Virus genome (UHGV): UHGV-0348865
DNA length: 64,000 nucleotides
From: a virus
Reading direction: 5' to 3' (one strand)
Positions within the stretch are counted from its first letter, which is position 1. Every line of letters begins with the position of its first letter. The notes under the pieces were generated by a model. The model saw nothing but the letters and a program-made list of their open reading frames with translations. It searched no databases and was not told the DNA's origin. This document shows, piece after piece, positions 1 to 64,000 of this stretch. Both the position numbers and the translations under genes were made by a program.

Positions 1-2
1 AT

Positions 3-765
<763 letters not shown>

Positions 766-775
<10 letters not shown>

Positions 776-1377
776 TTAGTGAGTCTAAACCCTTAATAGT
801 AATTCTCAATGGACCTCCGGGTTGTGGTAAAGATACGATAGCTAGTGCTTGGGTAAATGCACACTCTTACCATCATGGCTATTTAACCAAATCCTTCAAG
901 GAGCCAATGTATAAGGTAGCTGCTGCTGCACTAGGCATACCTCTAGAAAACTTTCTAGCACGCTATGAAGATCGTGAATGGAAAGAAAAACCTAGATCAG
1001 AATGGGGAGGGAAGTCTGTAAGAGATCTGATGATTTCTACAAGTGAAGACTTCTTAAAACCTATGTTTGGCAATAATCATATGGGGACTCTTGCTGTAAA
1101 GAGCATCAAACAAGAAGGGCTAGGTCAGGATGATATTGTCGTGTTTACTGACGGGGGTTTTGATGCAGAGGTACGAGAACTAGAAAAGAATTTCCATGTC
1201 CAAGTTGTCCAAGTTCTTAGAGATGGTTGCTCTTTTGAGGGAGATTCTCGCTCATATATTGAAGGTGAGCAGAGAAAAACATATCTACTGTATAATGACT
1301 CAACTGTTGAATCAGCAGTGTTAGATCTAGATTGTATTATTGATCAAGCTCGGGATGATATTTATGGAAGAAGTTAA
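766..1377 (+). CDS. P-loop nucleotide kinase-like protein (dNMP kinase-like)
   Basis: Walker A motif LNGPPGCGKDT near the N-terminus; about 200 aa; sits in a nucleotide-metabolism context. Confidence 0.6.
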
Positions 1378-2185
1378 GCTCCCTGAAGTTGCTCTAGTGG
1401 ATGCTGACGTTCTTCGATATGAGGTAGGTGCTCTTACTCAGGAGCATCCCTTCCTTGATACAGGACGTGTTCCAGTTGATTATAATTTCATGATTGAACG
1501 ACTTCAGTATAAGATTGATACAATCATAGCTCGCTCGGGTTGTAGCAAGGTTGTATTCTACTTCAGCGAAGGTGGTAACTTCCGTTTTGATGTTGCTAAG
1601 CAGCAAGACTACAAGGCAAACAGACCTCCCGGAGAAAGACCTTTTCATTGGCAAAACGTTGGTGATTACATTAAAGGTAAGTATGAATACATAGACGTAT
1701 TTGGGAGAGAGGCTGATGATGCACTAGCTGAAAGGCAACGCAGAGATAAGAACACTATCATCTGTACTAGAGACAAAGACTTGTTGATAACTCCCGGATG
1801 GCACTACCGTTGGGCTTGTGGAGAAAGACAGAAAGAAGTTCCTCCTCACTACGTGTCTGATTTAGTTTCATGGCAAAATTTCTTCTATCAGATGCTGGTT
1901 GGAGACGGTACAGACAATATCCCCGGATGCGGAGAACGTAAAGAAGTTATGTGGGGTGGTAAGCTCCAGCTTCGACGTCAAGGAATAGGGAAGAAAGCAG
2001 CAGCTAAACTATTGGCTGGTGTTACAGATAAGTGGACCATGTATCATATAGTACGAATGGAATATTATAAGAAGTTCGATACTGAAGATGAAGAGAAAAT
2101 GCTTGAGAATGCTCGGCTGCTCTTTGTTGGTCAAACTCCGGAAGACCTATTTGATTGGTCGTGGCTCGAAAAAACTTGGGAATAA
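1355..2185 (+). CDS. 5'-3' exonuclease / flap endonuclease (FEN-like)
   Basis: Conserved acidic motifs VDADVLRY, KANRP, GREADD and GDGTDNIPGCG plus a helix-hairpin-helix-like GIGKKAAAKLL; start taken at an internal ATG (1355 or 1364) because the track start 1340 is TTG. Confidence 0.8.
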   Translation: MIFMEEVKLPEVALVDADVLRYEVGALTQEHPFLDTGRVPVDYNFMIERLQYKIDTIIARSGCSKVVFYFSEGGNFRFDVAKQQDYKANRPPGERPFHWQNVGDYIKGKYEYIDVFGREADDALAERQRRDKNTIICTRDKDLLITPGWHYRWACGERQKEVPPHYVSDLVSWQNFFYQMLVGDGTDNIPGCGERKEVMWGGKLQLRRQGIGKKAAAKLLAGVTDKWTMYHIVRMEYYKKFDTEDEEKMLENARLLFVGQTPEDLFDWSWLEKTWE

Positions 2186-2195
2186 GGATATTATA

Positions 2196-2375
2196 ATGGG
2201 TAAATTTGATTATCGTTCATATGATGAAAACTCATCCAATCGTGAATCTCGTAAAGACCAAAAGATTAAACATCAACTATTTGATCAGCGGACTGGTCGT
2301 ATTCCTCGTGAGGGTAAAGTAAGTCATCGTGTAAACAAACGAGTTTGGGAAGAAGCTGATTATGGCGAAGTCTGA
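2196..2375 (+). CDS. hypothetical small basic protein
   Basis: ATG at 2196 preceded by AAGGATA; the track ORF starts earlier at 2088, overlapping the FEN gene. Confidence 0.4.
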   Translation: MGKFDYRSYDENSSNRESRKDQKIKHQLFDQRTGRIPREGKVSHRVNKRVWEEADYGEV

Positions 2376-3315
2376 GAAGACACGCTGTAGCGGAACGTGG
2401 ACTGAAGCTCGTTACAACTCTTTCATCAAGTCAGGGATTCGTTCTCTGACTAGAAAGTGGAAGCCCATGTTCGATGCACTAGCAGACGCCAAGACAGAGC
2501 AGAAGATTAATCCAAAGACAGGAAGACTGGCAATGCACTTTAAGTGTGCCATGTGTGGTTCTGACCACCCTGTAAAGGATATGGCTATAGACCACATAAA
2601 GAGTATCATAGGTCCAGAAGGGTTCCTTGATTGGGACACTACTATAGAGAGGGCTTTGTGTGAGAAAGAAGGTTTTCAAGTTCTATGTAAAGATCCTTGC
2701 CACAAAGAGAAAACAAATAGAGAGAATATGGAAAGAAAGACTTGGAAGAAAGCAAGAGATGACAACCCTAGAGAGTATGATTCTTGGAACAGCATGAATC
2801 GAAGATGCTACGATAAGAATTTTAGAGCATACCCTTGGTACGGAGGAAAAGGCATCAAGGTTTGTGAGGAGTGGAATCAATCAAATGGTATAGGATCTCT
2901 TGATAACTTTATAAGAGATATGGGCAAGAGGCCAGAAGGTTGCACTTTAGACAGGATAGACCCAGAGAAAGATTATGAACCAACCAATTGTCGATGGGCT
3001 ACTAATTTAGAACAAGGACGAAACACTTCAAGGAATGTTTGGATTCAAGTAGACGATGATTTACTGCAACTTCATGAGTGTGAGGAGCGATACGGTGTTC
3101 CTGCTAAATTAGTGGGACGACGTATCAACAAAGGTTGGACCCCTAGACAGGCTGTTGGTTTAGATAAGAAAGAAAAAGCGGAATACCTCACTAACCTAAC
3201 AGAAGAAGACGTAGAGTTTATCAGAGATAGCAAGTTATCACAGGAGAAAACTGGAGAAGTTCTAGGGTTAACAAGAGATCAAGTCAGATGGATTAAAAAG
3301 AAATTTAACATTTAA
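2362..3315 (+). CDS. HNH-family homing endonuclease with C-terminal HTH
   Basis: Motif block DSWNSMNRRC...YGGKGIKVCEEW...FIRDMGKRPEGCTLDRIDPEKDYEPTNCRWAT typical of phage HNH homing endonucleases; N-terminal Cys/His cluster (CAMCGSDHPVKDMAIDHIKS). Confidence 0.75.
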   Translation: MAKSEKTRCSGTWTEARYNSFIKSGIRSLTRKWKPMFDALADAKTEQKINPKTGRLAMHFKCAMCGSDHPVKDMAIDHIKSIIGPEGFLDWDTTIERALCEKEGFQVLCKDPCHKEKTNRENMERKTWKKARDDNPREYDSWNSMNRRCYDKNFRAYPWYGGKGIKVCEEWNQSNGIGSLDNFIRDMGKRPEGCTLDRIDPEKDYEPTNCRWATNLEQGRNTSRNVWIQVDDDLLQLHECEERYGVPAKLVGRRINKGWTPRQAVGLDKKEKAEYLTNLTEEDVEFIRDSKLSQEKTGEVLGLTRDQVRWIKKKFNI

Positions 3316-3322
3316 GGATATC

Positions 3323-3568
3323 ATGGAAACTGTTAAGGAAATTAATGATGATCAAAAGTCTACGCAACAAGTGCTTCGCTTTCGCTATCGTAATTGGAGA
3401 GGCGAGGTTGCTGACCGGTCCGTTATTCCACTCCGAACCTCCGTTGCTAGCTCCCGTTTTCATAACGGTGGCAAACCTTGTTGGATTATGACAGCGATAG
3501 ATGTAGAGAAAGATGAGATTCGAGAGTTCAAACTCTCTGACATTATTCAGTATTATGATTTAATCTAG
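3323..3568 (+). CDS. hypothetical protein
   Basis: 81-aa ORF with RBS; no motif recognised. Confidence 0.45.
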   Translation: METVKEINDDQKSTQQVLRFRYRNWRGEVADRSVIPLRTSVASSRFHNGGKPCWIMTAIDVEKDEIREFKLSDIIQYYDLI

Positions 3569-3576
3569 GAGATTGT

Positions 3577-3702
3577 ATGGGAAATGACCAAGAACTGATT
3601 GACGAAATGTTAAAACTAGCCAACCGTCTCACAGAGATAATTAAAGAGATCAATGCAAGAAAGGAATCATACTTAGCCTCTGAAGAGAATTGGGATGTAT
3701 GA
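3577..3702 (+). CDS. hypothetical small protein (41 aa)
   Basis: ATG preceded by TAGGAG; below the ORF-track size cutoff; last plus-strand gene before the convergent terminator. Confidence 0.3.
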   Translation: MGNDQELIDEMLKLANRLTEIIKEINARKESYLASEENWDV

Positions 3703-3735
3703 CGAATTTGATGGTTTTTAAAATTTAGAAACAAA

Positions 3736-3776
3736 TAAAGCCCTCTTGGATTTCTCCTTGAGGGCTTTTCTTTTAT
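3736..3776. terminator. bidirectional rho-independent terminator between convergent modules
   Basis: Inverted repeat AAAGCCCTC...GAGGGCTTT flanked by an A-run on the 5' side and a T-run on the 3' side, between the last plus-strand gene and the stop of the 1473-aa minus-strand gene. Confidence 0.6.
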
Positions 3777-6700
3777 CACTCCTTAGGTCGAACTCTTACA
3801 CGGAGTCTCGATTGACGCTTACTGCGTTCAAGCTTCTCTGACAATGAGCCACGTTTAATCTTCGGCTTCCCTTCGTCATTAAACTTCTCCAAGAACTTCA
3901 AGTACTCAGTACGATTCGTTGTCTTGTAAGAAGGAATCTTAATATCAGGGTTCTCTTCAATCACACGTCTCATCTTCGCTACATCATCCCTACCAAGCAA
4001 CTTACTCTTAGCCTGTTCAGCTGTAGAACCAAAGATCTTCTCCAGTGCTCTAGATTTGTTACCACCTGCGGAAGAAGCACCAAGTTTAGCAATAGCAGAG
4101 TAATCATCAGCACTAAACCAAGCTACTGGATTATCACCATATTTCTTCTTGTTTTCAGCAGCAGTCTGCAATGCACGTACAAAGCGACGGTTGTTACCAG
4201 CTTTATCTGCACCATGAACCCTGTCTAAAACTTCAGCCACACTAGCCAACTCATCCAAGCTTTTCCCACTCAAGAAAGCTTTCTCTACTTTATCAGCAAA
4301 GACCTCTTCCTGTTGTTTAATGCTTTCCAAGATATCAGAATTTGCTTGAGATCTTTCATCGTCAGGCAGAGCAGAACGAATCTTCTCCATCTCCAATTCT
4401 TCCTCTTGCAGTTTCTTAATATCAGAGTCAACCTTCTGAGCCTCTTCAATAGCCTTCCTAGTATCCGCATCCAAGTTATCAAGTTTACCTTCAGTGTCTC
4501 CAGTAACCTTAACAATCTCTTTCTCAATAGGAGTCATTGATTCGTACTTCTTAGCGAACTTCTCAACATCAGCTTCGATACGAGAACGAGCATTCTGATG
4601 TTCAGTAGGAGTCATAGGCTTCTCAAGAAGTGCATAACGGTTATCCATATAGGAACCAGCAAATGCTTCAGCATCCTCTCTAGATATGCCCTTATCTTCC
4701 ATAGTACGCATCAGGCGGCGATGAATGTCATCACGTTGACGTTGTACTGCCATAAGGTCATTCTCACGCTCTTGGGCCGCTTTAAGCTCTTCACTGCGCT
4801 TAACTCTCTTGTCCACATCAAACTTACGGTTCATCTCTTCCGCTTGCTCATACATCTTGTTCCACTTGGCCTGACGAGCATCTTCCTCTGCATCAGTTAA
4901 ACGACGCTGACGATCAAGGTAATCTGACTCGGCGTTATGGATACGTTCGATATAACTACGGAACTTCTCTGGAGGAACTGGAGAGTTCTTGTCATGGTGA
5001 GCAGCTAACTGTTTCAATGTACGAGATTCCTGAGCCTCACGGACAGGTTTAGGTAAACCTTCCATCATCTTCTCAATCTCACTCTTCTGAGCTGCAATAG
5101 CCTCTAGAGTTTTACGTTCATTCTCAACAGCAGCCTTAGCATCTGAACGAGCCTGAGCCTTTTTCCTGAGGGTAGCAAGACGTTCTTCACGAGCCTGTAA
5201 GTGCTTAGCAGCAGCTTCGTACTGAGAGTTCTTGTTAGCTTTGTTGAAGGCATTCACTTCTCTGTTGTAGGTGTTAATAAACCCATCCCAAATATCCTTC
5301 ATCTGACCAACTTCCAAAGCCTCTTCCCTACCAGCCTTCTCTGAAGATTTAAACTTCCCATCTACAAAGTCATTCATCAGCTTACGCATAGCATCTTTCT
5401 GAGCAGGACGTAAAGGTTCTGAATCAATCAAAGCATCAATCTCAGACTGAAGCTCTTTCTTCTGGTCAACCAGTTTAGGAGCATTCTTGTTATCGAAAGC
5501 TTTGTTCTCTTCTAGAGCTTGTTGATACAATCTATCAAACTCATCTTCACGCTGCTTCTGATACAACCTTTCAGCACGACGTTTCAGACTATCCAAGTTA
5601 GTTACGTTCCCACCTAAACCTTTCTCTTCAGCACGTAATGCCTTAGTAGCAACGTCTTCTGGCAGACCACGTTCCTTAACCCATTCAGCAAAATTAGTTC
5701 GTACAGTGTTGTTCTTAGCAGTAGCAATACCTTGCTGAGAAGCCAGCTGGTTACGAGCCATTTCTTCATGACGTTCAGTGTTGATAGCATTATCTTCCTG
5801 ACGAATACGACGCATCAGCTCCTTAGGATCACCTTTATAAGCCAAGAAGTTTTCAGCAGTAGCTTTAGCTTTAGCAGCCTTAGAGTACAGAGAACGAGCA
5901 AAACGTTCTGCACGATCTTTAGTAGCCTGACGAGCAGCACTAGACATAGCAGCTAAACGTTCTACACCACTTGCCGGTTTAACGTCCTGTACAGCTTCCT
6001 TAGAAGCTTTAGGAGCACGGGCAGGTAATGGCTCAGCTTTGACTGTTGGTTCCTCTACAGTTGGTTCTGGAGCCTGTACGGCCTCTTCTTGAGCACGTTG
6101 CTGTTCCATTGCACGACGCTCCTCTAAAGGATTACGAGCAGGGAGAGGTTCAGCCTGTGGAGCTTGTTCGACCGGAGCTCCTTGAGCAGCAGCTGCCTCT
6201 TCTTCAGCGCGACGCTGTTCAGCCTGACGGATAGCACGTCTTTGCGCAACTAAATCACGAGCTGTAAGAGGAGTTTCTTGAGGAGTAGAAGAAGGAAGAT
6301 TTTCTTCCGTCACAGTACTAGAAGAAGGCTCCCGAACCGGTTCGGTTTCCACGTCATTTTGCGTCTTAAATTTAATGTCATCAACAACTGGTTCTTCTTC
6401 CATCTTAGCACGAGCTTCATCAGCAGTAGATTTAGCACGAGCAACTTCCAAATCACCACGAGCCAGAGAGCGAATAGCCTCACTGTTAGACTCTTGTTGC
6501 TTAACACGTTGAGAGCGAGCACGCTGAGAAGAGAAGCGATTCAGAGCATACTTAGCAGCACCAAGGGTGTTCATAACCAGACTAGGAGAAGAAGCCTCAC
6601 GGAAGCCATCATCAGTCAGGGAAGTCCAACCACGGTCTTGGTTGCTCATGAACTTAGCTGTATTATTCAGAGTGTAAGCATCTTGAATAGGATTAAAACC

Positions 6701-8197
6701 TTCAGGCATACCTTTCAGTTTCTTCAACCCACCAATAGCTTTCTTCATCTCTGGAGAAACATTATCAGCCATCTTCTGTAGTTCAGCAGCTTTCTCTACA
6801 AAGTTATTAAAGTCTTCACCATCACGAGCTTTGAATCGATTTGCTTCATTGTAGAAAGTCTTGTAAGCATCGATGAAATCACGGTCAGCTTGTGTACGGT
6901 TCTTAATATCAATCGGACTACCAGTAAAATCACCAGAAGCTCGGAGAGAAGTTAATTCACGGTCTAGGTTATCTAGAACATCTGTAAGAGCTTTCGTATT
7001 ATCTTTGGTGTAATCAGCCATTGCATCCTTCATAGCAACAGCCTGCTTCTGGTTGTGCTCGTTATCCGCGAATGCTTTACCACGAGTCTTAGCAGGAGAA
7101 GCTAAAGGGTTAAGGCCCGGAATGTTGGAATGCTCTTTCTGGACAGAAGCAGCTTTCTCAGCACGAGCTTGGTCAGTATTAAGAATACGCTGAGCAGCAG
7201 GAGAGTCTACAGCAACAGCATCTGTAATACGGAATCCATTCTCATCTAGAAGGTTTAGAGCAGAAGCAGCGTTAGCAGTTTCAGCCTTAGAGTAAGCCTC
7301 TTTCAATTCATCAATATTTTTAGCACTACGAATCAGTTCATCATCAGCAGCAATATCAGTCTTCGCATATTCTGGAGTGTTCTTGAAGACAGCAGAATCC
7401 GGACGGCTAATCAAACCATGAACTCCACCAACTGCACCACCAAATGCAGCACCCATAGCCCCTTCTTCAATAACCCCTTCCAATGTCTTAGCTAAATCAT
7501 TGTCATCACCATACTTGTTCTGAACTTCAGCAGCACCAACAAGAGCACCACCTTTAGCACCAGCCACTGCGTTACTAGCAACGTTCTGACCAATACGACC
7601 AAGTGTGGACTCAGCTGTACCAACAGCACCCGGAAGGATTCTCTGAGCTGCATAGTTAGCACCACCAACTAAGGCTGCATCTAGAACAGACTTATCTTCT
7701 CCCTCTTCAGGGGTTTGGTCTGCATACGCACGACCGGTCTCACGACCTGCGATGATAGCAGCGGCAGCTAATGGGTTAGCAACTGTCAGACCAATGTCGG
7801 CAACCACCCCAGCATACTGACCAGCAGACTTACCAATCCCATCCTCAATCTTATCCATACGTTCTTTCAAGAGGTTTTGAGCGTTCTCTTGCATACGCTT
7901 CCCGTAACCAGTTTGTGCTCCAGTTAGATCTTCACCAATCTCAACTAAGCCCCCAATACCTCTAGCAAGATTAGCAGAGATGTTAGCACTGCCGGACTGA
8001 AGGGCATTTGACACACCTTGAGCAAACTCACCTATAGCACCACGTTCTTCTTGTTGTGGTTGTGCTACTGGCTGTTCCTCAGGAATAGAGCCACCTGCTG
8101 CCTTATATTGTTCTCTCATTCGAGCTTGTTGCTCCGGAGAGGCATTCAGATACGCAGGAGCTTTGGAAGCTTCTTCCCACGGTTTAATGTTAGCCAT
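3776..8197 (-). CDS. large internal virion / ejection protein (about 1473 aa, coiled-coil rich)
   Basis: Very long A/E/K/R-rich helical protein at the distal end of the structural operon; start placed at MANIKP (AAAGGAGA RBS) rather than the track start at 8242. Confidence 0.55.
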   Translation of the reverse strand: MANIKPWEEASKAPAYLNASPEQQARMREQYKAAGGSIPEEQPVAQPQQEERGAIGEFAQGVSNALQSGSANISANLARGIGGLVEIGEDLTGAQTGYGKRMQENAQNLLKERMDKIEDGIGKSAGQYAGVVADIGLTVANPLAAAAIIAGRETGRAYADQTPEEGEDKSVLDAALVGGANYAAQRILPGAVGTAESTLGRIGQNVASNAVAGAKGGALVGAAEVQNKYGDDNDLAKTLEGVIEEGAMGAAFGGAVGGVHGLISRPDSAVFKNTPEYAKTDIAADDELIRSAKNIDELKEAYSKAETANAASALNLLDENGFRITDAVAVDSPAAQRILNTDQARAEKAASVQKEHSNIPGLNPLASPAKTRGKAFADNEHNQKQAVAMKDAMADYTKDNTKALTDVLDNLDRELTSLRASGDFTGSPIDIKNRTQADRDFIDAYKTFYNEANRFKARDGEDFNNFVEKAAELQKMADNVSPEMKKAIGGLKKLKGMPEGFNPIQDAYTLNNTAKFMSNQDRGWTSLTDDGFREASSPSLVMNTLGAAKYALNRFSSQRARSQRVKQQESNSEAIRSLARGDLEVARAKSTADEARAKMEEEPVVDDIKFKTQNDVETEPVREPSSSTVTEENLPSSTPQETPLTARDLVAQRRAIRQAEQRRAEEEAAAAQGAPVEQAPQAEPLPARNPLEERRAMEQQRAQEEAVQAPEPTVEEPTVKAEPLPARAPKASKEAVQDVKPASGVERLAAMSSAARQATKDRAERFARSLYSKAAKAKATAENFLAYKGDPKELMRRIRQEDNAINTERHEEMARNQLASQQGIATAKNNTVRTNFAEWVKERGLPEDVATKALRAEEKGLGGNVTNLDSLKRRAERLYQKQREDEFDRLYQQALEENKAFDNKNAPKLVDQKKELQSEIDALIDSEPLRPAQKDAMRKLMNDFVDGKFKSSEKAGREEALEVGQMKDIWDGFINTYNREVNAFNKANKNSQYEAAAKHLQAREERLATLRKKAQARSDAKAAVENERKTLEAIAAQKSEIEKMMEGLPKPVREAQESRTLKQLAAHHDKNSPVPPEKFRSYIERIHNAESDYLDRQRRLTDAEEDARQAKWNKMYEQAEEMNRKFDVDKRVKRSEELKAAQERENDLMAVQRQRDDIHRRLMRTMEDKGISREDAEAFAGSYMDNRYALLEKPMTPTEHQNARSRIEADVEKFAKKYESMTPIEKEIVKVTGDTEGKLDNLDADTRKAIEEAQKVDSDIKKLQEEELEMEKIRSALPDDERSQANSDILESIKQQEEVFADKVEKAFLSGKSLDELASVAEVLDRVHGADKAGNNRRFVRALQTAAENKKKYGDNPVAWFSADDYSAIAKLGASSAGGNKSRALEKIFGSTAEQAKSKLLGRDDVAKMRRVIEENPDIKIPSYKTTNRTEYLKFLEKFNDEGKPKIKRGSLSEKLERSKRQSRLRVRVRPKE

Positions 8198-8264
8198 AAC
8201 GTCTCCTTTTATAAATAAAAATGTCCTACCCCCTATATACATTATAGAAGGCAGGACTTAGGTC

Positions 8265-9914
8265 TTATTGAGTGAACCAGCTCGTATCTTCAACAGCTGA
8301 TAGAGCACCATTAAGTTTAGGATTGGTTGCTGCACCACCAACCGCTTCTTCTGCTTGTTCAGAGAAAACACCTAGAGGGTCATAGAAACCACCAGAAGGG
8401 ATTGCACGGTTAACCAATGCAGTAGCCCTCTTCTTGTCCATACCAGAACCGATGTAAGCTTCAATCGTAGCTCTCTTAGCATCAGCAACCCCTTTCATTG
8501 CAGAGGTATGACCAACGTTAGCTTGCTTACGAGCATAAGCAAGAGCAGAATCAGTAGGACGCCATCCAGACTTCAGTGCAAACTTGTTGCCAACACGAAC
8601 GAAGATTGATGGGTCTTCTGCAAAGTGCCCCAAGTCTTCTTCGGTAAGAGAACGAGTAGCACCGATTTCAGCCCTTGCGGAGTTCATGATAGCCTGCATG
8701 TAAGCAGAACGAGCTGTCTGATAGTCTTTATCCTTAACAGCCTTATCAGCCAAATCCAAGTCTTTATTAGACTGGTTAAACAGGCCACCTTTCTCTGCCC
8801 ACTGCTTAGCAACCGTACCTTCAGCTGTATTCTGAGCAAGACGAACTTCTTTCGGGTTAAAGTTAAAACTCTGAGCAGCTTGTTCAGCACGTTCAGCCTT
8901 AACCTTATCACGATAACCAATCAACTCTTTCTGGCGTTCAAAGTTCATGTTAGCTCTTTCTTCAGCGGCACGACGAGTTTCATCAGCACGCTCACGCATA
9001 GTTTGCTCTTGAATCTGTTGACGTCTATCCCATTCAGCATTTTGTCGTTCTTCACGAGCAGCATACAGCGCTTCTTTCTGAGCAGGGTCTACAGCTCTCA
9101 TCTTCAGTAGAGACGGGTCTCCGTTAGCAATAGCAGCTGCGATCGAGTCTTGGGAGAAGCCTTGTTCAATCAGAGCATCACGGTTAGCTTCCAGTTGCTT
9201 CTTAGTCTCATCTTGATTAGCCATTCCCTGACCAATCTGGAAAGCTTCAATAGGAGACTTACCTGACATGATAGAAAGACCTACACCCATTAAACCTGTA
9301 TAGAAACTGGAGTTCTGATAGAAAGGTTCTTTCTGTAGTTTATTCCAAGCTTCTGAAGGATTTTTAGCTTTAGCAACTTGCAAGATATCGTTGTTAACAC
9401 GTTCCTGATCTTTAGCACGAGTAGCAGCAGTCATTCCATCACCAGCGTCTTGTCCTTGAGCAAGAGTATTAATCACACCTTGTGCCTGTTCCACCTGAGA
9501 AGGAGTAAACTCCATAGGACCAGCTTCTAACGGTTTAGTAGGAGGTGTTACCGGAAGAGGTTCTGATTCTGGAGGAATAGAAGAAGGAGAAAGTCCAGCA
9601 GCTTGCATGGTTTCTTGATTCTCAAACTCAGGAAGAGTTACAGCCTGTTGTGCTTGAGGTTGTACATCATTTGGGATATCAGAAGGAAGACCATTACTCT
9701 GAACAGGATTCAACATATTCTGATAATCTACTGAAGTTTGACCTACAAGAGAGGAAAGCCCAGCAGGTATAGCAGGACGTTGATACATAGAAATATCTGC
9801 TGTCTGAGTTGGTCTAGCCATATAAGGAGAGGCCGAAGCCGCTCCCGGATTAACACCATAGAAAGTATTTCTCGGGTCACGACTTCTGACCTGAGCGTAA
9901 GTTGTCTGTTGCAT
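8265..9914 (-). CDS. internal virion protein (549 aa)
   Basis: AGGAGA RBS; position between the Q/N-rich proteins and the large internal protein; no catalytic motif recognised. Confidence 0.45.
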   Translation of the reverse strand: MQQTTYAQVRSRDPRNTFYGVNPGAASASPYMARPTQTADISMYQRPAIPAGLSSLVGQTSVDYQNMLNPVQSNGLPSDIPNDVQPQAQQAVTLPEFENQETMQAAGLSPSSIPPESEPLPVTPPTKPLEAGPMEFTPSQVEQAQGVINTLAQGQDAGDGMTAATRAKDQERVNNDILQVAKAKNPSEAWNKLQKEPFYQNSSFYTGLMGVGLSIMSGKSPIEAFQIGQGMANQDETKKQLEANRDALIEQGFSQDSIAAAIANGDPSLLKMRAVDPAQKEALYAAREERQNAEWDRRQQIQEQTMRERADETRRAAEERANMNFERQKELIGYRDKVKAERAEQAAQSFNFNPKEVRLAQNTAEGTVAKQWAEKGGLFNQSNKDLDLADKAVKDKDYQTARSAYMQAIMNSARAEIGATRSLTEEDLGHFAEDPSIFVRVGNKFALKSGWRPTDSALAYARKQANVGHTSAMKGVADAKRATIEAYIGSGMDKKRATALVNRAIPSGGFYDPLGVFSEQAEEAVGGAATNPKLNGALSAVEDTSWFTQ

Positions 9915-9927
9915 ATTTGTCTCCTAA

Positions 9928-10896
9928 TTAAGTACTAGCCAACCCACCGATTACACCCCCAGCTAATGCACCCCAAGGTCCAAAGGAAGAGCCTGCTGCT
10001 GCACCACTCATACCCCCTCCTAAGAAGCCGCCCCTACCTCCAGATGTTTTAGTAGTTGTAGTTTGTCCGAGAGCACCGTTAAGTACACCTGCTGCACCGA
10101 GTTGGTTATTGATATCTTGCCATCCCCAATTAGCTGCGTTCTGAGCATTCTGGTAGGCATTATCATATTCATTCTGTTGTTGCTGTTGTTGCTGCAATCC
10201 TGCATTCCATTGATTCATTATTTGCTGTTGAGACAAATTAGCACCCTGCTGACCTAGGTTAGAAAGGTTAGAACCAATATTAGAAAGACCTGAGAGAGCA
10301 GCTGCTTGATTCTGTCTATTACCAGAGAGGATGCTTTCAGCTTGGCTAATAGCCGAGTTATAGGCACTGTTGGTAATATCTGTTGCTTGGCCTTGCATCT
10401 GATTCAGAGCATCACCTTGGGCAAAAGATTTAGCCATACGAGCACCTGAACCTTGCTGACCAGCAAACTGTTGAGCTAATTGAGGAAGAGCATTACGTGC
10501 CAAGTTCTGTTGAACCTGTTCATTATTAGCGGTAATGGCTGCTTGCACAGCATCATCGTCATACAGTTGACCAGCGAGAGCACCAATCTGTTCTCCAGTA
10601 ATCCCACCTTGTCCAGAGAGGCTCTGGTAGCCTTTATAGGCATTATCCAGATAACCCAACCCTTGACCTGCTGCATCCATATATTGCTGCGAGAGAGTCC
10701 CTAAAGCACCGGATTGAGCCAAATTATTAAGGGCTTCTGTCTGGTTGTTATTAAATCCTACGTTGTCACGATAGACATAATCCCCTGAACTAGTATTACC
10801 AATCTGCTGGTTAAGCTGGTCAATATACTGTTGAATATATTCAGGGCGAATCATTTGGGAAGTAGTTTTACTACCCCCTCCTCCGAAAAGTCCCAT
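9928..10896 (-). CDS. Q/N/G-rich low-complexity virion protein
   Basis: Strong Gln/Asn/Gly/Ala/Ser bias with a Gly-rich hydrophobic C-terminus; paralogous to the next gene (shared MSLFG/MGLFGG N-terminus and repeated NQ...AG...LSQQ blocks). Confidence 0.45.
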   Translation of the reverse strand: MGLFGGGGSKTTSQMIRPEYIQQYIDQLNQQIGNTSSGDYVYRDNVGFNNNQTEALNNLAQSGALGTLSQQYMDAAGQGLGYLDNAYKGYQSLSGQGGITGEQIGALAGQLYDDDAVQAAITANNEQVQQNLARNALPQLAQQFAGQQGSGARMAKSFAQGDALNQMQGQATDITNSAYNSAISQAESILSGNRQNQAAALSGLSNIGSNLSNLGQQGANLSQQQIMNQWNAGLQQQQQQQNEYDNAYQNAQNAANWGWQDINNQLGAAGVLNGALGQTTTTKTSGGRGGFLGGGMSGAAAGSSFGPWGALAGGVIGGLAST

Positions 10897-10908
10897 ATCA
10901 AATCTCCT

Positions 10909-11961
10909 TTAGTTTGCTCCAAATGCCCCTAAGACACCACCTAAGATATTACTACCTGCTGTGGATAACCAGTTAGACTGACCTCTCTGTTGAGAAAGAT
11001 TAGAACCTCCAATCATAGGTCCAGCCATTCCAGATTGCCCACCTGAGTTATTATAGGAACTCCAAGCATTCTGAGTCTGTTGGTTAGGAGAGAAAGCACC
11101 CATACGACCTGCAATACCTAAACCAGTGATACCAGCACCTAGGAGCTGTTGTCCAGTATTGACTCCCGGAGCAGCATTCTTAATCGTGTACCCAGCCATT
11201 GGACTTACACTGTTTAATACATTAAGCTGATTGTTAAGCTGATTCCACCCATACTGTTGAGAGCCAATAGCGTTCTGCCAATTAATATCAGCTTGAGCTT
11301 GGGCTTGTTGCTGTTGTAGATTACCAGCCATGAGTTGATTCTGGATAGCTTGTTGAGTTGCCTGAACACCTTGAGCACCAAGGTTGAGATTCTGTCCAGC
11401 CAATCCTGACTGAGCACCAAGTAAACCCCTCTGAAAGTTTTGGTCTTGTTGAAGAGCACTGATTCCCATATTCTTGCCACTGATAGTACGGGCTAAGTTT
11501 GTATTAGCACTGTTCAAAGCAGCCCCTTGAGCAGCAGCTCTACGGAGAGAGCCTGAATCAGAACCATTTCCGAGAGATACATTGGAAGCTGCCTTACTGG
11601 TCGCTTGAGCAAGAGCTGAGCTATTCAATCCTTTACTGAAGTTATTAACACCATCAGCAGTTAAACCACCACCGTTGACAATATTCTGATACTGCTGTGC
11701 AAGAGAGTTTAATTGGTCTAACCCTTGCTGTGTACGAGGCGTGTACATATCAGCCAATTGCTTCTGAGTAGTAGAAGCTGCTAAGTTGTTCAGAGCACCT
11801 TGTTGATTGCCATTAAACCCAGCCAGCTGTTGGGAGATGAATCCCGGATCGTTGTTCTGCATATTCTGAGCATTAGCAACAATCTGCTTCAGCAGGGCAT
11901 CAACCTGAGAGGAAGGGGCCACTGTGGTTTTGCTAGAAGCTGATTTTCCAAATAAAGACAT
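10909..11961 (-). CDS. Q/N-rich low-complexity virion protein (paralogue of 9928-10896)
   Basis: Same composition and N-terminal pattern (MSLFGKSASSKTT) as the neighbour. Confidence 0.45.
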   Translation of the reverse strand: MSLFGKSASSKTTVAPSSQVDALLKQIVANAQNMQNNDPGFISQQLAGFNGNQQGALNNLAASTTQKQLADMYTPRTQQGLDQLNSLAQQYQNIVNGGGLTADGVNNFSKGLNSSALAQATSKAASNVSLGNGSDSGSLRRAAAQGAALNSANTNLARTISGKNMGISALQQDQNFQRGLLGAQSGLAGQNLNLGAQGVQATQQAIQNQLMAGNLQQQQAQAQADINWQNAIGSQQYGWNQLNNQLNVLNSVSPMAGYTIKNAAPGVNTGQQLLGAGITGLGIAGRMGAFSPNQQTQNAWSSYNNSGGQSGMAGPMIGGSNLSQQRGQSNWLSTAGSNILGGVLGAFGAN

Positions 11962-11980
11962 AAGTCCTCCTTAAAGATTA

Positions 11981-12763
11981 TTACTTTATACCAATGCTAG
12001 CCAAACGCCTGAGCACTGCTTGTGTTTGTGGACTGTACTGAGAACCTGCTGCATGTGGTGCACTTGCCCTCTGAACTGTTTGAGAAGTAGGAGGTTTACC
12101 AGCAAGCATAGCAGCTACTCCTAATACTGCATTACCAAAGTTCTGCTGAGGCTTCTGGTTTTCTCCTTCCTGCACTTCATCAGAGTAAAACTCTACTGGA
12201 TTGCCACCTAAAGCACCAGTCTTAGAAGCAGCAATTTCTGCCTGAGTTGGGGCTTGAGCAGCCTTCTCCCTATCAAGAGTATCCGGACTAAACTGATTGA
12301 CTGGTTGAACAGCTTGCAAAGCTCCAATAGGGTTAGCAATCTGAGAAGCTGCATCATCATAGAAAGGAAGAAAGTGTTTGTTGTTCATTGAGTCAAGGGC
12401 TTGAGGTGTAAATCCCTTTTTACCGGCAAACATTTGCTTAGCTCCACCTATACCTTCTGAATAACCAACCATTGCTTTCTTAACATCACCATTAAAAGCC
12501 TTTAAGTTATCTCTAATATAACGAGCACCCATATCAATATTCTTTGCTGGGTCAAGTCTGTCTTCTAGTTTGTAACCGTAGTCTTTAGCCAACCCTTTAC
12601 TGATCTGCATTAAACCTACAGGACCAGTTCCAGAGGCTACCGTAGGACGACCACTAGACTCTCTTTGGATTACAGCATGAATCAAAGCAGCAGGAATCCC
12701 ATACTTCTTTGAAGCCTGTTGAACCATTGGGTCTAGTTCTTCAATACCCATTTTAATTGCCAT
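11981..12763 (-). CDS. virion-associated lytic transglycosylase (SLT domain)
   Basis: SLT signature ...VIQRESSGRPTVASGTGPVGLMQISKGLAKDYGY (catalytic E-S and GLMQ motif); strong RBS. Confidence 0.8.
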   Translation of the reverse strand: MAIKMGIEELDPMVQQASKKYGIPAALIHAVIQRESSGRPTVASGTGPVGLMQISKGLAKDYGYKLEDRLDPAKNIDMGARYIRDNLKAFNGDVKKAMVGYSEGIGGAKQMFAGKKGFTPQALDSMNNKHFLPFYDDAASQIANPIGALQAVQPVNQFSPDTLDREKAAQAPTQAEIAASKTGALGGNPVEFYSDEVQEGENQKPQQNFGNAVLGVAAMLAGKPPTSQTVQRASAPHAAGSQYSPQTQAVLRRLASIGIK

Positions 12764-12775
12764 AATATCTCCTTG

Positions 12776-13807
12776 TTATAGTCCAGCAAAAACCTTAGCT
12801 GCATTTATTACAGGAACTGATAAATTAACTACAGTATCAGCTCCTAGGTCGTAATTTTGATCCCATTGAAATAGATATCTTCCATAACCAGTTCCTATGC
12901 TAGAACCACTCATTGTGTGAGATCTCATTTGCTGATACCTCCATCCACTGCCTTGGCCTTTTATCGCACCTATTCCAGAGGTAAGAGGTATCATAGGGTA
13001 TGACATTCCAGTGTTACCACCTCCTGAGCCTATAAAAGTATCCACAGTGAAAGGTGTTCTATTAGTAGAGAAGACACATTGCGTGGTACCCGGAGAGTAA
13101 ATATTCAAACCTCCATTATGTTCCGGAACTCCTGCTCCATTGCAGAATACTGCAATTCTAGCAAACACAGAACCACCCTCATTAGTGTTGCCGTTTATGT
13201 AAGGTCTGTTCTGATAAACACGAATAACCCTGTCATCAGAAGTATAAGATAGTCCTATCCCTCCATCAGACCAATTAGCAAACACAACAGCATTGGTCAT
13301 ATTGAACCCACCGATATTTGGTATCTGAAGGGCATTGTTTATGGTCCCCTGCCAAGCCCAAATACATTGACCGACGACCCCACTATCAGATATCGAGAAG
13401 TAGTCTGCTGTATTAGAAAAGGTAATTCCGTAATTCCTATCCGCTCTAGGCCATATTTGATATACGTTGAACCCACAGTCAAATAAGGGGTTACTGCCGG
13501 GGTTCTGATTCAGAGTAACTCTAAAAGAGGAACTGTTTTCTACGTAGATATTATTCACACAATAAACATCAGGAACTAGGTTAGGAGGGACTTCCCATTG
13601 CCAGCATAAAGAACCGGTGGGAACAATAACTATCTGACCACTGCCATCCCATCCACTAATAGGGAAAGATCTCCCAGCTCCATTAAAGTTAAAACTCCCT
13701 CTTATACTATTCTTGAACTGAGGGAAAGTACTTCCGCTATCAATAAATAAGGGAGCGGGGGTTGCTGGCCCCGGCCCTACTGGTTGTGTCCATATTCCAT
13801 ATGCCAT
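12776..13807 (-). CDS. virion structural protein (function unknown)
   Basis: 343-aa Gly/Asn/Ser/Thr-rich ORF inside the tail gene block. Confidence 0.4.
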   Translation of the reverse strand: MAYGIWTQPVGPGPATPAPLFIDSGSTFPQFKNSIRGSFNFNGAGRSFPISGWDGSGQIVIVPTGSLCWQWEVPPNLVPDVYCVNNIYVENSSSFRVTLNQNPGSNPLFDCGFNVYQIWPRADRNYGITFSNTADYFSISDSGVVGQCIWAWQGTINNALQIPNIGGFNMTNAVVFANWSDGGIGLSYTSDDRVIRVYQNRPYINGNTNEGGSVFARIAVFCNGAGVPEHNGGLNIYSPGTTQCVFSTNRTPFTVDTFIGSGGGNTGMSYPMIPLTSGIGAIKGQGSGWRYQQMRSHTMSGSSIGTGYGRYLFQWDQNYDLGADTVVNLSVPVINAAKVFAGL

Positions 13808-13808
13808 A

Positions 13809-14777
13809 TTACCAACTCCCTATCCTGATTCTAAGAGCACCACTTCCATCATAGAAGTCTATTCTGTTACCATTCATCCACAACTGCGCTCCACCTGTAC
13901 CACCCATAACAAAGTCACCACCAACAGTAAGTCTCCAGTTAGAACCCCACATAGAACCAGCAGTAATCTTATCCGCTGACAAGTTCTGAATCTGGGCGTT
14001 GGAGATGGATACGTTATCAATCTGTGCCCATTGGATTCTAGCGTTAGCAATCTGAGCTGTTGTGATATTGACATTCTTTATATCAGCGAATTCCATCCTA
14101 GCTCGCCCACCCTCAAATACGAAGGGAGTATTCCCAGAGCTGCCATCACCAACAATAAATTTGTTAGCTGTTACTTGGAATTGACTGTTTGTTCCGTTGT
14201 TAGTTAACTTGACCCCAGCATATCTTCCGTTGACTGTAGAGTTAACACCCCACGTAGCTTCATACTCAGAGAGTTTCATATACTGAGAAAGGCTTCCGTT
14301 GATATTTTGCAGTTCTGTCTGAACAAGAGCAATCTCTTGACCTTGATCGTTAACAATACCTTCTACTGTCTGAATCTTAGTTGTGTTACCTTCGATGCTA
14401 GTCTTAAAACCAGATACAGTGCTTTCCAGCTTCACAGGAGGTTGAACAGAATTATCCCAAATATCCTCAGTGGACAGGTTCCCCATCTGGGTTTGGATAT
14501 CTGCAATAGCTGTTTCTATCTCTGTAGTAATTCTATTCTCAAGCCCATCAAATTGTAGATTCATTGCATTAAGAGCTTTAATACGAACATCAATCTCTTC
14601 GTGAATTTCATCTATAGCTTGGAACATTTGGTTAGTAGCTGTACTGACTTTTTGTAATTCATCATACACGGCTACGTTATATGTTTCTGTGTCCTGTACA
14701 TTATTGAGAAACCCAACGTTGTACGGGAGTGTGGTGTTGTTACGACCTGTATTCTTTCTAAATCCTCCAGCACCCAT
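13809..14777 (-). CDS. tail fibre/spike-like structural protein
   Basis: Start placed at the internal Met (MGAGG) with AGGAGG RBS; C-terminal repetitive segment ARIQWAQIDNVSISNAQIQNLSADKITAGS resembles fibre repeats. Confidence 0.5.
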   Translation of the reverse strand: MGAGGFRKNTGRNNTTLPYNVGFLNNVQDTETYNVAVYDELQKVSTATNQMFQAIDEIHEEIDVRIKALNAMNLQFDGLENRITTEIETAIADIQTQMGNLSTEDIWDNSVQPPVKLESTVSGFKTSIEGNTTKIQTVEGIVNDQGQEIALVQTELQNINGSLSQYMKLSEYEATWGVNSTVNGRYAGVKLTNNGTNSQFQVTANKFIVGDGSSGNTPFVFEGGRARMEFADIKNVNITTAQIANARIQWAQIDNVSISNAQIQNLSADKITAGSMWGSNWRLTVGGDFVMGGTGGAQLWMNGNRIDFYDGSGALRIRIGSW

Positions 14778-14807
14778 TCCATAATCCCTCCTTGCTAGAT
14801 AATCTAA

Positions 14808-14836
14808 AAACAATAAAAGGGGCACGAAGCCCCTTG
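14808..14836 (-). terminator. intra-operon hairpin with U-tract (possible attenuator)
   Basis: On the minus strand AAGGGGC-TTCGT-GCCCCTT followed by TTATTGTTTTT, between the Big_2 gene stop and the next gene's RBS. Confidence 0.4.
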
Positions 14837-14839
14837 TTA

Positions 14840-17800
14840 TTATCTTCGTCCGCCAACAGCAAACTCTATCGTTAACCCATTGATAGCAGCATTACTGTTA
14901 ACATCATTATCTATAACATTATAGAAAAGGTATGGATGGTTCAGTCTCACAGAGACATGCCTGTCAACACCGATCGTGTATGTCTTAGATGTGTGTGGGT
15001 GTCCATATTCATTTGAGAATTGACTACCACCAGCTTCAAATATGTAAGTACCTGAACCAGTTGTCTGAGGTCTGAACCTGTTGATATGTTTCTGATTCCA
15101 TTCGTTAGTGATGTTATCAAAATCCATACCAGTTCTTTCTAACCTCATCTCCAGTGGTTTTTCTATAACCTTATCATTAAGCCTATCATAGAAGTAATCC
15201 AAAGCACCAACATCCACTTGATAGAATCCCCTCAAGAATGAACCTACTATCGTAACCCTCTGTCTAAAGTTTGTTGCATCCTTTCTCCAAACAAGTTCTT
15301 TGATAGATGGGTCATCCCAAGTGATCTCTTGGAAGTCAGACCAGATTGGACCTCTCTCTAAAACAGGAGGGTCAACCAGACCGATACACTGAGCATAAGG
15401 GATAGTACGGAAAGACCAAGTATCAAACTCATAATTCCATACAGCAGCTTTAGTGCAAGCGAAGCTTTCTTTCGGCTCTCCCGGACCTACATAGAGAACC
15501 CAAACTTCTTTCTTATCCTGATGCAAGTGTACTCGAGTAGCTAGAGGGTTAACCAGACAAACCTCGTTAATCAGCATGTTCTTAACACGGTTAGATGCAA
15601 TTGACTTCTTGGTTGCACCATTGTGTAAGATCACATCGTTCTGAGTAACTACGAAATGACTACCTTCTACTTCAACCACACACTCAGGAGCAAGGATACC
15701 AGAGTCATTAAAGAGTTTCTTGAACATCAGAGGTTGGTATGTGTTATTAGTTGGAGAACCAATATACGTTTCAAACTCTGTATAAACGAACAAGTAGTCT
15801 TTAAGAGGCAGGATATCAATCAAGCTACCATTAGAATCGGCTAGGTCAATGTAACCAGCATACCCATTCTCTAGAGCCTGAGTCTGCCCTACGATGTTAG
15901 AAGCTAAGTCCGAAGACACAACTCGATCATAGGCAAAGTCATCCCACAGTGTAGGAGCCTTGTTCTCATTGGCAAAGTTAGACCAACGAAGACGAAGCGG
16001 ATAGTTAGTGGTAACACCAGAAGCATTAGCCTCTCTCATATTCAGAGCAAAAAGACGGTTGTTAAAAGATCTCACTCTCTCACATTTCCAGTTAAACTTC
16101 TTGACTGAAGGGTTTCCATCACTATCAACAACTGTTTGCTCACCCCACCCCGGAAGGTCTACAAAGTATTCTGATTCGAATTCTTTTACCTGAGGAGTTT
16201 CATAGTGAGTTGTAGCAACTGCACAGTTAGAGATAACAGCGTGATACCAAGGGTAGTCATCAAAAGCATCGTAATCCTTCTGAGTCATCTGACTGACAGT
16301 GCATGTTACGTTAATCTCTCCTTTACGAAGAGCAACCAGTTTGATAGATTTACCAGTGACTGAAGTTGTAGAAACATAACCAGTTTTATCAACAGACCAC
16401 TGATAAGAGTACTCACCTTCTGGAGAAGCTGTGGCTGTAATGACAATCTCTTCACCAACATCAAGGGAGGCGCTGACAATATCTAAGGTTACAGACGACA
16501 AAGGGGTTGCCAGTAAAGAAGCTCTTGCAAAACCTTCAATGTCATTCACGTTAGAGTAGTCGTAGAAGTTGTTACCTTCATACATCCCTGACGTATCAAT
16601 ACCGGATGTAGGCTCAGCAAAATAAACCGTCTCTTCACTTTCAGGAGGAGTTACTACTTCTTCCTCTTGAGTTTCTACTGACTCTGACACAGGAGCGGCA
16701 AATGCCATAGCACTTGTTCTCATTGTCCTTCCAGCTAAATCCACACGTACAGTACAGACAGCAACTCTGTTACCTTCTTCAGTGGTAGCTGTAATCTCAG
16801 TAAAACCAGCAAGCAGAGCGTTGATCGTCCCTTGTGTGCTAGTCCCTGATACTGTTGCAATATTTGGGTTAGAAGAGGTCCAAGTAATGTTTTGATTAGG
16901 GGCGTTAGCAGGAGAAAGGGTGGCAGTTAAAATATACTGAGAACCTCTACTCACAGTAACATCTGACTGGCTTAAAGAGATACTATCAATCTGAGGGATA
17001 GAAACAATCTCACAAGAAGCAGTCTTAGTCCCGTTATCAGCAGTGATTGTTACATTACCTTCTCCATTCGCTGTAATGACAGCAGTTAAAGAGTTGGCGT
17101 TAGGGGTTACAGATACAATAGAAGCATTATTGCTGGACCAAGTTACAGGGGTTTTGCCAGTAACAGCCGTGAGGGTAGTAGTCCCTCCTTTACGAATTGT
17201 AACAGTATCTTGACTCAAGAAGATGCCTGAATCACCATCGATGATATTAACAGCAATCTGAGCCACTACGGATTCATTGGCAGTAGAGATAGTTACTACA
17301 AGATTACCCTCTTTCTCAAAAGATGTTAGAGTAGCAAGTTTAGAGTCACTAGGGTCTACCGTAATACTTCCATAGGATGAGTTACTAACCTCCCAAATAA
17401 GATCGGTATTGTTAGCATCAGCAGGGAGAAGAGAAACCTCTAGATTCTTGGTCTGATTGAAGTTCATTGAGATAGTTGATTCTTTAGGAACGATCTGAGA
17501 AACAACTGGATAAATCTTAATTGAGGCAGAAGCCTTCTTAGTGACTGTAGCAACCTTACGGCTAATATCAGTCAAGCTTTCATCTGTCAGTTTATATAAC
17601 TTCTTATCAGTACCTACAACAAGAAAGCTATTACCTGCGCTATAATAATCGAAAGGCATAGAAACGAAAGACAGAGGGGTTAAATCCTTATCTTCATCTA
17701 CATAAGAAAGAGGGGCATTGCCCCCCGTCTTAAATACTCTCTGCTCAACAAATCGAGCATTTATAGCATTAGTGAAAGCATTAGGAGCTAAGTCTGTCGG

Positions 17801-17857
17801 AGCCTGATCAGCGATAACGCCTACAGCACCTAGTGACTTTATTGGATACAGCGCCAT
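14840..17857 (-). CDS. large tail protein with three Big_2 (bacterial Ig-like) domains
   Basis: Three tandem segments of the type ITWTSSNPNIATVSGTSTQGTINALLAGFTEITATTEEGNRVAVCTV; 1005 aa; could be a tail tube/nozzle-type protein. Confidence 0.55.
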   Translation of the reverse strand: MALYPIKSLGAVGVIADQAPTDLAPNAFTNAINARFVEQRVFKTGGNAPLSYVDEDKDLTPLSFVSMPFDYYSAGNSFLVVGTDKKLYKLTDESLTDISRKVATVTKKASASIKIYPVVSQIVPKESTISMNFNQTKNLEVSLLPADANNTDLIWEVSNSSYGSITVDPSDSKLATLTSFEKEGNLVVTISTANESVVAQIAVNIIDGDSGIFLSQDTVTIRKGGTTTLTAVTGKTPVTWSSNNASIVSVTPNANSLTAVITANGEGNVTITADNGTKTASCEIVSIPQIDSISLSQSDVTVSRGSQYILTATLSPANAPNQNITWTSSNPNIATVSGTSTQGTINALLAGFTEITATTEEGNRVAVCTVRVDLAGRTMRTSAMAFAAPVSESVETQEEEVVTPPESEETVYFAEPTSGIDTSGMYEGNNFYDYSNVNDIEGFARASLLATPLSSVTLDIVSASLDVGEEIVITATASPEGEYSYQWSVDKTGYVSTTSVTGKSIKLVALRKGEINVTCTVSQMTQKDYDAFDDYPWYHAVISNCAVATTHYETPQVKEFESEYFVDLPGWGEQTVVDSDGNPSVKKFNWKCERVRSFNNRLFALNMREANASGVTTNYPLRLRWSNFANENKAPTLWDDFAYDRVVSSDLASNIVGQTQALENGYAGYIDLADSNGSLIDILPLKDYLFVYTEFETYIGSPTNNTYQPLMFKKLFNDSGILAPECVVEVEGSHFVVTQNDVILHNGATKKSIASNRVKNMLINEVCLVNPLATRVHLHQDKKEVWVLYVGPGEPKESFACTKAAVWNYEFDTWSFRTIPYAQCIGLVDPPVLERGPIWSDFQEITWDDPSIKELVWRKDATNFRQRVTIVGSFLRGFYQVDVGALDYFYDRLNDKVIEKPLEMRLERTGMDFDNITNEWNQKHINRFRPQTTGSGTYIFEAGGSQFSNEYGHPHTSKTYTIGVDRHVSVRLNHPYLFYNVIDNDVNSNAAINGLTIEFAVGGRR

Positions 17858-17866
17858 AATTCCTCC

Positions 17867-18670
17867 TTAGCTAATACGTCTCCAAATGTGAGCTGCTCTG
17901 AATGGTGGCAAAGTGTTAATAGGTTGACGAGAGATATCATCACGACCAAGACTTACACTACCAGAGATTGTATGAGTATGTGTGTCATTATCAGTTCTCT
18001 GACTATAACCACCACCCGGACTATACCAGTTTGGTGAGCTGTTATGACCACTAGCATCCCCACGACCAAACACCATATTGTGACTGTGAGTATTACTGGA
18101 TAGAGAGAAGCTGGAGCCATTAACTGTCATCAAAGGTACGTTCTCAGTTCGAATAGTATTGAAGACACGACCACCAGTACCACCTGCTTGGAACTCAACT
18201 CTCTGAGCATTAGGAACAGTTCCATCAGGGTTTACTACACCAGTACCCATAATGACACCAGTCACTTTAGCCCAAGAACCAAACCCTAAGGAGATTGAAT
18301 CACCTGGGTTAATGTCTTCTTCAGTGATATAGTAAGAACCAATTCGATAGAGCTTATTCTCCATCCAGTTCTTCATGAACGCTTCCATCTGGCCTTTAGT
18401 AACAACATCCTTGTCACCAGTTCCCGGAGTAACATTCTTGATCATAAGACCACCAACATCCATTGCATCACCAGTAAACTTAAGCTTCTCTGACATAATC
18501 TTAAAGGTATCAGAATCTATATCAACCGGTTCTGTAACATTGGGGAATGTGTTCTGTAACGTTTGTTTAATGAGGCGGATTTGAGCCGCCCCTTCGTAGA
18601 TGTAATCCCTGTCTCTAGGATAGAGCGGGTTTAAGTCGGTAATAACTACCGCATTAGTTTCGATAGCCAA
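17867..18670 (-). CDS. tail-associated structural protein
   Basis: 267 aa with a Gly/His-rich C-terminus (NTHSHNMVFGRGDASGHNS...THTHTISG); location between lysozyme and the Big_2 protein. Confidence 0.4.
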   Translation of the reverse strand: MAIETNAVVITDLNPLYPRDRDYIYEGAAQIRLIKQTLQNTFPNVTEPVDIDSDTFKIMSEKLKFTGDAMDVGGLMIKNVTPGTGDKDVVTKGQMEAFMKNWMENKLYRIGSYYITEEDINPGDSISLGFGSWAKVTGVIMGTGVVNPDGTVPNAQRVEFQAGGTGGRVFNTIRTENVPLMTVNGSSFSLSSNTHSHNMVFGRGDASGHNSSPNWYSPGGGYSQRTDNDTHTHTISGSVSLGRDDISRQPINTLPPFRAAHIWRRIS

Positions 18671-18682
18671 AAGGCACCTCCA

Positions 18683-19174
18683 TTAATATTTACCTTCGGT
18701 GTAAAGATCAGCTTCTGCAACCCTTCTATTATGAAGACCCTGACTTCTCTGCTTCTCTCCCTTGACCGTTATTTTATCCCAACGAAGAAATTCGGAATAT
18801 ACATCCCCTTTAACTTCTCCATTGATAACCTTCCTTAACTTAGATGTGCTCAAAGCACCACTGCCAACATTGAAGTTGAAAGAAGTGAGTGCATCAAACT
18901 CATGAACTAGTAAAGGAACCTTTATGTTCTTTTGAGTAGCACGAACAGAGTCTTGTGTGTCTCTATCTAGCAGAGCTAGACAATCCTCTATAGAATACGT
19001 TAATCCTTGTCTAACCGGATAACCATTCATATCGCGCGTAGCCCCTACACATATAGTCCATATACCTGCGGAATCTTTATAAGCCTTGGTTCTCATACCC
19101 TCATGCTTCATGATGAATTCCATTCCAGCTGGGCTTAAGTTTAGTTGTACAGGTAGCAATGCGGCGTTATCCAT
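18683..19174 (-). CDS. phage lysozyme (muramidase, T4-lysozyme-like fold)
   Basis: N-terminal catalytic block FIMKHEGMRTKAYKDSAGIWTICVGAT of phage lysozymes; 163 aa. Confidence 0.8.
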   Translation of the reverse strand: MDNAALLPVQLNLSPAGMEFIMKHEGMRTKAYKDSAGIWTICVGATRDMNGYPVRQGLTYSIEDCLALLDRDTQDSVRATQKNIKVPLLVHEFDALTSFNFNVGSGALSTSKLRKVINGEVKGDVYSEFLRWDKITVKGEKQRSQGLHNRRVAEADLYTEGKY

Positions 19175-19203
19175 TCCTAACCTCCTTTTGTAGTCCCTTT
19201 AAA

Positions 19204-19422
19204 TTAAGGTAGTATCTTTCTCAGAGCGTTAGATTCAGCATCAGGGCAAATAACAACTAAGTTATTTTGAATTGTTCTCTGCTTGCATTGAGAGCTAAGC
19301 TTCTCTACTGGAGCAGGGACAGTTACTAATGGATGAACTGCGCTTACAGGAACTGCGGTTGATACCACAACGCCTGCAACTAAACAGATTAAACCATATG
19401 CAGCCTGTTTCATCATTTTCAT
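19204..19422 (-). CDS. small membrane protein, possible holin/spanin-type lysis factor
   Basis: 72 aa with one N-terminal transmembrane segment (AAYGLICLVAGVVVSTAV) and a Cys-containing periplasmic tail; immediately upstream of the lysozyme. Confidence 0.35.
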   Translation of the reverse strand: MKMMKQAAYGLICLVAGVVVSTAVPVSAVHPLVTVPAPVEKLSSQCKQRTIQNNLVVICPDAESNALRKILP

Positions 19423-19515
19423 TTGAGTGTCTCCTATATATTAACCTCTTGGGATATATTAGTTTCATTACTTACTAAGGGTACTTACTACTAAAGCCCC
19501 CGAAGGGGGCTTATC

Positions 19516-21624
19516 TCACTTGTTAGATTTGAGTTCAGCAATCTCTGCTTTAAGGGTGTCGATTTGTTCCATCAAAGCCAGAATAGCTTCGTGGTGAAGA
19601 CCAATCGCAATACCAGTAGAATCTGGAGATAGGACACCTTTGACAACTGTTCCATCAGGGAGGGTTCTGTCTGGGCCTGTATAGACCAACTCTGGATAGA
19701 TATCCTGAACTTCTTGAGCAATGAACCCAATACCAAACTGGCCCCCGTCTAAGCGTCGCCAAGTGTACCCATGTAGTTTCTTCATCTTCTCAAGAGGTTC
19801 TTCTATCTTAGCAATATCCTTTTTAATTCGGATATCCGAATTACTTACCCAGTTAGCAGGAGCTATGGCACTACCAAACTGGTTAAACAACCAATCATAA
19901 TTCACCCCTGCTCCTGAGAATCTAAGTATGCCAAAGCTATCAACGCCCACGTTCTCCGCAAGAGACATGGAGAAAACAGCGCCCTGTGTTCCTGGATTAC
20001 CCGCCCTGCCTGTCAGCTCACAAATAAACGCCGGGGATGCTACAGGCCACAGACCATCAGACCCTAACTTAGAAGCTGCAATGAAACCTGACCCCACACC
20101 TCTAGTGTATGTTGGGATTGTTAGCTCCCCACCAAGGTCGAATCGAATCTCGGAACTTTTACCTTGATAGTCTTCAATTCTCCATACACCACCTCCACGT
20201 TGACCATAATTACCATCAGCACGCATAGAAGATCTTATGTGCATAGAGTCTCCAATATTATAGTCAGAGCGAACCTCACCACCCTTTATAGCCGTCCCTG
20301 TTCCAGGAGCAGCGGAATCTCCATTAATAACAGACCAAGAAGTATTAGCTGCAATAAATGCTCCGTTGGCACGAACTACCCATACGCCAGATACTTTGTT
20401 TGGAACGATCTCTGCTGAGTTGTTGCGTCCGTAGACGGCGCTGGAACGGGAGGCATCGAAGGTGATTCGCCCGTATGCGTCCCCAGAAGCTGCCAACGCG
20501 GTGAGGTTCGTGGCTGGCGTAACAGTTCCCCCAGCAAACGCCCCGCTGGGACTGAAGTATATCCCACGTGTTCCGGCGTATGTGTTGTCTAAAGAGGCTG
20601 TGATATTAGGAGCGCTATTCAACGCGACAGTCATATCAGAAGCAGAAGTTTTTCCACCTCGGAAAAACAAACCTTCTATAGAGCCATCCTGAACACCGTT
20701 CCAATCTGGTACACGGAAAGTAGTTGTACCATTACCTAAAGAATATTTGCCACGCTGAGATGGGTCTGCTAACCAATCAGAATCGTCAATAGGGGTTAGC
20801 ATTTGAGCAAACACCCATAGTTCTGGATATTTAGCTCGTTCTAATAGCTGCCCATCTAAAGTCACGTCATATGGGTGTATAAGTGCTCGGCTTGCAGCCA
20901 TATGAGGAGTACCAATTCCGTAGTTCATAATACCGTTCATTGTGGCTCCACCAGAACCACCACTGTTACGAAGCTGTCTCATAGTCACAGCGTCATAATC
21001 ACCTACACCATCTGCAATAGTAACAGGCTGTTGGAAAGTTACCTTCTGAGTAAACTGTTTGATATCAGAGTTAATTCCTGTACGGTTCACACCAATAGTG
21101 CGACCCTTAGAATCCTTAACATAAGAGCCAATCGCAGCAAAAGGCAAATCCTCAATCTCTGGGCGATAACGTTTAGAATAAACTGGATACTTGGTTTCTA
21201 CACCAGAATCGTTCTGGTCTACTACTTGAAGACGACCAGCAGAGTGAATCTCTACCCCTTGAACAGAAGAAGCATAGCTACCAATCTTGATTGCATTGTC
21301 AGTAGTGACTTTCATCATATCCACAGACTCTACACCATTAGCCCCAGCAGAACGGAAAGGGATGTTATTGTCTACGAAAGGGTCTGCTTTGAACAAAGCA
21401 CCTTCCATGATAGGTTGAATTGAATCTAATACATAATCTTTAGATGCACCTTCTGTTTTAGTTTGATATACATCAGCTGCATCTGTTTTCTGTAGATATT
21501 TACCTGTTAAATCTACTGCACCAGCTACTCCGTCTACAGTAGAAACCCCAACAACTGCTGCATCTCTATTGATTACAACATGTGGCATCATTATCCCAGA
21601 TTTGGGCATTAATTCTCTAGCCAT
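19516..21624 (-). CDS. tail fibre/spike with C-terminal intramolecular chaperone (peptidase S74) domain
   Basis: C-terminus SDIRIKKDIAKIEEPLEKMKKLHGYTWRRLDGG...GFIAQEVQDIYPELV...LHHEAILALMEQIDTLKAEIAELK matches the endosialidase-chaperone domain; tail-collar-like motif DGQLLERAKYPELW...TTFRVPDWNG. Confidence 0.85.
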   Translation of the reverse strand: MARELMPKSGIMMPHVVINRDAAVVGVSTVDGVAGAVDLTGKYLQKTDAADVYQTKTEGASKDYVLDSIQPIMEGALFKADPFVDNNIPFRSAGANGVESVDMMKVTTDNAIKIGSYASSVQGVEIHSAGRLQVVDQNDSGVETKYPVYSKRYRPEIEDLPFAAIGSYVKDSKGRTIGVNRTGINSDIKQFTQKVTFQQPVTIADGVGDYDAVTMRQLRNSGGSGGATMNGIMNYGIGTPHMAASRALIHPYDVTLDGQLLERAKYPELWVFAQMLTPIDDSDWLADPSQRGKYSLGNGTTTFRVPDWNGVQDGSIEGLFFRGGKTSASDMTVALNSAPNITASLDNTYAGTRGIYFSPSGAFAGGTVTPATNLTALAASGDAYGRITFDASRSSAVYGRNNSAEIVPNKVSGVWVVRANGAFIAANTSWSVINGDSAAPGTGTAIKGGEVRSDYNIGDSMHIRSSMRADGNYGQRGGGVWRIEDYQGKSSEIRFDLGGELTIPTYTRGVGSGFIAASKLGSDGLWPVASPAFICELTGRAGNPGTQGAVFSMSLAENVGVDSFGILRFSGAGVNYDWLFNQFGSAIAPANWVSNSDIRIKKDIAKIEEPLEKMKKLHGYTWRRLDGGQFGIGFIAQEVQDIYPELVYTGPDRTLPDGTVVKGVLSPDSTGIAIGLHHEAILALMEQIDTLKAEIAELKSNK

Positions 21625-21663
21625 TAAATCCTCCTAAAAGCTCCCCGAAGGGAGCTGTGTTAA

Positions 21664-24600
21664 TTAACGAGCTTTCAGTACAGCTACTTCATTCTCTAGA
21701 GCTTCAATCTTGTCCAAGAGGACAAGAAGAACTTCGTGATGAAGAGCGGCTGCTACACCATAGGTGTCAACAGATTTAACATCCTTCACAATTGTTCCAT
21801 CTTTCAACTCCGTGTCAGAGAACTTAGTAACCTTGACGGCATCCGGAAAAACCTTCTCAACATCTTGAGCTAAGAAACCAATACCATTGGGCTTAGAGAG
21901 TTTATCCAACCGCTCCCATGTTACACCCTTAATAGCTTTAAGTTTCTCTATAGGGTTTTCAATCCGTTTGATGTTCGTCTTAAGCCTCTCATCAGAGGTG
22001 CTTGCCCAATTTCCTGCTTGTGCCGTTCCATCAGGAAAGAACTTGAAGTCAGCAGCTGTTCCAGTACCACCATTCACAGAAATCTGAGCGTGCATCAACT
22101 CTGTTCCACCACCACGAACACCACCAAAAGTGTAACTGCCATCATACCAGTCACCAGAGAAATAGGAAACATACCCCGGAGTACTTTGGTTGAAATTGAT
22201 CATCCTGATAGCGTTCTTCTCACTTGGTGCTACACCAACAGAATTGTTAGCCCTGACCAGCACGTCAGTAGGTCTTAAGTATGCATCAATTGTTAGTGCC
22301 CCGTCAGCCCTCTCTGTTCCAATCTGGGTGATAGCATTGGGAAATACCAGAGTACCAGCATTATTGAATTTCCATTCCTGGTTTCCATTAAGAATCTTAG
22401 CACCAGACTTATTAGAAGCCCCATCTATCTCTCCATAAGCAGACATAGTTGCTGAGTAGGTTAAATCTGTTCCTATCTTATATTCTGAACGAACCAGACC
22501 ACCAGATACAGTAAACCCAGCCGATGGTTTAACATCATCGCTATTAATAACACTCCAAGAAGTATTAGCAGCAGTAAAGCCACCATTAGCACGAATCACC
22601 CAGACACCTATGAAGCTGTTGGTGCGGACTTCGGTCGTGTTGTCGCGACCATAAGCGGCGTTTGATAGGCCCGCTCGAAAGCCGACGGAAAGCGCTGGTG
22701 TGGTTCCTGCGCCTAACGGAATATTAAGTGCTGGATCAGCCGCAAACATCGCCCCCGTAGGATCTCCATATACGCTCCATATGTTCGCACCAACGGAGCC
22801 TGTAATATCAGGCGCGGCGTTCTGCTGAACAGTACCGTCGTTGGCGCTGTTACCACCGTCACCGCGAGCATACAGACCAGAGATAGAACCGGTTTGAACG
22901 CCATTTCTATCAGGAACGCGGAAAGTAGTAGAACCATCACCTAAAGAGTATTTACCTCTTTTCTGAGGATCAGCCAGCCAGTCAGCATCTGTGATAGGGC
23001 TTAAGGCTTGAGCATAAGCCCATAAATCTGGATATGAAGTACGAGACAAAAGTTGTCCATCAGAAGGTACATCATTAGAGTGAATTAAAGCACGACTATC
23101 AATTAAACGGAAATCACCTATGTTGAAGTTGGACACTCCGTTTAAGCTTGCACCACTTCCACCACCTCCTTGGTTGCGTAATTGACGAAGGGTAACTGCA
23201 TCTGAATCACTAACCGCATCACCACCTAAACGAGTGGGACCAATCAATCCTTCCAGTTTCGTAATATCTGAGTTAACCCCAGAAGAGTTGATAGCAGCAG
23301 CACCAATAGCAGCAGGAGTAGGTTTGTTACCTTCAGTGTAAAACTTATTCTCACCGCTAGGACCAACATGCACAGGAACCGAAGCAGACAGCACTTTTGT
23401 GTTACTTGTATCGTTGCCAACCAAGACAGTACCGTCAGAACCAGAGGTGATCAAATTAACAGCAACACCATTACTAGAAGTGCCTGTTAATACAATACCT
23501 GTTCCTAGATTTAAGTGTCCTGTCATTTTACCACCAGAAGTAGGAAGAGCACCTAAATCAGAAGAGGTCAAAGCAACATTACCTGTTACCTCGTCAGGAA
23601 CTTTTCCATTAACTGCAACAACATATGGAACTTGAGCAAGAGGCTTACCATCATACTGAGCATCACTGGTAAGATTTGGAGATCGAATTGCTTCCCCTCC
23701 TGTCCAATCAGGCAGACGGATGTTGATGTAGTTTGTAGAATCCGCATCAGTGATACCGTCAGCAAGTTTACCCCAAGAATAGTATTGCTTTGAACCAGCC
23801 TGCCACTCTGTCTCAGAAACTACCGGAAGCTGACCGTTGACCAAAGAAGCTCCTAAATCTGATGCAGTGTCTTTGGAAACCAAACGACCATCAGCAGGCA
23901 AAATACCCGGGTAAGAAACAGGACGAGATGGGTCATATGGAAACATCAACAATTCACCAAGATACAGAGATGGGTTCCCTGTCGGGATGGTGATATCAAT
24001 ATTACCAGTTGAGTCAGGAATACGAGAGTTTACTGTTATTACCCTATTCTCTGTCTTAACTGGGGTTAATGTTTTGTTCGAAGCTACAGTATAAAATTCA
24101 TATTTGTAATCTTCCCAAACCAGAACGTTCTCACCAGTTTTTCTGTTAACAGCATCGGCATCAGCCGCAGCTTTTGTTCTGTATGTTTTAACATAACCAT
24201 CCACTTTCCCATCAACCTGAGATGTACTGTAAGATGCAACGTTTACGACATTATTTAAACCAACTGAAGTTTTATCTAAGACTAGATTAACATCACCGGT
24301 AGCTGGAGATCCTCCGTTCACTGCAACTGAACGAACAGATGGGATTAAGTTAGCGATATCCTCTAAGGTTGTTTTATGTACGGTATTATCGTCCTTATCA
24401 ACATAGAATCCTAAATCACCAAGCTCAGGAATACCTGTAGGTGCTGTATCCAAGTCTTTAACAGAACCATCTTTTCCGGGTTCGCCTTCTGGGATACCTA
24501 AAGAGATTACACCAGTGTTAGGGTTAAAAGAACCAGTAGCTTGACTCCCCGGAGGAAGGGTAGTTACATCAACAGACATTCCCAACAGGATATCAAGCTG

Positions 24601-24951
24601 TCTCTGAACTTCGATTAGTTTCTGGTTAATGAGAGCAACGGCATTATTAGCATCCGACACTGCTGCGTTAGTCTGAGCAATAAGTGTCATCAAACGAGCA
24701 TCTTGATCTTTAAAGTCCTGTTTAAGTTCTTCGATATCTTGCTTCATTAAAACACCTTGTTGATACAGACGTTCTACTTCAGTGATCAAGTCATCAATTG
24801 TACCAAACTTAGACTCCGCTAGCAGTGCCCAATATTTGGAGTCAGCTGCATATTCTGCTGCTTGCTTGTAAGCTCCGATAGAGCCTTCCTTAGCACCAAA
24901 CTGCCCAACATCATTCACTGCATCAGGTGCTTGGTTATTATAAACGATCAT
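21664..24951 (-). CDS. long tail fibre with C-terminal intramolecular chaperone (peptidase S74) domain
   Basis: C-terminus SDERLKTNIKRIENPIEKLKAIKGVTWERLDK...GFLAQDVEKVFPDAV...LHHEVLLVLLDKIEALENEVAVLK; shares a tail-collar-like central module with the 702-aa fibre. Confidence 0.85.
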   Translation of the reverse strand: MIVYNNQAPDAVNDVGQFGAKEGSIGAYKQAAEYAADSKYWALLAESKFGTIDDLITEVERLYQQGVLMKQDIEELKQDFKDQDARLMTLIAQTNAAVSDANNAVALINQKLIEVQRQLDILLGMSVDVTTLPPGSQATGSFNPNTGVISLGIPEGEPGKDGSVKDLDTAPTGIPELGDLGFYVDKDDNTVHKTTLEDIANLIPSVRSVAVNGGSPATGDVNLVLDKTSVGLNNVVNVASYSTSQVDGKVDGYVKTYRTKAAADADAVNRKTGENVLVWEDYKYEFYTVASNKTLTPVKTENRVITVNSRIPDSTGNIDITIPTGNPSLYLGELLMFPYDPSRPVSYPGILPADGRLVSKDTASDLGASLVNGQLPVVSETEWQAGSKQYYSWGKLADGITDADSTNYINIRLPDWTGGEAIRSPNLTSDAQYDGKPLAQVPYVVAVNGKVPDEVTGNVALTSSDLGALPTSGGKMTGHLNLGTGIVLTGTSSNGVAVNLITSGSDGTVLVGNDTSNTKVLSASVPVHVGPSGENKFYTEGNKPTPAAIGAAAINSSGVNSDITKLEGLIGPTRLGGDAVSDSDAVTLRQLRNQGGGGSGASLNGVSNFNIGDFRLIDSRALIHSNDVPSDGQLLSRTSYPDLWAYAQALSPITDADWLADPQKRGKYSLGDGSTTFRVPDRNGVQTGSISGLYARGDGGNSANDGTVQQNAAPDITGSVGANIWSVYGDPTGAMFAADPALNIPLGAGTTPALSVGFRAGLSNAAYGRDNTTEVRTNSFIGVWVIRANGGFTAANTSWSVINSDDVKPSAGFTVSGGLVRSEYKIGTDLTYSATMSAYGEIDGASNKSGAKILNGNQEWKFNNAGTLVFPNAITQIGTERADGALTIDAYLRPTDVLVRANNSVGVAPSEKNAIRMINFNQSTPGYVSYFSGDWYDGSYTFGGVRGGGTELMHAQISVNGGTGTAADFKFFPDGTAQAGNWASTSDERLKTNIKRIENPIEKLKAIKGVTWERLDKLSKPNGIGFLAQDVEKVFPDAVKVTKFSDTELKDGTIVKDVKSVDTYGVAAALHHEVLLVLLDKIEALENEVAVLKAR

Positions 24952-24960
24952 ATTATCTCC

Positions 24961-25713
24961 TTATACACGAGAAGTACGAATACCATAAATATCAGGCAAG
25001 CTGCTCTGAAGTCGAGTCATGTTATTCGGAATTGCGATAGGTGAACCTGAGTACTCTTGTTTCTTATGCTGCTCTACTATTTCATCAAGGATAGCTTTTC
25101 CTAATGCAGACCATTTCTGAACTCCATTATCATCTTGAACAAATAAGCAAGCGTGACGTAGAGTGAAATACAGAAGAAGCTCTGGTGCAATAGTAAGGAT
25201 AGCACTGGTATCTGTATCTTCATGGAATTCCGGTGGGTCCGCATAATAGCTAAGAATCACTGAGTTTTCTGCTGGAATCAAAGGGCTTCCATCATCAGGA
25301 TAAACAGGAGTGTCTGCTTCAATACTAGGATAGAAAATGAAACGACTCCCGAAACGAGCAAAGTTAACAGGCTGGTTGTTCCAGTGGGATGGGTTAATTG
25401 TTCCATGCTGTCTACGATAGCTAATCTCTTCCGGAGATGTTACTTGGAAGATTGTACCATCTTTGGCTCTCATCATCCATTGAGCTTCTAAGTAATCAGG
25501 AGGAATATAAGCCACTCCATCTTTGATATCTAAATACACTTCTTTTTCCAGAGGAGGAATACGTAAGTTACGATAAATCTCTTTCTCTGCAAAGTTAATA
25601 AAGTTTGGAATTTGATTAACAAATTCGTCATCGTCCCTATCTGCCCAGAGGGCCACGGCCTTCTTTAGCCACCCATAGGTATTGATGGGGTATTGAACAT
25701 CTGGCATTGCCAT
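24961..25713 (-). CDS. virion structural protein (possible head-tail adaptor)
   Basis: 250 aa between the capsid/decoration genes and the tail fibres; assignment by position only. Confidence 0.35.
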   Translation of the reverse strand: MAMPDVQYPINTYGWLKKAVALWADRDDDEFVNQIPNFINFAEKEIYRNLRIPPLEKEVYLDIKDGVAYIPPDYLEAQWMMRAKDGTIFQVTSPEEISYRRQHGTINPSHWNNQPVNFARFGSRFIFYPSIEADTPVYPDDGSPLIPAENSVILSYYADPPEFHEDTDTSAILTIAPELLLYFTLRHACLFVQDDNGVQKWSALGKAILDEIVEQHKKQEYSGSPIAIPNNMTRLQSSLPDIYGIRTSRV

Positions 25714-25814
25714 AGGTTGTCCTCCTTGTTATATGTAGACAAAGAATATACATTACACACTGGCTTGTATAGGTCTTAAAACGAAAAAACCCCGCCCGAA
25801 GGCAGGGTCTAATT

Positions 25815-26327
25815 TTAAGCAGGTGTTACACCAGTAAAAGTGCATGTTGCATTGATAGACGGGTCAGCTGTCAAACTAGCTTGAACAGTAACTTCGCCAC
25901 TTGCAGCAGCATCTAATTTTAACGAATTATTAGCGCTTATTGTACCAGCTTCTACGGGAGTTACAACAAGTGTGTAATCATCAGCAACAGAATTGGTTAC
26001 AGTAAACATGGTGTTGAAGTTAGTGGTAGTACCACCTACTTTACCTGTAATTGGCCCACGACTCACAATAGTAGGAGCAGGAGCAACAATTTCAGAAATG
26101 GTTGCTGTACCAGAAACACCTTCTAAAGTTGCAGTAATGGATACATCAGTGGATTGAGACGCACTCGGAGCAGTATACAAACCAGACTGAGTGATAGAAC
26201 CACCTCCTGTCACTGACCAAGTAAAGCCAGTTGTTTCGGTAGAACCATCACTTTTCTCCGCGCTTGCAGTGAACTGCCGAGTAGCCCCTGTCTCTAGACT
26301 TGCTAAAGACGCAGGGCTAACAGTCAC
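25815..26327 (-). CDS. Ig-like (Big_2-type) capsid decoration domain protein; possibly expressed as a frameshift extension of the capsid protein
   Basis: Thr/Ser/Gly-rich beta-sandwich-like sequence (FTWSVTGGGSITQSGLYTAPSASQSTDVSITATLEGVSG); GTG start 11 nt after the capsid stop, in the -1 frame. Confidence 0.6.
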   Translation of the reverse strand: MTVSPASLASLETGATRQFTASAEKSDGSTETTGFTWSVTGGGSITQSGLYTAPSASQSTDVSITATLEGVSGTATISEIVAPAPTIVSRGPITGKVGGTTTNFNTMFTVTNSVADDYTLVVTPVEAGTISANNSLKLDAAASGEVTVQASLTADPSINATCTFTGVTPA

Positions 26328-26338
26328 ACTGTCTACTG

Positions 26339-27397
26339 TTACGCCGCCACCTTTCCCGCAGCAGTGAACAGAACGCCGGAAGCATACGGGTTGCGGTGAC
26401 GCAGACCAACTTCCATTTCAATCATCCACTTCTCGTAAGAACCGTCTTTAGCCAGTTCAGTACGTTTCGGAGCACGCAGAACCATCTGAGTCCAGTCAGC
26501 GCTACGGAAGAAGTAAACTGCATCGGTAGGCATCCAACGGTTAACGATGATTTTGTAGCTCTGGCCCAGCGGGTCAGTGATGCTGTTAACTTCGTAGATG
26601 AACTGCTTGGTGTTCTCAAAGATACGCTTACGTGAACCCTGAGTATTTTCTTGCAGGCCAGCGAAGATCTTAGCATGAGCCGGGTTGATCATGATGATAT
26701 CTGCTTCAGAACCAGCGGTATACAGTTGCAGAGTCATATCAAAGATATCAGCTTCGTCGAAACCAATGTTAGTGGTCGGGTTAGAAGCATTCTGTGCAAC
26801 TTTAACAGTTACTGCACCAGTATCCGGGTCAGCAGGACCATTCTTAGTCTTGTCAACAACGCCACCAGACAGACCACCGTGAGCACACAGGAACTGGAAT
26901 GCACCAGTCTTACGAGCTGCATGGGTGTCGTTCTTACCAATCTGATCTGGATCAGTTGCAGAGTTAGTCAGGTACTGGTCAGCCAGAACGTCGGTACGAG
27001 CCTGACCGGACAGAAGGATTTTCTCGAGGTCACGCTTAATCTCTTTACCTTTCTTCTCCAGCTGATACATCAGTTCACGACCACGACCGTAGTTAGCGGT
27101 GGTGTTAGCAGTATCAGAAACACGAACAACCTTACGCAGAATCTGAGTAACGTTAGATTTGATAACAGTCGGTTTCATTTCGCCGTCTTCAGCACGAGAG
27201 CCTTCGACGTGTGCGTTATTACCGTCAACGCTTGCCAGTGCATCGGTCTGCCAGCTAAAGATAGTCTGGTTGATAGACTCTTTACCGGTCATAGATACGA
27301 ACGGGGTATCCTGAGGGGACAGAACAGAAATCCAGTTAGCAAAAGAAAGTTTTTTACCATTCTGGTCATACGATACAAATAAAGTTGGATTAGCCAT
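26339..27397 (-). CDS. major capsid protein
   Basis: 352 aa directly downstream of the scaffold gene; host-like highly-expressed codon usage; canonical terminase-portal-scaffold-capsid order. Confidence 0.75.
   Translation of the reverse strand: MANPTLFVSYDQNGKKLSFANWISVLSPQDTPFVSMTGKESINQTIFSWQTDALASVDGNNAHVEGSRAEDGEMKPTVIKSNVTQILRKVVRVSDTANTTANYGRGRELMYQLEKKGKEIKRDLEKILLSGQARTDVLADQYLTNSATDPDQIGKNDTHAARKTGAFQFLCAHGGLSGGVVDKTKNGPADPDTGAVTVKVAQNASNPTTNIGFDEADIFDMTLQLYTAGSEADIIMINPAHAKIFAGLQENTQGSRKRIFENTKQFIYEVNSITDPLGQSYKIIVNRWMPTDAVYFFRSADWTQMVLRAPKRTELAKDGSYEKWMIEMEVGLRHRNPYASGVLFTAAGKVAA
26351..26357 (-). other. candidate -1 programmed ribosomal frameshift slippery heptamer G GGA AAG
   Basis: Minus-strand GGGAAAG in X XXY YYZ register relative to the capsid frame, 3 codons before its stop; the -1 frame is open from here into the Ig-like ORF. 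Confidence 0.5.
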
Positions 27398-27438
27398 GTT
27401 ATGTTAGCTCCTATACTATTAATAATTTAATTTGTCGG

Positions 27439-28515
27439 TTAATCTACGAGGAATTTGAATGCGTCTTCGTGACTAACGCGACCCTCTGCGAATGCCTTGG
27501 CAACCTTAGCGTTGTCGGGCTTATTGGAAGTGCGAGACTTTGCAGCATCAGACTTCACAACCTTGCGTGGAGCACCGGGACGTTTAATCTTAGCCATCAC
27601 CTGTTGCTTACCTTTATCAAATTGGTATGCTTTATGGAGAGCTAGGAAAATAGACGGACGGTTTTCCTTCAATACTTCTTCTTCAGTAGCACCTAAGTCA
27701 ATTGCGTATTGCATTAAGTTTTGATATAAGTTTTCATCCCAATTTGGAATCTCACGTTTCAGAATATTAACACATTCAATGCTCTTGGCTTGGAAAGCTT
27801 CCTGCTCTTTAGCTGCTGCTTCCTGCTTAATACGGGCCTGAGCCTGTTCAAGCTGTTGACGGCGAGCTGTGTACTTCTCTAGGAAACGTTTGTTTTCAAC
27901 ATATGCTTGAGGATCTTCTACTGCAAGCTTGTCCCAATCAAAACCGTTATAATCTTCAATTACTCGGTCTGCTTCTAAAGACGCTAGTTCTAATACATCC
28001 TTCAAACCTACTACACGTTCCTCAAATGCTTCCATATGACGCTGAAGAGTTGATTCTCGTTCTGTCATATCAGCACCAGTAAGATAGCCATTAGAAAGTT
28101 CTTCAATAGTCATCTCACGTCCATCAGGAAGGGTGATAACGGTTTCGTAGTCTACATCAAAGACCTCACCTTCACCGTCAACAGAATCATCTTCATATTC
28201 TGCATCGCTTGAATCTTCTTCCTCTTGTTCTTCTGCTTCAGAGGATTCATCTTCATCTTCTTCGACTTCGCCTTCCTCTTCACGATCTTCCCAACCATCT
28301 TCATCTTCGAACTTAAGCTCATCGCTTTCACCGAGAAGGTCGGTATCAAAGTCGAAATCGTCACCGTCTTTTTCCGGGAACTCATCGTCAATGTCCACTT
28401 CTGGTTCTTGTTCAGATTCTAATCGACCGAGTTCTTCTTTGAAAGAACCTTTCAGGTCATCCAGTTGGAGGAAAGATTTAAAATCGTTCGGGTCAATATA
28501 ATTATCTTGTGGCAT
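27439..28515 (-). CDS. scaffolding protein
   Basis: Highly acidic (long D/E runs) helical 358-aa protein between portal and capsid genes. Confidence 0.7.
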   Translation of the reverse strand: MPQDNYIDPNDFKSFLQLDDLKGSFKEELGRLESEQEPEVDIDDEFPEKDGDDFDFDTDLLGESDELKFEDEDGWEDREEEGEVEEDEDESSEAEEQEEEDSSDAEYEDDSVDGEGEVFDVDYETVITLPDGREMTIEELSNGYLTGADMTERESTLQRHMEAFEERVVGLKDVLELASLEADRVIEDYNGFDWDKLAVEDPQAYVENKRFLEKYTARRQQLEQAQARIKQEAAAKEQEAFQAKSIECVNILKREIPNWDENLYQNLMQYAIDLGATEEEVLKENRPSIFLALHKAYQFDKGKQQVMAKIKRPGAPRKVVKSDAAKSRTSNKPDNAKVAKAFAEGRVSHEDAFKFLVD

Positions 28516-28751
28516 TATGAAACATCTCCTGCACTATTGATAGCAGCTTTTATGACCTCTTTTAAGCTACCCACCATTTTATACTTTTGATAACAATCTT
28601 CGCGTTTCTTATTCTCATGAGGTTCGGTTTGAACTATCTCTGTCATGAGTCTTTCTTTCAATGCCTCTAATGCTGCGTCAAGACTGCCGTTAAGATTGAG
28701 AGCCGCCAAAGCGGCGGCGTGCTCTTTATTGAATTGATGCCTAATGTTCAT
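28515..28751 (-). CDS. hypothetical small protein
   Basis: 78-aa ORF between the portal and scaffold genes. Confidence 0.4.
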   Translation of the reverse strand: MNIRHQFNKEHAAALAALNLNGSLDAALEALKERLMTEIVQTEPHENKKREDCYQKYKMVGSLKEVIKAAINSAGDVS

Positions 28752-28760
28752 TCGACGTCC

Positions 28761-31004
28761 TTACTTTTTACTTCCAAGACGTTTGCCTGGAATCCGTGAA
28801 TCTTTGAGAGAAGCTTGTTGCTCTTTCTTAGTTACATTAGCTTCTTTCTTTTGGAGTTCCAAAGTTTTGTCCTGAACACGAGCTTGCTGAACAATCTTCT
28901 CTTGGTCTACCTGATGAGACATAACCATCTGCAATTCTTTCAGTACAGATTCATACTGACGGACCTGCTGTTGCATAAGAGCTAACTTGTGCTTAGCTTG
29001 TTCCAGAGTAGCATTGTTATCTTCTTTACGGTTTTCCAGAGTCATTTCATCTGCTGCATTTTCTTGCTTGAACTGCAACTCTTCCTGACGCAGACTTAAT
29101 TCATCCGCAGCTTTCTGCTGTTCGAATGTAGTACGTTCACGTTGGTCGAATGCATCAGCAATCATCTTCTGAGAAGAAGCCTGTACGTTCTCAACCTGAG
29201 CTTTAGTCATCTCGAGCTGAAGGATTTCCATCGGAGAAGGTTCTGGAGGCTGATACTGTTCCAGAGGCAGAAGGTATTTATGTGTATCTTTAATACCCAT
29301 CAACTCAAAGATCTGTGCAGTCATGTAACGGTCTTGCTCCAAACCAAAGAGAGGTGCTAACTGTGCATCTGCTGCAATCAGCTGTTTCAAGCTAATCAGT
29401 TTCTGTGCACGTTCTGCTTTCTCGTTAGGAGAGATAGCCACAACAACTTGGAGGTTGTGACGAGCTGGTAATTGTTTTGGATTTACCTGAACCATACCAC
29501 GAGGGGTTTGTACCTCAATAGGAACTTCACCGTTTTCTCTGATAAGGCTGTAAATACCACGCATCAACTCAACCATACCATTGTGAGCAATGTTACGACA
29601 TACCATACGGAGACGGTTCTGTGCAGCATTCATCATCAAGCCTACGGTTGCATAAGCGTTATCATTCTTAAACACATCAGGGTTGATACCCATGCCTAGT
29701 TTGGTTACACCTGTACGTGTCTCTTTAAGCTCCTCAGACATACCTAGGAGGCCATCAATACCTTGAGGTAGGTTATGGTATGGGAACAGGTCAATAGCGT
29801 CCTGACGTTCCATTTCAACCACTCCACCGGGACGGTTATCAAGCAGAGAGCGACGATCGTATGCACCAACAAGAGCCTTGTATCGACCATAGTTAGCATT
29901 GTTGACGTTATCAATGTAACCACGAACTAGCGCGGTACGTAAATCTTGAATATCTTTCGTAATGTCATAGACCGATTGACCATAGAAGGAACCCGGAATC
30001 GGATACGGGCAGAAGGTTACAAACGGAATGTGAGTCACTTCTTCAGTGTGAAGGATATGCTCACCAGCTTGAATAACCTGATAGAGTTTAGACTCTTTAT
30101 TCTTATCTAGAACACCAGTACGAATGTAGTGCTCATAAACCCAAACCATAGAAGCGATATCTTCAGTATCTGTACCAATATCAGCATCAATATCCTGACG
30201 CCAGTCAGTACGAGACCAAGCAACTGTAGATTGAGTAGTATCCATCGTGTCTGTCCAGTCGTTAAATGCTTCAATCTCATCTTTAGGGAAGCCCATAGCA
30301 ACCAGATCTTCTTTAGAACGACGTACACGATGACAGAAGTATTGTGCATCTGCAAAAGAGGTAGCATGTTCGTCAACAAAGATTTGCTCTGAAGGAACAT
30401 ATTCAACTTTCACACGTTTAACAGTTTGTTCGTAAGTAACTTTAACATCTACTGTACCGTCTTCATTTTCTTCAGTGAAGATTTCCAGATTCTTGAGTCC
30501 ACCAGCTTCTAATCCCTGAACATATGCAGCCAATGCTTCCGGTGGTACACCTTCAGCTTCTTCAGTTTGAGTAGAAGTTTGCTCATCCCAATAATATTTG
30601 ATAAAAGAGTTACGAGTAACCAGACATTCTTGTGCAGCAGAAGAGATAATATTGTATCCCGGATTGTCACGCAGAAGAATTTGGTTAACCAATTTAGTTG
30701 CTACATCAGCAGCATCAGAATCCTGTTGGTTGTCAGCTACGAAAGTAACTGCTTCATCACCAGAACAGAATACGTTAATAATATCTTGCAATGTACCGTT
30801 AACAGATTCCCAAACAGTACGATCTACCCAACTAGAGCTGCCAGCAGTTACTGGTGCAGGTAAGTTACCATAGAAATATTCCCAAGCTTCACGAGCATAG
30901 CCCTTAACAGCCATGTCCACGTAGCCTTGAGCATAATTAAAACGACGTTGAAGGTCAACACGTAACTCGTCCAACACCTCTTCACTATATTTTTGCTTAG
31001 CCAT
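28761..31004 (-). CDS. portal protein with long C-terminal coiled-coil segment
   Basis: 747 aa immediately downstream of large terminase; GAGGGAGAG RBS; C-terminal roughly 150 aa Q/E/K-rich helical region reminiscent of P22-type portal barrels. Confidence 0.7.
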   Translation of the reverse strand: MAKQKYSEEVLDELRVDLQRRFNYAQGYVDMAVKGYAREAWEYFYGNLPAPVTAGSSSWVDRTVWESVNGTLQDIINVFCSGDEAVTFVADNQQDSDAADVATKLVNQILLRDNPGYNIISSAAQECLVTRNSFIKYYWDEQTSTQTEEAEGVPPEALAAYVQGLEAGGLKNLEIFTEENEDGTVDVKVTYEQTVKRVKVEYVPSEQIFVDEHATSFADAQYFCHRVRRSKEDLVAMGFPKDEIEAFNDWTDTMDTTQSTVAWSRTDWRQDIDADIGTDTEDIASMVWVYEHYIRTGVLDKNKESKLYQVIQAGEHILHTEEVTHIPFVTFCPYPIPGSFYGQSVYDITKDIQDLRTALVRGYIDNVNNANYGRYKALVGAYDRRSLLDNRPGGVVEMERQDAIDLFPYHNLPQGIDGLLGMSEELKETRTGVTKLGMGINPDVFKNDNAYATVGLMMNAAQNRLRMVCRNIAHNGMVELMRGIYSLIRENGEVPIEVQTPRGMVQVNPKQLPARHNLQVVVAISPNEKAERAQKLISLKQLIAADAQLAPLFGLEQDRYMTAQIFELMGIKDTHKYLLPLEQYQPPEPSPMEILQLEMTKAQVENVQASSQKMIADAFDQRERTTFEQQKAADELSLRQEELQFKQENAADEMTLENRKEDNNATLEQAKHKLALMQQQVRQYESVLKELQMVMSHQVDQEKIVQQARVQDKTLELQKKEANVTKKEQQASLKDSRIPGKRLGSKK

Positions 31005-31027
31005 CGATTCTCTCCCTCGGTTGATAG

Positions 31028-31060
31028 CTTAAATAAAAGAAGGGAGGACAAACCTCCCAA
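31028..31060. terminator. GC hairpin with flanking A/T tracts between terminase and portal genes
   Basis: GGGAGG-ACAAA-CCTCCC flanked by AAATAAAAGAA and AATTTTTCTGTT; could terminate or attenuate in either direction. Confidence 0.4.
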
Positions 31061-31241
31061 TTTTTCTGTTTGGACGTTTCTGTTTTTAACGTGGGGCTGT
31101 CCTACCACCACTAGAATTTAGTAACCACAAGACTAAAAGGGAGGTCGTAGCCTACTCTCCCCAACAAGCCGCCAGAATGCTTGCCCCCTGCGCTAGAAAG
31201 GCTAATCTCTGGCCTAAACCTCTCTAGAAACTCTTAGAATT

Positions 31242-32783
31242 TTAGTAACTCTGATTCCATCTGCTTACGTTTGCCTCATACAAAGAAGCACTTCCGTAGC
31301 TAACGTCATGCTTAGAGCGACCACGATGTGTAACAGAGCACGCTGAATAGCGCATTGCATCCATTAAGTCATCATGTTCTTTAATAATCTTACCAACCTT
31401 ACGGTGATATCTAGCTTTCTCTTCAAATAGCTTAGCGTTAGCGGCTGTGTTAAAGATTTTAAAGCGTCCACTCATCATTCTTTCTCGGATATCCGTGATT
31501 CCCGGTTCTACAAAGAAGTTCTTTTTACCATCCATTCCAATTTTGTTGTAGAAGGTCTCACTCTGTACGTTAACTCCTGCATTCTTATAGAATTGAGCAA
31601 CAGATGAACCACTACCTTTCTCAATATTGTCCGCATCGTGCGGTAGGATGACAGGAATCCACTGACCACGACCATTAATAGCTGGAGCATGATACACTGG
31701 AGTAAAGCCACCTTCTTTATATGAGTCGTAAACATAGATAGTATCCGTGTTTGCATCGTAAGCTGTCCAAACAGCAGCAGTTGGGTGATCAATACCAATA
31801 TCAATTGCACAGACACGTTTCCACGTATCAGGAATTTCGAATGGTTCACATTTAATTGTGTCATCCGATACATCATAAATCAAACCACTTCCTAACAATG
31901 GCATACCTTTCGAACGCATCTCTAACTGCCACGCTGGAATACCTTCAGTCATATCTTTTATATCTTGGTCAGTGATATGTCCACCTAGGTCTGCATGAGC
32001 ATCCCACCAAGAAGCATTCTGGAAATATAGAGAACCTGTGTTCTCATCCCCTTCACCTTTCATAAATTTATCTACCAGTTCAGTTAAACCGTTCTCTGGT
32101 GTAGCTGTAATTGTAACTAGACCTTTAGTTGTGAGTGTACGTGTGACGCACTGTGCGAATATAGCCATAGACTCGTATGGATCTTCTTCGTCTAACCAAA
32201 TGTAGTCAACTGTTGCACCCATCAATGTGTGTTCACCCTGTTGGGTTGAACGGAATTCTAATGTACTTAAACCGTCAAACTCTCCTCTTTCGTTTTGATG
32301 TTTGATTTGTACGATTTGAAGTTTGTTACCATCTCGCTCTATCGTGTCAATGACGATAGCATCACGAGGAATGACACCTGTCCCCAATAAGTTTGTATCC
32401 TTTCCGATAGGCGTACCAAACAATTCCTTTTGCAACACTTTCCTTGTGGAATCCCCTGTAATACCAACTGCCCATGCTAAGATAGGTCTTTTAAATTTAT
32501 ATCCTGTCCACCAAGTTGGGTAGCGACCTGTGACATGACAAGCAAACTCGTATGCCTCGCTGTAAGATTTACCAACACGGTTCGCTGCACACAAGAATCT
32601 AAAGCGATGCTTCAATCCTGCTGCATAAAATTTCTTTTGGAAGTCATACGCCTTGAAAGACAAAATCTTATTATACTTCCTCCATTGGTCACGCTCTTTC
32701 AACATATTCAATAGTGCTTTCTTTTCCTCTACACTAAGGTTGTTACCAGTTAGAGCTTCATAAATTTGTTTATCTAATGACAT
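31242..32783 (-). CDS. terminase large subunit
   Basis: ATPase P-loop FLCAANRVGKSYSEAYE, a WLDEED Walker B-like motif and a C-terminal nuclease region (IDIGIDHPTAAVW); GGAGGA RBS. Confidence 0.9.
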   Translation of the reverse strand: MSLDKQIYEALTGNNLSVEEKKALLNMLKERDQWRKYNKILSFKAYDFQKKFYAAGLKHRFRFLCAANRVGKSYSEAYEFACHVTGRYPTWWTGYKFKRPILAWAVGITGDSTRKVLQKELFGTPIGKDTNLLGTGVIPRDAIVIDTIERDGNKLQIVQIKHQNERGEFDGLSTLEFRSTQQGEHTLMGATVDYIWLDEEDPYESMAIFAQCVTRTLTTKGLVTITATPENGLTELVDKFMKGEGDENTGSLYFQNASWWDAHADLGGHITDQDIKDMTEGIPAWQLEMRSKGMPLLGSGLIYDVSDDTIKCEPFEIPDTWKRVCAIDIGIDHPTAAVWTAYDANTDTIYVYDSYKEGGFTPVYHAPAINGRGQWIPVILPHDADNIEKGSGSSVAQFYKNAGVNVQSETFYNKIGMDGKKNFFVEPGITDIRERMMSGRFKIFNTAANAKLFEEKARYHRKVGKIIKEHDDLMDAMRYSACSVTHRGRSKHDVSYGSASLYEANVSRWNQSY

Positions 32784-32944
32784 ACTTCCTCCAGTTTAAA
32801 AATAGAAAAGGGAAAGTCCCTTCGTCAAAGAACCTCCCCTCTCCACTACAAGGGTACACTGCAAAAGAACATCGTGGCAATAAAACTATAACAATCCTCA
32901 GATTGCTAGTCAGATGATCTTCGACAGCTCCCTGTTTCCTTTAA

Positions 32945-33418
32945 TTAACTCTCGTCCGCTTCCTCCCCCTTTTCAGCGTCCTCAGAGTTGTCTTCTTCTG
33001 GAGGCATAACGTCGATACCAAGTGCTCCAGTCAAGAAGTCCTTGATTTGTGCATTCAATGATTCTTCGTTGATTACATTCTCTTCCTCAATCTTAACTTC
33101 AACAGAGGCCGCCTTAGGATATACCAGATCTGCAACTTTTGATGCAGCCTTGAATCTAAGATCAGGTGGAATATTAGGATCTTCGTAAATTTGAATTAAC
33201 ACTTCATCAGGAGACAAATGACTTGCAGCAACACGGTCCAACATTAATTGTGTCAGTTTACCTCTACTACCTCTGGGTCGTCCGAATTTATTTCCCTTTT
33301 GAAACTTCCCATTGCTTGGGTTCATACCACGGCTTTCGAGTTCTTCCGTTACTCCGGGTAATCTTCCTGTAACCTCAGCTACCTGTGCAGGCGTGAGTTC
33401 TCCGTTTTCTCCAAACAT
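32945..33418 (-). CDS. putative terminase small subunit
   Basis: 157-aa protein upstream of the large terminase with a basic N-terminal region and acidic C-terminus; assignment mainly positional. Confidence 0.5.
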   Translation of the reverse strand: MFGENGELTPAQVAEVTGRLPGVTEELESRGMNPSNGKFQKGNKFGRPRGSRGKLTQLMLDRVAASHLSPDEVLIQIYEDPNIPPDLRFKAASKVADLVYPKAASVEVKIEEENVINEESLNAQIKDFLTGALGIDVMPPEEDNSEDAEKGEEADES

Positions 33419-33474
33419 TTTATACTCCTTCTACATTATCAACAACACAAAAAGCCTCCCAACGGAGGCAAACA

Positions 33475-34110
33475 TTACTTACAATCACCAACGGACAGGT
33501 TAAACATCTTACCTAGAGCAATCGTCTCACCTTCCCACGGAAGTTCTGCACCCTTCTCTTCCTCTAAAAGAATAGAGCCGTCGACCAAAAATTTTTCGTA
33601 GTCTCGCAGTGCGTCGTCTACTAACTCACTCTTGTGAATCCACGTAATAGTTTCTGTACCATCCTCTTCGATTCGAACATCACGATGCCATTCATCTTTG
33701 GAGGTAATGTAATCATGGAGCATTTCATATTCAGCTTCTTCAATCATCTCAATCATTGCACGAGCGTAGTCAGGGAGGTGATCATGTTTGGTAGATTCAT
33801 ATTCAACTACTTCCAGAGTAGATGGTTGTGTTTTAGTTTTAGAATCAGGGCGAGTAGTATGAATCAAATCTAACATGTTTTTGTTCTCCGTAATAGTTGG
33901 TTTAAGAATACTTCCACTATATAAATCTTGTACAGCTAGTCCTGAAATATTTCCCATAGTTTCTAAATGTTGCAAGCTACAACCAGAACGGCATAGCTGT
34001 GAATTATAATCGTTAAGGTCCATTGCTTTAATGTGGAAAGGAGAACCAGAAGGGAAACTACCTCCATCTCCATAAACACCTTCCATGTTACGTGCGATTA
34101 AACTATTCAT
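33475..34110 (-). CDS. hypothetical protein
   Basis: 211-aa ORF at the head of the minus-strand operon. Confidence 0.45.
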   Translation of the reverse strand: MNSLIARNMEGVYGDGGSFPSGSPFHIKAMDLNDYNSQLCRSGCSLQHLETMGNISGLAVQDLYSGSILKPTITENKNMLDLIHTTRPDSKTKTQPSTLEVVEYESTKHDHLPDYARAMIEMIEEAEYEMLHDYITSKDEWHRDVRIEEDGTETITWIHKSELVDDALRDYEKFLVDGSILLEEEKGAELPWEGETIALGKMFNLSVGDCK

Positions 34111-34357
34111 CTGTCTCTCCCTTACTATAATCTTTATACGTTTCTACTTTGTAAGTGCGGAATGCTCTGAAGAAGAGCCAACCTAAGCTACTCACATCAA
34201 TTGTAATATCGAAATCTGTTTCATCATCTAAATCAACAAGACGACCTAAGCATGTAGCTTCCATCCCTTCTTCAGAGTCACTATTGATTACGAAAGCGTA
34301 TGTCTCTGTTCTAAACCGAGGCACCATCTCTGATAAAAAGTCTAATACTAAATTCAT
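34103..34357 (-). CDS. hypothetical protein
   Basis: 84-aa ORF; first gene of the minus-strand operon. Confidence 0.4.
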   Translation of the reverse strand: MNLVLDFLSEMVPRFRTETYAFVINSDSEEGMEATCLGRLVDLDDETDFDITIDVSSLGWLFFRAFRTYKVETYKDYSKGETDE

Positions 34358-34380
34358 AATTCTTCTCCTCTGAATAAGAG

Positions 34381-34508
34381 TATAAAGGGCACATCATAAG
34401 ACCTACCCGTAAAGGCCTCCTCATACCAACAACCCGTGTACGCTGAAGTAAAGGGCATGTCATAAAGGGGACTTCATGTTAAGGCACCTTCATAAAGGCT
34501 ATATCACG
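34381..34508. repeat. tandem iteron-like direct repeats (6-7 units of about 15-18 bp)
   Basis: Successive units AAAGGGCACATCATAAG / AAAGGCCTCCTCATACC / AAAGGGCATGTCATAAAGG / GGACTTCATGTTAAGG / CACCTTCATAAAGG / CTATATCACGTTAAGG with an AAGG...TCAT...AAGG core. Confidence 0.5.
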
Positions 34509-34670
34509 TTAAGGCTTATCCACCCACGTACTGAATCTCAACTTACCACATTCCTTACACTTCCATGTTGATAGATACAAACCATGTATTCTTTCATCCC
34601 CGTAAGCTTTACGAAGAAGATAGTAATTGTGCTTACACTTCATCCGTCTAAATACTTTAATTAGATTCAT
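34509..34670 (-). CDS. small zinc-ribbon-like protein (53 aa)
   Basis: Only the 3' third of the 139-aa track ORF; internal Met preceded by AGAGAGGA; CKH...CKEC Cys/His pairs. Confidence 0.3.
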   Translation of the reverse strand: MNLIKVFRRMKCKHNYYLLRKAYGDERIHGLYLSTWKCKECGKLRFSTWVDKP

Positions 34671-34819
34671 TAAGTCCTCTCTTAAGCTTATATATAAGAG
34701 TTTAAAATTCTGATTTGACCGAGTGGGGCTAGCCGCTCGCCGCGCGTTTCCTAAAAAGGGGGAGTCCTCATTTAAAAAAGGGTTATTGGCAATGCCTTTA
34801 CCCTCCCTTTCAACGTTCC

Positions 34820-35290
34820 ACCTTTCCCCGTGCCTACTCCCCGTAGTTATTCCCCCGTGTATACTACCCAATACATTACCTACCCGTTTATTTAGTACCC
34901 CTTTAGAGAGTGAGAGAAAGGCTAGCACTGTACAGGCACAATCATAACAGGTCTAATAATACCGTATAGTAACCATTCCGTCCCCCATAGTTTGAATGTA
35001 AATAGTTTCAATAGTTGTTATTATGAGTGCAATAATGATATATGTATTAATTAAGTGGATGATTGTATTTCTTTTAATTGTTTCTTTTATTACTTTCTTT
35101 TTCAGCGTACATGAGCGTAGCGAATGGTCTTTGATGTTTGAGTAATGCTATTAATAGTTAACTAATTATTTAAGTGGTATATTATTACCGCACTATCTTG
35201 CTATGCTTCCCCGTGGTCTGTTCTGCGGTTGTTGTATCCCCGTTTGTCCTGGTCTGTTGGTCTGTTACCCGTGGTGTTACGCTAACGCTA
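34820..35290. repeat. non-coding region with recurrent CCCCGT(G) and GGTCTGTT motifs and an AT-rich tract
   Basis: CCCCGT occurs at least 6 times in about 34825-35280; GGTCTGTT three times near 35215-35265; 34960-35110 is strongly AT-rich. No credible ORF. Confidence 0.35.
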
Positions 35291-35403
35291 CGAATGTTAT
35301 AAAGTAACAATAAGAAGTAAGCTGATTCTCTGAGTATGGAAAGATTAGTAAATTAAATTCCTTTAGTTTTCAGTAGGATGCAAGAAAGTTAGAAAATAAA
35401 TGA

Positions 35404-35431
35404 TTGACAGTCTTTTCCTTTATTATATAGT
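35404..35431 (+). promoter_or_regulatory. sigma70-like early promoter (TTGACA-16-TATAGT)
   Basis: Perfect -35 hexamer and near-consensus -10 about 40 nt upstream of the 35470 gene; a second TTGACA lies directly downstream. Confidence 0.5.
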
Positions 35432-35469
35432 TGTTGACAGTTGATTGAATCTATCTAAGGAATAACGAA

Positions 35470-35958
35470 ATGGCTAAAGCAATGCAGGTAGTTAATCTGG
35501 CAAGTTATGCACTGATTGCCGCGATCGGTGTTAGTGCACTGGTCACATCTCTTTCTGATAAGGCTATCGCTAGTCCTGCTCCTGCAACTGATGCGGCTAG
35601 TGTCTTCTCTAGTTCCATCAATAAGGGTTGGATGATTTGCAACGGTGCGGATAGTGACACCAATCAAATCGTCTTAAAGGTTAAATTCAGTAACGTTTCC
35701 CGTGATGGTCTGGTCGTTAGTACCAAAACACTAGATAATCAGGGCAATGAAGATTTGCTATTGAAGCGTACTGATAACGATCCCGAACTAGTTACCTTCG
35801 GCACTGTACAACGTTACAGTCATGCGAAAGCTGTCACGAATCTGGTCAGTTATGGCCCGATGAACGAATCAATGCTTGCTACCACGGTTTACAATAACGA
35901 AGATAATGCGGTTTATACCGTACACATCAATTTGGCTAACTGTATCGGTGCTAAATAA
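35470..35958 (+). CDS. secreted/periplasmic early protein with N-terminal signal peptide
   Basis: AAGGAATAA RBS; hydrophobic N-terminus VVNLASYALIAAIGVSALVTSLS followed by a Ser/Thr/Asn-rich mature region. Confidence 0.55.
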   Translation: MAKAMQVVNLASYALIAAIGVSALVTSLSDKAIASPAPATDAASVFSSSINKGWMICNGADSDTNQIVLKVKFSNVSRDGLVVSTKTLDNQGNEDLLLKRTDNDPELVTFGTVQRYSHAKAVTNLVSYGPMNESMLATTVYNNEDNAVYTVHINLANCIGAK

Positions 35959-35982
35959 TATTAAATCTAACAGGAAATATTT

Positions 35983-36240
35983 ATGGGAAATGAAACTATC
36001 GCACTGATTGATACACATAATTACGGTGGCGTTACGCTCTCCTTTGATGAATCAACCGACGCTGGTTATTTATCTTTTCTTGCTAAAGGTGAGATACAAA
36101 ATATCCGCTTTCCCGTTGTTTGTCTGGTGCAGGATTATATAACAGTTGGGAAGTATTTGGCGCAACGTGGGATTCTCCTATCGCTGGAAGAAGTGGAACA
36201 AATCAGTGTATCCTTTTTTGGCGAGGATAGCAACCAATGA
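35983..36240 (+). CDS. hypothetical early protein
   Basis: 85-aa ORF with RBS. Confidence 0.45.
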   Translation: MGNETIALIDTHNYGGVTLSFDESTDAGYLSFLAKGEIQNIRFPVVCLVQDYITVGKYLAQRGILLSLEEVEQISVSFFGEDSNQ

Positions 36241-36437
36241 TTCATGATTATTTTTGGCGTTGCTTGTTTGGTGCGACCTTCCTGCTGTTCATTACTGATA
36301 TGCTGTATTCTTACGTTTTCTAAGGTCTGGATGTGCTGTTTTTGTTTTTGTTAGTCGTGGGCTTCATTTCTTTAAATTATTTACTGATTGTTGCCGCTCT
36401 CGATGTTATTAATCTCATTATTAAAGGTTGATTGGCT

Positions 36438-36803
36438 ATGTGGTTTATTAAATTCGTCGTTAAAACGGTTGTAGGCTTCTTTCTGGTTGTTCTCCTGTTA
36501 GGTGTCCTGCTATCGGCTATGGGTAGTGTAAAGGCTGCAACGTTCTCCCCTGCTACGGTTGACGGTTTACAGTGCACCTATTTGATTGAGAATTATGACA
36601 CTGGTAAACAGTCACCTAAAGTTATTATTTTGCATGTAAATGATTTCGATCATGTGCAATCATTTGATAAAACTATTCAACTGATGAATGAGTCCACTGG
36701 CAAACAAGTCATGATTGATCATCTGATGCGCTCATCCCTAACCTTGTTTGATGAGTCTATGAATGAAGTTGCATCCGGTAACGGTCAATGTGTAAATCCA
36801 TAG
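36438..36803 (+). CDS. membrane-anchored early protein
   Basis: N-terminal transmembrane helix FIKFVVKTVVGFFLVVLLLGVLLSAMG; start at the ATG after AAAGG (track start is TTG at 36432). Confidence 0.5.
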   Translation: MWFIKFVVKTVVGFFLVVLLLGVLLSAMGSVKAATFSPATVDGLQCTYLIENYDTGKQSPKVIILHVNDFDHVQSFDKTIQLMNESTGKQVMIDHLMRSSLTLFDESMNEVASGNGQCVNP

Positions 36804-36879
36804 GCTTAATCTTTCTCCTGTATTGTGCCGTGGTCATGCCTATGGTCATAATCTATCTGATGCTCTAAATCCTTCCTGT

Positions 36880-36908
36880 AAGCCTCCTAGTGAGGCTTTT
36901 CTCTTTTC
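36880..36908 (+). terminator. rho-independent terminator
   Basis: AAGCCTC-CTAGT-GAGGCTT followed by TTCTCTTTTC, about 75 nt after the stop of the 36438-36803 gene. Confidence 0.6.
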
Positions 36909-37189
36909 TAAGGTGATTGTATGCCTTACTCCCTTTTAGTTCGCTGTAGTGCGTTTTAGACCGCTCATTATTTCTTTACAAGCCGTTTTCTATGATGTAC
37001 CGCGTGCGTGCGCTCTTTTACCTTCCTATAGTGAAAAAGTTTAAAATATTTTGCTTTACCCTATTGTATCCCTCACTGGTTAATGTATACTTCATTTCAT
37101 CGGGTACGATGTAAAACATACAAGGCAAGGAAACTTGCCCCGCTCTTTAAAAATCAGGCAAGAAAGTGAAAATATTCTTAAAAAGAGTA

Positions 37190-37218
37190 TTGACACCAGA
37201 AAAAGCCTGATATATAGT
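37190..37218 (+). promoter_or_regulatory. strong sigma70-like promoter (TTGACA-17-TATAGT), first of three in tandem
   Basis: Consensus -35, 17-bp spacer, TATAGT -10, preceded by an A-rich UP-like tract. Confidence 0.55.
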
Positions 37219-37334
37219 GAGCATAAGTCAGCGATGACGTGAAATATCCCGCTCTTTAAAAACTTATCATCTTGCCCTTTCGCATAGATTCAAGCGAGAT
37301 AAGGGAACGGAATAAAAGAAGATGATAAAAAGAG

Positions 37335-37362
37335 TTGACAAGCTAACACGGTGTGTTAAGCT
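37335..37362 (+). promoter_or_regulatory. sigma70-like promoter (TTGACA-16-TAAGCT), second of three
   Basis: Consensus -35 with a weaker -10; same AAAAAGAG upstream context as the first promoter. Confidence 0.4.
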
Positions 37363-37492
37363 ACAAATGCAGTAACCGCTCTTTAAAAATATGAATCATA
37401 AGTTAAGCCTCACCGCTTAATCTTCAATCAAATATAGCTGATTGATATATCCTCCCAATAAGGGGAGCGACGAAAAAAGATTAAAAAAGTGG

Positions 37493-37521
37493 TTGACAGC
37501 TAAAACAGCATGATTCATAAT
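37493..37521 (+). promoter_or_regulatory. strong sigma70-like promoter (TTGACA-17-CATAAT), third of three
   Basis: Consensus -35, 17-bp spacer, CATAAT -10, A-rich upstream tract. Confidence 0.55.
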
Positions 37522-38445
37522 GAGCACTCACTAAGCAAATCATCGCTTCAGTGAAAAGCGTAACAACGGCTAACAGTTGCATAGTGTGAGAAAGCACACT
37601 GATAGATTTACCGCTCTTTAATAATTTAAACATTCTCCTATATCGGTTGAATATGTTAGATGATAATAACCATCGGATAACATACCAGATAAAACGGCGT
37701 AAAACTCCCTAAATTATCAGGGTAAACAGGTTTACATTCCCTTACTGGAAACGTCACCACTGATAAACGGATTCATTGAGTGCACGCAAAGACTTAAGCT
37801 AATCGCCCACGGTTAAGGGTAGCGGCGGCTATCGCTAACAAGGCGCTACAGTGAAAGAAGTTAATCAGGGTAGGCAAGTCCGAAGAATTAACGCCCAATT
37901 GAGGGCGGCGGGGAGTGGTTAAAAAGTGGCAAATTGCTATTTAACAATAAGGTTTAGTGTGAACGTTTACGATGTGAACGGCTTGAGATTCATCACAAGA
38001 TGAAAGTACATAGTCGGTTTATGTAGTAAACTTGCCGAAAGATATAAAACGTCAGAACATTAGACGGTCAATGACTCTTTCACAATAGCATCCCGTTGTG
38101 GGCGATGGCTAGTGATTGAGAGTTGATACAAAAGGATAGGCGAGAGCGAAAGCAAAGTAGACGATATTGCCGACGGTTACAATAAACGTAACTAATTAGA
38201 GTCGGACGCACTGCCTTATTGTGATGATTGATCATCGCTATCAGGTCGGCTTGGTTTATAGCGACTAATTAAAGATACCAGATGAAACATCACAGATAAG
38301 GGGGCGGCAAGGTTAACTCCTGATAAGACCGCCCCGCTTATCAATAATTACTTAACAATGAGTGATTATCGATAAGTCAATAGTGACTTAAAAAGCTCAT
38401 AGCGAGCGGGGGCAATAGTGCCCTTACAATTGAAAGGTGAATATC

Positions 38446-39345
38446 ATGGCTAAAGTTTTTAATCTGGTAAAAGAATCTGGTTTTAACGCACTGGCTAACA
38501 ACATTCGTAGCAATAACGCGGCGATTAAACAAGATGTTTCTAATTTTCTGTTAGGGCACTTGCAGCACTTCCGCAGTAACGGTAAAAAGCTGGACGTATT
38601 GCAGGCGGCGGTTGACTTTCTGTTAACTGAACGTTTTCGTGATATGGATGTGATCGCCACTGCAATTACTTTCTTAACTCCCATCAAGTTTAACACCGAT
38701 GCGGCAAACGGTCGTAAAAAGTGGATTAATCTGGAAGGTGAGGCGAAAGCGAAAGAAGATGCGAAAGAAGCGCAAATTAAGGCCAAAATGGAACAAAACC
38801 GCGCTCGCTGGTCAAATGCTTTCGAAAACTTTGCTTTAGGCCGTGAAATTGAAGTCGATAACCCTAACTTTTACAAGGGTTGTAATGACAACGTGGCGGC
38901 ACACCTGCAAATTCCGGCGAAAAACAAGGAAGATTTTAATCAGGATATTTACGCTTTAGTTGAACGCTTGAATGCAATCCGTATTGAAGCCAAATTACTG
39001 GCTGATGAGCGCAACGGCGCAACTAGCGATAACACTATCGCCCTGAGTGAAGAAGTTGGGAAGGTTAAAAAGTCCTTTGATTCACTCATCAAGAAAGTCA
39101 CGGCCTCAACGGTAGCGATCTCGGATGATTATCTGATGAACGCATCAAGCAAGGAATTAGAATCACTCGATTCATACGCTGATGAAATGGAAAAGACTGT
39201 TGCAGCTATGCAGGAGAAGTTAGAAAGTCTGCGCGGTCGTATCTCTTCAACGGTTGCTACCCGTACCGAACAAGCTGCGAAGGCAGAAGAAGAAGAAGTA
39301 TTGCGTAAAGCGGCTGAGATTATGGCGGCACGTCAGGCGGCATAA
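38446..39345 (+). CDS. first early protein downstream of the long leader (about 300 aa, helical, function unknown)
   Basis: ATG preceded by GAAAGG; Ala/Lys/Glu-rich helical C-terminal half; followed by a strong terminator. Confidence 0.55.
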   Translation: MAKVFNLVKESGFNALANNIRSNNAAIKQDVSNFLLGHLQHFRSNGKKLDVLQAAVDFLLTERFRDMDVIATAITFLTPIKFNTDAANGRKKWINLEGEAKAKEDAKEAQIKAKMEQNRARWSNAFENFALGREIEVDNPNFYKGCNDNVAAHLQIPAKNKEDFNQDIYALVERLNAIRIEAKLLADERNGATSDNTIALSEEVGKVKKSFDSLIKKVTASTVAISDDYLMNASSKELESLDSYADEMEKTVAAMQEKLESLRGRISSTVATRTEQAAKAEEEEVLRKAAEIMAARQAA

Positions 39346-39367
39346 GTAAGACAATATAAATAAACAT

Positions 39368-39405
39368 AAGGCGCTATCTTAACGGGTAGCGCCTTTTCTT
39401 TTATC
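39368..39405 (+). terminator. rho-independent terminator
   Basis: AAGGCGCTA-loop-TAGCGCCTT followed by TTCTTTTAT. Confidence 0.65.
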
Positions 39406-39447
39406 AGTGCATTGATTCAGTGCATTAATCAAAGAATTTAATCAAAG

Positions 39448-39675
39448 GTGATGATCATGTTAATTACGCATACCACGATTTATAGGAATCTTGTCAACGG
39501 TCAACATTACCGCCTATCTAAAAAATATGGCGTTGAATGCAAATGTATTATTACCGGTGAATGGTATCCGTCACCAATGAAGATTGAAACATTGGAACGT
39601 GAAGCGATCAGCTATATTATCACGCAAGAAACAACGTTAGGCCGTATCTTAAGAAAGTTGGGATTGAGAAAATGA
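39448..39675 (+). CDS. hypothetical small protein
   Basis: 75-aa ORF; start overlaps RBS-like GGTGATGATC. Confidence 0.4.
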   Translation: MMIMLITHTTIYRNLVNGQHYRLSKKYGVECKCIITGEWYPSPMKIETLEREAISYIITQETTLGRILRKLGLRK

Positions 39676-39896
39676 TATTCAGTAGTAATTTTGGCAAGTG
39701 TCCTATTTGTGAGAAACATCGCAGCACGGGCAACCATCGAAAATGCAGTAAGATATTACAGCGCCAACGTGATAACAACCATTGGGATACTGTACACACT
39801 AACCAGCGTAAAGAAGAAGTTAGGAAAATGGCTGTTAAAGCGTCATTTGCTCAATCCACTCGTATTGAACACATTCAAAGGTATCAAGCATTATGA
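39672..39896 (+). CDS. small Cys/His-containing (possible zinc-binding) protein
   Basis: CPICEKH...H...C pattern; ATGA start/stop overlap with the upstream gene. Confidence 0.4.
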   Translation: MIFSSNFGKCPICEKHRSTGNHRKCSKILQRQRDNNHWDTVHTNQRKEEVRKMAVKASFAQSTRIEHIQRYQAL

Positions 39897-40102
39897 TCAC
39901 TAACATTTCAGAATTTAAGAAAGCACCTTCCCGCTTGTTAGGCCGTCGTGTTGTATATCTTTACAGCAATAAAGGTAAATGTACAACCGGACGAATCACA
40001 ACGGTGAGTAGTGCTAACAAGAAACTACTAAAGTTATGTGTGACTATGGATGATGGTACAATCCTGCTACGCAGTTGGAAGTCATTTAGTTTACTCGATT
40101 AA
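39893..40102 (+). CDS. hypothetical small protein
   Basis: 69-aa ORF with ATGA overlap coupling. Confidence 0.4.
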   Translation: MITNISEFKKAPSRLLGRRVVYLYSNKGKCTTGRITTVSSANKKLLKLCVTMDDGTILLRSWKSFSLLD

Positions 40103-40171
40103 GTTATTTGTTCAAGCCTGTCACCTTGATGGGCTTGCCCGATATAATTTATCACTAAAAGGAATAAGATT

Positions 40172-40615
40172 GTGGCTAAATCTAAAATCAGCATGAAGGG
40201 CGGGCGTTGTTTTGCTATCTCTGAACTGGAGAAAGAGAAGCCAAAGGCAACTAATCACGTTAGCAAGCGTAGTCTAAAACGTCGTGCTGCAAAAGCTGAG
40301 GCTGAATCCCATGTTCCTTCCAGTGTGGCAAAACGTATAGGCCATCGTGTCCATCGGGCTGATGCGTTGTTGTTAGCTGATCATAAACGCTCTTTGTTAA
40401 AGAGCGGGGGAGCTAAAACAGAAGAGGAGAAGAAGTTAGAAATCTTCTGTAATGGTCGCACCCGTGGTAAACAGAAGTTTAAAGGTAGTACGAAAGACCC
40501 GCAGGCTTTCCCTAAGACAAGTCAGTGTGCGCCTGATGTATTCTACGCAGATAGTAAACACAAGTGGGGTGTTGAGAAATACATTGACCCCATTAAAGAG
40601 GCGAGGGTAAAATGA
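40172..40615 (+). CDS. basic (Lys/Arg-rich) early protein
   Basis: GTG start preceded by AAGGAA; contains the internal palindrome CGCTCTTTGTTAAAGAGCG. Confidence 0.45.
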   Translation: MAKSKISMKGGRCFAISELEKEKPKATNHVSKRSLKRRAAKAEAESHVPSSVAKRIGHRVHRADALLLADHKRSLLKSGGAKTEEEKKLEIFCNGRTRGKQKFKGSTKDPQAFPKTSQCAPDVFYADSKHKWGVEKYIDPIKEARVK

Positions 40616-40794
40616 TTTATTCAGAGATTCTAAATAAAGTCAGAGAGATGCGGCAAGGTGATGCAGTAGTTGATGTTCTGGTTCATCTGGTAGCATCCTT
40701 GCAAGAAGAAAACGATTTGCTAAAGAAGGAAATAGAATCTAGAAGTAGAGAAAGGGATAGGAAATCATTATGGAATAGCACTCCTCTCTTTTAG
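40612..40794 (+). CDS. hypothetical small protein
   Basis: 60-aa ORF with ATGA overlap coupling. Confidence 0.4.
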   Translation: MIYSEILNKVREMRQGDAVVDVLVHLVASLQEENDLLKKEIESRSRERDRKSLWNSTPLF

Positions 40795-40830
40795 TACTAT
40801 GACGCTCTTTCTGTAGCGTCGTGCCCTCTC
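40783..40830 (+). repeat. conserved TTTTAGTACTATGACGC element, copy 1
   Basis: About 35-nt block CTCTTTTAGTACTATGACGCTCTTTCTGTAGCG also present at 48868; followed by terminators. Confidence 0.45.
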
Positions 40831-40850
40831 CCCATTTGAAGCTTCCGAAT

Positions 40851-40876
40851 AGCCGCCTTTGAGCGGCTTTTTGCGT
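40851..40876 (+). terminator. rho-independent terminator
   Basis: AGCCGCC-TTTGA-GCGGCT followed by TTTTGCG. Confidence 0.5.
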
Positions 40877-40935
40877 TGCTGTAAGTACATTTGCGAGTGT
40901 ATTTATAGCAACGGTCATGTGTTGCTTTCAGGTTT

Positions 40936-40963
40936 GCCCCGGCTACGGCTGGGGCTTTTTTAT
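40936..40963 (+). terminator. rho-independent terminator
   Basis: GCCCCGGC-TACG-GCTGGGGC followed by TTTTTTAT. Confidence 0.65.
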
Positions 40964-40985
40964 ACCTATTGTATAGGAATTTTCT

Positions 40986-41303
40986 ATGAAAAACCCGTTC
41001 GAGCTGATAAGTACAGACCCTGTAGAGGCTAACATGCTTTCATTGAAATCCAAGCTGATCATCATTCTTACGAAGTTAATTCGTGATCAGGGTTGGTCGC
41101 AGTGTGTTGCCGCAGAGAAGCTAGGTGTTAGCCAGCCGAGGATTAGTAGCCTTATGAATGGACAGCTTTCAAAGTTCTCCATCGACACATTGTTGAAATT
41201 GATTCTCAAGGTGGGGTATGAGCTGGACATGAACTTCACCCCATTAAACACCAGATCGCCACTTGCAATAGCTGTAAAAGGTGATGATATAAGTTACAAA
41301 TAG
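40986..41303 (+). CDS. XRE/HigA-family helix-turn-helix DNA-binding protein
   Basis: Canonical HTH WSQCVAAEKLGVSQPRISSLMNGQ followed by the FSIDTLLKLILKVGYEL segment typical of HigA-like regulators. Confidence 0.75.
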   Translation: MKNPFELISTDPVEANMLSLKSKLIIILTKLIRDQGWSQCVAAEKLGVSQPRISSLMNGQLSKFSIDTLLKLILKVGYELDMNFTPLNTRSPLAIAVKGDDISYK

Positions 41304-41416
41304 TAAGATACCGCCTATTCCGAAAGGGATGGGTGGAGCTATAAGCATCTTTTCGAGGGTGTTTATTGAAACAACAAAATAGGAGGTAGCAAGTTCTGAT
41401 AACAACGGCACAGCTA

Positions 41417-41806
41417 ATGTTGACATTGACTATTTATTATGAGGCAGGGAATCAGCCAACCGCATGTAAGGCTTTAGTTGCGGATACCGTGATAAATAGA
41501 ATGGCCCAACGAAAACTGACCGCTGAACAGGTGATAAGACAAAAGAACCAGTTTGAGTGGATTCCGGTACTATTAAAACAGGAGAAACCTTATAAACGTT
41601 ATGTAAAGCTGATTCGTGATAAAAATCCGATGACTAAGCAAGCCATTGGAGAAAGCGAGCGACTTGCTAAACGTGCCCTTAAGAAGAATTATGTTCCTCT
41701 GTACAGTGGGACTTACTTTCAGAGTAAGAGCGAAGGGGTGCCAAAATGGTATGCCAATCCTATGTATTGTGGTGATTTAGTGTTCGATAATAGCTCTAGG
41801 GAATAA
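41417..41806 (+). CDS. putative cell-wall hydrolase (SleB-like domain)
   Basis: N-terminal block TIYYEAGNQPTACKALVADTVINR...QFEW resembles the SleB hydrolase motif; by-eye call. Confidence 0.4.
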   Translation: MLTLTIYYEAGNQPTACKALVADTVINRMAQRKLTAEQVIRQKNQFEWIPVLLKQEKPYKRYVKLIRDKNPMTKQAIGESERLAKRALKKNYVPLYSGTYFQSKSEGVPKWYANPMYCGDLVFDNSSRE

Positions 41807-42005
41807 TCACTAGTGCCAGATTTGACAAACTAAATTCCTTTATAAACCAACCACTTAGTAAATTTATTGAAAAAGATGGTAGTATTCTGGGACTATGGGT
41901 AATGCTCTGTATATAGACCCTTTGAAAATTTCTTAGAAAATAAGTTTACTAAATATAACTTACTTAAATAATATTACTTTTAATCTCTGATAAGGGGTAA
42001 ATAAT

Positions 42006-42302
42006 ATGACTTTAGAAGTATATAAATTCCTTTTTGTAAGCTGTTTAACTATCAGCGTTATAGGATTTATTGTTCTCAGAAACAAAGCAGCAAGCTGGGA
42101 GAGAATGTATAAATCCCTAGTCCGAGTGGATGAGATGTATAATGAGAAAGTTAAAGTAACTCTTAACGATCTTATTATGCAAGTTGAAGACAGAAACAAG
42201 CGTCTTCAGAACCTCAATCATGAAGTGTTGCGCCTTGCTCGTGCTAATGAAGACTTACGAGTGGCTATTGCTAAGCAGCAGGAGATTAACAGTGAAAGTT
42301 AA
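42006..42302 (+). CDS. membrane-anchored coiled-coil protein
   Basis: N-terminal transmembrane segment FLFVSCLTISVIGFIVL followed by a helical, heptad-like region. Confidence 0.5.
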   Translation: MTLEVYKFLFVSCLTISVIGFIVLRNKAASWERMYKSLVRVDEMYNEKVKVTLNDLIMQVEDRNKRLQNLNHEVLRLARANEDLRVAIAKQQEINSES

Positions 42303-42528
42303 TATTAAATCTGATCGTACAATGCTTCGATTAAATAATATGAAGCCGGGGGTTCTGTTTGAGCGTAAAGAATCCCTTTATATTAGAACCGACACATTGT
42401 ACGCAGACAATTATGTCAACTGTGTTGATGTGGTAACTGGAAAGCTCATGCCTTTTAAACGGGATGAAATTTGCCAAGTACGCAGCGATCTCCACATAAC
42501 TAACATAGAGACTAAAGATGAAGATTGA
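42292..42528 (+). CDS. small paralogous early protein family member (divergent)
   Basis: GTG start after AGGAGA; pattern PGVLF...Y...CVDVVTGKL matches the family consensus. Confidence 0.4.
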   Translation: MKVNIKSDRTMLRLNNMKPGVLFERKESLYIRTDTLYADNYVNCVDVVTGKLMPFKRDEICQVRSDLHITNIETKDED

Positions 42529-42769
42529 TCTTGAGTTTAAGAATCCAGAGCTGAAAGTAGGTGATTTGAAACTTGGAGATGTATTCCAAGTGAAGGCAAC
42601 ATGTATTGACCATTACATGATTGTCCAGCTATACACACCACATGTGTCAGAGACTGATCTTCGGAATGGTTGTGTAGTACTTAGTTTAAATACCAATCAA
42701 GTAATGAAGCTAGACTCAAACTTACCTGTTTCGGTTATCCATAATGTAGTAATTACCAATCGGAAGTGA
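42518..42769 (+). CDS. small paralogous early protein family member
   Basis: LKLGDVFQV ... CVVLSLNTNQV family pattern; overlaps its neighbours by a few nt. Confidence 0.5.
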   Translation: MKIDLEFKNPELKVGDLKLGDVFQVKATCIDHYMIVQLYTPHVSETDLRNGCVVLSLNTNQVMKLDSNLPVSVIHNVVITNRK

Positions 42770-42984
42770 TTATGAACATTGAAAAGAAGGTTGCTGATGA
42801 GGCTGTTCAGTTGCGATCTCTTGAAACACATGATGTATTTGTGTGGAGAGGTAGCCTGTTTCAGAAATCTGCCTATGCTGTAGAGGGCGGGGTTCGTTGT
42901 TTTAATATCCTTAACAACGAGATGCAAATCCTTCCTAACTTCGCTCATGTTAATAAGTTAGTTCATCTAACCATCAATCAATAA
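42766..42984 (+). CDS. small paralogous early protein family member (divergent)
   Basis: ETHDVFVW ... CFNILNNEM pattern. Confidence 0.45.
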   Translation: MIMNIEKKVADEAVQLRSLETHDVFVWRGSLFQKSAYAVEGGVRCFNILNNEMQILPNFAHVNKLVHLTINQ

Positions 42985-42994
42985 AGGTAAGTAG

Positions 42995-43213
42995 ATGGAA
43001 ATTAAAGTAGTTGATTATCCTAAATATGCAAATGCAGAAGACGTTAAAGGTGGTGATGTTTTCTCTTACGACAGACGTTTCTGGCTGATGTTAGAAGATA
43101 AAACTCCCGATGGTTTGTGTAAGGCCGCTAACCTGAACAGTGGTTCTGTTGAAGTCTTCGGTCTATCAACCACTGTTATGCCACGTCCTGATCTGTGTTT
43201 ATCCCAAAAGTAA
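42995..43213 (+). CDS. small paralogous early protein family member
   Basis: VKGGDVFSY ... AANLNSGSVEV pattern. Confidence 0.5.
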   Translation: MEIKVVDYPKYANAEDVKGGDVFSYDRRFWLMLEDKTPDGLCKAANLNSGSVEVFGLSTTVMPRPDLCLSQK

Positions 43214-43335
43214 CACCGACTTATAGCCCTTGTGTTTATCAGAGGGCTATGTGAGGGTGTTCCTCATTAACTTATTAATTCAGGCATATGCCACACCGCT
43301 AGGGAGAGCTTGCTCGAACATCCGGTGTTAGACTA
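43214..43335 (+). repeat. conserved about 120-nt intergenic element, copy 1 (hairpin + GCTAGGGAGAG + CTCGAACATCCG boxes)
   Basis: Shares ACTTATAGCC-[stem-loop]-GGGCTATGTGAG, GCTAGGGAGAG and CTCGAACATCCG with the copy at 49663-49790; the inner stem differs while the outer stem is conserved. Confidence 0.5.
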
Positions 43336-43571
43336 AAACCTGTTAATTTTCGAAAGACTTTCCGATATGTAGGGGTACGTATTGGTTTGGGATTCAGGAG
43401 ACTTCCTAGGGGTAGGGAGTCTTCACCAGTTGGGATAAGAGATAGCTCTAGAACCTGAACTCTTAGGCAGAGAAGGTCGGCAATGAGTACGCGGTCAGGG
43501 TTAGTCTACTGACTAGGGCTATCCCTTATATCAACTGGCAATAATGCCTCCACTAACAAAGAGAGATAGGT

Positions 43572-43712
43572 ATGAAAGTATCAACCAAACGTATGAACCG
43601 CCCTGAACGTATGGATGCAGTAGCTAATGGTGCTCTGAAACTGGAAGGCTTCTGGATTCATGCAATGTCAGCCATTCGTAACAAGCAAGGCAATTGGACC
43701 TATGCCGGTTAA
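43572..43712 (+). CDS. hypothetical small protein (46 aa)
   Basis: Below the track cutoff; its stop overlaps the ATG of the next gene; coordinates approximate. Confidence 0.3.
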   Translation: MKVSTKRMNRPERMDAVANGALKLEGFWIHAMSAIRNKQGNWTYAG

Positions 43713-43911
43713 AACAGTTCATGTAATAGGTATGCGAGAGATCATTCGCATTGCCTTGATGGAACACACTGATCGCAACGCTCAACTAACGCAAATCTCT
43801 AAGTGTCTTAACTGCTCAAGAGATGTGGCTAAGGAGTTGATGTTCGCATTCCTTTATAATGCAGAAGACGAGATGCTACAGAATCATCTGATTCGTGGTG
43901 TGAGTCAATAA
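43702..43911 (+). CDS. hypothetical small protein
   Basis: Internal Met (MPVKTV) chosen as start because of the overlap with the upstream small ORF; terminator follows. Confidence 0.4.
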   Translation: MPVKTVHVIGMREIIRIALMEHTDRNAQLTQISKCLNCSRDVAKELMFAFLYNAEDEMLQNHLIRGVSQ

Positions 43912-43916
43912 AGAAA

Positions 43917-43946
43917 GGCTGCCTTCGGGCGGCCTTTGTTGTTTTA
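43917..43946 (+). terminator. rho-independent terminator
   Basis: AGGCTGCC-TTCG-GGCGGCCT followed by TTGTTGTTTT. Confidence 0.65.
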
Positions 43947-43989
43947 ATTAAGGGACAACTCTTACTTAAACTAACAAGAGGAAGCTAAA

Positions 43990-44166
43990 ATGTCTAAGCA
44001 AACAATCAAACATACTCAAGCTGGTTACTCTTATGTCAACTCCCCTTGCTGCGGTGCTCGTATTAGTCTGGTTAAGGAAGAGGTTCGTATCGTTCAGCGT
44101 GGCGCTACTGTTGTTCGTGCATGCTGTGTATGTGGTAATGATATTTTCATTAAAGGTAAAGTATGA
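43990..44166 (+). CDS. small zinc-ribbon protein (58 aa)
   Basis: AAGAGGAAG RBS; two Cys pairs (SPCCG ... CCVCG); stop overlaps the next ATG; below the track cutoff. Confidence 0.45.
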   Translation: MSKQTIKHTQAGYSYVNSPCCGARISLVKEEVRIVQRGATVVRACCVCGNDIFIKGKV

Positions 44167-44387
44167 TTATCGTTCGCTCTGAGCCTAAAGATAACACTTT
44201 TGGCAGCCTCCGTAATGGTGATGTGTTCTCTCTAGAGATAGACGGGGATACAAAACCTCCTTTATATATGAAGGTTATGCACAGACATGCTATCTGTATA
44301 AATAACCCTGAAACAAGATTTACATTTGATAGAAGTTGTCCTGTCAGATTTTATCAAGCTACCCTAAACGTCAGGAGAGTAGGATGA
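44163..44387 (+). CDS. small paralogous early protein family member
   Basis: LRNGDVFSL ... family N-terminal pattern. Confidence 0.5.
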   Translation: MIIVRSEPKDNTFGSLRNGDVFSLEIDGDTKPPLYMKVMHRHAICINNPETRFTFDRSCPVRFYQATLNVRRVG

Positions 44388-44635
44388 AAAACTTCCAAGC
44401 TGCACCAATCACTAAAGTGATCGAAGTTGACGGTGTGATGATGACTGTTCCTCTGAATACCCGTCACATTGCGATTGATAAGATGGGATATGTGTGGGCT
44501 TGGAAGATTAAGCCCTCTTACAATGAACTCTTTGATGAGTTTGTTTGCACTGGCACATATAGCCCTACGTTCTTGGGTATCTTTGAAGATTTCAAAGGCA
44601 AGCCTAAGATTATCACACTCCCTGCATGTGCTTGA
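44384..44635 (+). CDS. hypothetical small protein
   Basis: Start at internal Met (MKNFQ) with AGGAG upstream. Confidence 0.4.
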   Translation: MKNFQAAPITKVIEVDGVMMTVPLNTRHIAIDKMGYVWAWKIKPSYNELFDEFVCTGTYSPTFLGIFEDFKGKPKIITLPACA

Positions 44636-44642
44636 GGTTGTT

Positions 44643-44897
44643 ATGAAAGTTTCTAAACGCTGGGCAATATTTGGAGAGATTCAAATAGGTGGTGAGATTA
44701 GGAGTGGAAGCTCCCAACTTGTAGCAGTGTTTGACTCTTATCCAACAGAAGAGTTCCTTATGAAGCTTTCTATTCCTGAACCTCGAAAGAAGGATGTAAT
44801 TAAGCGCATTCTGGAAAGGGGTGTAGGTTTCTGGAAAGAGGATTGGTACTCTAAAGGCTATATACTCAGAGAGATTGATTATGTTCAAATGGTTTAA
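44643..44897 (+). CDS. hypothetical small protein
   Basis: Start at internal Met (MKVSKRW) after GAGG. Confidence 0.4.
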   Translation: MKVSKRWAIFGEIQIGGEIRSGSSQLVAVFDSYPTEEFLMKLSIPEPRKKDVIKRILERGVGFWKEDWYSKGYILREIDYVQMV

Positions 44898-45045
44898 ACG
44901 TCTCGTGCATCTGCACGATTGGGTAATCCTTGAAAAATATTCTCTGAGGATTACCGATGATTGTGGCGGGACAAAGCACAAAGGTCTCCGCTATATCATG
45001 CAGTGTAAAGTGTGTGGTAGTATTACCTATCGTGACATTATTTAA
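44881..45045 (+). CDS. small Cys-containing protein (54 aa)
   Basis: Overlaps the upstream stop; CGG ... CKVCG pattern; below the track cutoff; coordinates approximate. Confidence 0.3.
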   Translation: MFKWFKRLVHLHDWVILEKYSLRITDDCGGTKHKGLRYIMQCKVCGSITYRDII

Positions 45046-45078
45046 ATAAATCTGCGCTCTTAGCTCAACGGAGGGGTT

Positions 45079-45507
45079 TTGAAGATAGAGTTAGAATACC
45101 CCTTCGTCAATGACTGGCGATTGGGTTACTTAAGAACAAGTAGAGATGGTAGGAAGCGTGTTGATTTGTACAACTCCGACACGGAAAGGACAACCATTTC
45201 TTACGCAAGATATTTAATGTCTTGTTATGTGGGTAGATACTTAACTTCAGAGGAAGAGGTTGATCATATTGATCAGGACTCAACCAATGATGAGATTTCC
45301 AACTTACAGATTCTAAGTATCAGTGAACATTTAGAGAAGACATTAAAACATAGGGTTAAGGGTGCAGTATCAATCTTGACTTGTGCCAACTGTGGTGTAC
45401 TTTTCGAACGGAGAGAAAATAAAATACACAAAAAGAATCAGAATTATTTTTGTAGCAGATCTTGCAACGGTAAGTATTACTGGAGCAATGGTTTCAATAA
45501 CAAATGA
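45079..45507 (+). CDS. HNH endonuclease (homing-endonuclease-like)
   Basis: HNH core EVDHIDQDSTNDEISNLQIL plus a C-terminal Cys cluster (CANCG ... CSRSC); immediately 5' of the tRNA-like element. Confidence 0.6.
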   Translation: MKIELEYPFVNDWRLGYLRTSRDGRKRVDLYNSDTERTTISYARYLMSCYVGRYLTSEEEVDHIDQDSTNDEISNLQILSISEHLEKTLKHRVKGAVSILTCANCGVLFERRENKIHKKNQNYFCSRSCNGKYYWSNGFNNK

Positions 45508-45518
45508 GAGTTCTTAAT

Positions 45519-45597
45519 GGGGGTGTACCTCACCCGTCTTCTAAACGGGCGTTAATCGAGTAATTGGAGTATGCAGGTTCGAGTCCTGTCTCCCCCT
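45519..45597 (+). ncRNA. tRNA-like element (non-canonical; anticodon-like hairpin with UCU plus T-arm)
   Basis: Hairpin CCCGT-CTTCTAA-ACGGG (7-nt loop, U33/A37-like positions, UCU centre); T-arm GCAGG-TTCGAGT-CCTGT; GGGGG...CCCCC closing helix. Spacing does not fit a standard cloverleaf. Confidence 0.3.
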
Positions 45598-45620
45598 CTA
45601 AGAACTCTTGGAGAATGTTT

Positions 45621-45944
45621 ATGTTTAAAAAAGTATTATTACTATGTACTCTCTCACTAAGCCCTCTGGTTATGTCAGCTGATTTGAATTTCCTAGATGG
45701 GTCTTCCTCTTATTTAAAAAGAGAGAGAGGTTTGGTTAACAGTAGAACTCCTGATGAGGGATATTTTGTTGGATATACAACCTCCACTACACGAAATATT
45801 GCTAATTGTAGCTCATCGGGAACCTTAAACAAAGTTGTGTGGGAGGTTGTTGCTTTATACATTGAACAGCATCCTGAGAGACGTCATCTAAGCAATGATG
45901 ATCTTATCATAGAGGCTGTAAACAACGCTTGGTGTAATAAATAA
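45621..45944 (+). CDS. secreted protein with cleavable signal peptide
   Basis: Start at the ATG after GGAGA; signal peptide MFKKVLLLCTLSLSPLVMSA followed by a polar mature domain. Confidence 0.55.
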   Translation: MFKKVLLLCTLSLSPLVMSADLNFLDGSSSYLKRERGLVNSRTPDEGYFVGYTTSTTRNIANCSSSGTLNKVVWEVVALYIEQHPERRHLSNDDLIIEAVNNAWCNK

Positions 45945-45960
45945 ACCATAGGAGGTGCTT

Positions 45961-46242
45961 ATGAGTTGGGGTGGTGTAATATCCTTAATCTGTATCTTCC
46001 TTGTCTGTGTGGCCCTTACAGGCTGCGTACAGAGCCGTCCTGATGGATGGTGTGCATTATCTGTTGAAGGTGTGTGCGTATCTCGTTGGCATAAGGGTGA
46101 GAAGGTTCCTTCTGGTGAAATTGATATGCGTTACAGTGGTATCTCATGCCTGAATGGTGCAGCAGTAGATGAGGAGACTAAAACCTTGTCAGATGCGCAG
46201 TGGTGTGGTGGCTCTGTAACAACAACCGGTAAGGAGTGGTAA
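45961..46242 (+). CDS. putative lipoprotein (lipobox LTGC), Cys-rich
   Basis: AGGAGG RBS; N-terminal hydrophobic segment ending in ALTGC; several further Cys in the mature part. Confidence 0.55.
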   Translation: MSWGGVISLICIFLVCVALTGCVQSRPDGWCALSVEGVCVSRWHKGEKVPSGEIDMRYSGISCLNGAAVDEETKTLSDAQWCGGSVTTTGKEW

Positions 46243-46243
46243 C

Positions 46244-46492
46244 ATGACAGCTCATTATTGGAATACAAAGAAGCTCCTTGAAGAGATGGCTGGAGTTAGT
46301 AAGTTCCAGTTAAATTCCATGCTTCGAATGGATGCTCGCTCTTTACGCTTCCAAGTAAAGATTGGTAACTTCAGCGATGGCCTTTACTACACACTGAAGG
46401 AAAGGATTAAGAAGACTCACTTCATCATATATGGACTCAAACCGAGAACATATGTTAACTACATGTATTGGGATACATGCTACGATAATTGA
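46244..46492 (+). CDS. hypothetical small protein
   Basis: 82-aa ORF; contains a CGCTCTTT copy. Confidence 0.4.
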   Translation: MTAHYWNTKKLLEEMAGVSKFQLNSMLRMDARSLRFQVKIGNFSDGLYYTLKERIKKTHFIIYGLKPRTYVNYMYWDTCYDN

Positions 46493-46499
46493 GGTTATT

Positions 46500-46721
46500 A
46501 TGAAACTAGACTCTAAGCAGTCACTTAAAACCGTTGAGCTGTCCACGCTGCCAAACGGAAGTATTTTTGGTCATGATAAACACTTCTGGATTAAAACAGA
46601 CATCATAAACGATGGATATATCACCTGTGTCAATCTTTGGAACGGCTCAGTGGATGGTTATCGCCCTAGCACAAAGGTGGTCCCTCAGCCTGATGCTAAG
46701 GCTGTAGGTTTAGTTTACTAA
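46500..46721 (+). CDS. small paralogous early protein family member
   Basis: Start at internal Met after GAGG; LPNGSIFGH ... CVNLWNGSV pattern. Confidence 0.5.
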   Translation: MKLDSKQSLKTVELSTLPNGSIFGHDKHFWIKTDIINDGYITCVNLWNGSVDGYRPSTKVVPQPDAKAVGLVY

Positions 46722-46730
46722 GGAGTTCAT

Positions 46731-46904
46731 ATGAGCTGTTATGGTGGCGGTGAAGTATACGATGACGATGATATGGAATCTAACGATACATGCCCTGATT
46801 GTGGGTGCGAAACATTTGATGGAGTGTCAGTATATCCTACCTGTAGTTATTCACCAGTGATCTGTAAAACATGTGGAGATCAACCTTGTGATGAGTCTTG
46901 TTAG
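46731..46904 (+). CDS. small acidic Cys-rich protein (57 aa)
   Basis: AAGGAG RBS; Cys pairs CPDCGC ... CKTCGDQPC; below the track cutoff. Confidence 0.4.
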   Translation: MSCYGGGEVYDDDDMESNDTCPDCGCETFDGVSVYPTCSYSPVICKTCGDQPCDESC

Positions 46905-47133
46905 TGTGTTAATAGCCTATCTGATAGGATCAGTAGTATCAGGTGTTCTGATTAAGATTATAGATGTTAAAGGAAATCAGTGTTTCCGAGATTGGGATGG
47001 TGAGCCAGACCTCGGAAAGATAGCAGCTATGGTTTTCTTGTGGCCTATTATTGCTGTACTATTTATAGCACTCGTAGCATGGGCTGCTCTTTGGGATTTC
47101 ATCCTTCCTAACAAAAAGTATGAGGACTCATGA
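46891..47133 (+). CDS. small membrane protein (two predicted TM segments)
   Basis: Hydrophobic stretches LVSVLIAYLIGSVVSGVLI and MVFLWPIIAVLFIALVAWAAL; start ambiguous (GTG 46873 or ATG 46891). Confidence 0.45.
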   Translation: MSLVSVLIAYLIGSVVSGVLIKIIDVKGNQCFRDWDGEPDLGKIAAMVFLWPIIAVLFIALVAWAALWDFILPNKKYEDS

Positions 47134-47734
47134 CTAAAGAATTTTTAGAGTGGTTTGGTGATACCTTCAAAGAGTATCTATTCTCTCCAGAAGACTTTGA
47201 AGAACTGAAAACCTACACTTGGTTGGCTTGGAGAGATAGCCGACGAGAGATGAATAAGTAATATCGTGAAGGATTCTTACGAGAGTCCTTTGAGATAGGA
47301 CTTCAGATCTCCTATCAAACTAACATTCATGTAACTAGCCCATAAGGGCGTTACCCTTTAATAACCCAGCCCACTAAGGGGGCGGGAGTTTAGTGCTGGA
47401 TTAGCATAACGCTTATTCCTACAAAGGCAACCGATTGTTAGATCTTACATGCAATATTAATTAATAGGATATGGGAGGGTTCGTCCCCTCCCCCTATTTA
47501 TAAATTATCAGGAGAGTGCATTAGCTGATTAGCTGTAGAAGGGAGGCCGATACTACAGTGTGGCCCAGAGCTAGTGTACTCTCCTGATGAGGCACCTCCT
47601 CATCGTGGTAAGCTGTGGAATGATCTTTACAGTAGTTACTTGAAGTAGCCTGTACGGCCCTCAGCAAAGAGTCCGGACGATATCTGAGTGACTTTAAAAA
47701 CAGATGGAGCCAGGTGGAATCCCTGGCAATTAAT

Positions 47735-47878
47735 TACAGGTATAGCTTATGTGACCCAGTAATGCAGAGTCTACGGTAAAGCAGTCGCCCGTGGTCGAAT
47801 GACCGTATGCCCATTGGATGCATTCCTTTGGTGATGGCTAGGGAGTCCGAGCGTAGGTTCGAATCCTACACCTGTAAT
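47735..47878 (+). ncRNA. structured RNA-like element with tRNA-type T-arm and 8-bp closing helix
   Basis: 3' end GTAGG-TTCGAAT-CCTAC immediately followed by ACCTGTAA, complementary to TTACAGGT about 140 nt upstream; too long for a plain tRNA. Confidence 0.3.
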
Positions 47879-47908
47879 CAAATTGAATAATATCTAATTG
47901 GAGGATGT

Positions 47909-48220
47909 ATGAAAGCACGAAGAACTATATGGACTCCGATGCAGATTGAAAATCTTCGGAGACTAATCAAAGAGTACTCGGTTCAAGAAGTTGCTCAGAT
48001 CATGAATGTAACGGAGAATGCCGTTAACACAGCTTGCACTAAGTTTGGTATATCAAGAGCTTCAATCCGAGTTAAGTGGTCTAAAGAAGAAGATCAGTTC
48101 CTTATCCGTAATGCTGGGTTCATGCCTATCCAGAGAATGGCTGACATGCTCGGTAGAAGTTATGCTGCTGTGCAGAACAGGGCATGTATGCACCTTAACA
48201 TTAGCCTAAAACTTAAATAG
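47909..48220 (+). CDS. DNA-binding protein with two HTH-like repeats
   Basis: Two internally repeated segments (WTPMQIENLRRL...VAQIMNVTENAV and WSKEEDQFLIRN...MADMLGRSYAAVQNR); GGAGGA RBS. Confidence 0.5.
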   Translation: MKARRTIWTPMQIENLRRLIKEYSVQEVAQIMNVTENAVNTACTKFGISRASIRVKWSKEEDQFLIRNAGFMPIQRMADMLGRSYAAVQNRACMHLNISLKLK

Positions 48221-48228
48221 GAATCAAT

Positions 48229-48474
48229 ATGAAGATCATCCCAAAGATTAAAGATAACACTGTTTCACTGGCTACAATTATTCCCGGAAACCCTTTCGTA
48301 GTTCAGAGAGGAACAGCATCTCCTCAGTATTACATCCGTGTCAGTAACGTGTCCAACAAAATCTCTGTAGAAGAGGGTTGGATTACGACAGTAAATCTAC
48401 TGACTGGTGTACTGGGTGTTATGAAAAGTGATGCCCCAGTTGAAGTGATTCGTATGTCTGTGGTTCAGGAGTAA
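48229..48474 (+). CDS. small paralogous early protein family member
   Basis: IPGNPFVVQ ... TTVNLLTGVLGV pattern. Confidence 0.5.
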   Translation: MKIIPKIKDNTVSLATIIPGNPFVVQRGTASPQYYIRVSNVSNKISVEEGWITTVNLLTGVLGVMKSDAPVEVIRMSVVQE

Positions 48475-48481
48475 TAAGTAG

Positions 48482-48730
48482 ATGAGCACCATTAATATTA
48501 AAGTTAAGCATAAGAAAGAGAACATCCTCAGGGTTATGGATTTATTCAGAGCCGACGTCTTTACTTTAAAACAGTGTCCAACTTCCCATACCTACATGCT
48601 AACGAACCCGAGCAATGGTCTTAAGCCCGCTGGGGCGGTTAATCTGGGAACTGGAGAACTTCGGACAATTGCTGGTGATATGGTTGTTGATGAGAAGTTT
48701 AGTAAAGTCGAAATGATCTTGACTCCTTAG
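48482..48730 (+). CDS. small paralogous early protein family member
   Basis: RADVFTLK ... AGAVNLGTGELRT pattern. Confidence 0.5.
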   Translation: MSTINIKVKHKKENILRVMDLFRADVFTLKQCPTSHTYMLTNPSNGLKPAGAVNLGTGELRTIAGDMVVDEKFSKVEMILTP

Positions 48731-48867
48731 GAAAACAAATGAGACTTAAAGCATATTCTTATGACGATATGATTAACCAAAAAGGCTTCGGTCAACGACA
48801 GCCTGACGGTTCAATTATCTGGTTCGTAAATGGACAGAAAAAGGTAGCTAAATAAGCCCTCTTCTCT

Positions 48868-48915
48868 CCTCCTTTTAGTACTATGACGCCTCTCTGTGGG
48901 CGGCCCAATTTGCGT
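48868..48915 (+). repeat. conserved TTTTAGTACTATGACGC element, copy 2
   Basis: CTCCTTTTAGTACTATGACGCCTCTCTGTGGGCGG; same intergenic context. Confidence 0.45.
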
Positions 48916-48961
48916 AGGGAATTCCCTCTACGCAGCCATGACTTTTTAAGGAATTTCCCCT

Positions 48962-49195
48962 ATGTCTAAAGTAAGCGCAATCGATGCAATCCGTCAACCG
49001 TTCCAGTTCCAATCTAAATCAACCCAAACCTTCAGTGAGCCTAAGCAAATTCGCTTGGGTGGCACAGAGAAAACTGTGTTTGATCTGGCTAAAAACAAGA
49101 GTGTTACCGTGGTTGATGGTGGCACTCTGGTTAACGTTTCCCATCGTATCCGCACTGGCAAAACTGCCAAAGATCGTGCTAAGAAAGGTGAGTAA
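48962..49195 (+). CDS. hypothetical small basic protein
   Basis: 77-aa ORF; stop overlaps the next gene's ATG. Confidence 0.4.
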   Translation: MSKVSAIDAIRQPFQFQSKSTQTFSEPKQIRLGGTEKTVFDLAKNKSVTVVDGGTLVNVSHRIRTGKTAKDRAKKGE

Positions 49196-49437
49196 TGAAA
49201 ATAGGGAAACCAGCTAAGGATGTTCTAGCGAAGATTAGTGATATCTCTACTGGGGAAGTTTTCTCAGCAGAGCACTTTTCAAGTTACTACATGAAAATCC
49301 CTGACACTAAAGTAGAGGGTTGCATCATCCCTGCCAACGCAGTTAACCTGAACACAGGACATTTGTCTGCATTCAAACCTGATTCACAGGTTACTGAAAT
49401 CAAAGATGCCTACCTTGCCTTTGGTGGAGATAAATAG
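49195..49437 (+). CDS. small paralogous early protein family member
   Basis: STGEVFSAEH ... ANAVNLNTGHLSA pattern. Confidence 0.5.
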   Translation: MKIGKPAKDVLAKISDISTGEVFSAEHFSSYYMKIPDTKVEGCIIPANAVNLNTGHLSAFKPDSQVTEIKDAYLAFGGDK

Positions 49438-49438
49438 C

Positions 49439-49654
49439 ATGATAACACTCGTGTCTGTCGTTTACAGATTACACTACCGTCTGGATAAAGGAAAATCCTA
49501 TAAATGCAAGAGTAAGACAGGGAATCGATGCTCTGTAGAGAACAACTCTGGTCAATGGGTGGATGTTCCTTGTTGCTGGTTCAGGAAAGATTTGACTAGC
49601 AAAGAGATTGACGAAATTCTTAGTGATGATTTTGTAAAATCAGGCGATTTTTAG
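49439..49654 (+). CDS. hypothetical small Cys-containing protein
   Basis: Start moved to the internal ATG just after the upstream stop; CKSKTGNRC ... PCC pattern. Confidence 0.4.
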   Translation: MITLVSVVYRLHYRLDKGKSYKCKSKTGNRCSVENNSGQWVDVPCCWFRKDLTSKEIDEILSDDFVKSGDF

Positions 49655-49662
49655 ATAGAGTG

Positions 49663-49790
49663 ACACTTATAGCCTTCCCTCCGGAGGGCTATGTGAGTTA
49701 TTCTGACTCAACTAACCTAATCTTAATATATTTCCCGTATGGGGCCGATGCTAGGGAGAGGAATAATCCTCGAACATCCGTCGGATAGAT
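49663..49790 (+). repeat. conserved about 120-nt intergenic element, copy 2
   Basis: Same three boxes as 43214-43335; palindromic inner stem CCCTCCGGAGGG. Confidence 0.5.
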
Positions 49791-49893
49791 ATTTTAAGAG
49801 CAGGTTATCCACAGATATTGGGTAATATCTTTTTTTGAATTTAAAGCTTGGCTCTTTTCGGAGAGTCCTTTTTTAAATTCAATGAGAGGAAAT

Positions 49894-50046
49894 ATGTCTA
49901 AATTAGATTTAAAACTGCTAGCAGCAGCGGTAGTGATTTGTGCACTAGCACTGGTAACGCAGAGAACATCTGGATTTATTCAGTGTTTCTTTTCTGGGCA
50001 ATCCACTTATCAGTGGGTTATTGACGAGTGTAAACAACAGGAGTAA
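49894..50046 (+). CDS. small membrane/secreted peptide (50 aa)
   Basis: GAGAGGA RBS; hydrophobic LLAAAVVICALALV segment; below the track cutoff. Confidence 0.35.
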   Translation: MSKLDLKLLAAAVVICALALVTQRTSGFIQCFFSGQSTYQWVIDECKQQE

Positions 50047-50048
50047 GT

Positions 50049-50411
50049 ATGAATACACGTCCCATTAAGGGCAACGTTAATATTGAAACTCTGAACAAGG
50101 TTGCATCAAATCTCGGTGGAATGTCCAACGATGAGCTTGAGCAAGAACTTGCTTGGATTGCAAATGGTATCAAAGTTGCTAAAGGTAAGATTGCTCGTGA
50201 GCAAAGCAACATGAAAGCTCACAAGTATATCATCCGTCGTGCAAATGTGTTACCAGAGCGGGTTGTACATCTTGCCCGTAAAAACTACGCAGAAGCAAAG
50301 AAAGCGCTGGAAGAAGCTACTTTCCAGAAGCACCAATTTATGAACAACTATCGAAACTTCCGAGATATTCTTTATATCCGTAAGTCGATTGAGTTGATTA
50401 AAAACCAATAG
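50049..50411 (+). CDS. hypothetical protein
   Basis: 120-aa basic helical ORF. Confidence 0.45.
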   Translation: MNTRPIKGNVNIETLNKVASNLGGMSNDELEQELAWIANGIKVAKGKIAREQSNMKAHKYIIRRANVLPERVVHLARKNYAEAKKALEEATFQKHQFMNNYRNFRDILYIRKSIELIKNQ

Positions 50412-50422
50412 AGGTTGGTATA

Positions 50423-51616
50423 ATGTTTCCAGTAACATTAGAAGATACTGAAGGTAATGTTTTAACGGTCAACCCTCCTTGTTATGGGTTCCTTCAGCTT
50501 CGCAACTATAATGGTGGCGTTGATGAAGACGACGAAGATGATGACTACTTCGACCCTAACATGTATGAGGCAACTCATGGATGGAATATGCACGTTCGAG
50601 TGTGGCATAAAGAAGCCAACGTTCGTAGTGCTGACGGGGAAGAATTCTTGTTAAGCCGAGAGATGGATATGTGTAAAATCAAGCATATCTGGAACTCCGG
50701 AACTCATATGAAGATGTTAGGTTTTAGACGTTGGCGTGATGAAAAACCTGTATCCGCAGCTTTAGGTTGGGGTGCAATTGATCACGAAGGCGAGCTTAAA
50801 AATAACATTGAGCACTGGAACGACAAAAACCCTGAACATCGAACCACACCTCGTGCTGTACTGGAAGCTATGGAAGCATTTGTGGACAAAGATCGTCCCT
50901 CCTGTTTACGCTGGCACGAGAAAGGTTTTATGGGGGTAGCAACTGAGAACGTTCCTGCTGATCGTTGTCTGTTCTATTTGATGTTAGACCGAACCTTCTA
51001 TTGTGAAGATGAAGAGAGTCAAGTTGAAACCTTCCTTCATAAATGGTTGGTTGAAGGTTGGACAATCCTTCAAGCTTATGTCTACTCACGAATGGTTAGC
51101 ACTCACACTAACCTCTTGGGAGAAAAGAAAGCAACTCTGGTTGGTAACGATTGGGATGCTTGTATTTTCCCAGCGTCACTATTTACGGTTGGCATGGCTG
51201 ATAAATATGCCGAAGCATTTAAAGTGCCTTGGCGTCAACAGTCATATAGAGATGGTTGTGGTCACTTTCGTGATGAAGACTTTAAGTGGATTCATTATGA
51301 GAATGATGAAACAGCAGAGCTACGAGTGAACAACTCAATGTTCTTGCCGGTTATGCACCCTGATCTAGTAAAAGATGAGTCAGAAATACTCAAAGGTGAC
51401 AACCTTCTGGTTACCTTTGCTCGTCGGGTATCTAAAGATGAAAGAACAGCTGACAGATTAGTCTACGCTTATCGCGCTGAGACTAAAGATATGTTCAATA
51501 TTTATAATATTGTTCAGCGATTCAGTAGCGGAACTCTGGACCAAAGTTCGGAGTATTCAGTGATTCCGTCCTCTGAGTGGGATGGTATTATGAGCGGATT
51601 ATTTTTAGGAAAATAA
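50423..51616 (+). CDS. hypothetical protein, first gene of the amidoligase-type cluster
   Basis: 397 aa with an acidic N-terminal run (DEDDEDDDYFD); tightly packed with the downstream genes. Confidence 0.45.
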   Translation: MFPVTLEDTEGNVLTVNPPCYGFLQLRNYNGGVDEDDEDDDYFDPNMYEATHGWNMHVRVWHKEANVRSADGEEFLLSREMDMCKIKHIWNSGTHMKMLGFRRWRDEKPVSAALGWGAIDHEGELKNNIEHWNDKNPEHRTTPRAVLEAMEAFVDKDRPSCLRWHEKGFMGVATENVPADRCLFYLMLDRTFYCEDEESQVETFLHKWLVEGWTILQAYVYSRMVSTHTNLLGEKKATLVGNDWDACIFPASLFTVGMADKYAEAFKVPWRQQSYRDGCGHFRDEDFKWIHYENDETAELRVNNSMFLPVMHPDLVKDESEILKGDNLLVTFARRVSKDERTADRLVYAYRAETKDMFNIYNIVQRFSSGTLDQSSEYSVIPSSEWDGIMSGLFLGK

Positions 51617-51626
51617 AAGGTTAGTT

Positions 51627-52598
51627 ATGTCAATCTCCACAACGATCGTACCTCTTAATCTTCAACAAGATTTAGGGGAACAGAAGTTCTTAGGTCGTGG
51701 GTGCTTCGGTATCCACAACTACATGCAAGGTCAAGTCGTAGCTGATATTAATGGTGAAACTATCTCGGAAGAAGGGCGTTATCGTCGTTTCAACCGAGAT
51801 ATCAACTTGCAACTGGAGATGTTGAATTACTGGACTCACTCTTTTCATGGTCATATTGCATCTGATATTGAAAAGAACTTGGTTGAAACAGCAGACACTA
51901 TGAACTCTATGTCTTGCTATCGTGACGTATTTACAATTACTTCAGCGAATAGTGTTTCTGTCAACCTTCGTGAGCATCCAGCAGATCAAATCTTCACAGG
52001 ACTTATGCTCTTCCGTAGCATTCTGGAAGGGCAGTATCGTGGAATGGATTTCCTAGTAGAAGGAATTGAAGACAGGGAAGAGTGGCTGAAGCGTAAACGC
52101 ATCGGTATAGCTCTAGTGTTAGCTGGGTTGGGTCGTGACTTCTTCGGTGGATGGTCTCAACGAGGAAGAGCCAATGGGAGTAGTGAGAGCACATCTATTG
52201 TTATTAACAATAACATGTCAGCAGCAGCTTTCCTTCCTTTGGTTGTAGACTCTGATGAATATACGAAGCAAGTGTGGGTTCAAAACCCCTTCGGTGTTGG
52301 CGACAATGAGAATGGTTATGTTCGTAACCACAACCAAGATGCCTTACGAAGATTTGCTCGTGCTAAAGATCAAGACCCGGACGAGTATGAAACAATGTCA
52401 GAGTGGTTAAGACTCTGGTCCAACTGTTATGGTCACAAACGTGAATCAATAGACGACAAGTTGGGAAACATTACAGTACAAAACTTTACATCCCGACTGA
52501 TTCAAAGAACTGGAGCAGATTCCGGTCTTACTCTTGAAGAAGTTGGTAACACAATCTCATCTCTCTTTTCTGAACTAGTGGAGTATTACAATGACTAA
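51627..52598 (+). CDS. hypothetical protein (cluster member)
   Basis: 323 aa; end overlaps the next gene's start. Confidence 0.45.
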   Translation: MSISTTIVPLNLQQDLGEQKFLGRGCFGIHNYMQGQVVADINGETISEEGRYRRFNRDINLQLEMLNYWTHSFHGHIASDIEKNLVETADTMNSMSCYRDVFTITSANSVSVNLREHPADQIFTGLMLFRSILEGQYRGMDFLVEGIEDREEWLKRKRIGIALVLAGLGRDFFGGWSQRGRANGSSESTSIVINNNMSAAAFLPLVVDSDEYTKQVWVQNPFGVGDNENGYVRNHNQDALRRFARAKDQDPDEYETMSEWLRLWSNCYGHKRESIDDKLGNITVQNFTSRLIQRTGADSGLTLEEVGNTISSLFSELVEYYND

Positions 52599-53397
52599 GC
52601 GCAAATTCCTCATCGGCTCTGACCCTGAAATGTTCGTTCGTACTAGCAACGGTATCATCACCTCTGTAGCTGGTCTATTAGGCTGTTCTAAGGACGATAA
52701 GATCACTCTGGCTAAGGATGTTCGTCTTCAAGAGGACAACGTACTGGCTGAGTTTGACATTGACCCACAGAGCAGCTTTGAGGCGTTTAACGATAACATG
52801 CAACGTGGTATTGATCTCACTAACAATGTCCTGAACAAACTGGACATGGAAACAGCTCCGGGTGTTAGCTCTCACATCTTCACTGAAGAAGAGATGAAGA
52901 CCTTTAATGAATCAGCGTTCATCTTCGGGTGCACTCCTGATTTCAACGCCTTCACTGGTCAGAAAAACCCATCCCCGACTTCTCAGAATAAGGGACTTCG
53001 TACTGCCGGTGGTCACGTACATCTTGGCGTAGTTGGTGCTTTGGATATCACTCTGCAAACTCAGATGATGCTGGGTGTGTTGTGTGACTACTTCCTGTCT
53101 CTCCCAGCAGTAATTATGGACAAAGATACTCGCCGTAAAGAACTCTACGGTAAAGCATCTGCAATCCGTTATAAAGACTATGGTATTGAATACCGTTCGC
53201 TGTCTAACTTCTGGATTAGTGATCGTGAAAACCGTAAGTTTGTTTACGATCAGGTTGACAAGGTTGTTCAGCAGTGTGATATGTCCACTCTGATGGCATT
53301 GCACTCTCGCCTTCCGATTGAGAAGCTTCATGAAATCATTAACGGGAACAACGTTAAAGAAGCTGACCAGCAGATCAAACTCCTTCAGGTAGCATAA
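52591..53397 (+). CDS. putative amidoligase (glutamine-synthetase/GCS2-like carboxylate-amine ligase fold)
   Basis: N-terminal LIGSDPEMFV strand and internal TAGGHVHLGV motif resemble metal/ATP-binding motifs of GS-like amidoligases. Confidence 0.4.
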   Translation: MTKRKFLIGSDPEMFVRTSNGIITSVAGLLGCSKDDKITLAKDVRLQEDNVLAEFDIDPQSSFEAFNDNMQRGIDLTNNVLNKLDMETAPGVSSHIFTEEEMKTFNESAFIFGCTPDFNAFTGQKNPSPTSQNKGLRTAGGHVHLGVVGALDITLQTQMMLGVLCDYFLSLPAVIMDKDTRRKELYGKASAIRYKDYGIEYRSLSNFWISDRENRKFVYDQVDKVVQQCDMSTLMALHSRLPIEKLHEIINGNNVKEADQQIKLLQVA

Positions 53398-53406
53398 GAG
53401 GTTATC

Positions 53407-62361: not shown

Positions 62362-63723
62362 ATGATTGTTATCCCGATTAACCAAATTGAAGATAAGGTT
62401 GCTCAACAACCTGATATCGCTGTTGGTCGTCACTTCATTGAACAGTTGATTAACAACAACTTGATTCCAGACGGTATCTGTCCCATCATTACTGGGGGGG
62501 CTGTTCGTGATGCTATCCTTAACAATATAGCCCCACATGACATTGATATCTTTATTGTCAGAGGACAAACACCAAGAACTCAAAACACTTTCATCCCAAC
62601 TGATCATTGGCAAGAGCTTGGACGGGAGATTGAAAGCAATGTGAAGGAATGGCTAGAGTCACAAGATATTGAATATGCATCACTTCTTGCTGAAGCTACA
62701 AACGAATCCTATGCTGGGGGTTCTCAATTAACATTCACTGATATTATTGAGTTTCAGTGGAATGGGGTTCGTATCCAATTCATGTTTAATTATCCTACTT
62801 CTATCGAAGAGGTATTGGATAATTTTCCTATGATGTGCCGTGGTGCGATGACTCTTGACAACTTATTCATGACTTCTCACGGATACTTGGCTATGACTGC
62901 CCCTTGTCCAGTGGTTGTTTCTAGTCGTGAAATCAGGTATGTTCACAAGAAGTGGCCTAACTCTCAGGTATTGAGGTTTTCCTCTCCAGCAGTTGCACAT
63001 CAATACATGGCCCAAACTCGATATCTTCCTACACCTCAACCAGTTAATCATCTGGTCAACGAACAAGGTCAGGTTGCTCTTCTTGAGGATACAACAAGTG
63101 CTCAATATTGTGTTAACCGTGACATGAGTCGATTCTTTGGAATCCCCTATGAAGAGATTCAGCTAATGTCAAGCACACATGGCTCTAGCCAGATTTATGC
63201 GTATTGGTCTGAAGGGTTGACAAATTTAACGACTAACACGGGCGGTGATCTGCTTGGTCGAGAAGATGAACCTAACCGACACAATGCAATTGAAGGGGTG
63301 TTTGTAGCCCCTGCAATGCGTCGAGCACAAGAGTCACGAAGAGTAAGTCCTACTCGTAGAACATCTTTTGAAGAGGCTCTTGGTGTTACTGGCGATTCAT
63401 TTGAGCGGTGGTTGTCTAGACGTTCTAATGGTCGACCAAACGGCTTAAACGTTAGTGCACGTCAGTTCTCTGGTCAGGGTTTTGCTGTTGGTGATATCAA
63501 CGCACCTGTTAGGGCTGTGTGGGCTGATGAAGGTGTGACCCTAGATGTGGTAGGTAGTCTTGATATTCCTTCTCATGGGGAACTTGCTGAGACTGTCAAC
63601 CGCAGCCTCGCTGATCGGTTTATTGCTAACAACCCTGAAGTATTAGAACCTCAAACCCGTACAGTTCGGTTTGCCGATGAAGCGGGTCGTGGAATCTCTT
63701 TTGATATGGAAACAAATAACTAA
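62362..63723 (+). CDS. Pol-beta-superfamily nucleotidyltransferase (CCA-adding enzyme / poly(A) polymerase head-domain-like)
   Basis: Motif ITGGAVRDAILNNIAPHDIDIF matches the GGxVRD...DxD signature; start at the ATG right after the exonuclease stop. Confidence 0.55.
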   Translation: MIVIPINQIEDKVAQQPDIAVGRHFIEQLINNNLIPDGICPIITGGAVRDAILNNIAPHDIDIFIVRGQTPRTQNTFIPTDHWQELGREIESNVKEWLESQDIEYASLLAEATNESYAGGSQLTFTDIIEFQWNGVRIQFMFNYPTSIEEVLDNFPMMCRGAMTLDNLFMTSHGYLAMTAPCPVVVSSREIRYVHKKWPNSQVLRFSSPAVAHQYMAQTRYLPTPQPVNHLVNEQGQVALLEDTTSAQYCVNRDMSRFFGIPYEEIQLMSSTHGSSQIYAYWSEGLTNLTTNTGGDLLGREDEPNRHNAIEGVFVAPAMRRAQESRRVSPTRRTSFEEALGVTGDSFERWLSRRSNGRPNGLNVSARQFSGQGFAVGDINAPVRAVWADEGVTLDVVGSLDIPSHGELAETVNRSLADRFIANNPEVLEPQTRTVRFADEAGRGISFDMETNN

Positions 63724-63732
63724 GGAATAAGA

Positions 63733-64000
63733 ATGAGTTTACTAGGAAGTGTTGAACTGCATGATGTAATTGACAATGGCTATCTGGATGCGGAGCATAA
63801 GTATGTTAACGCTGCTAGTGTGGATATCCGTATTGGTGATACTATCCTTGTTGAAGAACAGGCTGATGGCATCGTTGATATTGATGCGAAAGAGAATCTT
63901 CAGTGGAAGGAAGTAAAGATTCCTGAAGATGGTTTGGTTATCATCCCGGGTCAGTTCTTCTTGGCTCACTCTATGGAGGAGTTTAACCTTCCAGATAACA
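63733..64000 (+). CDS. dCTP deaminase/dUTPase-fold protein, 5' portion (runs off the window)
   Basis: AAGGAATAAGA RBS; N-terminal region with SVDIRIGDTI and IIPGQFFLAHSMEEFNLPDN resembles bacterial dCTP deaminase. Confidence 0.55.
   Translation, partial: MSLLGSVELHDVIDNGYLDAEHKYVNAASVDIRIGDTILVEEQADGIVDIDAKENLQWKEVKIPEDGLVIIPGQFFLAHSMEEFNLPDN

Follow-up and report, generated by a model that had tools for sequence, protein, structure and literature searches.

The closest described systems to the locus studied here are phages SU10 and phiEco32. In SU10, two ejection proteins of 350 and 322 aa, i.e., gp21 and gp22 (gp23 and gp24 in phiEco32), are encoded between the SLT lytic transglycosylase gp20 and the internal proteins gp23 and gp24. 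By mass spectrometry (MS) of purified SU10 virions, gp21 and gp22 were detected with 53% and 49% coverage (PMC4281155). In a second SU10 paper (PMC9509320), the presence of both proteins in virions is listed again (Supplementary Table 1), and gp20 is listed as an ejection protein. In the same source, gp20 to gp24 were found in virions and were absent from in-vitro genome-release intermediates by SDS-PAGE and MS (Supplementary Fig. 4C). By the published work, the gp21 and gp22 proteins are packed in the DNA-filled head and leave with the tail needle on genome release, and no density assignable to these ejection proteins is reported in the cryo-EM maps. The two papers (PMC4281155, PMC9509320) give neither a structure nor a copy number for them, nor do they say where they go once ejected or whether they are essential, and their Q/N-rich composition is not commented on in the accessible passages. 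In a review of ejection proteins (PMC8954989), neither SU10 nor this composition comes up.

The window, i.e., the whole 64-kb stretch of DNA that was analysed, was recognized as a phiEco32/SU10-like coliphage of the genus Kuravirus, with 96.8% nucleotide identity to Kuravirus records. The pair belongs to a conserved cassette of five genes, which encode the SLT hydrolase, the paralogues B and A, a protein of ~500 aa and a protein of >1000 aa. The genes are given below in the direction of transcription.

11981..12763, minus strand: SLT lytic transglycosylase, 260 aa, corresponding to SU10 gp20 (PF01464, E 1.2e-23; phrog_12507)
10909..11961, minus strand: gene B, an ORF of 350 aa, orthologue of SU10 gp21 and phiEco32 gp23, net charge ~ +7
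9928..10896, minus strand: gene A, an ORF of 322 aa, orthologue of SU10 gp22 and phiEco32 gp24 ("putative DNA injection protein"), net charge ~ -8
8265..9914, minus strand: internal virion protein of 549 aa, corresponding to SU10 gp23 and phiEco32 gp25 (phrog_12130)
3776..8197, minus strand: large internal virion protein, 1473 aa, corresponding to SU10 gp24 and phiEco32 gp26 (phrog_14629 at residues 16-1488)

The initial annotation, made from the sequence of the window, had placed two adjacent paralogous genes of 322 and 350 aa between the transglycosylase and the internal virion proteins. Both ORFs were confirmed, and the neighbouring ORFs with their family matches agreed with the placement: the SLT gene is directly upstream of the pair, and the genes of the 549-aa and ~1473-aa internal virion proteins are directly downstream. 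The genes at A and B are tightly packed with gaps of 12-19 nt, and an AGGAG Shine-Dalgarno sequence lies 5-8 nt 5' of the ATG of both A and B. The length of the large internal virion protein is counted from its RBS-supported start, i.e., 1473 aa, with AAGGAG before Met16 and none before Met1. The cassette, the 549-aa protein included, was kept at ~42% identity in a relative (L011) whose capsid protein and portal are of the SU10 type.

The A protein was identical to SU10 gp22 at 320 of 322 residues (99%), and the B protein to SU10 gp21 at 339 of 350 (97%), with the same lengths and the same order. The few substitutions gave nothing functionally distinct. The pair had been suggested to be ejected internal proteins. 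Because orthologues with 97-99% identity were detected by MS in SU10 virions and lost on genome release, this reading is supported, and it was already known. Virion proteomics, which had been proposed as a check, is positive in the published SU10 work, and absence from virions is not the case for the orthologues. On sequence identity, A and B are the ejection proteins already described in SU10 and phiEco32, and the observation on the pair is real, though not new.

The relation between the two genes was examined by alignment. A and B showed 30% identity over 309 aa in BLASTP with compositional adjustment (E 4e-13), and their Smith-Waterman score was 276, compared with 93.5 +/- 12.9 in 300 composition-preserving shuffles (z=14). 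By these scores, A and B are true paralogues, as the initial annotation had it. Both matched the HMM of phrog_4287, a wide phage family annotated as "DNA ejection protein", i.e., A at residues 1-310 (E 2.9e-109) and B at residues 1-350 (E 2.8e-117). In Pfam, no family was found for A or B at E<=0.01, and only noise and sub-threshold glycine-zipper matches appeared at E<=10. Codon differences from SU10 were 44 synonymous and 2 non-synonymous in gene A, and 62 synonymous and 11 non-synonymous in gene B; over SU10 and phiEco32 together, the ranges were 33-62 and 2-11. Both genes are under strong purifying selection. The net charge of the two types is opposite and conserved, with a mean of -6.8 in A-type (-10 to -2) and +5.2 in B-type proteins (-1 to +11).

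The composition of the pair is biased, and the described dominance of Gln, Asn, Gly, Ala and Ser was borne out: these five residues make up 62-63% of both proteins. Their Q+N content (25.2% and 26.3%) is the highest in the window when its 34 ORFs with 150 aa or more are compared (median 9.7%). Charged residues account for just 6.6-8.7%, Cys and His are absent, and B also has no Glu. Repeated NQ...GAL...LSQQ blocks had been described in the pair. As internal repeats they did not stand: the best off-diagonal self-alignments scored 60 and 61, and shuffled sequences scored 56 and 59.5 on average; what remains are collinear paralogous positions common to A and B. A Gly-rich hydrophobic tail had been assigned to the first protein. 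The Gly-rich tail is there, but both proteins have one, and its hydropathy is only mild, with maximum Kyte-Doolittle 19-aa means of 0.94 and 1.16 in the pair, both below the usual transmembrane-helix threshold of 1.6. The tails are placed as follows.

9931..10047, minus strand: C-terminal tail of A, rich in Gly and mildly hydrophobic, residues 284-322, GGRGGFLGGGMSGAAAGSSFGPWGALAGGVIGGLAST, conserved across the family
11092..11154, minus strand: first Gly-rich segment of B, residues 270-290, QQLLGAGITGLGIAGRMGAF, aligned with the A tail, with the B hydropathy peak at residue 273
10912..10962, minus strand: second Gly-rich tail of B, with which the protein ends, residues 334-350, AGSNILGGVLGAFGAN

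The second tail of B comes after a B-specific insertion rich in Q, N, S and G. In a search of the C-terminal tails for glycine-zipper families (PF05433, PF13441 and PF13488), the best match had E 0.54 and 10.7 bits, under the cut-off of 24.2. The distant homologue P0139 scored 21.5 bits for glycine zipper, also below its cut-off of 25.

AlphaFold2 monomers built with 41-sequence alignments were of low confidence (pLDDT 52 and 46). They predict helices throughout and a coil-like state for the Gly-rich tail, and the highest pLDDT was in the helix predicted over the Q/N-rich block. This core is present in both proteins.

11212..11391, minus strand: Q/N-rich conserved helical core of B, residues 191-250, 47% Q+N, predicted helix at 192-251, pLDDT 71-77
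10102..10281, minus strand: Q/N-rich conserved helical core of A, residues 206-265, 50% Q+N with a Q7 run, predicted helix at 196-275

The core bears on whether the pair is prion-like, since it had been suggested that a prion-like composition may drive self-assembly. On that reading, disordered Q/N-rich regions would template one another into an amyloid-type fibre or gel after release. The composition agrees with it: a stretch of at least ~60 aa with high Q/N and few charges is present in both proteins, the best 60-aa windows reaching 50% and 47% Q+N, which is comparable to yeast prion domains, and the AlphaFold2 models are of low confidence. However, prion-like domains are typically disordered and keep their composition rather than their positions, whereas the Q/N-rich block is predicted as a helix with the best pLDDT. 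In the 41-sequence alignment, residues 201-250 of B, the richest segment with 45-48% Q/N, form the best positionally conserved, gap-free block and include invariant or near-invariant Asn residues. The excess of synonymous changes and the chance level of internal repeats also argue against the prion-like reading. In distant family members, Q+N falls to 6.6% in the same domain, which means that the fold is independent of the composition. The suggestion of prion-like self-assembly was thus not upheld, and we consider it highly improbable. The Gln/Asn richness looks like a conserved helical design, not a prion-like one. The A core has a 100-degree hydrophobic periodicity (p=0.025 against shuffles); over the six predicted helices, amphipathic periodicity reached p<0.05 in only three.

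Many distant homologues differ from the Kuravirus pair in their C-terminal end. The SDxxxK autocleavage motif of Peptidase_S74 was found immediately past the Gly-rich tail in ~25 of the 144 top distant homologues, and the domain was confirmed by Pfam in nine of the proteins tested. One of these is the Grimontviridae "putative DNA injection protein", Cronobacter phage A24 gp089 (410 aa). This protein is a phrog_4287 member (E 7e-126), its body and Gly-rich tail are collinear with A and B, and its gene is placed after tail-fibre genes and before the genes of large internal proteins. In A24 gp089 and in metagenomic S74-bearing phrog_4287 proteins, the tail is followed by the self-cleaving chaperone, whereas Peptidase_S74 (PF13884) was absent from A and B in Pfam; these relatives are also single-copy, unlike the Kuravirus pair. 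S74 domains are known to act in trimers only, as in endosialidase, T5 pb1 and MYRF.

These relatives raise the possibility of a trimeric, fibre-like periplasmic extension in place of a membrane pore. Helical trimers would lengthen the axis of the nozzle and needle, and the Gly-rich tail would cap the trimer or its tip. The S74 motif and domain next to the tail, with their trimer-only action, and the long predicted helices of 60-80 residues are consistent with it. But A and B themselves have no S74 domain, the amphipathic periodicity is significant in just half of the predicted helices, and a trimer is also compatible with a 9-mer channel made from three trimers. This alternative is judged unlikely.

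In the tail modules of podoviruses, distant homologues also stand next to cell-wall hydrolases or form fusions with them. The 39 distant relatives of more than 450 aa had no BLASTP match to Kuravirus gp19, gp20, gp23 or gp24; therefore, the fused C-terminal parts are not recognisably any of these four proteins. The conserved linkage or fusion to hydrolases suggests that the proteins act in the envelope once they are ejected, and it weighs against a reading as an internal head core or packing component. Such a component would act mainly inside the capsid, by organising the DNA spool in the prolate head or by stabilising the portal barrel, and its ejection would be incidental. The SU10 portal does have a barrel, and a loose association of P22-type ejection proteins with barrels of this kind is assumed in the discussion of the Pa223 preprint (bioRxiv 10.1101/2025.06.11.659172). 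The very low charge of the pair would suit packing against DNA, and the SU10 supplementary figures describe genome layers and "inner core proteins". However, ordered core density is not seen in SU10, and the conserved Gly-rich tail is hard to reconcile with a purely DNA-packing role. The head-core reading seems a little less probable still than the trimeric extension.

A sequence search of the PDB with single sequences and with profiles gave nothing meaningful, the best profile match having E=1.2. Neither T7 gp14 and P22 gp7 nor any further chain in the PDB was related to the pair in sequence. The homology to P22 gp7 was rejected, with an hhalign probability of 1.4%. Neither a PDB sequence match nor the hydropathy of a T7 gp14-type outer-membrane channel was thus found in the pair. 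A relation was found to Pa223 gp56 and LUZ24 gp53 of Pseudomonas phages (Bruynoghevirus), which are 99% identical to each other and belong to phrog_7477. The phrog_4287 family profile aligned with that of the LUZ24 gp53 and Pa223 gp56 proteins in hhalign at 96.3% (E 1.7e-9, 220 columns), a score that may be inflated between such compositionally biased profiles. LUZ24 gp53 matched phrog_4287 (E 2e-10), and the intermediate protein P0146 matched both families, but neither A nor B matched phrog_7477 directly at E<=0.01. Because of the profile alignment, the cross-match and the intermediate, and of the missing direct match, phrog_7477 appears to be, at the level of profiles, a sister family of phrog_4287 and not the same family. 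Pa223 gp56 is a virion protein by MS and was proposed as an outer-membrane channel, a role predicted with AF3 and a transmembrane predictor only (bioRxiv 10.1101/2025.06.11.659172).

Taken with the virion data of SU10, a probable reading is that A and B are the paired small ejection proteins of Kuravirus and form the membrane-proximal segment of a trans-envelope DNA conduit. Once the needle detaches, the two proteins would pass through the portal and the nozzle channel. They may then oligomerise via the Q/N-rich amphipathic helices, which are conserved and uncharged, and A and B may join in a hetero-oligomer of complementary charge. The Gly-rich tails would insert into a host membrane, and the oligomer would make up the outer-membrane-side part of the conduit. 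The peptidoglycan would be opened by gp20, and the two larger proteins would complete the conduit. The channel-forming role given in the initial annotation is plausible; with AlphaFold monomers this poor, the exact part that A and B would play in the channel is inferred.

A broader and quite speculative proposal, which we hold to be rather improbable, is that the phrog_4287 domain is a widespread and previously unrecognised trimeric block of ejectosomes, assisted in many lineages by the self-cleaving S74 chaperone set directly behind the Gly-rich tail. In Kuraviruses, a duplication that gave two proteins of complementary charge (A ~ -7, B ~ +5) would have taken the place of the chaperone. The pair would co-assemble via polar Q/N "zipper" helices, the conduit segment so formed would be uncharged and filled with water, and the Gly-rich tails would penetrate the outer membrane.

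For A and B themselves, the result is a confirmation of annotation, and its remaining value is modest. The links added by this analysis, i.e., the profile homology to Pa223 gp56, the S74-bearing and hydrolase-fused relatives, and the conserved opposite charges of the paralogues, are new. They give handles on how the ejectosomes of Kuravirus and Bruynoghevirus cross the envelope. Phages of both genera are used in phage therapy.

Among known systems, T7 gp14, P22 gp7 and DEV gp73 are small membrane-inserting ejection proteins of model podoviruses thought to act at the outer membrane. The likeness of A and B to them is functional only, i.e., a small ejection protein is encoded first in the cassette, and A and B differ in being about twice the size, duplicated and without a classical transmembrane helix. 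Pa223 gp56 and LUZ24 gp53 are of similar size to A and B: the protein has 313 aa, is found in virions by MS and ends in a Gly-rich C-terminal tail, although identity to A and B in the profile alignment is ~18% and the N-terminal 70 residues are unaligned. The 549-aa and 1488-aa proteins encoded downstream of the pair had no significant BLASTP match to LUZ24 gp51 and gp50, and therefore the parallel in gene order is one of size and position only. In that order, the gene lies upstream of ejection proteins of ~500 aa and ~1000 aa, as A and B do, but it is present as a single copy, whereas Kuravirus carries a tandem pair.

The adjacent genes A and B encode a paralogous pair of ejection proteins already known from SU10. 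The DNA of the region was 95-97% identical to many Kuravirus coliphages, i.e., phiEco32, SU10, and others. A corresponds to SU10 gp22 and phiEco32 gp24, "putative DNA injection protein" (320/322 residues identical), and B to SU10 gp21 and phiEco32 gp23 (339/350), each at the same position. Both matched phrog_4287, the PHROG family "DNA ejection protein" (A, E 1e-109; B, E 1e-117). The pair and three neighbors form part of a minus-strand late operon in the window, with these features:

8197 (start, at Met16), minus strand, large internal protein of about 1473 aa, downstream of A and B (ribosome-binding site and phrog match)
8265-9914, minus strand, 549-aa ejection protein, downstream (ORF list)
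9928..10896, minus strand, A, ORF of 322 aa
10909..11961, minus strand, B, ORF of 350 aa
11981..12763, minus strand, SLT transglycosylase of 260 aa, upstream (PF01464, E 1.2e-23)
12776-13807, minus strand, DUF6453 protein of 343 aa, SU10 gp19 equivalent (PHROG label "membrane protein")
13809-14825, minus strand, tail-needle gene, SU10 gp18 equivalent (mechanical start GTG, 338 aa)

An AGGAG ribosome-binding site precedes each of the five cassette genes, from the SLT transglycosylase to the large internal protein, and the intergenic gaps are 12-19 nt. The coordinates of A and B in the initial annotation agreed exactly with the ORF list. It had placed them between the SLT transglycosylase and internal virion proteins, and indeed the SLT gene lies upstream and the 549-aa and ~1473-aa genes downstream.

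The inference there that the proteins are internal and ejected proved correct and is already published for the SU10 orthologs, for which the proposed virion proteomics has also been done. In the LC-MS/MS data for purified SU10 virions reported by Mirzaei et al. 2014 (PMC4281155), gp21 and gp22 were detected with 53% and 49% coverage. By SDS-PAGE and MS, as described by Siborova et al. 2022 (PMC9509320), SU10 gp20-24 were found in virions but not in genome-release intermediates obtained in vitro, and were named the five ejection proteins. The assignment was restated in a 2023 comparative paper on Kuravirus (PMC9965538). Packaging of A/B-type proteins in the head and their release at genome ejection have thus been shown for the SU10 orthologs. 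A core role inside the capsid is improbable for A and B; the SU10 head is described with no resolved density for gp20-24 (PMC9509320). A and B thus match ejection proteins assigned by experiment at 97-99% identity, and the family-level links of phrog_4287 are useful leads rather than surprises.

Both proteins are unusual in composition. Their Q+N contents (A, 25.2%; B, 26.3%) were the top two among the 34 window ORFs of at least 150 aa (median, 9.7%), and Q, N, G, A, and S together made up 62-63%. Charged residues were 6.6-8.7%, Cys and His were absent from both, and Glu from B. A and B were 30% identical (E 4e-13, BLASTP with compositional adjustment), and their Smith-Waterman score was 14 sd over composition-preserving shuffles. 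By these sequence comparisons the paralogy exceeds shared composition, and the tandem Q/N-rich pair of the initial annotation is confirmed. The "repeated blocks" are not internal repeats, self-alignment scores (60 and 61; shuffle means, 56 and 59.5) being no better than chance; they are collinear motifs of the paralogs. The Gly-rich hydrophobic tail assigned to A exists, but B has one too and both are merely mildly hydrophobic. Against SU10 and phiEco32, synonymous codon differences in A and B were 33-62 and non-synonymous 2-11; judged from these counts, the genes are clearly coding and under constraint.

Prion-like assembly was suggested by this composition, and the best 60-aa windows reach 47-50% Q+N, but the behavior of the sequence makes it highly improbable. 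In an alignment of 41 sequences that covers both paralog families and identities as low as about 20%, the richest Q/N blocks (B residues 201-250) had the best positional conservation (top-residue frequency 0.58-0.59), were gap-free, and held several invariant or near-invariant Asn. In the AlphaFold2 models, poor overall (pLDDT 52 and 46), these blocks are predicted to be long helices, and local confidence peaks there (68-77). Helical hydrophobic periodicity was above shuffles in three of six predicted helices, and the domain is kept in distant members with Q+N down to 6.6%. Our reading is that the abundant Gln and Asn make up the polar face of conserved amphipathic helices rather than a disordered prion domain.

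For SU10, it was proposed that the ejection proteins lengthen the nozzle into a trans-periplasmic channel and that gp20 digests peptidoglycan (as put forward in PMC9509320). A and B would traverse the portal and nozzle channel and oligomerize, perhaps with each other, via the conserved Q/N-rich helices. Their Gly-rich tails may then enter a membrane, which would make the pair the membrane-proximal part of a conduit; once the cell wall has been opened by gp20, gp23 and gp24 would complete this conduit. The tails were under the thresholds for transmembrane helices and Pfam glycine-zipper families, and no relation of A and B to T7 gp14, P22 gp7, or any PDB chain was found.

Gene calls in the locus needed adjustment. 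The mechanical ORF of the large internal protein opens at ATG 8242 (1488 aa), without a ribosome-binding site there. AAGGAG precedes Met16 at 8197 (window 8195-8242, minus strand), giving a product of 1473 aa as in the phiEco32 and SU10 annotations, and the phrog match starts at residue 16. The tail-needle gene probably starts at an internal Met, because its PHROG match begins at residue 17 and phiEco32 and SU10 annotations give 322 aa. Between the 549-aa and 1473-aa genes lies a strong terminator-like hairpin (8223-8257, minus strand; 15-bp stem, then TTTTTATTT), suggesting that the largest ejection protein is expressed by attenuated read-through or from a transcript of its own. At residues about 200-225 of the 549-aa protein lies a hydrophobic, conserved segment that contains Gly (FYTGLMGVGLSIMSGKSPIEAF); it is a candidate membrane-active element and is kept in a relative at 32% identity (L011:10983-12455). 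The DUF6453 gene, between the tail-needle and SLT genes, is a non-structural gene inside the structural operon; its SU10 equivalent is listed as undetected in virions (PMC9509320 Supplementary Table 1). The ARAGORN search for tRNA genes over the 64 kb was negative. Across the window (1-64000), the sign of the GC skew flips at about 4 kb and about 36 kb, coinciding with borders between oppositely transcribed gene blocks.

The cassette (SLT, B-type, A-type, ~490 aa, ~1100 aa) was kept in an Enterobacter-associated relative at ~42% identity. Net charge was opposite and conserved in the two paralog lineages (A mean, -6.8; B mean, +5.2). A 59.9-kb contig, L011 (Logan SRR24679947), carries a divergent SU10-like module, i.e., SU10-type capsid protein, portal, and the five-gene cassette. 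Protein P0094 has a further record, on an Enterobacter cloacae contig of 317.7 kb. The SU10-like phage group is considered strictly lytic, and the module in Enterobacter assemblies, including a very long contig, hints at a prophage, phage-plasmid, or assembly chimera.

The family profile of the phrog_4287 type matched that of the LUZ24 gp53 family (hhalign probability, 96.3%; E 1.7e-9; 220 columns), and gp53 matched phrog_4287 directly (E 2e-10). Pa223 gp56, 99% identical to LUZ24 gp53, is present in virions and was proposed as a T7-gp14-like outer-membrane channel of the ejectosome from an AF3 nonamer and transmembrane prediction (2025 preprint, bioRxiv 10.1101/2025.06.11.659172); this channel role is itself a prediction. 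Similarity of the 549-aa and ~1473-aa proteins to their LUZ24 counterparts was not detectable.

Searching 1.84 billion representative proteins with the profile gave 555 relatives at E<=1e-3. Among the top 144, 33 were fused forms over 700 aa with the domain N-terminal. In P0183, encoded downstream of SU10-type adaptor genes, a Hydrolase_2 cell-wall hydrolase follows the domain. A distant homolog of 1153 aa (L004:9834-13295) is fused with Peptidase_S74 and Hydrolase_2, and another (L005:568-3200) is directly followed by a Glucosaminidase protein, suggesting that the ejection cassette also exists in modular, "polyprotein" form. An SDxxxK motif directly after the Gly-rich tail was found in about 25 of the same 144, and Pfam assigned this region to Peptidase_S74 in nine of the tested proteins, including the single-copy homolog of Cronobacter phage A24 (Grimontviridae). 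Peptidase_S74 is a self-cleaving intramolecular chaperone of trimeric phage fibers. These relatives suggest a trimeric fiber-like periplasmic extension, which we consider unlikely for A and B. The Kuravirus proteins terminate where the cleaved product of the S74-bearing relatives would end.

Follow-up and report, generated by a model that had tools for sequence, protein, structure and literature searches.

Two tail-fibre genes of the virus genome UHGV-0348865 share a receptor-binding module, and in both of them the module contains DNA that is visibly more GC-rich than its surroundings. The locus therefore raises the question of what the GC-rich DNA marks: a module taken up from elsewhere and then duplicated or homogenised between the two genes, as the initial annotation proposed, or some other event. 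We examined this in the window, meaning the whole stretch of 64,000 nucleotides that was analysed. The arrangement most probably reflects ordinary tail-fibre mosaicism, by exchange of cassettes smaller than a domain, and not duplication within the genome.

Identity of the phage and of its two fibre genes

The sequence in the window belongs to a Kuravirus (phiEco32/SU10-like) coliphage: the backbone is 94 to 98% identical to SU10, phiEco32, and Bas91, SU10_adaptor and Gp10_C were matched in Pfam, and the gene order is syntenic with SU10, Bas91, and pEC-N1203. Both fibre genes, and all of their features described below, lie on the minus strand. Gene S (19516 to 21624) is an open reading frame for a distal, "T-shaped" lateral tail-fibre protein of 702 amino acids, with SU10 gp13, phiEco32 gp15, EP335 gp13, and DT57C LtfB as homologues. 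Its full length matches phrog_6921 (tail fiber; E = 3e-245), residues 1 to 455 are 69% identical to SU10 gp13, and residues 1 to 504 are 41% identical to LtfB. Gene L (21664 to 24951) is an open reading frame for the proximal lateral tail-fibre protein of 1095 amino acids, homologous to SU10 gp12, phiEco32 gp14, and DT57C LtfA. Residues 1 to 574 match the SU10 fibre structure (PDB 7z47_D; E = 2e-249) and residues 235 to 889 match DT57C LtfA (8hqz_d; E = 3.5e-122), with 42% identity between L residues 239 to 888 and LtfA residues 223 to 887.

The N-terminal attachment parts of both proteins are orthologous to those of the Kuravirus branched long fibre, and the gene order beside the SU10 adaptor, the holin/lysin, and the Gp10_C short fibre is kept. 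S and L are the distal and proximal subunits of the Kuravirus branched lateral tail fibre. The backbone part of L (residues 1 to 470; 23542 to 24951), which serves in virion attachment and distal-fibre docking, is common to other kuraviruses: from position 23576 upward the gene is 76 to 87% identical at the nucleotide level to SU10, Bas91, phiEco32, and other kuraviruses, and residues 1 to 468 share 81% amino acid identity with SU10 gp12. A first collar-like motif lies within this part, at residues ~325 to 418, and corresponds to the second high-scoring pair (HSP) of the S-L BLASTP comparison. SU10 gp12 and Bas91_0008 align to residues 1 to 468 only and are without the module, while L carries its own extension of RBD1, RBD2, and chaperone.

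Domain layout of the shared module

Both proteins end in a gp12-like RBD1, a T5-like tip (RBD2), and then a Peptidase_S74 intramolecular chaperone (IMC), so that a gp12-like receptor-binding domain is followed by a T5-like tip and an IMC in one polypeptide, as in T-shaped dual-RBD fibres. The fold matches of the module were to T4 gp12, T4 gp37, and T5 Ltf. In S, RBD1 opens with a conserved, collar-like N-terminal part delimited by alignment (residues 203 to 331; 20632 to 21018), which carries the motifs DGQLL...YPELW...TTFRVPD, has a GC content at codon position 3 (GC3) of 0.28, and shows mean pairwise amino acid identities of 0.64 to 0.87 among 31 homologues and 75 to 81% nucleotide identity to the distal-fibre gene of other kuraviruses. 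It is followed by a GC-rich hypervariable cassette (residues 332 to 407; 20404 to 20631; GC3 of 0.59) and by a conserved C-terminal island (residues 408 to 445; 20290 to 20403; GVWVVRANGAFIAANTSWSVIN). Amino acid identity in this island reaches 0.90 across homologues, short stretches of it are 81 to 92% identical in nucleotides to other kuraviruses, and it forms one of the only two meaningful DNA HSPs between S and L. The T5-like distal tip, RBD2 (residues 446 to 595; 19840 to 20289), is a second, independently exchanged cassette, and the chaperone (PF13884) occupies residues 596 to 702 (19519 to 19839), with an SDxRxK motif at residue 596.

The same order was found by alignment in L: a conserved N-terminal part of RBD1 (residues 578 to 697; 22861 to 23220; GC3 of 0.25), a GC-rich hypervariable cassette (residues 698 to 776; 22624 to 22860; GC3 of 0.51), a conserved C-terminal island (residues 777 to 815; 22507 to 22623) that contains an S-L DNA HSP at 22537 to 22608, RBD2 (residues 816 to 985; 21997 to 22506), and the chaperone (PF13884; residues 986 to 1095; 21667 to 21996) with the motif SDERLK at residue 986. 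PF13884 scored above its cutoff of 22 bits in both proteins (54 bits at S residues 596 to 648 and 55 bits at L residues 986 to 1040). The conserved Ser-Asp cleavage motif (S|DxRxK) falls at S595|D596 in S and S985|D986 in L, and self-cleavage of S is predicted after Ser595; EP335 gp13 autocleaves after the conserved Ser (PMC8217332).

The PF07484 Collar match in L was below threshold (21 versus 24 bits; E = 3e-4; residues 667 to 683 only), S gave no PF07484 match in the Pfam search, and the family was present in some homologues (P0111, P0134, and P0135). Thus, the relationship is remote, and we use the term "collar-like." No HxH motif, the metal-coordinating motif of the T4 gp12-type receptor-binding head, occurs anywhere in S, L, or the kuravirus and LtfA/LtfB homologues. 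The NCBIfam search returned no matches, and the module is without a solved structure, 8hqz resolving only the N terminus of DT57C LtfA.

Similarity between S and L

The motifs on which the initial annotation was based are present in both proteins, and the homology that it noted is genuine but extends well beyond the ~250 amino acids it described. BLASTP aligned S residues 179 to 700 with L residues 554 to 1094 (42% identity; E = 4e-105), that is, over ~520 amino acids that reach the C termini and include the Peptidase_S74 chaperone, and the best-conserved part covers ~240 amino acids (S 203 to 445 and L 578 to 815; 56% identity). The further claim that the two copies are alike at the nucleotide level did not hold. 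When the expected nucleotide identity was computed from the S-L protein alignment and the codon usage of the window, the observed identity equalled the expectation (z of 0.4 to 1.7): it was 0.533 against 0.526 ± 0.016 over the span originally singled out (z = 0.39), and z was 0.51 for the whole module. At identical residues S and L use the same codon in 41.9% of cases, with 42.4% expected by chance. Megablast of S against L gave no match, and blastn gave only two short HSPs of 72 to 79% identity, the longest common word being 15 nucleotides. With synonymous sites between S and L saturated and no excess of DNA identity, recent duplication or homogenisation is ruled out. The cassettes are the least similar part of the two genes (35 to 42% amino acid and 43 to 51% nucleotide identity) and, judged by their sequences, are different alleles, so the proposal that the module was duplicated or homogenised between the fibres fails for this genome.

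GC-richness of the cassettes

Both spans described as locally GC-rich (20280 to 20650 and 22500 to 22900) indeed have a GC content of 0.526, which, against a mean of 0.426 (standard deviation, 0.030) for 400-bp windows, corresponds to z values of ~3.4, near the top of the range over the 64 kb. The enrichment is limited to the central, least conserved ~80 codons of the module. GC3 was 0.59 in the S cassette versus 0.31 for the remainder of its gene (P = 5e-6) and 0.51 in the L cassette versus 0.31 (P = 4e-4), while the values expected from amino acid composition and window codon usage were 0.28 and 0.31, respectively (P ≤ 1e-5). The GC excess of the cassettes is largely synonymous. The module flanks have a GC3 of 0.24 to 0.32, like the rest of the genome.

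We considered whether the domain is GC-rich in general and rejected this, since GC3 in the middle of 31 homologous modules averages 0.36, and the middle is richer than the N-terminal flank in only 7 of 33 modules. Measured against their own flanks, the S and L cassettes have the two highest GC3 enrichments (z of 4.1 and 3.4). However, the window contains other regions with GC3 values of 0.5 to 0.59, the capsid gene among them, and composition alone is therefore no proof of foreign origin.

Cassette exchange in S and L

A metagenomic gene nearly identical to S (L083) is 98 to 100% identical to it in nucleotides on both sides of the cassette, and the mismatches are confined to positions 20404 to 20616 (~200 bp), where its allele is AT-rich (GC3 of 0.23 to 0.37) and has 27 to 50% amino acid identity to S. 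Between 20359 and 20680, S has no DNA homology to other kuraviruses, whose homologous cassettes have a GC3 of 0.25 to 0.32. The sole relative of the S cassette is in a near-identical gene (P0001). In searches for a donor, distant blastn against phages matched the flanks only, E. coli genomes gave no match, the cassette by itself returned nothing in a word-index protein search, and phmmer, run exhaustively over 1.8 billion representatives, reached at most 51% identity.

In L, a mismatch map and zone statistics against a kuravirus contig (L085) delimited an exchange tract of 407 bp (22555 to 22961), which is 99.5% identical (2 mismatches) to the distal-fibre gene of that contig. Just outside the tract the divergence is ~20 to 25%, and the module flanks are 76 to 80% identical. 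The L cassette itself is 100% identical in nucleotides to that of the L085 distal fibre, 92% to that of a T1-like phage, 90% to that of a lambdoid temperate phage, and 89% to that of a T5-like LtfB, although the module flanks in the T1-like, lambdoid, and T5-like phages are only 63 to 72% identical to L. Among the carriers of the L cassette, the share of identical residues encoded by the same codon was 0.90 to 1.0 within the cassette versus 0.46 to 0.84 in the flanks. The occurrence of the L tract in the distal gene of L085 indicates that, in the population, the two paralogous fibre genes do exchange DNA. GC3 of the L cassette is 0.46 to 0.53 in all of its phage contexts, and because it matches the flanks in the lambdoid and T1-like contexts, a background richer in GC, siphophage or temperate, is suggested as the source of the transfer.

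The tips behave as separate units. The L tip has 55 to 69% identity to the tips of 68-kb Wifcevirus-type fibres (P0058, P0042, and P0081) but only 24 to 28% identity in proteins that share the cassette at 66 to 99%, and exchange of the tip independently of the cassette was also seen (P0001 and P0003).

Proposed explanation and alternatives

These breakpoints are visible at nucleotide resolution and lie inside the module, so that the idea of mosaic acquisition stands for a foreign piece of ~200 to 400 bp at the module centre and not for the whole ~250-amino-acid module. In the mechanism that we propose, a hypervariable cassette of ~76 to 79 codons, which sits between two strongly conserved parts of RBD1, the collar-like stretch ending in TTFRVPD.NGVQ and the island GVWVIRA.G.F.AANTSWSVIN, would be exchanged horizontally by recombination in these conserved flanks. 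The partners would be fibre genes of unrelated coliphages (Kuravirus, T5-like, T1-like, and lambdoid temperate phages) and the paralogous fibre genes of kuraviruses. Both cassettes are then probably recent imports into an AT-rich backbone, with a codon composition that is still that of GC-richer surroundings. As for function, the cassette is probably the exposed head of RBD1, with a part in O-antigen or glycan specificity, and swapping the cassette or the tip would be expected to retarget the fibre. Across the family, extra synonymous conservation of the flanking islands, as a recombination signal in the DNA, was not seen, same-codon frequencies being 0.34 to 0.47 everywhere.

Import of the entire ~250-amino-acid module as one unit from a GC-richer donor would agree with the presence of the module in many unrelated phages and with the gain by L of the whole RBD1-RBD2-chaperone extension relative to SU10 and Bas91. 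We consider it unlikely, as only the module centre is rich in GC3, the N-terminal part of S, by its nucleotide identity to other kuraviruses, belongs to the backbone, the breakpoints fall within the module, and the searches gave no donor nearly identical at the DNA level over the whole module including its flanks. It is slightly less likely again that no transfer took place and that GC-richness stems from loops rich in Ala, Gly, Thr, and Ser together with local codon selection. These residues do dominate the cassettes, codon position 2 has an increased GC content (0.62 and 0.58 versus 0.45 and 0.44), and the highly expressed capsid gene likewise has a high GC3; part of the total GC excess is indeed due to composition, via positions 1 and 2. 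However, GC3 is about twice that predicted from amino acid composition and window codon usage, both the other allele in the near-identical gene and the homologous cassettes of other kuraviruses are low in GC3, and the cassette recurs at 89 to 100% nucleotide identity in other phages.

Duplication of the module between the fibre genes, or its maintenance by gene conversion within the genome, has very little probability. The two proteins are clearly homologous, their GC-rich patches occupy homologous positions, and exchange between paralogues is known in the population from L085, but the S-L nucleotide identity, same-codon use (0.419 versus 0.424 expected), and lack of a megablast match speak against it, and it is precisely the GC-rich cassettes that are least alike. 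Targeted hypermutation, by a diversity-generating retroelement with the cassette as its variable region or by another system of this type, has a probability close to negligible. Such a system would suit a receptor-binding protein in which a short hypervariable stretch has conserved sequence on either side; however, no second (template) copy of either cassette exists in the 64-kb window, the alleles differ by indels and at 50 to 65% of positions and not by point changes at one base, and whole cassettes recur nearly identically in other phages.

Exchange of cassettes below the domain level hence remains our preferred reading, and a broader version of it can be put forward tentatively. The ~230-bp centre of RBD1 could be a pan-phage "head cassette" with a common allele pool native to GC-richer siphophages or temperate phages, from which alleles would repeatedly enter, by way of the two islands, the fibre genes of virulent AT-rich phages of all three morphotypes and either paralogue of a branched fibre; the two GC-rich cassettes would then reflect co-acquisition or selection rather than chance. 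If this possibility were true, the natural breakpoints would be ready-made swap junctions for O-antigen retargeting.

Significance and comparison with known systems

Receptor-binding domains set which O-antigen types a phage attacks. The architecture of these fibres and its horizontal spread are already published, and what the locus adds is resolution: within the gp12-like domain the natural junctions of two recombination events can be seen, one of ~200 bp and the other of 407 bp, and one cassette family is present at 89 to 100% DNA identity in kuraviruses and in T1-like, lambdoid, and T5-like phages. Imports of this kind can be flagged by their GC3 when the backbone is AT-rich. The results can help in annotation and in placing swap boundaries when host range is engineered, while the general understanding of tail-fibre evolution is unchanged by the locus.

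T-shaped dual-RBD fibres (Gp12-like RBD1, T5-like RBD2, and IMC) were described in Gordonclarkvirinae, Wifcevirus, and some Tequintavirus (Humolli et al. 2025, PMC11990801), together with the horizontal scatter of both RBDs across morphotypes. Their domain order in one polypeptide is that of S and L, and the S module is 52 to 55% identical to Bas99, Bas101, and other kuravirus fibres. In contrast to those descriptions, the present data resolve exchange to a unit smaller than a domain, a ~200- to 400-bp cassette within RBD1 that has its own GC3 signature. The fibre pairs of SU10 (gp12/gp13), phiEco32 (gp14/gp15), and EP335 (gp12/gp13) are orthologous to ours and in the same order, with N-terminal parts 69 to 81% identical, whereas the cassette, the tip, and the whole C-terminal half of L are other alleles, and DNA homology breaks exactly there. 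Unlike SU10 gp12 and Bas91_0008, the proximal protein L also carries the full RBD1-RBD2-IMC. EP335 gp13 binds O157/O26 cells (PMC8217332).

The T5-like phages DT57C and DT571/2 have branched, L-shaped tail fibres of LtfA and LtfB (Golomidova et al. 2016, PMC4728585), with recognition domains on both subunits, as in L and S. In our alignment, the divergence between LtfA of DT57C and that of DT571/2 starts exactly at the cassette and continues from there; the region that switched O22/O87 specificity experimentally, cassette and tip together, runs from residue ~485 to the end of LtfA (PMC4728585) and so includes this divergent part. Those phages are siphoviruses, while the phage studied here is a podovirus, and the N-terminal attachment part of L is SU10-like, unlike the T5-like one of DT57C. 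T4 gp12 (PDB 1H6W/5LYE) resembles S and L in having a collar-like motif followed by an inserted variable domain, and HHpred similarity to T4 gp12 was reported for EP335 gp13 (PMC8217332). However, S and L are without HxH, and their cassette is hypervariable, while gp12 is conserved. T4 gp12 binds the LPS core. In T-even gp37/gp38, and in phage-fibre mosaicism generally, short variable receptor-contact segments lie between conserved sequences able to act as homology arms and are shuffled among phages. S and L differ from gp37/gp38 in protein family and fold, and their cassette is marked by GC3 and crosses morphotypes.

Fiber genes of the window phage

The window phage is a Kuravirus (phiEco32/SU10-like, Gordonclarkvirinae): SU10, phiEco32, Bas91, and CHD5UKE1 were 94 to 96% identical to positions 8000-32000, with 82 to 85% of the length covered, and the genes adjoining the fibers had Pfam matches to SU10_adaptor, Gp10_C, and Big_2. 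The two minus-strand fiber genes, S (19516-21624, 702 amino acids [aa]) and L (21664-24951, 1095 aa), encode what the SU10 and BASEL papers name the distal and proximal subunits, respectively, of the branched long/lateral fiber; the true "short tail fiber" is the 267-aa Gp10_C protein at 17867-18670. L aa 1-574 matched the SU10 fiber protein (PDB 7z47; E 2e-249), L aa 235-889 matched DT57C LtfA, and phrog_6921 covered S end to end, L being phrog_10305 plus phrog_6921. An N-proximal collar-like motif in L (DGRLV...RLPDWTG, aa ~325-418, 23700-23980), weakly similar to the collar of the gp12-like module (E 0.015) and common to SU10 gp12 and DT57C LtfA 341-399, sits where the literature proposes distal-fiber docking. 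Plus-strand antisense ORFs within the fiber genes (20164-20418, 20875-21423, and 22018-22438; 82 to 182 aa), with low-complexity translations, are taken to be spurious.

Homology between S and L

The initial annotation described a homologous segment of about 250 aa, similar at the nucleotide level and duplicated or homogenized between the fibers. The motifs it quoted are in both proteins, and the proteins are homologous (S179-700 versus L554-1094, 42% identity, E 4e-105), although the homology extends beyond that length: it takes in a ~240-aa module conserved at 56% identity, a tip with little conservation (20 to 25%), and a Peptidase_S74 intramolecular chaperone. The nucleotide similarity did not hold. 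Over the proposed span, nucleotide identity was 0.533, against 0.526 ± 0.016 expected from the protein alignment, with z at most 1.7 in every subregion, and identical residues used the same codon in 41.9% of cases, compared with 42.4% by chance. The longest word common to the two genes was 15 nucleotides, and blastn gave two short HSPs only, both over the best-conserved motifs (144 bp at 72% and 72 bp at 79%). The least similar part was the GC-rich center (35 to 42% aa and 43 to 51% nucleotide identity). Duplication or homogenization between the fibers is thus an incorrect reading of this genome.

The module is gp12-like in fold, not a gp12 ortholog; L scored 21 bits against the Pfam Collar cutoff of 24, S had no match, and the HxH motif is absent from both. 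It occurred in 402 phage records (tblastn), and in an AF2 model of the S monomer (aa 200-595; mean pLDDT 70.8) the collar-like part reached ~90 and the central cassette 62 to 82.

Base composition of the cassettes

The reported GC richness was confirmed, with 0.526 at both 20280-20650 and 22500-22900, among the highest values of the 64 kb (mean, 0.426; standard deviation, 0.030; 400-bp windows). Codon-position profiles limited the excess to S aa ~331-420 and L aa ~691-780, where GC3 rose from ~0.25 to 0.51-0.59 and GC2 to ~0.6. The GC3 excess was significant against the remainder of each gene (P = 5e-6 for S and 4e-4 for L) and against the values expected from amino acid composition and the codon usage of the window (0.28 and 0.31; P ≤ 1e-5). 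Amino acid composition (Ala, Gly, Thr, and Ser) accounts for roughly half of the overall GC excess; the remainder is synonymous.

GC richness as a property of the fold was ruled out by the low GC3 of the center (mean, 0.36) among 31 full-length homologous modules from IMG/VR; other kuraviruses had 0.25 to 0.32. Center GC3 correlated with genomic GC less (r = 0.45) than the flanks did (0.74 and 0.57), with mismatches in both directions, and the two greatest GC3 enrichments of a center over its own flanks were those of the S and L cassettes (z = 4.1 and 3.4), which are unrelated to each other.

Cassette GC3 is extreme but not unique within the window, as the capsid gene, like a few others, has windows of 0.5 to 0.59. 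The major capsid gene (26342-27397) has a gene-wide GC3 of 0.474, compared with ~0.33 in its neighbors, and 90-codon windows up to 0.59, equal highest in the window, probably because its codon usage is adapted to high expression. Plus-strand ORF windows at 40986-41300, 52590-53130, and 54150-54740 have GC3 of 0.50 to 0.59, like the fiber cassettes; a 1488-aa ORF (3779-8242) has two more GC peaks (5800-6100 and 7400-7700, ~0.50 to 0.52 in 400-bp windows), and the S tip has a milder bump (0.51 to 0.53 at 19900-20200).

Exchange of the cassettes

Against seven kuravirus loci, the backbone was 77 to 98% identical up to 19521. DNA homology of S was confined to 20680-21668 (75 to 81%) and a short island at ~20306-20388 (mostly 81 to 92%), being missing at 20359-20680 and 19521-20300; in L it was missing at 22608-22850, a gap bordered, as in S, by an island (22538-22608). 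The GC3 peaks coincided with these gaps. In the closest relative contig (L084; 76.5 kb, ENA metagenome), an HNH_3 endonuclease gene (L084:2229-2741) lies between the Ig-like protein and adaptor genes, where the window has none; the proximal-fiber region of this contig (~3480-5960) was called as a 281-aa fragment only.

Homologous proteins from a search of 5.8 billion sequences were scored zone by zone. One (P0001) was 99% identical to S across the module and 62% in the tip; another (P0002) was 94 to 100% identical in all zones but the center (44%). The gene for the latter (contig L083) was 98 to 100% identical to S on either side of the center, with all module mismatches within 20404-20616, and its alternative allele had a GC3 of 0.23 to 0.37 rather than the 0.53 to 0.67 of the S allele. 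The difference is a clean ~200-bp cassette replacement in an otherwise identical gene.

The L center (aa 698-776, 22624-22860) recurred in proteins with just 65 to 80% identity to L in the module flanks and, where a comparison was possible, just 24 to 28% in the tips: a kuravirus distal fiber with S-type N terminus, tip, and chaperone (P0003, 99% aa identity in the center), a T1-like siphovirus (P0156, 91%), a lambdoid phage with an adjoining integrase (P0139, 86%), a T5-like LtfB adjoining LtfC (P0006, 84%), P0148 and P0153 (84%), and P0127 (80%). Cassette DNA identity was 100, 92, 90, and 89% for P0003, P0156, P0139, and P0006, respectively, compared with 63 to 80% in the flanks, and identical residues shared a codon at 0.90 to 1.0 versus 0.46 to 0.84. 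The tract 22555-22961 was shared, with two mismatches, with the distal-fiber gene of kuravirus contig L085; divergence was 20 to 25% directly outside, and the tract ends fell in the same two conserved islands as the S-L HSPs. Cassette GC3 was 0.46 to 0.53 in each of these genomes, agreeing with the flanks in lambdoid and T1-like genes (0.42 to 0.56) but not in kuravirus and T5-like genes (0.25 to 0.37), which suggests a siphophage or temperate origin. Mosaic acquisition stands for this smaller unit and not for the ~250-aa module as proposed.

The L085 distal fiber (L085:2645-8097, GCA_001292545.1) joins an S-type N terminus to the L cassette (100% nucleotide identity) and an S-type tip and chaperone (90 and 100% aa identity), a three-way mosaic whose pieces sit on two different genes in the window phage. 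The T5-like tips (RBD2; 19840-20289 and 21997-22506) are shuffled independently as a second cassette; only in the tip does P0001 differ from S, and S-type tip and chaperone also occur on fibers without the gp12-like module (P0013, P0026, P0029, and P0054, the last with Phage-tail_3/CarboxypepD_reg domains).

Putative role and relation to known fibers

The cassette is the hypervariable part of RBD1, placed after the collar-like part, the relative position held by the receptor-binding head of T4 gp12. LtfA of DT57C and DT571/2 is identical to aa ~665 and divergent from the cassette onward. O22/O87 specificity is switched by an LtfA fragment from aa ~485 to the end (PMC4728585), which therefore covers both cassette and tip, and the S ortholog EP335 gp13 binds O157/O26 cells (PMC8217332). 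Taken together, these points tilt us slightly toward a cassette that would form an exposed, glycan-contacting surface.

The module is present in L, pEC-N1203-2Af.1, L085, and LtfA but absent from SU10 gp12 and Bas91_0008; thus, in this sub-lineage, as in DT57C, the proximal fiber has a recognition end of its own. The BASEL-II paper reports the same architecture, Gp12-like RBD1, T5-like RBD2, and intramolecular chaperone, as "T-shaped" fibers of Gordonclarkvirinae, Wifcevirus, and some Tequintavirus phages, and attributes the scattered phylogenetic distribution of both RBDs to horizontal transfer (PMC11990801). The locus is a well-resolved case of known tail-fiber mosaicism in a fiber architecture already published.

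Follow-up and report, generated by a model that had tools for sequence, protein, structure and literature searches.

The closest described systems to the locus analysed here are the capsid genes of phiEco32-like phages and of Privateer. In SU10, the capsid gene CDS9 has a named GGGAAAG site and forms of 38.5 and 55.4 kDa by mass spectrometry (PMC4281155), and the same report describes the frameshift 'as in phage phiEco32'. Slippage was later described for YF01 and for the whole phage group (PMC9965538), and the capsid frameshift of Privateer was documented by two protein bands plus mass spectrometry (PMC7881722). A frameshift joining a capsid protein to an immunoglobulin-like (Ig-like) extension is thus already published for phiEco32 (as cited in these papers), SU10, YF01 and Privateer: it is real, but it is not new. 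For this phage group, we found in the sources read neither a junction-defining peptide nor a measured frameshift efficiency. The present locus shares the published arrangement, since in phiEco32 (gp11-gp12), SU10 (CDS9-CDS10), YF01 (gp8) and Paul the gene pair, the position of GGGAAAG and the Ig extension in the -1 frame are all as in the window.

Organization of the capsid locus

The window, i.e. the whole stretch of 64,000 nucleotides that we analysed, belongs to a Kuravirus (phiEco32-like) podophage of E. coli, and its DNA across the capsid/Ig region is 96-98.6% identical to Kuravirus genomes. The upstream gene and the end of the region are as follows:

26339..27397, minus strand: major capsid protein gene, 352 aa, 38.8 kDa, with an ATG start and the Shine-Dalgarno sequence TAGGAG
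25787..25810, minus strand: intrinsic terminator-like hairpin with a T-run, 5 nt after the stop of the extension

The upstream protein is a member of the SU10_MCP capsid family (PF17236; Pfam E 7.6e-77) and also matches PHROG 1328, major head protein. Read on the minus strand, the 3' end of its ORF is ...GCT GCG GGA AAG GTG GCG GCG TAA, with the TAA at 26341..26339. The hairpin at 25787..25810 coincides with the place where the SU10 record has an annotated terminator. The stretch from the capsid stop to the Ig ORF holds neither a terminator nor a promoter, which places the two on one mRNA.

The slippery heptamer and the geometry of the two frames

Four further features describe how the two reading frames meet:

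26351..26357, minus strand: slippery heptamer G_GGA_AAG, over codons 347-349 (A-G-K) and in X_XXY_YYZ register; it lies 16 nt upstream of the stop of the capsid gene
26342..26417, minus strand: zone where the 0 and -1 frames are both open, flanked by a -1-frame TGA (26420..26418) and the capsid TAA (26341..26339)
25815..26351, minus strand: -1-frame extension of 178 codons plus stop (25817..25815), GGGVTVDSVTVSPA...GVTPA, with two tandem Ig-like (Big_2-type) domains
25815..26327, minus strand: annotated 170-aa ORF with a GTG start at 26327, as called by gene callers and in most GenBank records

The codon phase of the heptamer, in which GGA is codon 348 and begins at 26356, confirms what the sequence-only reading had claimed, namely that GGGAAAG lies in X XXY YYZ register three codons before the stop. 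The GTG at 26327 likewise places the 170-aa Ig-like ORF where that reading had put it, 11 nt past the capsid stop and in the -1 frame. The reading was also right that the -1 frame is open from an upstream TGA, but its distance of about 26 codons does not hold, as the TGA lies 23 codons before the first post-shift codon. The frame is open from 26417 to 25818 and closes at 25817..25815. After a -1 slip, translation would continue as GGT GGC GGC GTA ACA GTA GAC AGT GTG... (GGGVTVDSV...), and the predicted fusion has exactly 527 aa (349 + 178) and 56.0 kDa, against 38.8 kDa for the capsid protein, in line with the earlier estimate of roughly 530 aa and 55-60 kDa.

A shift can join the capsid and Ig ORFs nowhere but in the zone at 26342..26417, which holds a single in-register heptamer. 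G_GGA_AAG is moreover the sole in-register X_XXY_YYZ heptamer anywhere in the capsid gene, and it is rated as highly shift-prone in E. coli (review PMC5009743). The bare GGGAAAG motif is not enriched in the window (10 observed vs 7.4 expected). As this count is uninformative, we used in its place an outlier test on the length of the open -1 run, covering 41 in-register heptamers in the window's ORFs of 150 aa or more (39 ORFs). After such sites, the -1 frame stays open for a median of 4 codons and for 18 codons at the 90th percentile. The longest run is that of 178 codons at the capsid site, and the second longest has 33. The configuration of heptamer and -1 frame in the capsid gene is a strong outlier and is more than chance.

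Other ways of joining the two ORFs were ruled out: transcriptional slippage, because no homopolymer run at the site exceeds three; the +1 frame, because it closes 8 codons after the stop; and readthrough, because the Ig ORF lies outside the 0 frame. Elsewhere in the window, a second candidate frameshift cassette has an in-register A_AAA_AAG at 56991..56997 on the plus strand, followed by a 6-nt spacer and a hairpin, in a glutamine amidotransferase ORF. We regard it as incidental; it is not conserved in the ECBP2 homologue.

The geometry also bears on how the junction could be seen by mass spectrometry. Lysine 349 sits exactly at the fusion junction (...FTAAGK/GGGVTV...), and a junction-spanning tryptic peptide would fail for this reason. 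A peptide spanning the junction, TAAGKGGGVTVDSVTVSPASL, would come from cleavage after F and L. The first post-shift codon, which precedes GTG 26327 by 8 codons, is where the tryptic peptide GGGVTVDSVTVSPASLASLETGATR begins.

The Ig-like extension

The AlphaFold2 model of the extension has a mean pLDDT of 96.6 and is all-beta, with two domains. Its top Foldseek match is to the tandem Big domains of LigA (8gyr, E 8e-11), and other matches include Big_2-CBM56, NCAM and titin. At rank 50, the model also matches the phi29 prohead entry 8f2n_E (E 4.7e-4), which we take to be the phi29 capsid protein gp8, presumably matched within its BIG2 domain. At the level of sequence, the extension matches PHROG 13745, 'Ig domain containing protein' (E 4e-75), and has a weak PDB match described as 'bacterial immunoglobulin domain B1'. 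A search of the extension for Pfam Big_2 (PF02368) gave no Pfam match even at E = 10, and some homologues of the extension carry PF02368. Because Pfam is silent on the extension, we took the assignment from the structure model, the fold search and PHROGs: the extension is Ig-like by fold, without profile-level membership in Big_2. The two tandem Ig-like domains of the model agree with the initial description of the downstream ORF as Ig-like. In the model, strand A of domain 1 is formed by residues 6-12 of the extension and begins upstream of the GTG codon.

Conservation of the site and the SU10 discrepancy

The heptamer is kept in 12 relatives, and indels between the heptamer and the stop are multiples of three. 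The heptamer with its flanks, GCTGCGGGAAAGG, is invariant in the Kuravirus and Suseptimavirus relatives that we read, and the heptamer is also present in three Privateervirus loci. In the Proteus phages Privateer and 3H10_20, whose capsid identity is 57%, the gene ends with GAG GGA AAG TAA, and the overlap of the frames is the heptamer itself. In the Privateer record, the CDS of the minor capsid protein is annotated as a join and marked 'verified via mass spectrometry'. Behind the invariant heptamer, the extension varies in a modular way and ranges in length from 178 codons to over 450, always in the -1 frame: YF01, Paul, Bas89 and EK010 have longer Ig arrays, and phiEco32 has 178 codons like the window.

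SU10 is the exception to the three-nucleotide rule. A 1-nt insertion in its deposited sequence (the stretch concerned is GACACTGTCTACTGTT) breaks the -1 link and truncates the extension. The data on this phage clash, as a 55.4-kDa form was found by mass spectrometry and the deposited sequence is unable to encode the fusion. Later work contradicts the mass spectrometry: in the cryo-EM map of SU10 there is no extra density for the Ig protein, and there is no gel band either (PMC9965538 and the SU10 cryo-EM paper). The missing density and band in a phage with a broken link fit the fusion being the only route of the Ig domains into the virion.

Different arrangements, which would give the same two-isoform outcome, were observed among other relatives. 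Lahexavirus LAh_6 and four metagenomic relatives have the non-canonical site G_GUA_AAG, followed after 6 nt by a GC hairpin (the LAh_6 site reads CTG AAG GTA AAG CCC TAA). One relative (L013) has A_AAA_AAG in place of G_GGA_AAG. In SE131, A24 and two further relatives (L028 and L032), the capsid gene is duplicated, and its second copy carries an extension in frame.

RNA structures around the heptamer

Three hairpins are predicted near the site:

26311..26350, minus strand: proximal hairpin, a candidate stimulator, immediately 3' of the heptamer, with core UAACAGU/ACUGUUA and flanking GGC/GCC
26269..26327, minus strand: alternative distal hairpin of 20 bp, more stable, beginning 23 nt after the heptamer
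26344..26364, minus strand: small hairpin CUGCUGC/GUGGCGG with the heptamer as its loop

Folded alone, the proximal hairpin has a predicted free energy of -15.5 kcal/mol. It is predicted in all eight aligned relatives (-10 to -26.5 kcal/mol), in which the arms AACAGT and ACTGTT are invariant and the loop is variable. The distal hairpin shares bases with the proximal one, so that the two are mutually exclusive, and it would bury GTG 26327. The 113-nt region has a minimum free energy of -47.9 kcal/mol (z = -3.2). The distal hairpin is also supported by RNAalifold. Across eight closely related sequences, 97.5% of its cells are paired and three of its pairs show compensatory changes, compared with 29-49% of paired cells in slid controls. 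The equivalent of the small hairpin around the heptamer was noted in SU10 by Mirzaei et al. (PMC4281155). No Shine-Dalgarno-like element was seen 5' of the heptamer, and an Rfam scan of 26100..26500 gave no known frameshift element.

Is the downstream ORF a separate gene?

Almost all GenBank Kuravirus records present the capsid and the Ig ORF as two separate genes. We read the 170-aa ORF as the 3' part of the frameshift product, rather than as a separate gene. GTG 26327 is not preceded by a Shine-Dalgarno sequence and forms the weakest duplex with the 16S tail among seven starts tested; by contrast, each of the portal, scaffold, capsid, adaptor and fibre genes starts with ATG behind a Shine-Dalgarno sequence. 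The GTG is not conserved, being ATA or GTA in some relatives, and the first in-frame start of the extension is found at codon 9, 16, 34 or 47 depending on the relative, and at codon 61 in Privateer. Database homologues have seven different called starts and lengths of 110-254 aa, with N-termini cut into the first Ig domain, and the codons that precede the relatives' starts encode, in the model, the first beta-strands of that domain. When the window is compared with one relative (L005) over the first 99 nt of the extension, 9 of the 12 differences fall at third positions, and 8 codon changes are synonymous against 3 that are non-synonymous. By this comparison, the codons upstream of any start evolve like coding sequence.

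The in-frame GTG could nevertheless act in two ways. The frameshift fusion might be accompanied by some free Ig protein, made by low-level reinitiation at the GTG after the TAA. The 11 nt between stop and GTG are a distance that permits reinitiation in bacteria, and the codon is retained in the phages of the clade that have it (the window, phiEco32, SU7 and ShigP1). However, it specifies a conserved Val/Ile of strand A, and no role as a start is needed to explain why it is there; it is also missing from sister lineages with the same architecture. We find such a double route improbable. An equally small chance attaches to the ORF being an ordinary gene that starts at GTG 26327, in which case the Ig protein would be a free decoration protein, bound noncovalently to the head like T4 Hoc, and the heptamer would be coincidental. 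This would agree with the prevailing annotation and with the SU10 cryo-EM paper, in which gp10 is considered as a minor capsid protein that may bind separately, and termination-reinitiation is conceivable at this spacing. It fits poorly with the weak start, and with relatives that have ATA or GTA and start 16-47 codons in, inside the first Ig domain, or even at codon 61 as in Privateer. The coding constraint on start-less codons, the burial of the GTG in the predicted distal hairpin, and the persistence of the heptamer and its frame relation down to 57% capsid identity also argue against it.

Least probable of all, and hardly credible, is that the locus is decaying, for example because an indel broke what was once an in-frame capsid-Ig fusion, with no functional frameshift and an unexpressed Ig ORF. 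SU10 did lose the link by a single-base insertion without losing viability, and SE131 and A24 carry true in-frame capsid-extension fusions. However, the frame of 178 codons is intact, and purifying selection acts on it in lineages differing at many synonymous sites, the modular diversification has kept to the -1 frame behind the same heptamer, the extension model is confident and well folded, and there is published protein evidence for extended forms (PMC4281155, PMC7881722).

Proposed mechanism and significance

The conservation of the heptamer, the three-nucleotide indels, the weak GTG start, the Ig fold and the match to published systems all favour the central claim of the sequence-only reading, a -1 frameshift fusing the capsid protein to the Ig-like ORF. 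We consider it highly likely that a minority -1 shift at G_GGA_AAG produces a 527-aa minor capsid protein with two tandem Big_2-type Ig-like domains. Most ribosomes would reach the capsid TAA and make the 352-aa, 38.8-kDa capsid protein of HK97 fold. A minority would slip one base back, as tRNA-Gly and tRNA-Lys leave GGA and AAG to pair with GGG and AAA. These ribosomes would miss the TAA, which lies 9 nt further on, and add 178 codons in the -1 frame. The product would be a 56-kDa minor capsid protein with tandem Ig domains at its C-terminus. By analogy with lambda G-T and with gene 10 of T7/T3, the inferred shift might have an efficiency of a few percent to about 10%. Stimulation, if any, could come from the predicted proximal (26350..26311) or distal (26327..26269) hairpin. 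The fusion would then co-assemble into the prolate head, such that a small, constant share of the subunits has Ig domains at the surface, and these, like other phage Ig domains, may provide weak adhesion to carbohydrates or surfaces.

The real product of the locus is very probably the 527-aa minor capsid protein, and its correct annotation has practical value, because metagenome gene calls also split the capsid from an arbitrary, often N-terminally truncated 'Ig domain protein'. It bears on virion proteomics, on the reading of cryo-EM maps, and on the adherence of therapeutic-candidate phages to mucus or surfaces. In the paper on ES17, a close relative, mucin binding is credited to the tail fibre and the capsid extension goes unmentioned. 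The C-terminus of the capsid protein, where the extension is attached, is a natural site for display. No new biological question is opened by the locus.

A broader idea is more tentative. The SU10_MCP family may have repeatedly solved the problem of making a minority of Ig-bearing subunits by interchangeable routes, namely G_GGA_AAG, G_GUA_AAG, A_AAA_AAG and capsid duplication, which we see as a real possibility with the balance slightly against it. If G_GUA_AAG works and duplication truly replaces frameshifting, these phages would offer a compact natural series for studying why plain and extended subunits should stand in a particular ratio.

Comparison with known systems

Between the window and the phiEco32-like capsid frameshift, nothing of substance differs. 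Privateer (Grimontviridae) is like the window in having a capsid of the SU10_MCP family, G_GGA_AAG and a -1 extension of about 169 aa. It is unlike it in that the heptamer abuts the stop, the frames overlap by 7 nt and the sequence of the extension is unrelated in detail.

The likeness to 10A/10B of T7 and T3 is one of arrangement: in these podophages, too, ribosomes shift by -1 close to the 3' end of the major capsid gene, and the resulting minor capsid protein has a C-terminal extension that is exposed at the surface; the gene 10 extension of T3 is Ig-like (PMC5009743). T7 differs by its capsid family, by its shift site, where X_XX is G_GU, and by an extension that is not Ig-like, and its shift depends on a distal 3' element at a distance of over 200 nt. 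Lambda G/GT has the identical G_GGA_AAG, and its -1 shift in E. coli is in the low percent range, about 3.5% as cited in PMC9965538. Its products, however, are tail assembly chaperones that stay outside the virion, and the shift serves a fixed ratio of chaperone forms, with no display of Ig domains.

Closer in outcome is the class of Fraser et al. 2006 (Lactobacillus phage A2 and Listeria phages A118, A500 and PSA), in which recoding adds a C-terminal Ig-like domain to a fraction of a major structural protein (PMC5009743). Hosts, capsid families, shift sites and directions all differ from those of the window, and PSA uses a +1 shift. Finally, phi29 gp8 and T4 Hoc also place Ig-like domains on the head surface, but in phi29 the domain is in frame on every subunit and in T4 it is a separate protein, whereas in the window only the frameshifted fraction would carry it.

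A slippery site in register at the end of the capsid gene

The 1.8 kb around the proposed frameshift site are 96-98.6% identical to many Escherichia Kuravirus phages (FS2B, DE5, ES17, phiEco32, SU10 and others). Scaffold and portal genes lie upstream of the capsid gene, and adaptor (Pfam SU10_adaptor) and tail fibre genes downstream. We found neither promoter nor terminator between the capsid ORF and the 170-aa ORF that follows it (25815..26327, minus strand; Ig ORF). The latter is the 3' part of 178 codons in the -1 frame (25815..26351, minus strand), which we call the extension. The end of the tail fibre ORF (…LKTNIKRIENPIEKLKAIKGVTWE…) appears to resemble an intramolecular chaperone/peptidase S74.

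Features at and around the capsid gene
26339..27397, minus strand: major capsid protein gene, 352 aa (Pfam SU10_MCP, E 7.6e-77; PHROG 1328)
26364..26344, minus strand: predicted small hairpin with the heptamer in its loop
26350..26311, minus strand: predicted proximal hairpin directly 3' of the heptamer (UAACAGU/ACUGUUA; -15.5 kcal/mol alone)
26327..26269, minus strand: predicted distal 20-bp hairpin, more stable, beginning 23 nt downstream of the heptamer
25810..25787, minus strand: terminator after the stop of the extension
21664..24951, minus strand: tail fibre ORF, 1095 aa, downstream of the adaptor

On the minus strand the capsid gene ends ...ACT GCT GCG GGA AAG GTG GCG GCG TAA. Counting codons from the ATG at 27397 makes GGA the 348th, so GGGAAAG (26357..26351) is read as G_GGA_AAG, in the X_XXY_YYZ register proposed by the sequence-only reading; no other heptamer in the whole capsid gene is in register. 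That reading was also right that the -1 frame opens after an upstream TGA (26420..26418), although this lies 23 codons ahead of the first post-shift codon and not about 26; from there the frame is open as far as the stop at 25817..25815. The GTG of the Ig ORF (26327) is codon 9 of the extension, which agrees with its earlier placement 11 nt past the capsid stop and in the -1 frame. A -1 shift following K349 gives ...FTAAGK-GGGVTVDSVTVSPA..., a predicted product of 527 aa and 56.0 kDa (38.8 kDa for the unshifted capsid protein), close to the roughly 530 aa anticipated. The last 0-frame residue ahead of the shift is this lysine (window 26349-26351). Trypsin cuts exactly there, so standard tryptic proteomics yields no junction-spanning peptide; the diagnostic tryptic peptide of the fusion is GGGVTVDSVTVSPASLASLETGATR.

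Sequence, comparative evidence and published precedent in the group all support the frameshift reading of the capsid/Ig pair, and we consider it very likely that a capsid-Ig fusion is made through -1 frameshifting at G_GGA_AAG.

Chance occurrence

The bare GGGAAAG motif is not enriched (10 copies in the window, 7.4 expected). We therefore turned to the window ORFs with 150 aa or more, 39 in number, and determined the length of the open -1 run behind each X_XXY_YYZ heptamer that is in register. Past the 41 such sites the median run is 4 codons, the 90th percentile 18 and the second-largest value 33. The capsid heptamer, with 178 codons, is the only one whose run reaches far beyond the 0-frame stop. 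The combination of heptamer and long -1 frame exceeds chance.

Another slippery sequence, A_AAA_AAG, stands in register at 56991..56997 (plus strand), within the ORF of a 563-aa glutamine amidotransferase-like protein (55543..57234). Behind it come a spacer of 6 nt (GAGGAA, with an overlapping AGGAGG) and a CCUGCU/AGCAGG hairpin, the whole spanning 56991-57020. A -1 shift there would add 4 codons and then stop, the pattern of dnaX tau/gamma. This candidate second cassette is probably incidental, because the Lys-Lys site is missing in the ECBP2 homologue (PKNAPKE).

Conservation of the site and the exception of SU10

We compared Kuravirus and Suseptimavirus sequences (phiEco32, ShigP1, SU10, SU7, EK010, Bas89 and the IMG/VR loci L003-L007). 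All share the block GCTGCGGGAAAGG unchanged, differences in heptamer-to-stop length are of +3 nt, and in all except SU10 the -1 frame runs on, by 178 codons in the shortest case and by more than 450 in the longest. The extension is modular: most Kuraviruses have 178-180 codons, EK010 (L023 2538-3654) has 371 and Bas89 (L021 2553-3936) has 460; the total isoform of YF01 has 892 aa (PMC9965538). Since these varying lengths always stand behind the same invariant heptamer, they suggest a cassette-like gain and loss of Ig domains. In the Proteus phages Privateer and 3H10_20, and in locus L026, the capsid (57% identity) ends ...GGA AAG TAA. In the two phages a -1-frame stop lies directly ahead of the heptamer, so the frames overlap by its 7 nt only, which pins the shift site.

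The deposited SU10 sequence carries a single extra base (GACACTGTCTACTGTT, versus GACAGTGTGACTGTT in the window) at about 1975-1990 of its locus L015, aligned with window 26331..26316. With it the -1 frame ends 11 codons past the heptamer, an exception already noticed and explained (PMC9965538). The extra base may be the reason for an SU10 cryo-EM map without Ig density, but the 55.4 kDa form earlier reported for SU10 is at odds with it.

Predicted RNA structures

The small heptamer-loop hairpin had been noted for SU10 by Mirzaei et al. (PMC4281155). The proximal hairpin is predicted in 8/8 aligned relatives, its arms being invariant and only its loop varying; the SU10 extra base would make it a perfect 11-bp stem (-26.5 kcal/mol). 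For the distal hairpin, 97.5% of cells are paired, versus 29-49% with partners slid, and three pairs show compensatory changes, all among 8 closely related sequences. The proximal and distal hairpins share bases and cannot coexist; either is a candidate stimulator, if one acts, and these 8 sequences do not discriminate between them. An Rfam search around the heptamer gave no match.

The Ig ORF as a possible separate gene

Independent initiation at the GTG would leave the two ORFs as ordinary neighbours. Among seven late-gene starts compared, all others are ATG behind GAGG, AGGAG or AAGGAGG; that of the Ig ORF is a GTG behind GGCGGCGTAACAGTAGACAGT, with the weakest 16S-tail pairing. At this position L004 has ATA, and Bas89, L005, L006 and EK010 have GTA. 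Their first in-frame starts come at codon 34 (L004, Bas89), 47 (L005, L006) or 16 (EK010), none with a Shine-Dalgarno sequence. Homologues in the protein database have seven different called N-termini and lengths of 110-254 aa, and most start at 'MSDGS', within the first Ig domain. The start-less codons are nonetheless coding, judging from substitutions: over the first 99 nt of the extension, L005 differs from the window at 12 sites, 9 of them third positions, and the codon changes number 8 synonymous and 3 non-synonymous. The comparison with L004 yields 11 synonymous changes and 9 non-synonymous ones, a pattern like that of the remainder. The Ig ORF is very probably not an independent gene.

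Fold of the extension

A Pfam search of the extension gave no match. Its AlphaFold2 model, built on 24 homologues, has two all-beta domains (mean pLDDT 96.6), with the first modelled strand (residues 6-12) starting ahead of the GTG codon. The best Foldseek match in the PDB is to the tandem Big domains of Leptospira LigA (E 8e-11), followed by S-layer, NCAM, titin, cadherin, invasin and Big_2-CBM56 entries; the phi29 prohead chain 8f2n_E is also matched. The predicted fold thus confirms the earlier description as Ig-like. The study of mucin and heparan-sulfate binding by ES17 credited the tail fibre and did not consider the capsid extension.

Other arrangements in the wider capsid family

Capsids 53-66% identical to that of the window show varied arrangements. 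In the metagenomic loci L008 (3900-3960), L009, L010 and L011 and in Aeromonas phage LAh_6 (L018, 3400-3690), at 57-66% identity, the capsid gene ends CTG AAG GTA AAG GCG/CCC TAA. An Ig-like -1-frame ORF of 89-171 aa follows, with no start codon ahead of codon 17; in LAh_6 its tail is annotated as 'putative tail protein'. None of the five has a strict X_XXY_YYZ heptamer, and G_GUA_AAG is the best candidate shift site; for each half there is a precedent, G_GU (T7 gene 10) and the A_AAG tetramer (PMC5009743). In L008-L010 a GC-rich hairpin (GCGCCC-CUAC-GGGCGU) stands 6 nt beyond this site. The metagenomic L013 (55% identity) has a dnaX-type A_AAA_AAG in register (3921-3931), 10 nt ahead of the capsid stop; its -1 frame opens only 13 nt ahead of that stop and encodes a 42-aa Pro/Val/Lys-rich extension with no Ig domain.

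Salmonella phage SE131 (L017 1485-4261), Cronobacter phage A24 (L019 2492-4596), L028 and L032 have two capsid paralogues and no frameshift. Those of SE131 and A24 are in tandem, 74% identical in each of the two pairs, the second copy being extended in frame at its C-terminus (SE131: 586 aa; A24: 361 aa and a Big_2-like VTVSPEDADQ motif); in L028 and L032 a similar capsid of 585 aa is also extended in frame. Duplication looks like it does here what recoding does in Kuravirus. SJSY21, APT65, L029 and L030 have no extension. Aeromonas phage APT65 (L020 569-3427) has three major-head-protein paralogues in tandem that share 53-57% identity and all lack both an extension and a frameshift site. This variety suggests that a mix of plain with extended capsid subunits may be selected for and would be reached by different means.

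Comparison with known systems

The capsid-Ig frameshift is already known for the phiEco32-like group, and this exact feature is published. For SU10, GGGAAAG was named in the major head gene in 2014, a fusion with the Ig-like CDS10 was predicted 'as in phage phiEco32', and forms of 38.5 and 55.4 kDa were reported (PMC4281155). Privateer has the same heptamer, and its minor capsid protein was detected by MS (2021; PMC7881722). Slippage was described for YF01 'and other group phages' in 2023, with extended isoforms of about 500-550 aa (PMC9965538). The appending of Ig-like domains to phage structural proteins by frameshifting, invoked at the outset, is a reviewed phenomenon, with T3 gene 10, Lactobacillus A2 and Listeria phages as examples; the same review counts G_GGA_AAG among the highly shift-prone sites in E. 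coli (PMC5009743). The identical site of lambda is cited as working at about 3.5% (PMC9965538).

Follow-up and report, generated by a model that had tools for sequence, protein, structure and literature searches.

In this study, we describe an array of short direct repeats that lies just inside the left genome end of a phiEco32-like phage, within a 64-kb (64,000-nucleotide) stretch of viral DNA that we refer to as the window. The array is real, conserved and apparently undescribed, and it is of a kind already known, namely the short repeat arrays that lie beside phage terminal repeats or terminase sites. No description of it was found in a search of the Kuravirus literature outside the two original phiEco32 publications (Savalia 2008; Pavlova 2012). 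Judging from sequence, we consider it probable that the array functions at the DNA level, as an end-associated array of protein-binding sites. Packaging recognition appears to be its best-supported role, because the array is conserved, uniform in orientation, close to a genome end and on the terminase side of that end, and because related arrays lie upstream of the small-terminase gene in other phages. An earlier note on this DNA had proposed a pac site or a replication origin at these repeats. The packaging part of the pac-site idea is retained here, whereas a terminus or cut site within the array is not, since the ends fall, by homology, at 34923 and 34731.

Genome ends and gene order of the window

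A sequence search with the region 33400-36000 returned approximately 98 phage records matching at 80-95% identity, nearly all of them ~77 kb long and from phages of Escherichia or Shigella, among them NJ01, SU10, SGF2, Paul and phiEco32. These matches place the window, by sequence, in Kuravirus, i.e. among the phiEco32-like podoviruses of the C3 morphotype (Gordonclarkvirinae). The conventional plus strand of phiEco32 corresponds to the minus strand of the window, and in the alignment phiEco32 position 1 falls on window position 34923 while position 193, where the terminal repeat ends, falls on 34731. In phiEco32 and SU10, experiments have mapped a direct terminal repeat (DTR) of 193 bp with blunt ends; the DTR of Paul is a PhageTerm annotation and the ends of YF01 derive from full-length nanopore reads. 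By homology to these mapped ends we place the termini of the window phage at the boundaries of the corresponding DTR (34731..34923, minus strand), and identity with phiEco32 positions 1-193 and with the DTR of Paul indicates that this phage, too, has short, exact direct terminal repeats. Since the ends are mapped in phiEco32, SU10, Paul and YF01, the window would span a collapsed concatemer junction in which the DTR is present once. The nearest array unit lies 208-415 bp from the two DTR boundaries.

The junction of about 1 kb that surrounds the array had been taken as non-coding, yet the 193-bp DTR, a putative promoter and a gene for a 53-aa protein all fall within it. Along the minus strand, the order is DTR, putative promoter, 53-aa gene, array, 84-aa gene, 211-aa gene, terminator, late promoter element, 157-aa gene and large terminase gene. 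The putative promoter (GTCAAA...TATATA; 34688..34720, minus strand) is of the sigma-70 type and was proposed for CDS1 of SU10 (SU10 S2 table); our consensus scan did not detect it here. The 53-aa gene (34509..34670, minus strand), the first in the left-end operon, encodes a protein with a C-x-H...C-x-x-C pattern that matches PHROG 7696 (E 5e-16), and it is found in Kuravirus and Suseptimavirus and absent from the distant relatives considered below. Directly downstream of the array is the gene for an 84-aa acidic protein homologous to phi32_4 (34103..34357, minus strand), followed by a 211-aa gene (33475..34110, minus strand) whose PHROG match carries the label 'ABC transporter' and falls in the moron category. 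The operon is closed by a terminator-like hairpin, GCCTCCGTTGGGAGGC, followed by TTTTT (33454..33469, minus strand), for which an equivalent terminator is annotated in Paul. Beyond it, a late promoter element of the gp36 sigma type, TAATGTAGA (33430..33438, minus strand), lies upstream of the small-terminase candidate; it is recognized from its sequence, from the SU10 late promoter and from the phiEco32 promoter upstream of gene 6, one of the gp36-dependent promoters that in phiEco32 precede genes 6, 13, 26, 40, 58 and 68.

The large terminase subunit (31242..32783, minus strand) was identified by Terminase_6N and Terminase_6C matches. The 157-aa gene immediately upstream of it (32945..33418, minus strand) encodes the probable small terminase subunit; this assignment is made because the gene adjoins that of the large subunit, because a 50-sequence profile of its product has its best PDB matches to 7joq (E 0.002) and to 6w7t of PaP3 (E 0.034), both small terminases of Bruynoghevirus, and because the YF01 authors, using HHpred, identified the homologue as a small terminase. 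The profile matches are weak, and together with synteny they carry the assignment: compared with Pfam and PHROGs, none of the four small proteins of the region reaches the threshold of a terminase family, and a mediocre AlphaFold model of the 157-aa protein (pLDDT 68.7) gave no Foldseek match in the PDB below E 0.6, the PaP3 small terminase ranking eighth. A small terminase adjoining the array, as the earlier note had it, was considered and rejected, given that neither neighbour, of 84 or 211 aa, matches a terminase family and that the probable small-terminase gene is ~1 kb from the array.

An array of bipartite units in one orientation

The array is built from a bipartite unit, RTGANNNNSCCTTWA, which reads RTGA-N4-S-CCTTWA on the minus strand and has six exact matches in the 64 kb, every one of them in 34383-34507. 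Its plus-strand form TAAAGGN5TCA has five exact matches in the window, all in 34383-34506, against a mean of 0.77 in shuffled sequence, and none of 100 shuffles reached five. The repeats first reported by the earlier note are therefore real, and both the coordinates and the AAGG...TCAT core that it assigned to them are essentially right. Specificity resides only in the full bipartite unit, as the core 9-mer CCTTTATGA, with one mismatch allowed, shows no window-wide enrichment (24 observed vs 19 expected).

All units are on the minus strand. The one closest to the DTR, unit 0 (GTGGATAAGCCTTAA; 34509..34523), has one mismatch and doubles as the final codons and stop of the 53-aa gene. Six exact matches follow: unit 1 (GTGATATAGCCTTTA; 34493..34507), unit 2 (ATGAAGGTGCCTTAA; 34479..34493, 16-bp step), unit 3 (ATGAAGTCCCCTTTA; 34463..34477, 14-bp step), unit 4 (ATGACATGCCCTTTA; 34449..34463), after which comes CTTCAGCGTACACGGGT, with an ACGGGT at 34432-34437, unit 5 (ATGAGGAGGCCTTTA; 34410..34424), after which comes an ACGGGT at 34405-34410, and unit 6 (ATGATGTGCCCTTTA; 34383..34397), which is directly 5' of the GAGGAG ribosome-binding site of the 84-aa gene. 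Five units (34449-34523) stand head to tail and the remaining two lie beyond gaps of 39 and 27 bp, which hold the ACGGGT elements. The step is 14 or 16 bp and follows the type of unit, in that after CCTTAA the next TGA always comes two bases later (16-bp step), and after CCTTTA, in tandem runs, it comes at once (14-bp step); a higher-order repeat of 30 bp (14+16) is visible within the array. With unit 0 included, the array spans 34383-34523, 208-348 bp from the inner edge of the DTR on the left-end side. The array lies 26-151 bp upstream of the ATG at 34357. The number of six to seven units given previously stands, whereas their period (15-18 bp) and their description as consecutive do not. 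Likewise, the placement 30-150 bp upstream of the first minus-strand gene holds for the distance but not for the gene, since the 53-aa gene lies further upstream.

Conservation of the array among close relatives

The left-end region was taken from 20 relatives, and the array is present in all 20 of them, in the same place and orientation and with four to seven units. These numbers were obtained by reading the sequences; an automated count stopped at two units for one relative (L006). Across the 69 distinct units of the 21 phages, the ATGA block holds 1.1-1.7 bits per position and the S that precedes CCTTWA holds 1.1, as compared with at most 0.45 at the four spacer positions, a pattern that points to selection on the motif; CCTTWA served as the anchor of the count, and its own conservation is hence not independent evidence. 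Phages differ from one another by gains and losses of whole units and by insertions of small genes. The latter comprise a membrane peptide gene between the 53-aa gene and unit 1, gp2 of phiEco32 in the middle of the array and a 36-aa open reading frame (ORF) past the last unit, accompanied by a duplicated ribosome-binding segment. Units are kept around every one of these insertions, and also in the reduced 68-kb genomes of LAMP and Bas92-94. A query of two consecutive 14-bp units found no match in IMG/VR, which holds only three relatives.

The DTR core and other junction motifs

The unit core, the 7-mer SCCTTWA, recurs in the DTR. It has 37 matches in the window, of which nine fall in the 571 bp of 34380-34950, where 0.25 would be expected (Poisson p ~9e-12). 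Seven of the nine are the direct copies of the array, and the other two, found by the same scan, are inverted copies within the DTR, GCCTTTA at 34794..34800 and CCCTTTA at 34899..34905 (both plus strand). A scan with the full unit further identified a one-mismatch copy, ATGATTGTGCCTGTA (34931..34945, minus strand), that abuts the outer DTR boundary in the right-end flank, and in most relatives a GCCTTAA or GCCTTTA sits 15-45 bp ahead of the DTR.

By comparison across relatives, the most conserved element of the junction is the DTR core (AACCCTTTTTTAAATGAGGACTCCCCCTTTTTAGGAAACGCGCGG...; 34731..34783, minus strand) and not the array. The most conserved stretch of the DTR, AACCCTTTTTTA-AATGAGGACT-CCCCCTTTTTA-GGAAACGCGCGG, looks like two T-expanded units, and the YF01 paper puts this stretch at DTR positions 130-170. 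The CCCCCTTTT element of the core is kept in all of the distant relatives and resembles the cos 20-mer of PaP3.

A second motif, ACGGGK, also runs across the junction and is conserved among relatives: 10 of its 29 matches in the window fall in the 868 bp of 34405-35272, all on the minus strand; the DTR accounts for four of them, the right flank for three, the array for two and the 53-aa gene for one. The three of the right-end flank are spaced by 29 bp and accompanied by CAGACC repeats (35209..35272, minus strand). This flank as a whole (34950-35275) is AT-rich and repeat-bearing. A covariation of ACGGGK with ATGGGT between DTR and array across genera looked promising in one relative (L022) and was dropped, as 4E8 breaks the pattern.

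Related units in distant relatives

The distant set consisted of seven genomes: Salmonella phage pSal-SNUABM-01, Proteus phage YP1, Aeromonas phage LAh_9 and four metagenomic contigs. All seven carry a homologue of the small terminase (43-75% identity), a large terminase and an SU10-type portal, and all seven also have a (GAGGAC)TCCCCCTTTT element that resembles the DTR core. The three small genes around the array are absent from six of the seven (small terminase 43-62% identical), the exception being L030, which keeps a homologue of the 211-aa gene. A related unit, RTGANNTSSCAY (e.g. TATGACATGGCATCAA, ATGACCTCCCATC), occurs in two to five copies in L023, L025, L028, L029 and L031, positioned 100-400 bp past the conserved core with CCCCCTTTT; most of these copies precede the small-terminase gene. 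Looser ATGA-type units were seen by eye in LAh_9. When co-occurrence with the terminase module was tested, related units were seen to precede the gene for the small terminase in L023, L025, L028, L029 and L030. The last of these, whose small terminase is 75% identical to that of the window, has units of the Kuravirus type both ahead of its 211-aa homologue and directly ahead of its small-terminase gene. Unlike in the window phage, the related array of the distant relatives sits directly upstream of the small-terminase gene.

The Kuravirus units and those of the distant phages have only the ATGAC-N-T-S-S-C half in common, about 10 bases (ATGACNTSSC). The Kuravirus dialect of the unit is found only where the small terminase shares 75% identity or more with that of the window, and the other dialect only where identity is 62% or less; such a partition of dialects by terminase clade is also expected from plain phylogenetic divergence. 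The simplest history suggested by these sequences is one in which the order DTR, array and small terminase is ancestral and the accessory early genes of Kuravirus were inserted later in and around the array. In the related Salmonella phage 7-11, the validated early promoters are all at the right end, and the gene for the small-terminase homologue is closely preceded by the late promoter P1. The related units there would therefore be outside any known early transcript, a layout that favours a role for the units at the DNA level.

A putative packaging-recognition array

On the minus strand, the array lies between the cut that generates the genome end and the terminase genes, in the order DTR (34923-34731), array (34523-34383), small-terminase candidate (33418-32945) and large-terminase gene (32783-31242). 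We propose, as a model, that terminase would recognize the concatemer junction mainly through the DTR core (CCCTTTTTTA-AATGAGGACT-CCCCCTTTTTA...CGCG). The six or seven ATGA-N4-S-CCTTWA units, set 208-348 bp further in toward the terminase genes and all in the same orientation, would then offer a multivalent landing pad to a small terminase that is oligomeric and carries a DNA-binding motif in each subunit. Binding there would anchor and orient the motor, and packaging would proceed from the left end rightwards. What the sequences show is the anatomy of the array, its conservation, where it lies with respect to the ends and its association with the terminase module among relatives. We infer each of three parts of this model, namely protein binding to the units, the small terminase as the binder and the direction of packaging. 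That the small terminase is the protein that binds the units is a tentative proposal, to which we give somewhat less than even weight, and we hold with similar reserve the possibility that the array is an accessory packaging-recognition array comparable to cosB of lambda or to the SRL repeats of T7.

Of the two elements, the DTR core is more likely to be where recognition primarily takes place, with the array in an accessory role, since the 20-mer of PaP3, GCCGGCCCCTTTCCGCGTTA, resembles the core rather than the array. Because this site of a related small terminase resembles the DTR core, the array may even be dispensable for recognition by terminase. The nick motif of tf/LUZ24-type phages, TACTRTGMC, which in those phages is scattered over one strand of the genome, was not enriched in the window with one mismatch allowed (25 observed vs 46 expected) and had no match in the array. 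With regard to direction, the early promoters at the right end suggest that this end enters the cell first and, in turn, that the left end is packaged first. Last in, first out is the usual relation between the orders of packaging and ejection. Weighing against the small terminase as binder are the putative promoter and the gene that lie between the array and the DTR, as well as the distance of ~1 kb to the small-terminase gene.

Phages like phiEco32 are common candidates for therapy, and they package concatemers with short terminal repeats while lacking the phage RNA polymerase that marks the T7 junction. The DTR core, the CCTTWA/ATGA array and the ACGGGK cluster are candidate junction elements for direct testing, and a map of the junction would be useful for the design of packaging-competent vectors and for the correct annotation of genome ends.

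Alternative explanations

In one alternative, the array would serve as the operator, or the set of binding sites, of a protein other than terminase, such as an early phage protein, a DNA-binding protein of the virion or a host factor, that regulates the left-end operon, protects or organizes the DNA ends or serves in duplication of the terminal repeat. We consider this unlikely, though it is the strongest of the alternatives. It would fit with the position of the array inside a putatively transcribed mini-operon, ending 26 bp ahead of the next start codon, and asymmetric direct repeats suit many repressor and centromere-like arrays; the second motif, ACGGGK, across the junction further suggests that more than one factor may act there. 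On the other hand, the unit is found nowhere else in the 64 kb, so that a regulator would have a single target, and the neighbouring small genes are missing from distant relatives that have related units. Nor does the array look like a promoter region: a consensus scan found no sigma-70 promoter in it, and it contains no gp36-type element (tAATGTAtA, 6-8 nt upstream of the transcription start), the nearest being TAATGTAGA at 33438-33430. Among sites for host factors, none of those for CRP, PhoB, DnaA or IHF, judged by eye only, matches the period of the array or is conserved.

A second alternative, which we regard as improbable, is that the array has no dedicated function and that its units are junction modules, or scars of slippage and illegitimate recombination, at a hot spot where small accessory genes come and go. 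The presence in relatives of three different small genes between units, one with a duplicated ribosome-binding segment, the variation in unit number from four to seven and the 30-bp higher-order repeat (14+16) are all in keeping with such an origin. It does not readily explain why the spacers have diverged between motif blocks that stayed the same, or why the array persists in every relative, reduced genomes included. Moreover, the unit core recurs in the DTR, and related arrays occur in distant relatives that lack the inserted genes.

Less probable again is a function in RNA or translation. Here the units, instead of being bound by protein, would be read off the early left-end mRNA as a relay of chained mini-ORFs of four to five codons, ATG-x-x-CCT-TTA-TGA (M-x-x-P-L-stop) or ATG-x-x-CCT-TAA, linked by ATGA stop-start overlaps from the stop of the 53-aa gene onward. 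If true, such a relay would influence the movement of ribosomes or tie up certain tRNAs while the host is being taken over. In support of this, ATG is the best-conserved block and the sole common variant of its first base, G, gives GTG; CCTTAA is always followed by two bases ahead of the next TGA; gap lengths of 27, 39 and 57 bp are divisible by three; and the array is within a putatively transcribed region. The chaining is, however, an automatic product of the DNA motif and its period, the TGA stop is lost in 12 of the 69 distinct units, and gaps of 25, 37, 38 and 40 bp are out of frame. The mini-ORFs have no ribosome-binding sites, and the last ORF of the chain (34311-34463) overlaps the start of the next gene in a different frame. 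Phages of the 7-11 type have related units where no early promoter has been validated. Rfam gave no match for the array at E up to 1, and its predicted RNA folding is nothing unusual (z-score -0.66), a finding that holds for both strands.

An iteron-type replication origin, the other suggestion of the earlier note, is the least tenable reading, for although the units are direct repeats of one orientation close to a genome end, the array (GC 0.42-0.49) has no AT-rich unwinding element beside it (the nearest AT-rich stretch, 35000-35099 with GC 0.20, is beyond the DTR), Pfam and PHROG searches of the four neighbouring genes gave no replication-initiator match, units of 14-16 bp are shorter than classical iterons, and the right-end flank at 34950-35275 looks more origin-like than the array does.

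Comparison with known systems

Multiple short direct repeats that provide a multivalent terminase site are familiar from the pac hexamers of P1 and from pacL and pacR of SPP1. Those phages use headful packaging and are cut within or beside the boxes, whereas the window phage has fixed ends more than 200 bp away from its array.

A closer comparison in terms of protein is PaP3 (Bruynoghevirus), whose small terminase binds its cos 20-mer in vitro; among related small terminases, this is the one site that biochemistry has defined. The 157-aa protein of the window is a distant relative (profile matches to 7joq and 6w7t, with a weak pairwise match), the large terminases are ~39% identical, and the window phage and all relatives examined show the CCCCTTT..CGCG pattern again in their DTR core. 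The likeness to the 20-mer is confined to the DTR core, however, and the array units share with it only a CCCTTT-like stretch.

In lambda cosB, the R sites, which are bound by gpNu1, are likewise asymmetric repeats between the cut (cosN) and the terminase genes (Nu1/A), at the end that is packaged first, as would be expected of the array described here. Lambda differs in that its ends are cohesive, its sites number three, measure 16 bp and are of mixed orientation, and an IHF site is present; the window phage has a blunt 193-bp DTR and six to seven direct units at 208-348 bp, to which binding is only proposed.

In arrangement, the nearest parallel is T7, in which CCTAAAG occurs three times in the 160-bp DTR and an array with a period of 13 bp lies just inside it, at nt 175-361. 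Both are short-DTR podoviruses with a same-orientation array of 13-16-bp period on the inner side of the left DTR and with copies of the motif within the DTR. The T7 motif and family are nonetheless unrelated, and the window phage has no phage-encoded RNA polymerase. The T7 array starts 15 bp from the DTR, compared with 208 bp, a putative promoter and a small gene in the window phage, where the array is moreover inside a putatively transcribed operon. No counterpart array was found at the right end of the window, which has one degenerate unit (34931-34945) together with the ACGGGK and CAGACC repeats. We know of no established function for the T7 repeat arrays, and the analogy with T7 is for this reason an anatomical one. 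By analogy, then, T7 would be the closest anatomical precedent for the array and lambda cosB its closest functional model, and we claim membership of neither class; what the comparison with T7 brings out is that a phage family unrelated to that of T7 also has arrays of this style next to its terminal repeats.

Genome ends and the left-end small genes

The 193-bp direct terminal repeat (DTR) is present in a single copy in the window, at 34731-34923, which implies that the assembly behind the source record is either collapsed or circularly permuted and runs across the concatemer junction, with the left genome end at 34923 and below and the right genome end at 34924 and above. At the left end, the 211-aa gene (33475-34110) is directly followed by an intrinsic-terminator-like hairpin (33454-33469, minus strand), after which comes a late promoter element, TAATGTAGA, on the same strand (33430-33438). 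This arrangement indicates that the left-end small genes constitute a transcription unit of their own, separate from the terminase and structural genes.

The region of the repeat array (34383-34523, minus strand) is an insertion hot spot for tiny genes in relatives (L009, L010, L015, L017, L018, L020, L021, L001, L008, L006). One inserted gene encodes a membrane peptide of 26 aa and another an acidic protein of 46 aa (phiEco32 gp2); the third is a 36-aa ORF (MRFLKELHSLIYK...) accompanied by a duplicated ribosome-binding segment. In phiEco32 (L001, NC_010324), a conserved 54-aa zinc-ribbon-like ORF occupies 253-417; the annotated phi32_1 (296-496) lies in a different frame and runs through repeat units. 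Also in this record, phi32_3 (565-744) overlaps phi32_2, and its annotation is probably spurious.

Repeats and promoters across the junction

A second motif, ACGGGK, is spread over the junction, where 10 of its 29 window matches fall within 34405-35272, all on the minus strand: four in the DTR, three in the right flank, two in the array and one in the 53-aa gene (34509-34670). The three right-flank copies are spaced by exactly 29 bp and occur together with CAGACC repeats, and conservation of the motif extends to relatives. In Proteus phage YP1 (L025 2900-3400), additional repeat families, TTTACTATGG and ATGACTAYCCAYTRTGGAAC, lie on the opposite side of the DTR-like core, and thus repeats that flank the junction seem to be a general feature of these phages.

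The right-end flank (34950-35300), which has clusters of repeats at its borders, is very AT-rich, its GC content falling to 0.20 at 35000-35099. As a candidate origin or ejection signal, this flank is preferable to the array. Beyond it, a predicted near-consensus sigma-70 promoter (TTGACA, 16 nt, TATAGT; 35404-35431, plus strand) is directed into the early genes and corresponds to the SU10 promoter upstream of CDS125. In pSal-SNUABM-01 (L023 1560-1600), GTAATG, 16 nt and GCTA precede the small-terminase gene, in agreement with the bipartite consensus reported for late promoters of phage 7-11.

The DTR core as probable primary packaging signal

Every examined phage with this small-terminase family carries a (GAGGAC)TCCCCCTTTT...CGCG element, which in the window lies in the DTR core (34731-34783) and in distant relatives at ~1183 (L023), ~3275 (L025), ~2891 (L028), ~998 (L029), ~2953 (L030), ~2787 (L031) and ~3436 (L024). 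This element of the DTR core is likely the primary packaging signal. It is similar to the cos 20-mer of PaP3, to which the PaP3 small terminase binds in vitro.

Follow-up and report, generated by a model that had tools for sequence, protein, structure and literature searches.

The phiEco32 group comprises Kuravirus and the allied genera of Gordonclarkvirinae, and the 193-bp direct terminal repeat (DTR) junction of Kuravirus is an already known trait of the family. The DTR of phiEco32, 193 bp long, was established by restriction profiling, primer walking and subcloning, as the work is cited in later papers. In SU10, 454 reads drop off sharply after the last base of each repeat, suggesting blunt ends, while the DTR of Paul was determined by PhageTerm and full-length nanopore reads of YF01 carry both repeats. 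Repeats of 192-193 bp have furthermore been recognised by similarity in 30 phages of the Kuravirus group. For the phiEco32 group, the literature proposes that a concatemer is the substrate, that it is cut at two specific sites and that the repeat is duplicated.

A comparable end structure is found in Bruynoghevirus (LUZ24/tf/PaP3-like), whose DTR of ~184-186 bp (186 bp in phage tf) is similar in length and whose large terminase is related (38-39%). However, these phages belong to another family and infect another host, and their gene sets are convergent whereas those of the kuraviruses are divergent.

The DNA analysed here is a 64,000-nt stretch of the UHGV virus genome UHGV-0348865, referred to below as the window. 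Megablast of positions 34300-35500 against a phage collection returned 98 matching records, all of them Escherichia or Shigella kuraviruses, with phage FH3 as the closest junction match at 92.8% identity. Judged from these matches, the source phage is a coliphage podophage of the Kuravirus (phiEco32-like) type.

The ORF layout shows that transcription diverges at the junction, with leftward genes on one side and rightward genes on the other, and the cumulative GC skew reaches its minimum at 34-35 kb. The first leftward gene (34509-34643, minus strand, 44 aa; phrog_7696, E=1.8e-13) is homologous to phiEco32 gene 1. Further along the same strand lie a putative terminase small subunit (32945-33418, 157 aa; phrog_8771, function unknown) and, adjoining it, the terminase large subunit (31242-32783, 513 aa), which matches phrog_2 (E=1.4e-34) and the Pfam families Terminase_6N and Terminase_6C. 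On the plus strand, the first early gene (35470-35958, 162 aa) matches phrog_21410 (E=3e-101). An earlier note on this stretch, made from its sequence, had described the locus as the point where a leftward late operon and rightward early genes diverge. The divergence is borne out by the ORF layout and the GC skew, but the late operon does not begin at the junction, as comparison with SU10 predicts early, sigma-70-driven expression for the first three leftward genes (34643 down to 33475). The late operon is instead predicted to start at the small-terminase homologue, because TAATGTAGA at 33430-33438 (minus strand), directly upstream of this candidate, matches the late-promoter motif of the phage sigma factor (gp36); for SU10, the same motif is listed in the interval that separates CDS3 from CDS4.

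FH3 and 4E8 likewise have a first early gene of 162 aa, but the majority of relatives, phiEco32 included, have a longer version of 290 aa (873 nt). The gene in the window matches just positions 129-288 of the 290-aa family profile, and the alignment with phiEco32 skips ~390 bp; from this alignment, the gene has either lost its N-terminal part or is a shorter alternative form. Bas90 and ES17 encode a terminase large subunit with 100% identity to that of the window, despite which the junction DNA is nearest to FH3 (92.8%) and only ~85% identical to Bas90. As read from these sequences, the mismatch between the closest relatives of the terminase and those of the junction is a sign of mosaic exchange among kuraviruses.

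In the deposited linear record of phiEco32 (77,554 bp), the two ends bear exact copies of a 193-bp repeat. We built an artificial phiEco32 junction by placing one repeat between the right and the left unique ends, and the window aligns colinearly with this construct over 34461-35479 at 85% identity. The DTR homologue occupies 34731-34923 on the minus strand, such that phiEco32 position 1 corresponds to window position 34923 and position 193 to 34731. Over the 193 bp, its identity amounts to 92.3% with the phiEco32 DTR and to 91.8% with that of YF01, whose annotated repeat_region 'direct terminal repeat' maps base for base onto the same interval. The homologue is present only once in the window, as expected of a collapsed assembly, and it lies at the syntenic position known from Kuravirus, between the left-end small genes with the terminase module and the right-end early genes. 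Compared with the DTRs of phiEco32, SU10, Paul and YF01 (192-193 bp), the repeat in the window thus has the same length (193 bp), 92% identity and the same position, boundary bases, internal TAAAAAGGG-N10-TAAAAAAGGG repeat and flanking promoters; it differs by ~8% substitutions and by being present in one copy instead of two in the permuted sequence.

From this correspondence, we conclude that the region is very probably the concatemer junction of a podophage of the genus Kuravirus, seen in an assembly that is circularised or permuted. Homology to the mapped ends of relatives shows the window as a permuted, repeat-collapsed form of a linear genome with ends at 34923 and 34731, and by the same homology the virion DNA of this isolate would carry the DTR at both physical ends. 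The earlier note had inferred, by analogy with T7-like genome ends, a terminal-repeat or concatemer junction and a permuted representation of a linear genome. Both inferences gain support, because the literature on the relatives documents short direct terminal repeats that match the window; the colinearity with the phiEco32 junction, the single DTR homologue at 34731-34923 and the coincidence of deposited ends agree with them.

The two edges of the repeat share a short motif. At the boundary between the DTR and the left unique region, GGCT|AGCC forms a palindrome (34727-34734), with the predicted cut between 34730 and 34731; at the boundary with the right unique region, GGCT|AGC (34920-34926) would be cut between 34923 and 34924. 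The heptamer GGCTAGC accordingly occurs at 34727-34733, inside the palindrome GGCTAGCC and hence on both strands at the left boundary, and again at 34920-34926. A search at higher sensitivity showed that the linear phiEco32, YF01 and SU10 records stop exactly at window position 34731; the record of Paul, which its authors reopened at the left repeat boundary given by PhageTerm, ends at 34924. Relatives keep (G/C)CT|AG(C/G)C at the left boundary and a (G/C)C(T/C)|AG core at both edges. The DTR edge at the right boundary reads GAGAGAAAGGCT, and the left edge of the DTR is GC-rich. Immediately to the right of 34923, the alignment with relatives is rich in indels, revealing a variable spacer. Since GGCTAGC is also present at 11996 in the window, the 7-mer cannot be the whole cutting signal.

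The length of the DTR apparently varies in the wider group. About 249 bp separate the homologous boundary motifs in Bas87 and 101114BS3 (both 732-980), the DTR of 4E8 is annotated as 206 bp (record 1-206), and that of SU7 is reported as 53 bp (record 1-53). The SU7 repeat may be under-called, because these 53 bp are just the final stretch before the shared GGCT|AGCACTG edge.

The fixed ends also bear on whether the phage could instead package by headful from a distant pac site, in which case the region would be no more than a divergent promoter and regulatory spacer, and the circular permutation of the assembly would be genuine. To some extent the terminase and the records would suit such a mode: the large terminase is 32% identical to a P22-type headful terminase among the sampled 40 of 407 records, and a good many kuravirus records were deposited as circular or with an arbitrary opening point. 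However, fixed ends with a 193-bp repeat were found by four methods in close relatives (for phiEco32 as reported through later papers), the ends of relatives map exactly onto the conserved boundary motifs of the window, and the repeat there shares 92% identity with the phiEco32 and YF01 repeats. Headful packaging would entail circular permutation, long terminal redundancy and no fixed ends, and the indirect evidence of the relatives shows fixed ends. We consider this mode very unlikely.

A cos site, at which a staggered cut leaves short cohesive single-stranded ends and no duplicated repeat as claimed for PaP3, would be in line with the 38% identity of the large terminase to the PaP3 protein and with the YF01 paper, which ties the small subunit to PaP3 by profile comparison. 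Nevertheless, the records of phiEco32, SU10 and YF01 carry the full 193-bp sequence at both ends, the sharp read drop-off of SU10 indicates blunt ends, and full-length YF01 nanopore reads carry both repeats. With duplicated repeats in the relatives' records and blunt rather than cohesive ends in SU10, a cos mechanism is exceedingly improbable. Among an evenly spaced sample of 40 of the 407 records matched by the large terminase in tblastn (E<=1e-30), the outgroups are of the PaP3/LUZ24 type (38%) and of the P22 headful type (32%), and no T7-group phage is present among those sampled. Therefore, a short DTR would not be expected from the type of terminase alone.

At the concatemer junctions of T7 and T3, a terminal repeat of 160-230 bp is accompanied by arrays of short repeats and by early host-type promoters near the end that enters the cell first. 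The details of the T7 junction are reportedly those laid out by Dunn and Studier in 1983 and by Chung and Hinkle in 1990. The kuravirus junction shares with T7 and T3 a short exact terminal repeat, short repeats of one orientation in or beside it, strong early promoters of the sigma-70 type some hundreds of bp away from one end, and the concatemer substrate, which for kuraviruses has been proposed. In contrast, the junction in the window has no sequence similarity to that of T7, and kuravirus transcription runs inward from both ends whereas that of T7 is unidirectional. The phage also uses the host RNA polymerase with its own sigma factor where T7 has a phage RNA polymerase, and the outgroups of its large terminase are PaP3/LUZ24-like and P22-like (among the sampled 40 of 407) rather than of the gp19 lineage. 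It would resemble T7 in how its ends work while probably standing outside that lineage.

Within the DTR, the most conserved part is a core at 34744-34782, which holds a direct repeat composed of TAAAAAGGG (34752), 10 nt and TAAAAAAGGG (34773). The core is near-invariant in 8 genomes and is kept in 4E8, EP335 and Bas87; its direct repeat sits 21 nt from the DTR edge. The SU10 paper describes an internal CCCTTTTTTA-N10-CCCTTTTTTA repeat, likewise 21 nt from the repeat edge and with run-length variation; it is window 34752-34782 read on the opposite strand. The YF01 paper gives DTR positions 130-170 as conserved, and these also correspond to the core at 34744-34782. A scan of IMG/VR with a 19-bp DTR motif retrieved merely four stretches from three contigs, adding no diversity.

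The DTR also contains a 7-bp perfect complement, GGGGAGT at 34758-34764 and ACTCCCC at 34836-34842, which pairs the conserved core with the second CCCGT site of the repeat array considered below. Both arms are invariant in close relatives. The complement may be due to chance, or may form a hairpin in single-stranded repeat DNA.

The junction also holds a set of short C-rich repeats, all on the plus strand. The 64-kb window contains 14 exact copies of CCCCGT, six of them at 34598-35243 and five within 34700-35300. The count of at least six that the earlier note gave for this last interval is thus reached only if the copy at 34598 or the relaxed core is included. The core CCCGT is present in 7 copies within 34827-35272 and in 10 copies within 34406-35272 (~870 bp), where ~0.2 per 450 bp and ~0.4 per 900 bp would be expected, and none of 5000 local shuffles reached 10. 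The repeats do not form a single C-rich stretch, as had been described, since four of them lie to the left of the AT-rich tract, inside the DTR (34827, 34840, 34854 and 34883, spanning 34827-34887), and three to its right (35210, 35239 and 35268, at 29-bp spacing) in a right-flank cluster at 35210-35272. The second repeat of the earlier description, GGTCTGTT, was correctly counted: it is present in exactly three copies, at 35215, 35251 and 35259, interleaved with CCCGT in the right-flank cluster.

Conservation of the sites extends beyond the closest relatives. In 8 close genomes, the CCCGT sites are invariant and the spacers between them vary, the spacings clustering at ~13-16 and 27-30 bp. 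Diverged relatives keep 4-5 DTR copies in the same orientation, and repeat number and orientation hold at 67-76% overall identity in 4E8, in EP335 (Nieuwekanaalvirus), in SU7 and in Bas87; both arrays persist in 4E8 and EP335. No opposite-strand copies of the array were found in the junctions of 4E8 and EP335. Bas87 and 101114BS3 have TACCCAT in place of (C/A)CCCGT at many sites of the DTR array and of the right-flank array alike; SU7 (Suseptimavirus) has TACCCAT in its right-flank array and a single CCCGT in the 53-bp DTR of its record. A joint switch in both arrays is expected of sites that are read by one co-evolving protein, and the pattern suggests that the CCC(G/A)T array comprises sites for one phage DNA-binding protein.

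CCCGT arrays are absent from the junction of a more distant relative, Salmonella phage pSal-SNUABM-01 (Grimontviridae), whose record has no terminal repeat, so that the arrays are not family-wide. The 2.2-kb non-coding divergent junction of this phage nevertheless contains the blocks GCGCGAAAAGGGGGAAGT, TTTCTTTGTCTTTTATTCTTTCAGTGTA and GTAAATTCCTTTATGAATCAGTGAGTTA in common with the kuravirus junction, and parts of the junction architecture would thus predate the family split.

A further repeat cluster was observed at 34383-34515, in the spacer between the first and second leftward small genes. It contains a 27-nt family beginning with TAAAGG(G/C)C in three to four copies (34383, 34410 and 34449) and two copies of TCATAAAGG..GTTAAGGC (34460 and 34490). 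The CCCGT sites at 34406 and 34433 fall inside repeat units of this cluster.

Between the two CCCGT arrays of the junction lies an AT-rich tract at 34990-35200, with a GC content of 20-23% at 34990-35109 and 25-35% up to ~35200. The tract noted earlier is therefore real, but it is situated slightly to the right of 34960-35110, where it had been placed, and is longer. It contains the conserved blocks ATTATGAGTGCAATAATGAT.TATGTATTAATTAAGTGG and TTTCTTTTATTACTTTCTTTTTCAGCGT and a T-rich run with 13-bp periodicity at 35068-35101. Near its right end, the plus-strand element TGGTATATTATTACCGCA (35175-35192) resembles an extended -10 element (TGnTATATT) and would be directed toward the early genes. 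TGGTATATTATTACCGCA is invariant or nearly so in 16 genomes of three genera; the consensus scan returned a weak overlapping match alone, TTAACT-16-TATTAT at 35158-35185.

The flanks of the junction carry predicted host-type promoters. TTGACA-16-TATAGT at 35404-35431 (plus strand), which matches the sigma-70 consensus at 11 of 12 positions, is a strong candidate for the promoter of the rightward early genes; the same element precedes CDS125 in the list of SU10 early promoters, and the records of 4E8 and SU7 annotate it as 'promoter'. Just outside the DTR, a putative weak sigma-70 promoter (GTCAAA...TATATA) at 34686-34720 on the minus strand would serve the leftward small genes. This block was missed by the consensus scan; it is near-invariant, and its SU10 homologue is listed as a potential sigma-70 promoter upstream of CDS1. 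A gp36 promoter in the junction was also considered and rejected. The motif WAATGTATA (at most one mismatch) is not enriched in the window, and a gp36-like match inside the DTR (34870-34878, minus strand) reads AATGAA in phiEco32 itself and was hence not accepted.

In agreement with the earlier statement that the region lacks a credible ORF, all five ORFs of at least 40 aa in 34643-35310 contain frameshifts or stop codons in several of the seven close relatives compared, and they were rejected as genes. Most deposited records annotate no CDS across the junction. The record of 101114BS3 annotates three small CDSs across the terminal repeat and the AT-rich tract (685-1293), which look like over-annotation because the homologous frames are broken in other genomes.

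Two further elements were observed on the right side of the tract. The extended -10-like block TGGTATATTAYTACCGCA is conserved in the region 35175-35229, and an inverted pair CCGCA...TGCGG, with arms 31 to ~105 nt apart that enclose part of the right-flank cluster, is invariant in 16 genomes. Together they could represent a promoter and leader, or two half-sites.

These elements bring up the reading that the CCC(G/A)T and GGTCTGTT repeats act in RNA or transcription, as a 5' leader, as a small RNA from the 35175 element, or as pause or regulator sites. Conservation of TGGTATATTAYTACCGCA, the invariant pair around part of the right-flank cluster and a weak terminator-like hairpin at 35211-35228 are in its favor. 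However, repeats of the same orientation are also located in the DTR and in the left unique region, so they cannot share one transcript. A scan of 34000-36000 against Rfam at a permissive threshold gave no match, and the inverted pair never varies, leaving RNA pairing without covariation support. A role at the RNA level thus seems improbable.

The combination of repeats and easily melted DNA would also be reasonable for an origin of replication, at which repeated initiator-binding sites flank the tract, possibly with activation by a promoter, and the DTR merely adjoins. This reading is compatible with the DTR reading and competes only with the packaging role of the repeats. As for an iteron-type origin, seven CCCGT sites in directly oriented clusters flank a ~210-bp tract of 20-35% GC; three genera share strongly conserved non-coding blocks, and the cumulative GC skew has its minimum at 34-35 kb. 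Promoter-linked secondary origins lie near both ends of T7. On the other hand, the change in transcription direction accounts for the skew minimum just as well, neither an initiator gene nor binding by an initiator is known, and spacings of ~13-16 and 27-30 bp are not helically phased, unlike those of classical iteron origins. Our literature search found no origin mapped for phiEco32. On balance, we regard an origin at this site as the main rival to the packaging role of the repeats, but as less likely than not.

For the repeats themselves, we tentatively favor a role in end recognition, at somewhat less than even confidence. The CCC(G/A)T arrays, together with GGTCTGYT in the right flank, might constitute a bipartite kuravirus end-recognition element that is read by one co-evolving phage protein. 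One array lies inside the DTR and the other, across the AT-rich tract, ~300 bp past the right edge. Equally tentative is the identity of the reader, which might be the small terminase or an unknown end-binding or replication protein.

The small-terminase candidate was compared between phages of the two repeat types. Between the window and Bas87, the protein is 91% identical, and the handful of differences cluster in its basic N-terminal region (residues 5-49). This covariation with repeat type is weakly suggestive and compatible with the small terminase being the site reader. The gene itself has a sub-threshold DUF5681 match alone in Pfam, and a PDB sequence search was empty; the YF01 paper calls its homologue a small terminase by profile comparison with the PaP3 protein. 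Nothing, however, ties the repeats to the terminase over a replication or other protein.

Taken as a concatemer junction, the locus can be arranged into a plausible course of packaging, modeled on the studied relatives and the T7 paradigm. By homology, one virion end would lie at 34923 and run toward lower coordinates through the small early genes, the terminase and the structural genes. The other would lie at 34731 and run toward higher coordinates through the DTR, the AT-rich tract, the repeat cluster, the early promoter and the early genes. Replication would yield head-to-tail concatemers with a single repeat between genome units. The terminase would then read signals in and around the repeat and cut at both GGCT|AGC boundaries, 193 bp apart, and repair synthesis would duplicate the repeat, placing a copy at both blunt ends of the packaged genome. 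Both ends would thereby bear inward-pointing host-type promoters, and the end with the strong TTGACA-16-TATAGT promoter would probably enter the cell first. With less certainty, the CCC(G/A)T array in the DTR and ~290-345 bp past the right boundary may provide binding sites for a single phage protein, most likely the terminase small subunit, which would mark the junction for cutting. Between the two site clusters, the AT-rich tract might serve as a segment that bends or melts easily.

For annotation, the genome should be treated as linear, with a length of one unit plus 193 bp, opened at 34923 and with the repeat at both ends; small ORFs across 34700-35310 are best left unannotated as genes. 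The terminal repeat of the family is well documented, whereas the cis-signals that direct the cuts at its two edges are undocumented. In this respect, the co-evolving repeat arrays are a modest new lead, of which we found no description in later kuravirus papers, and as conserved elements they offer concrete sites to mutate in packaging or replication assays.
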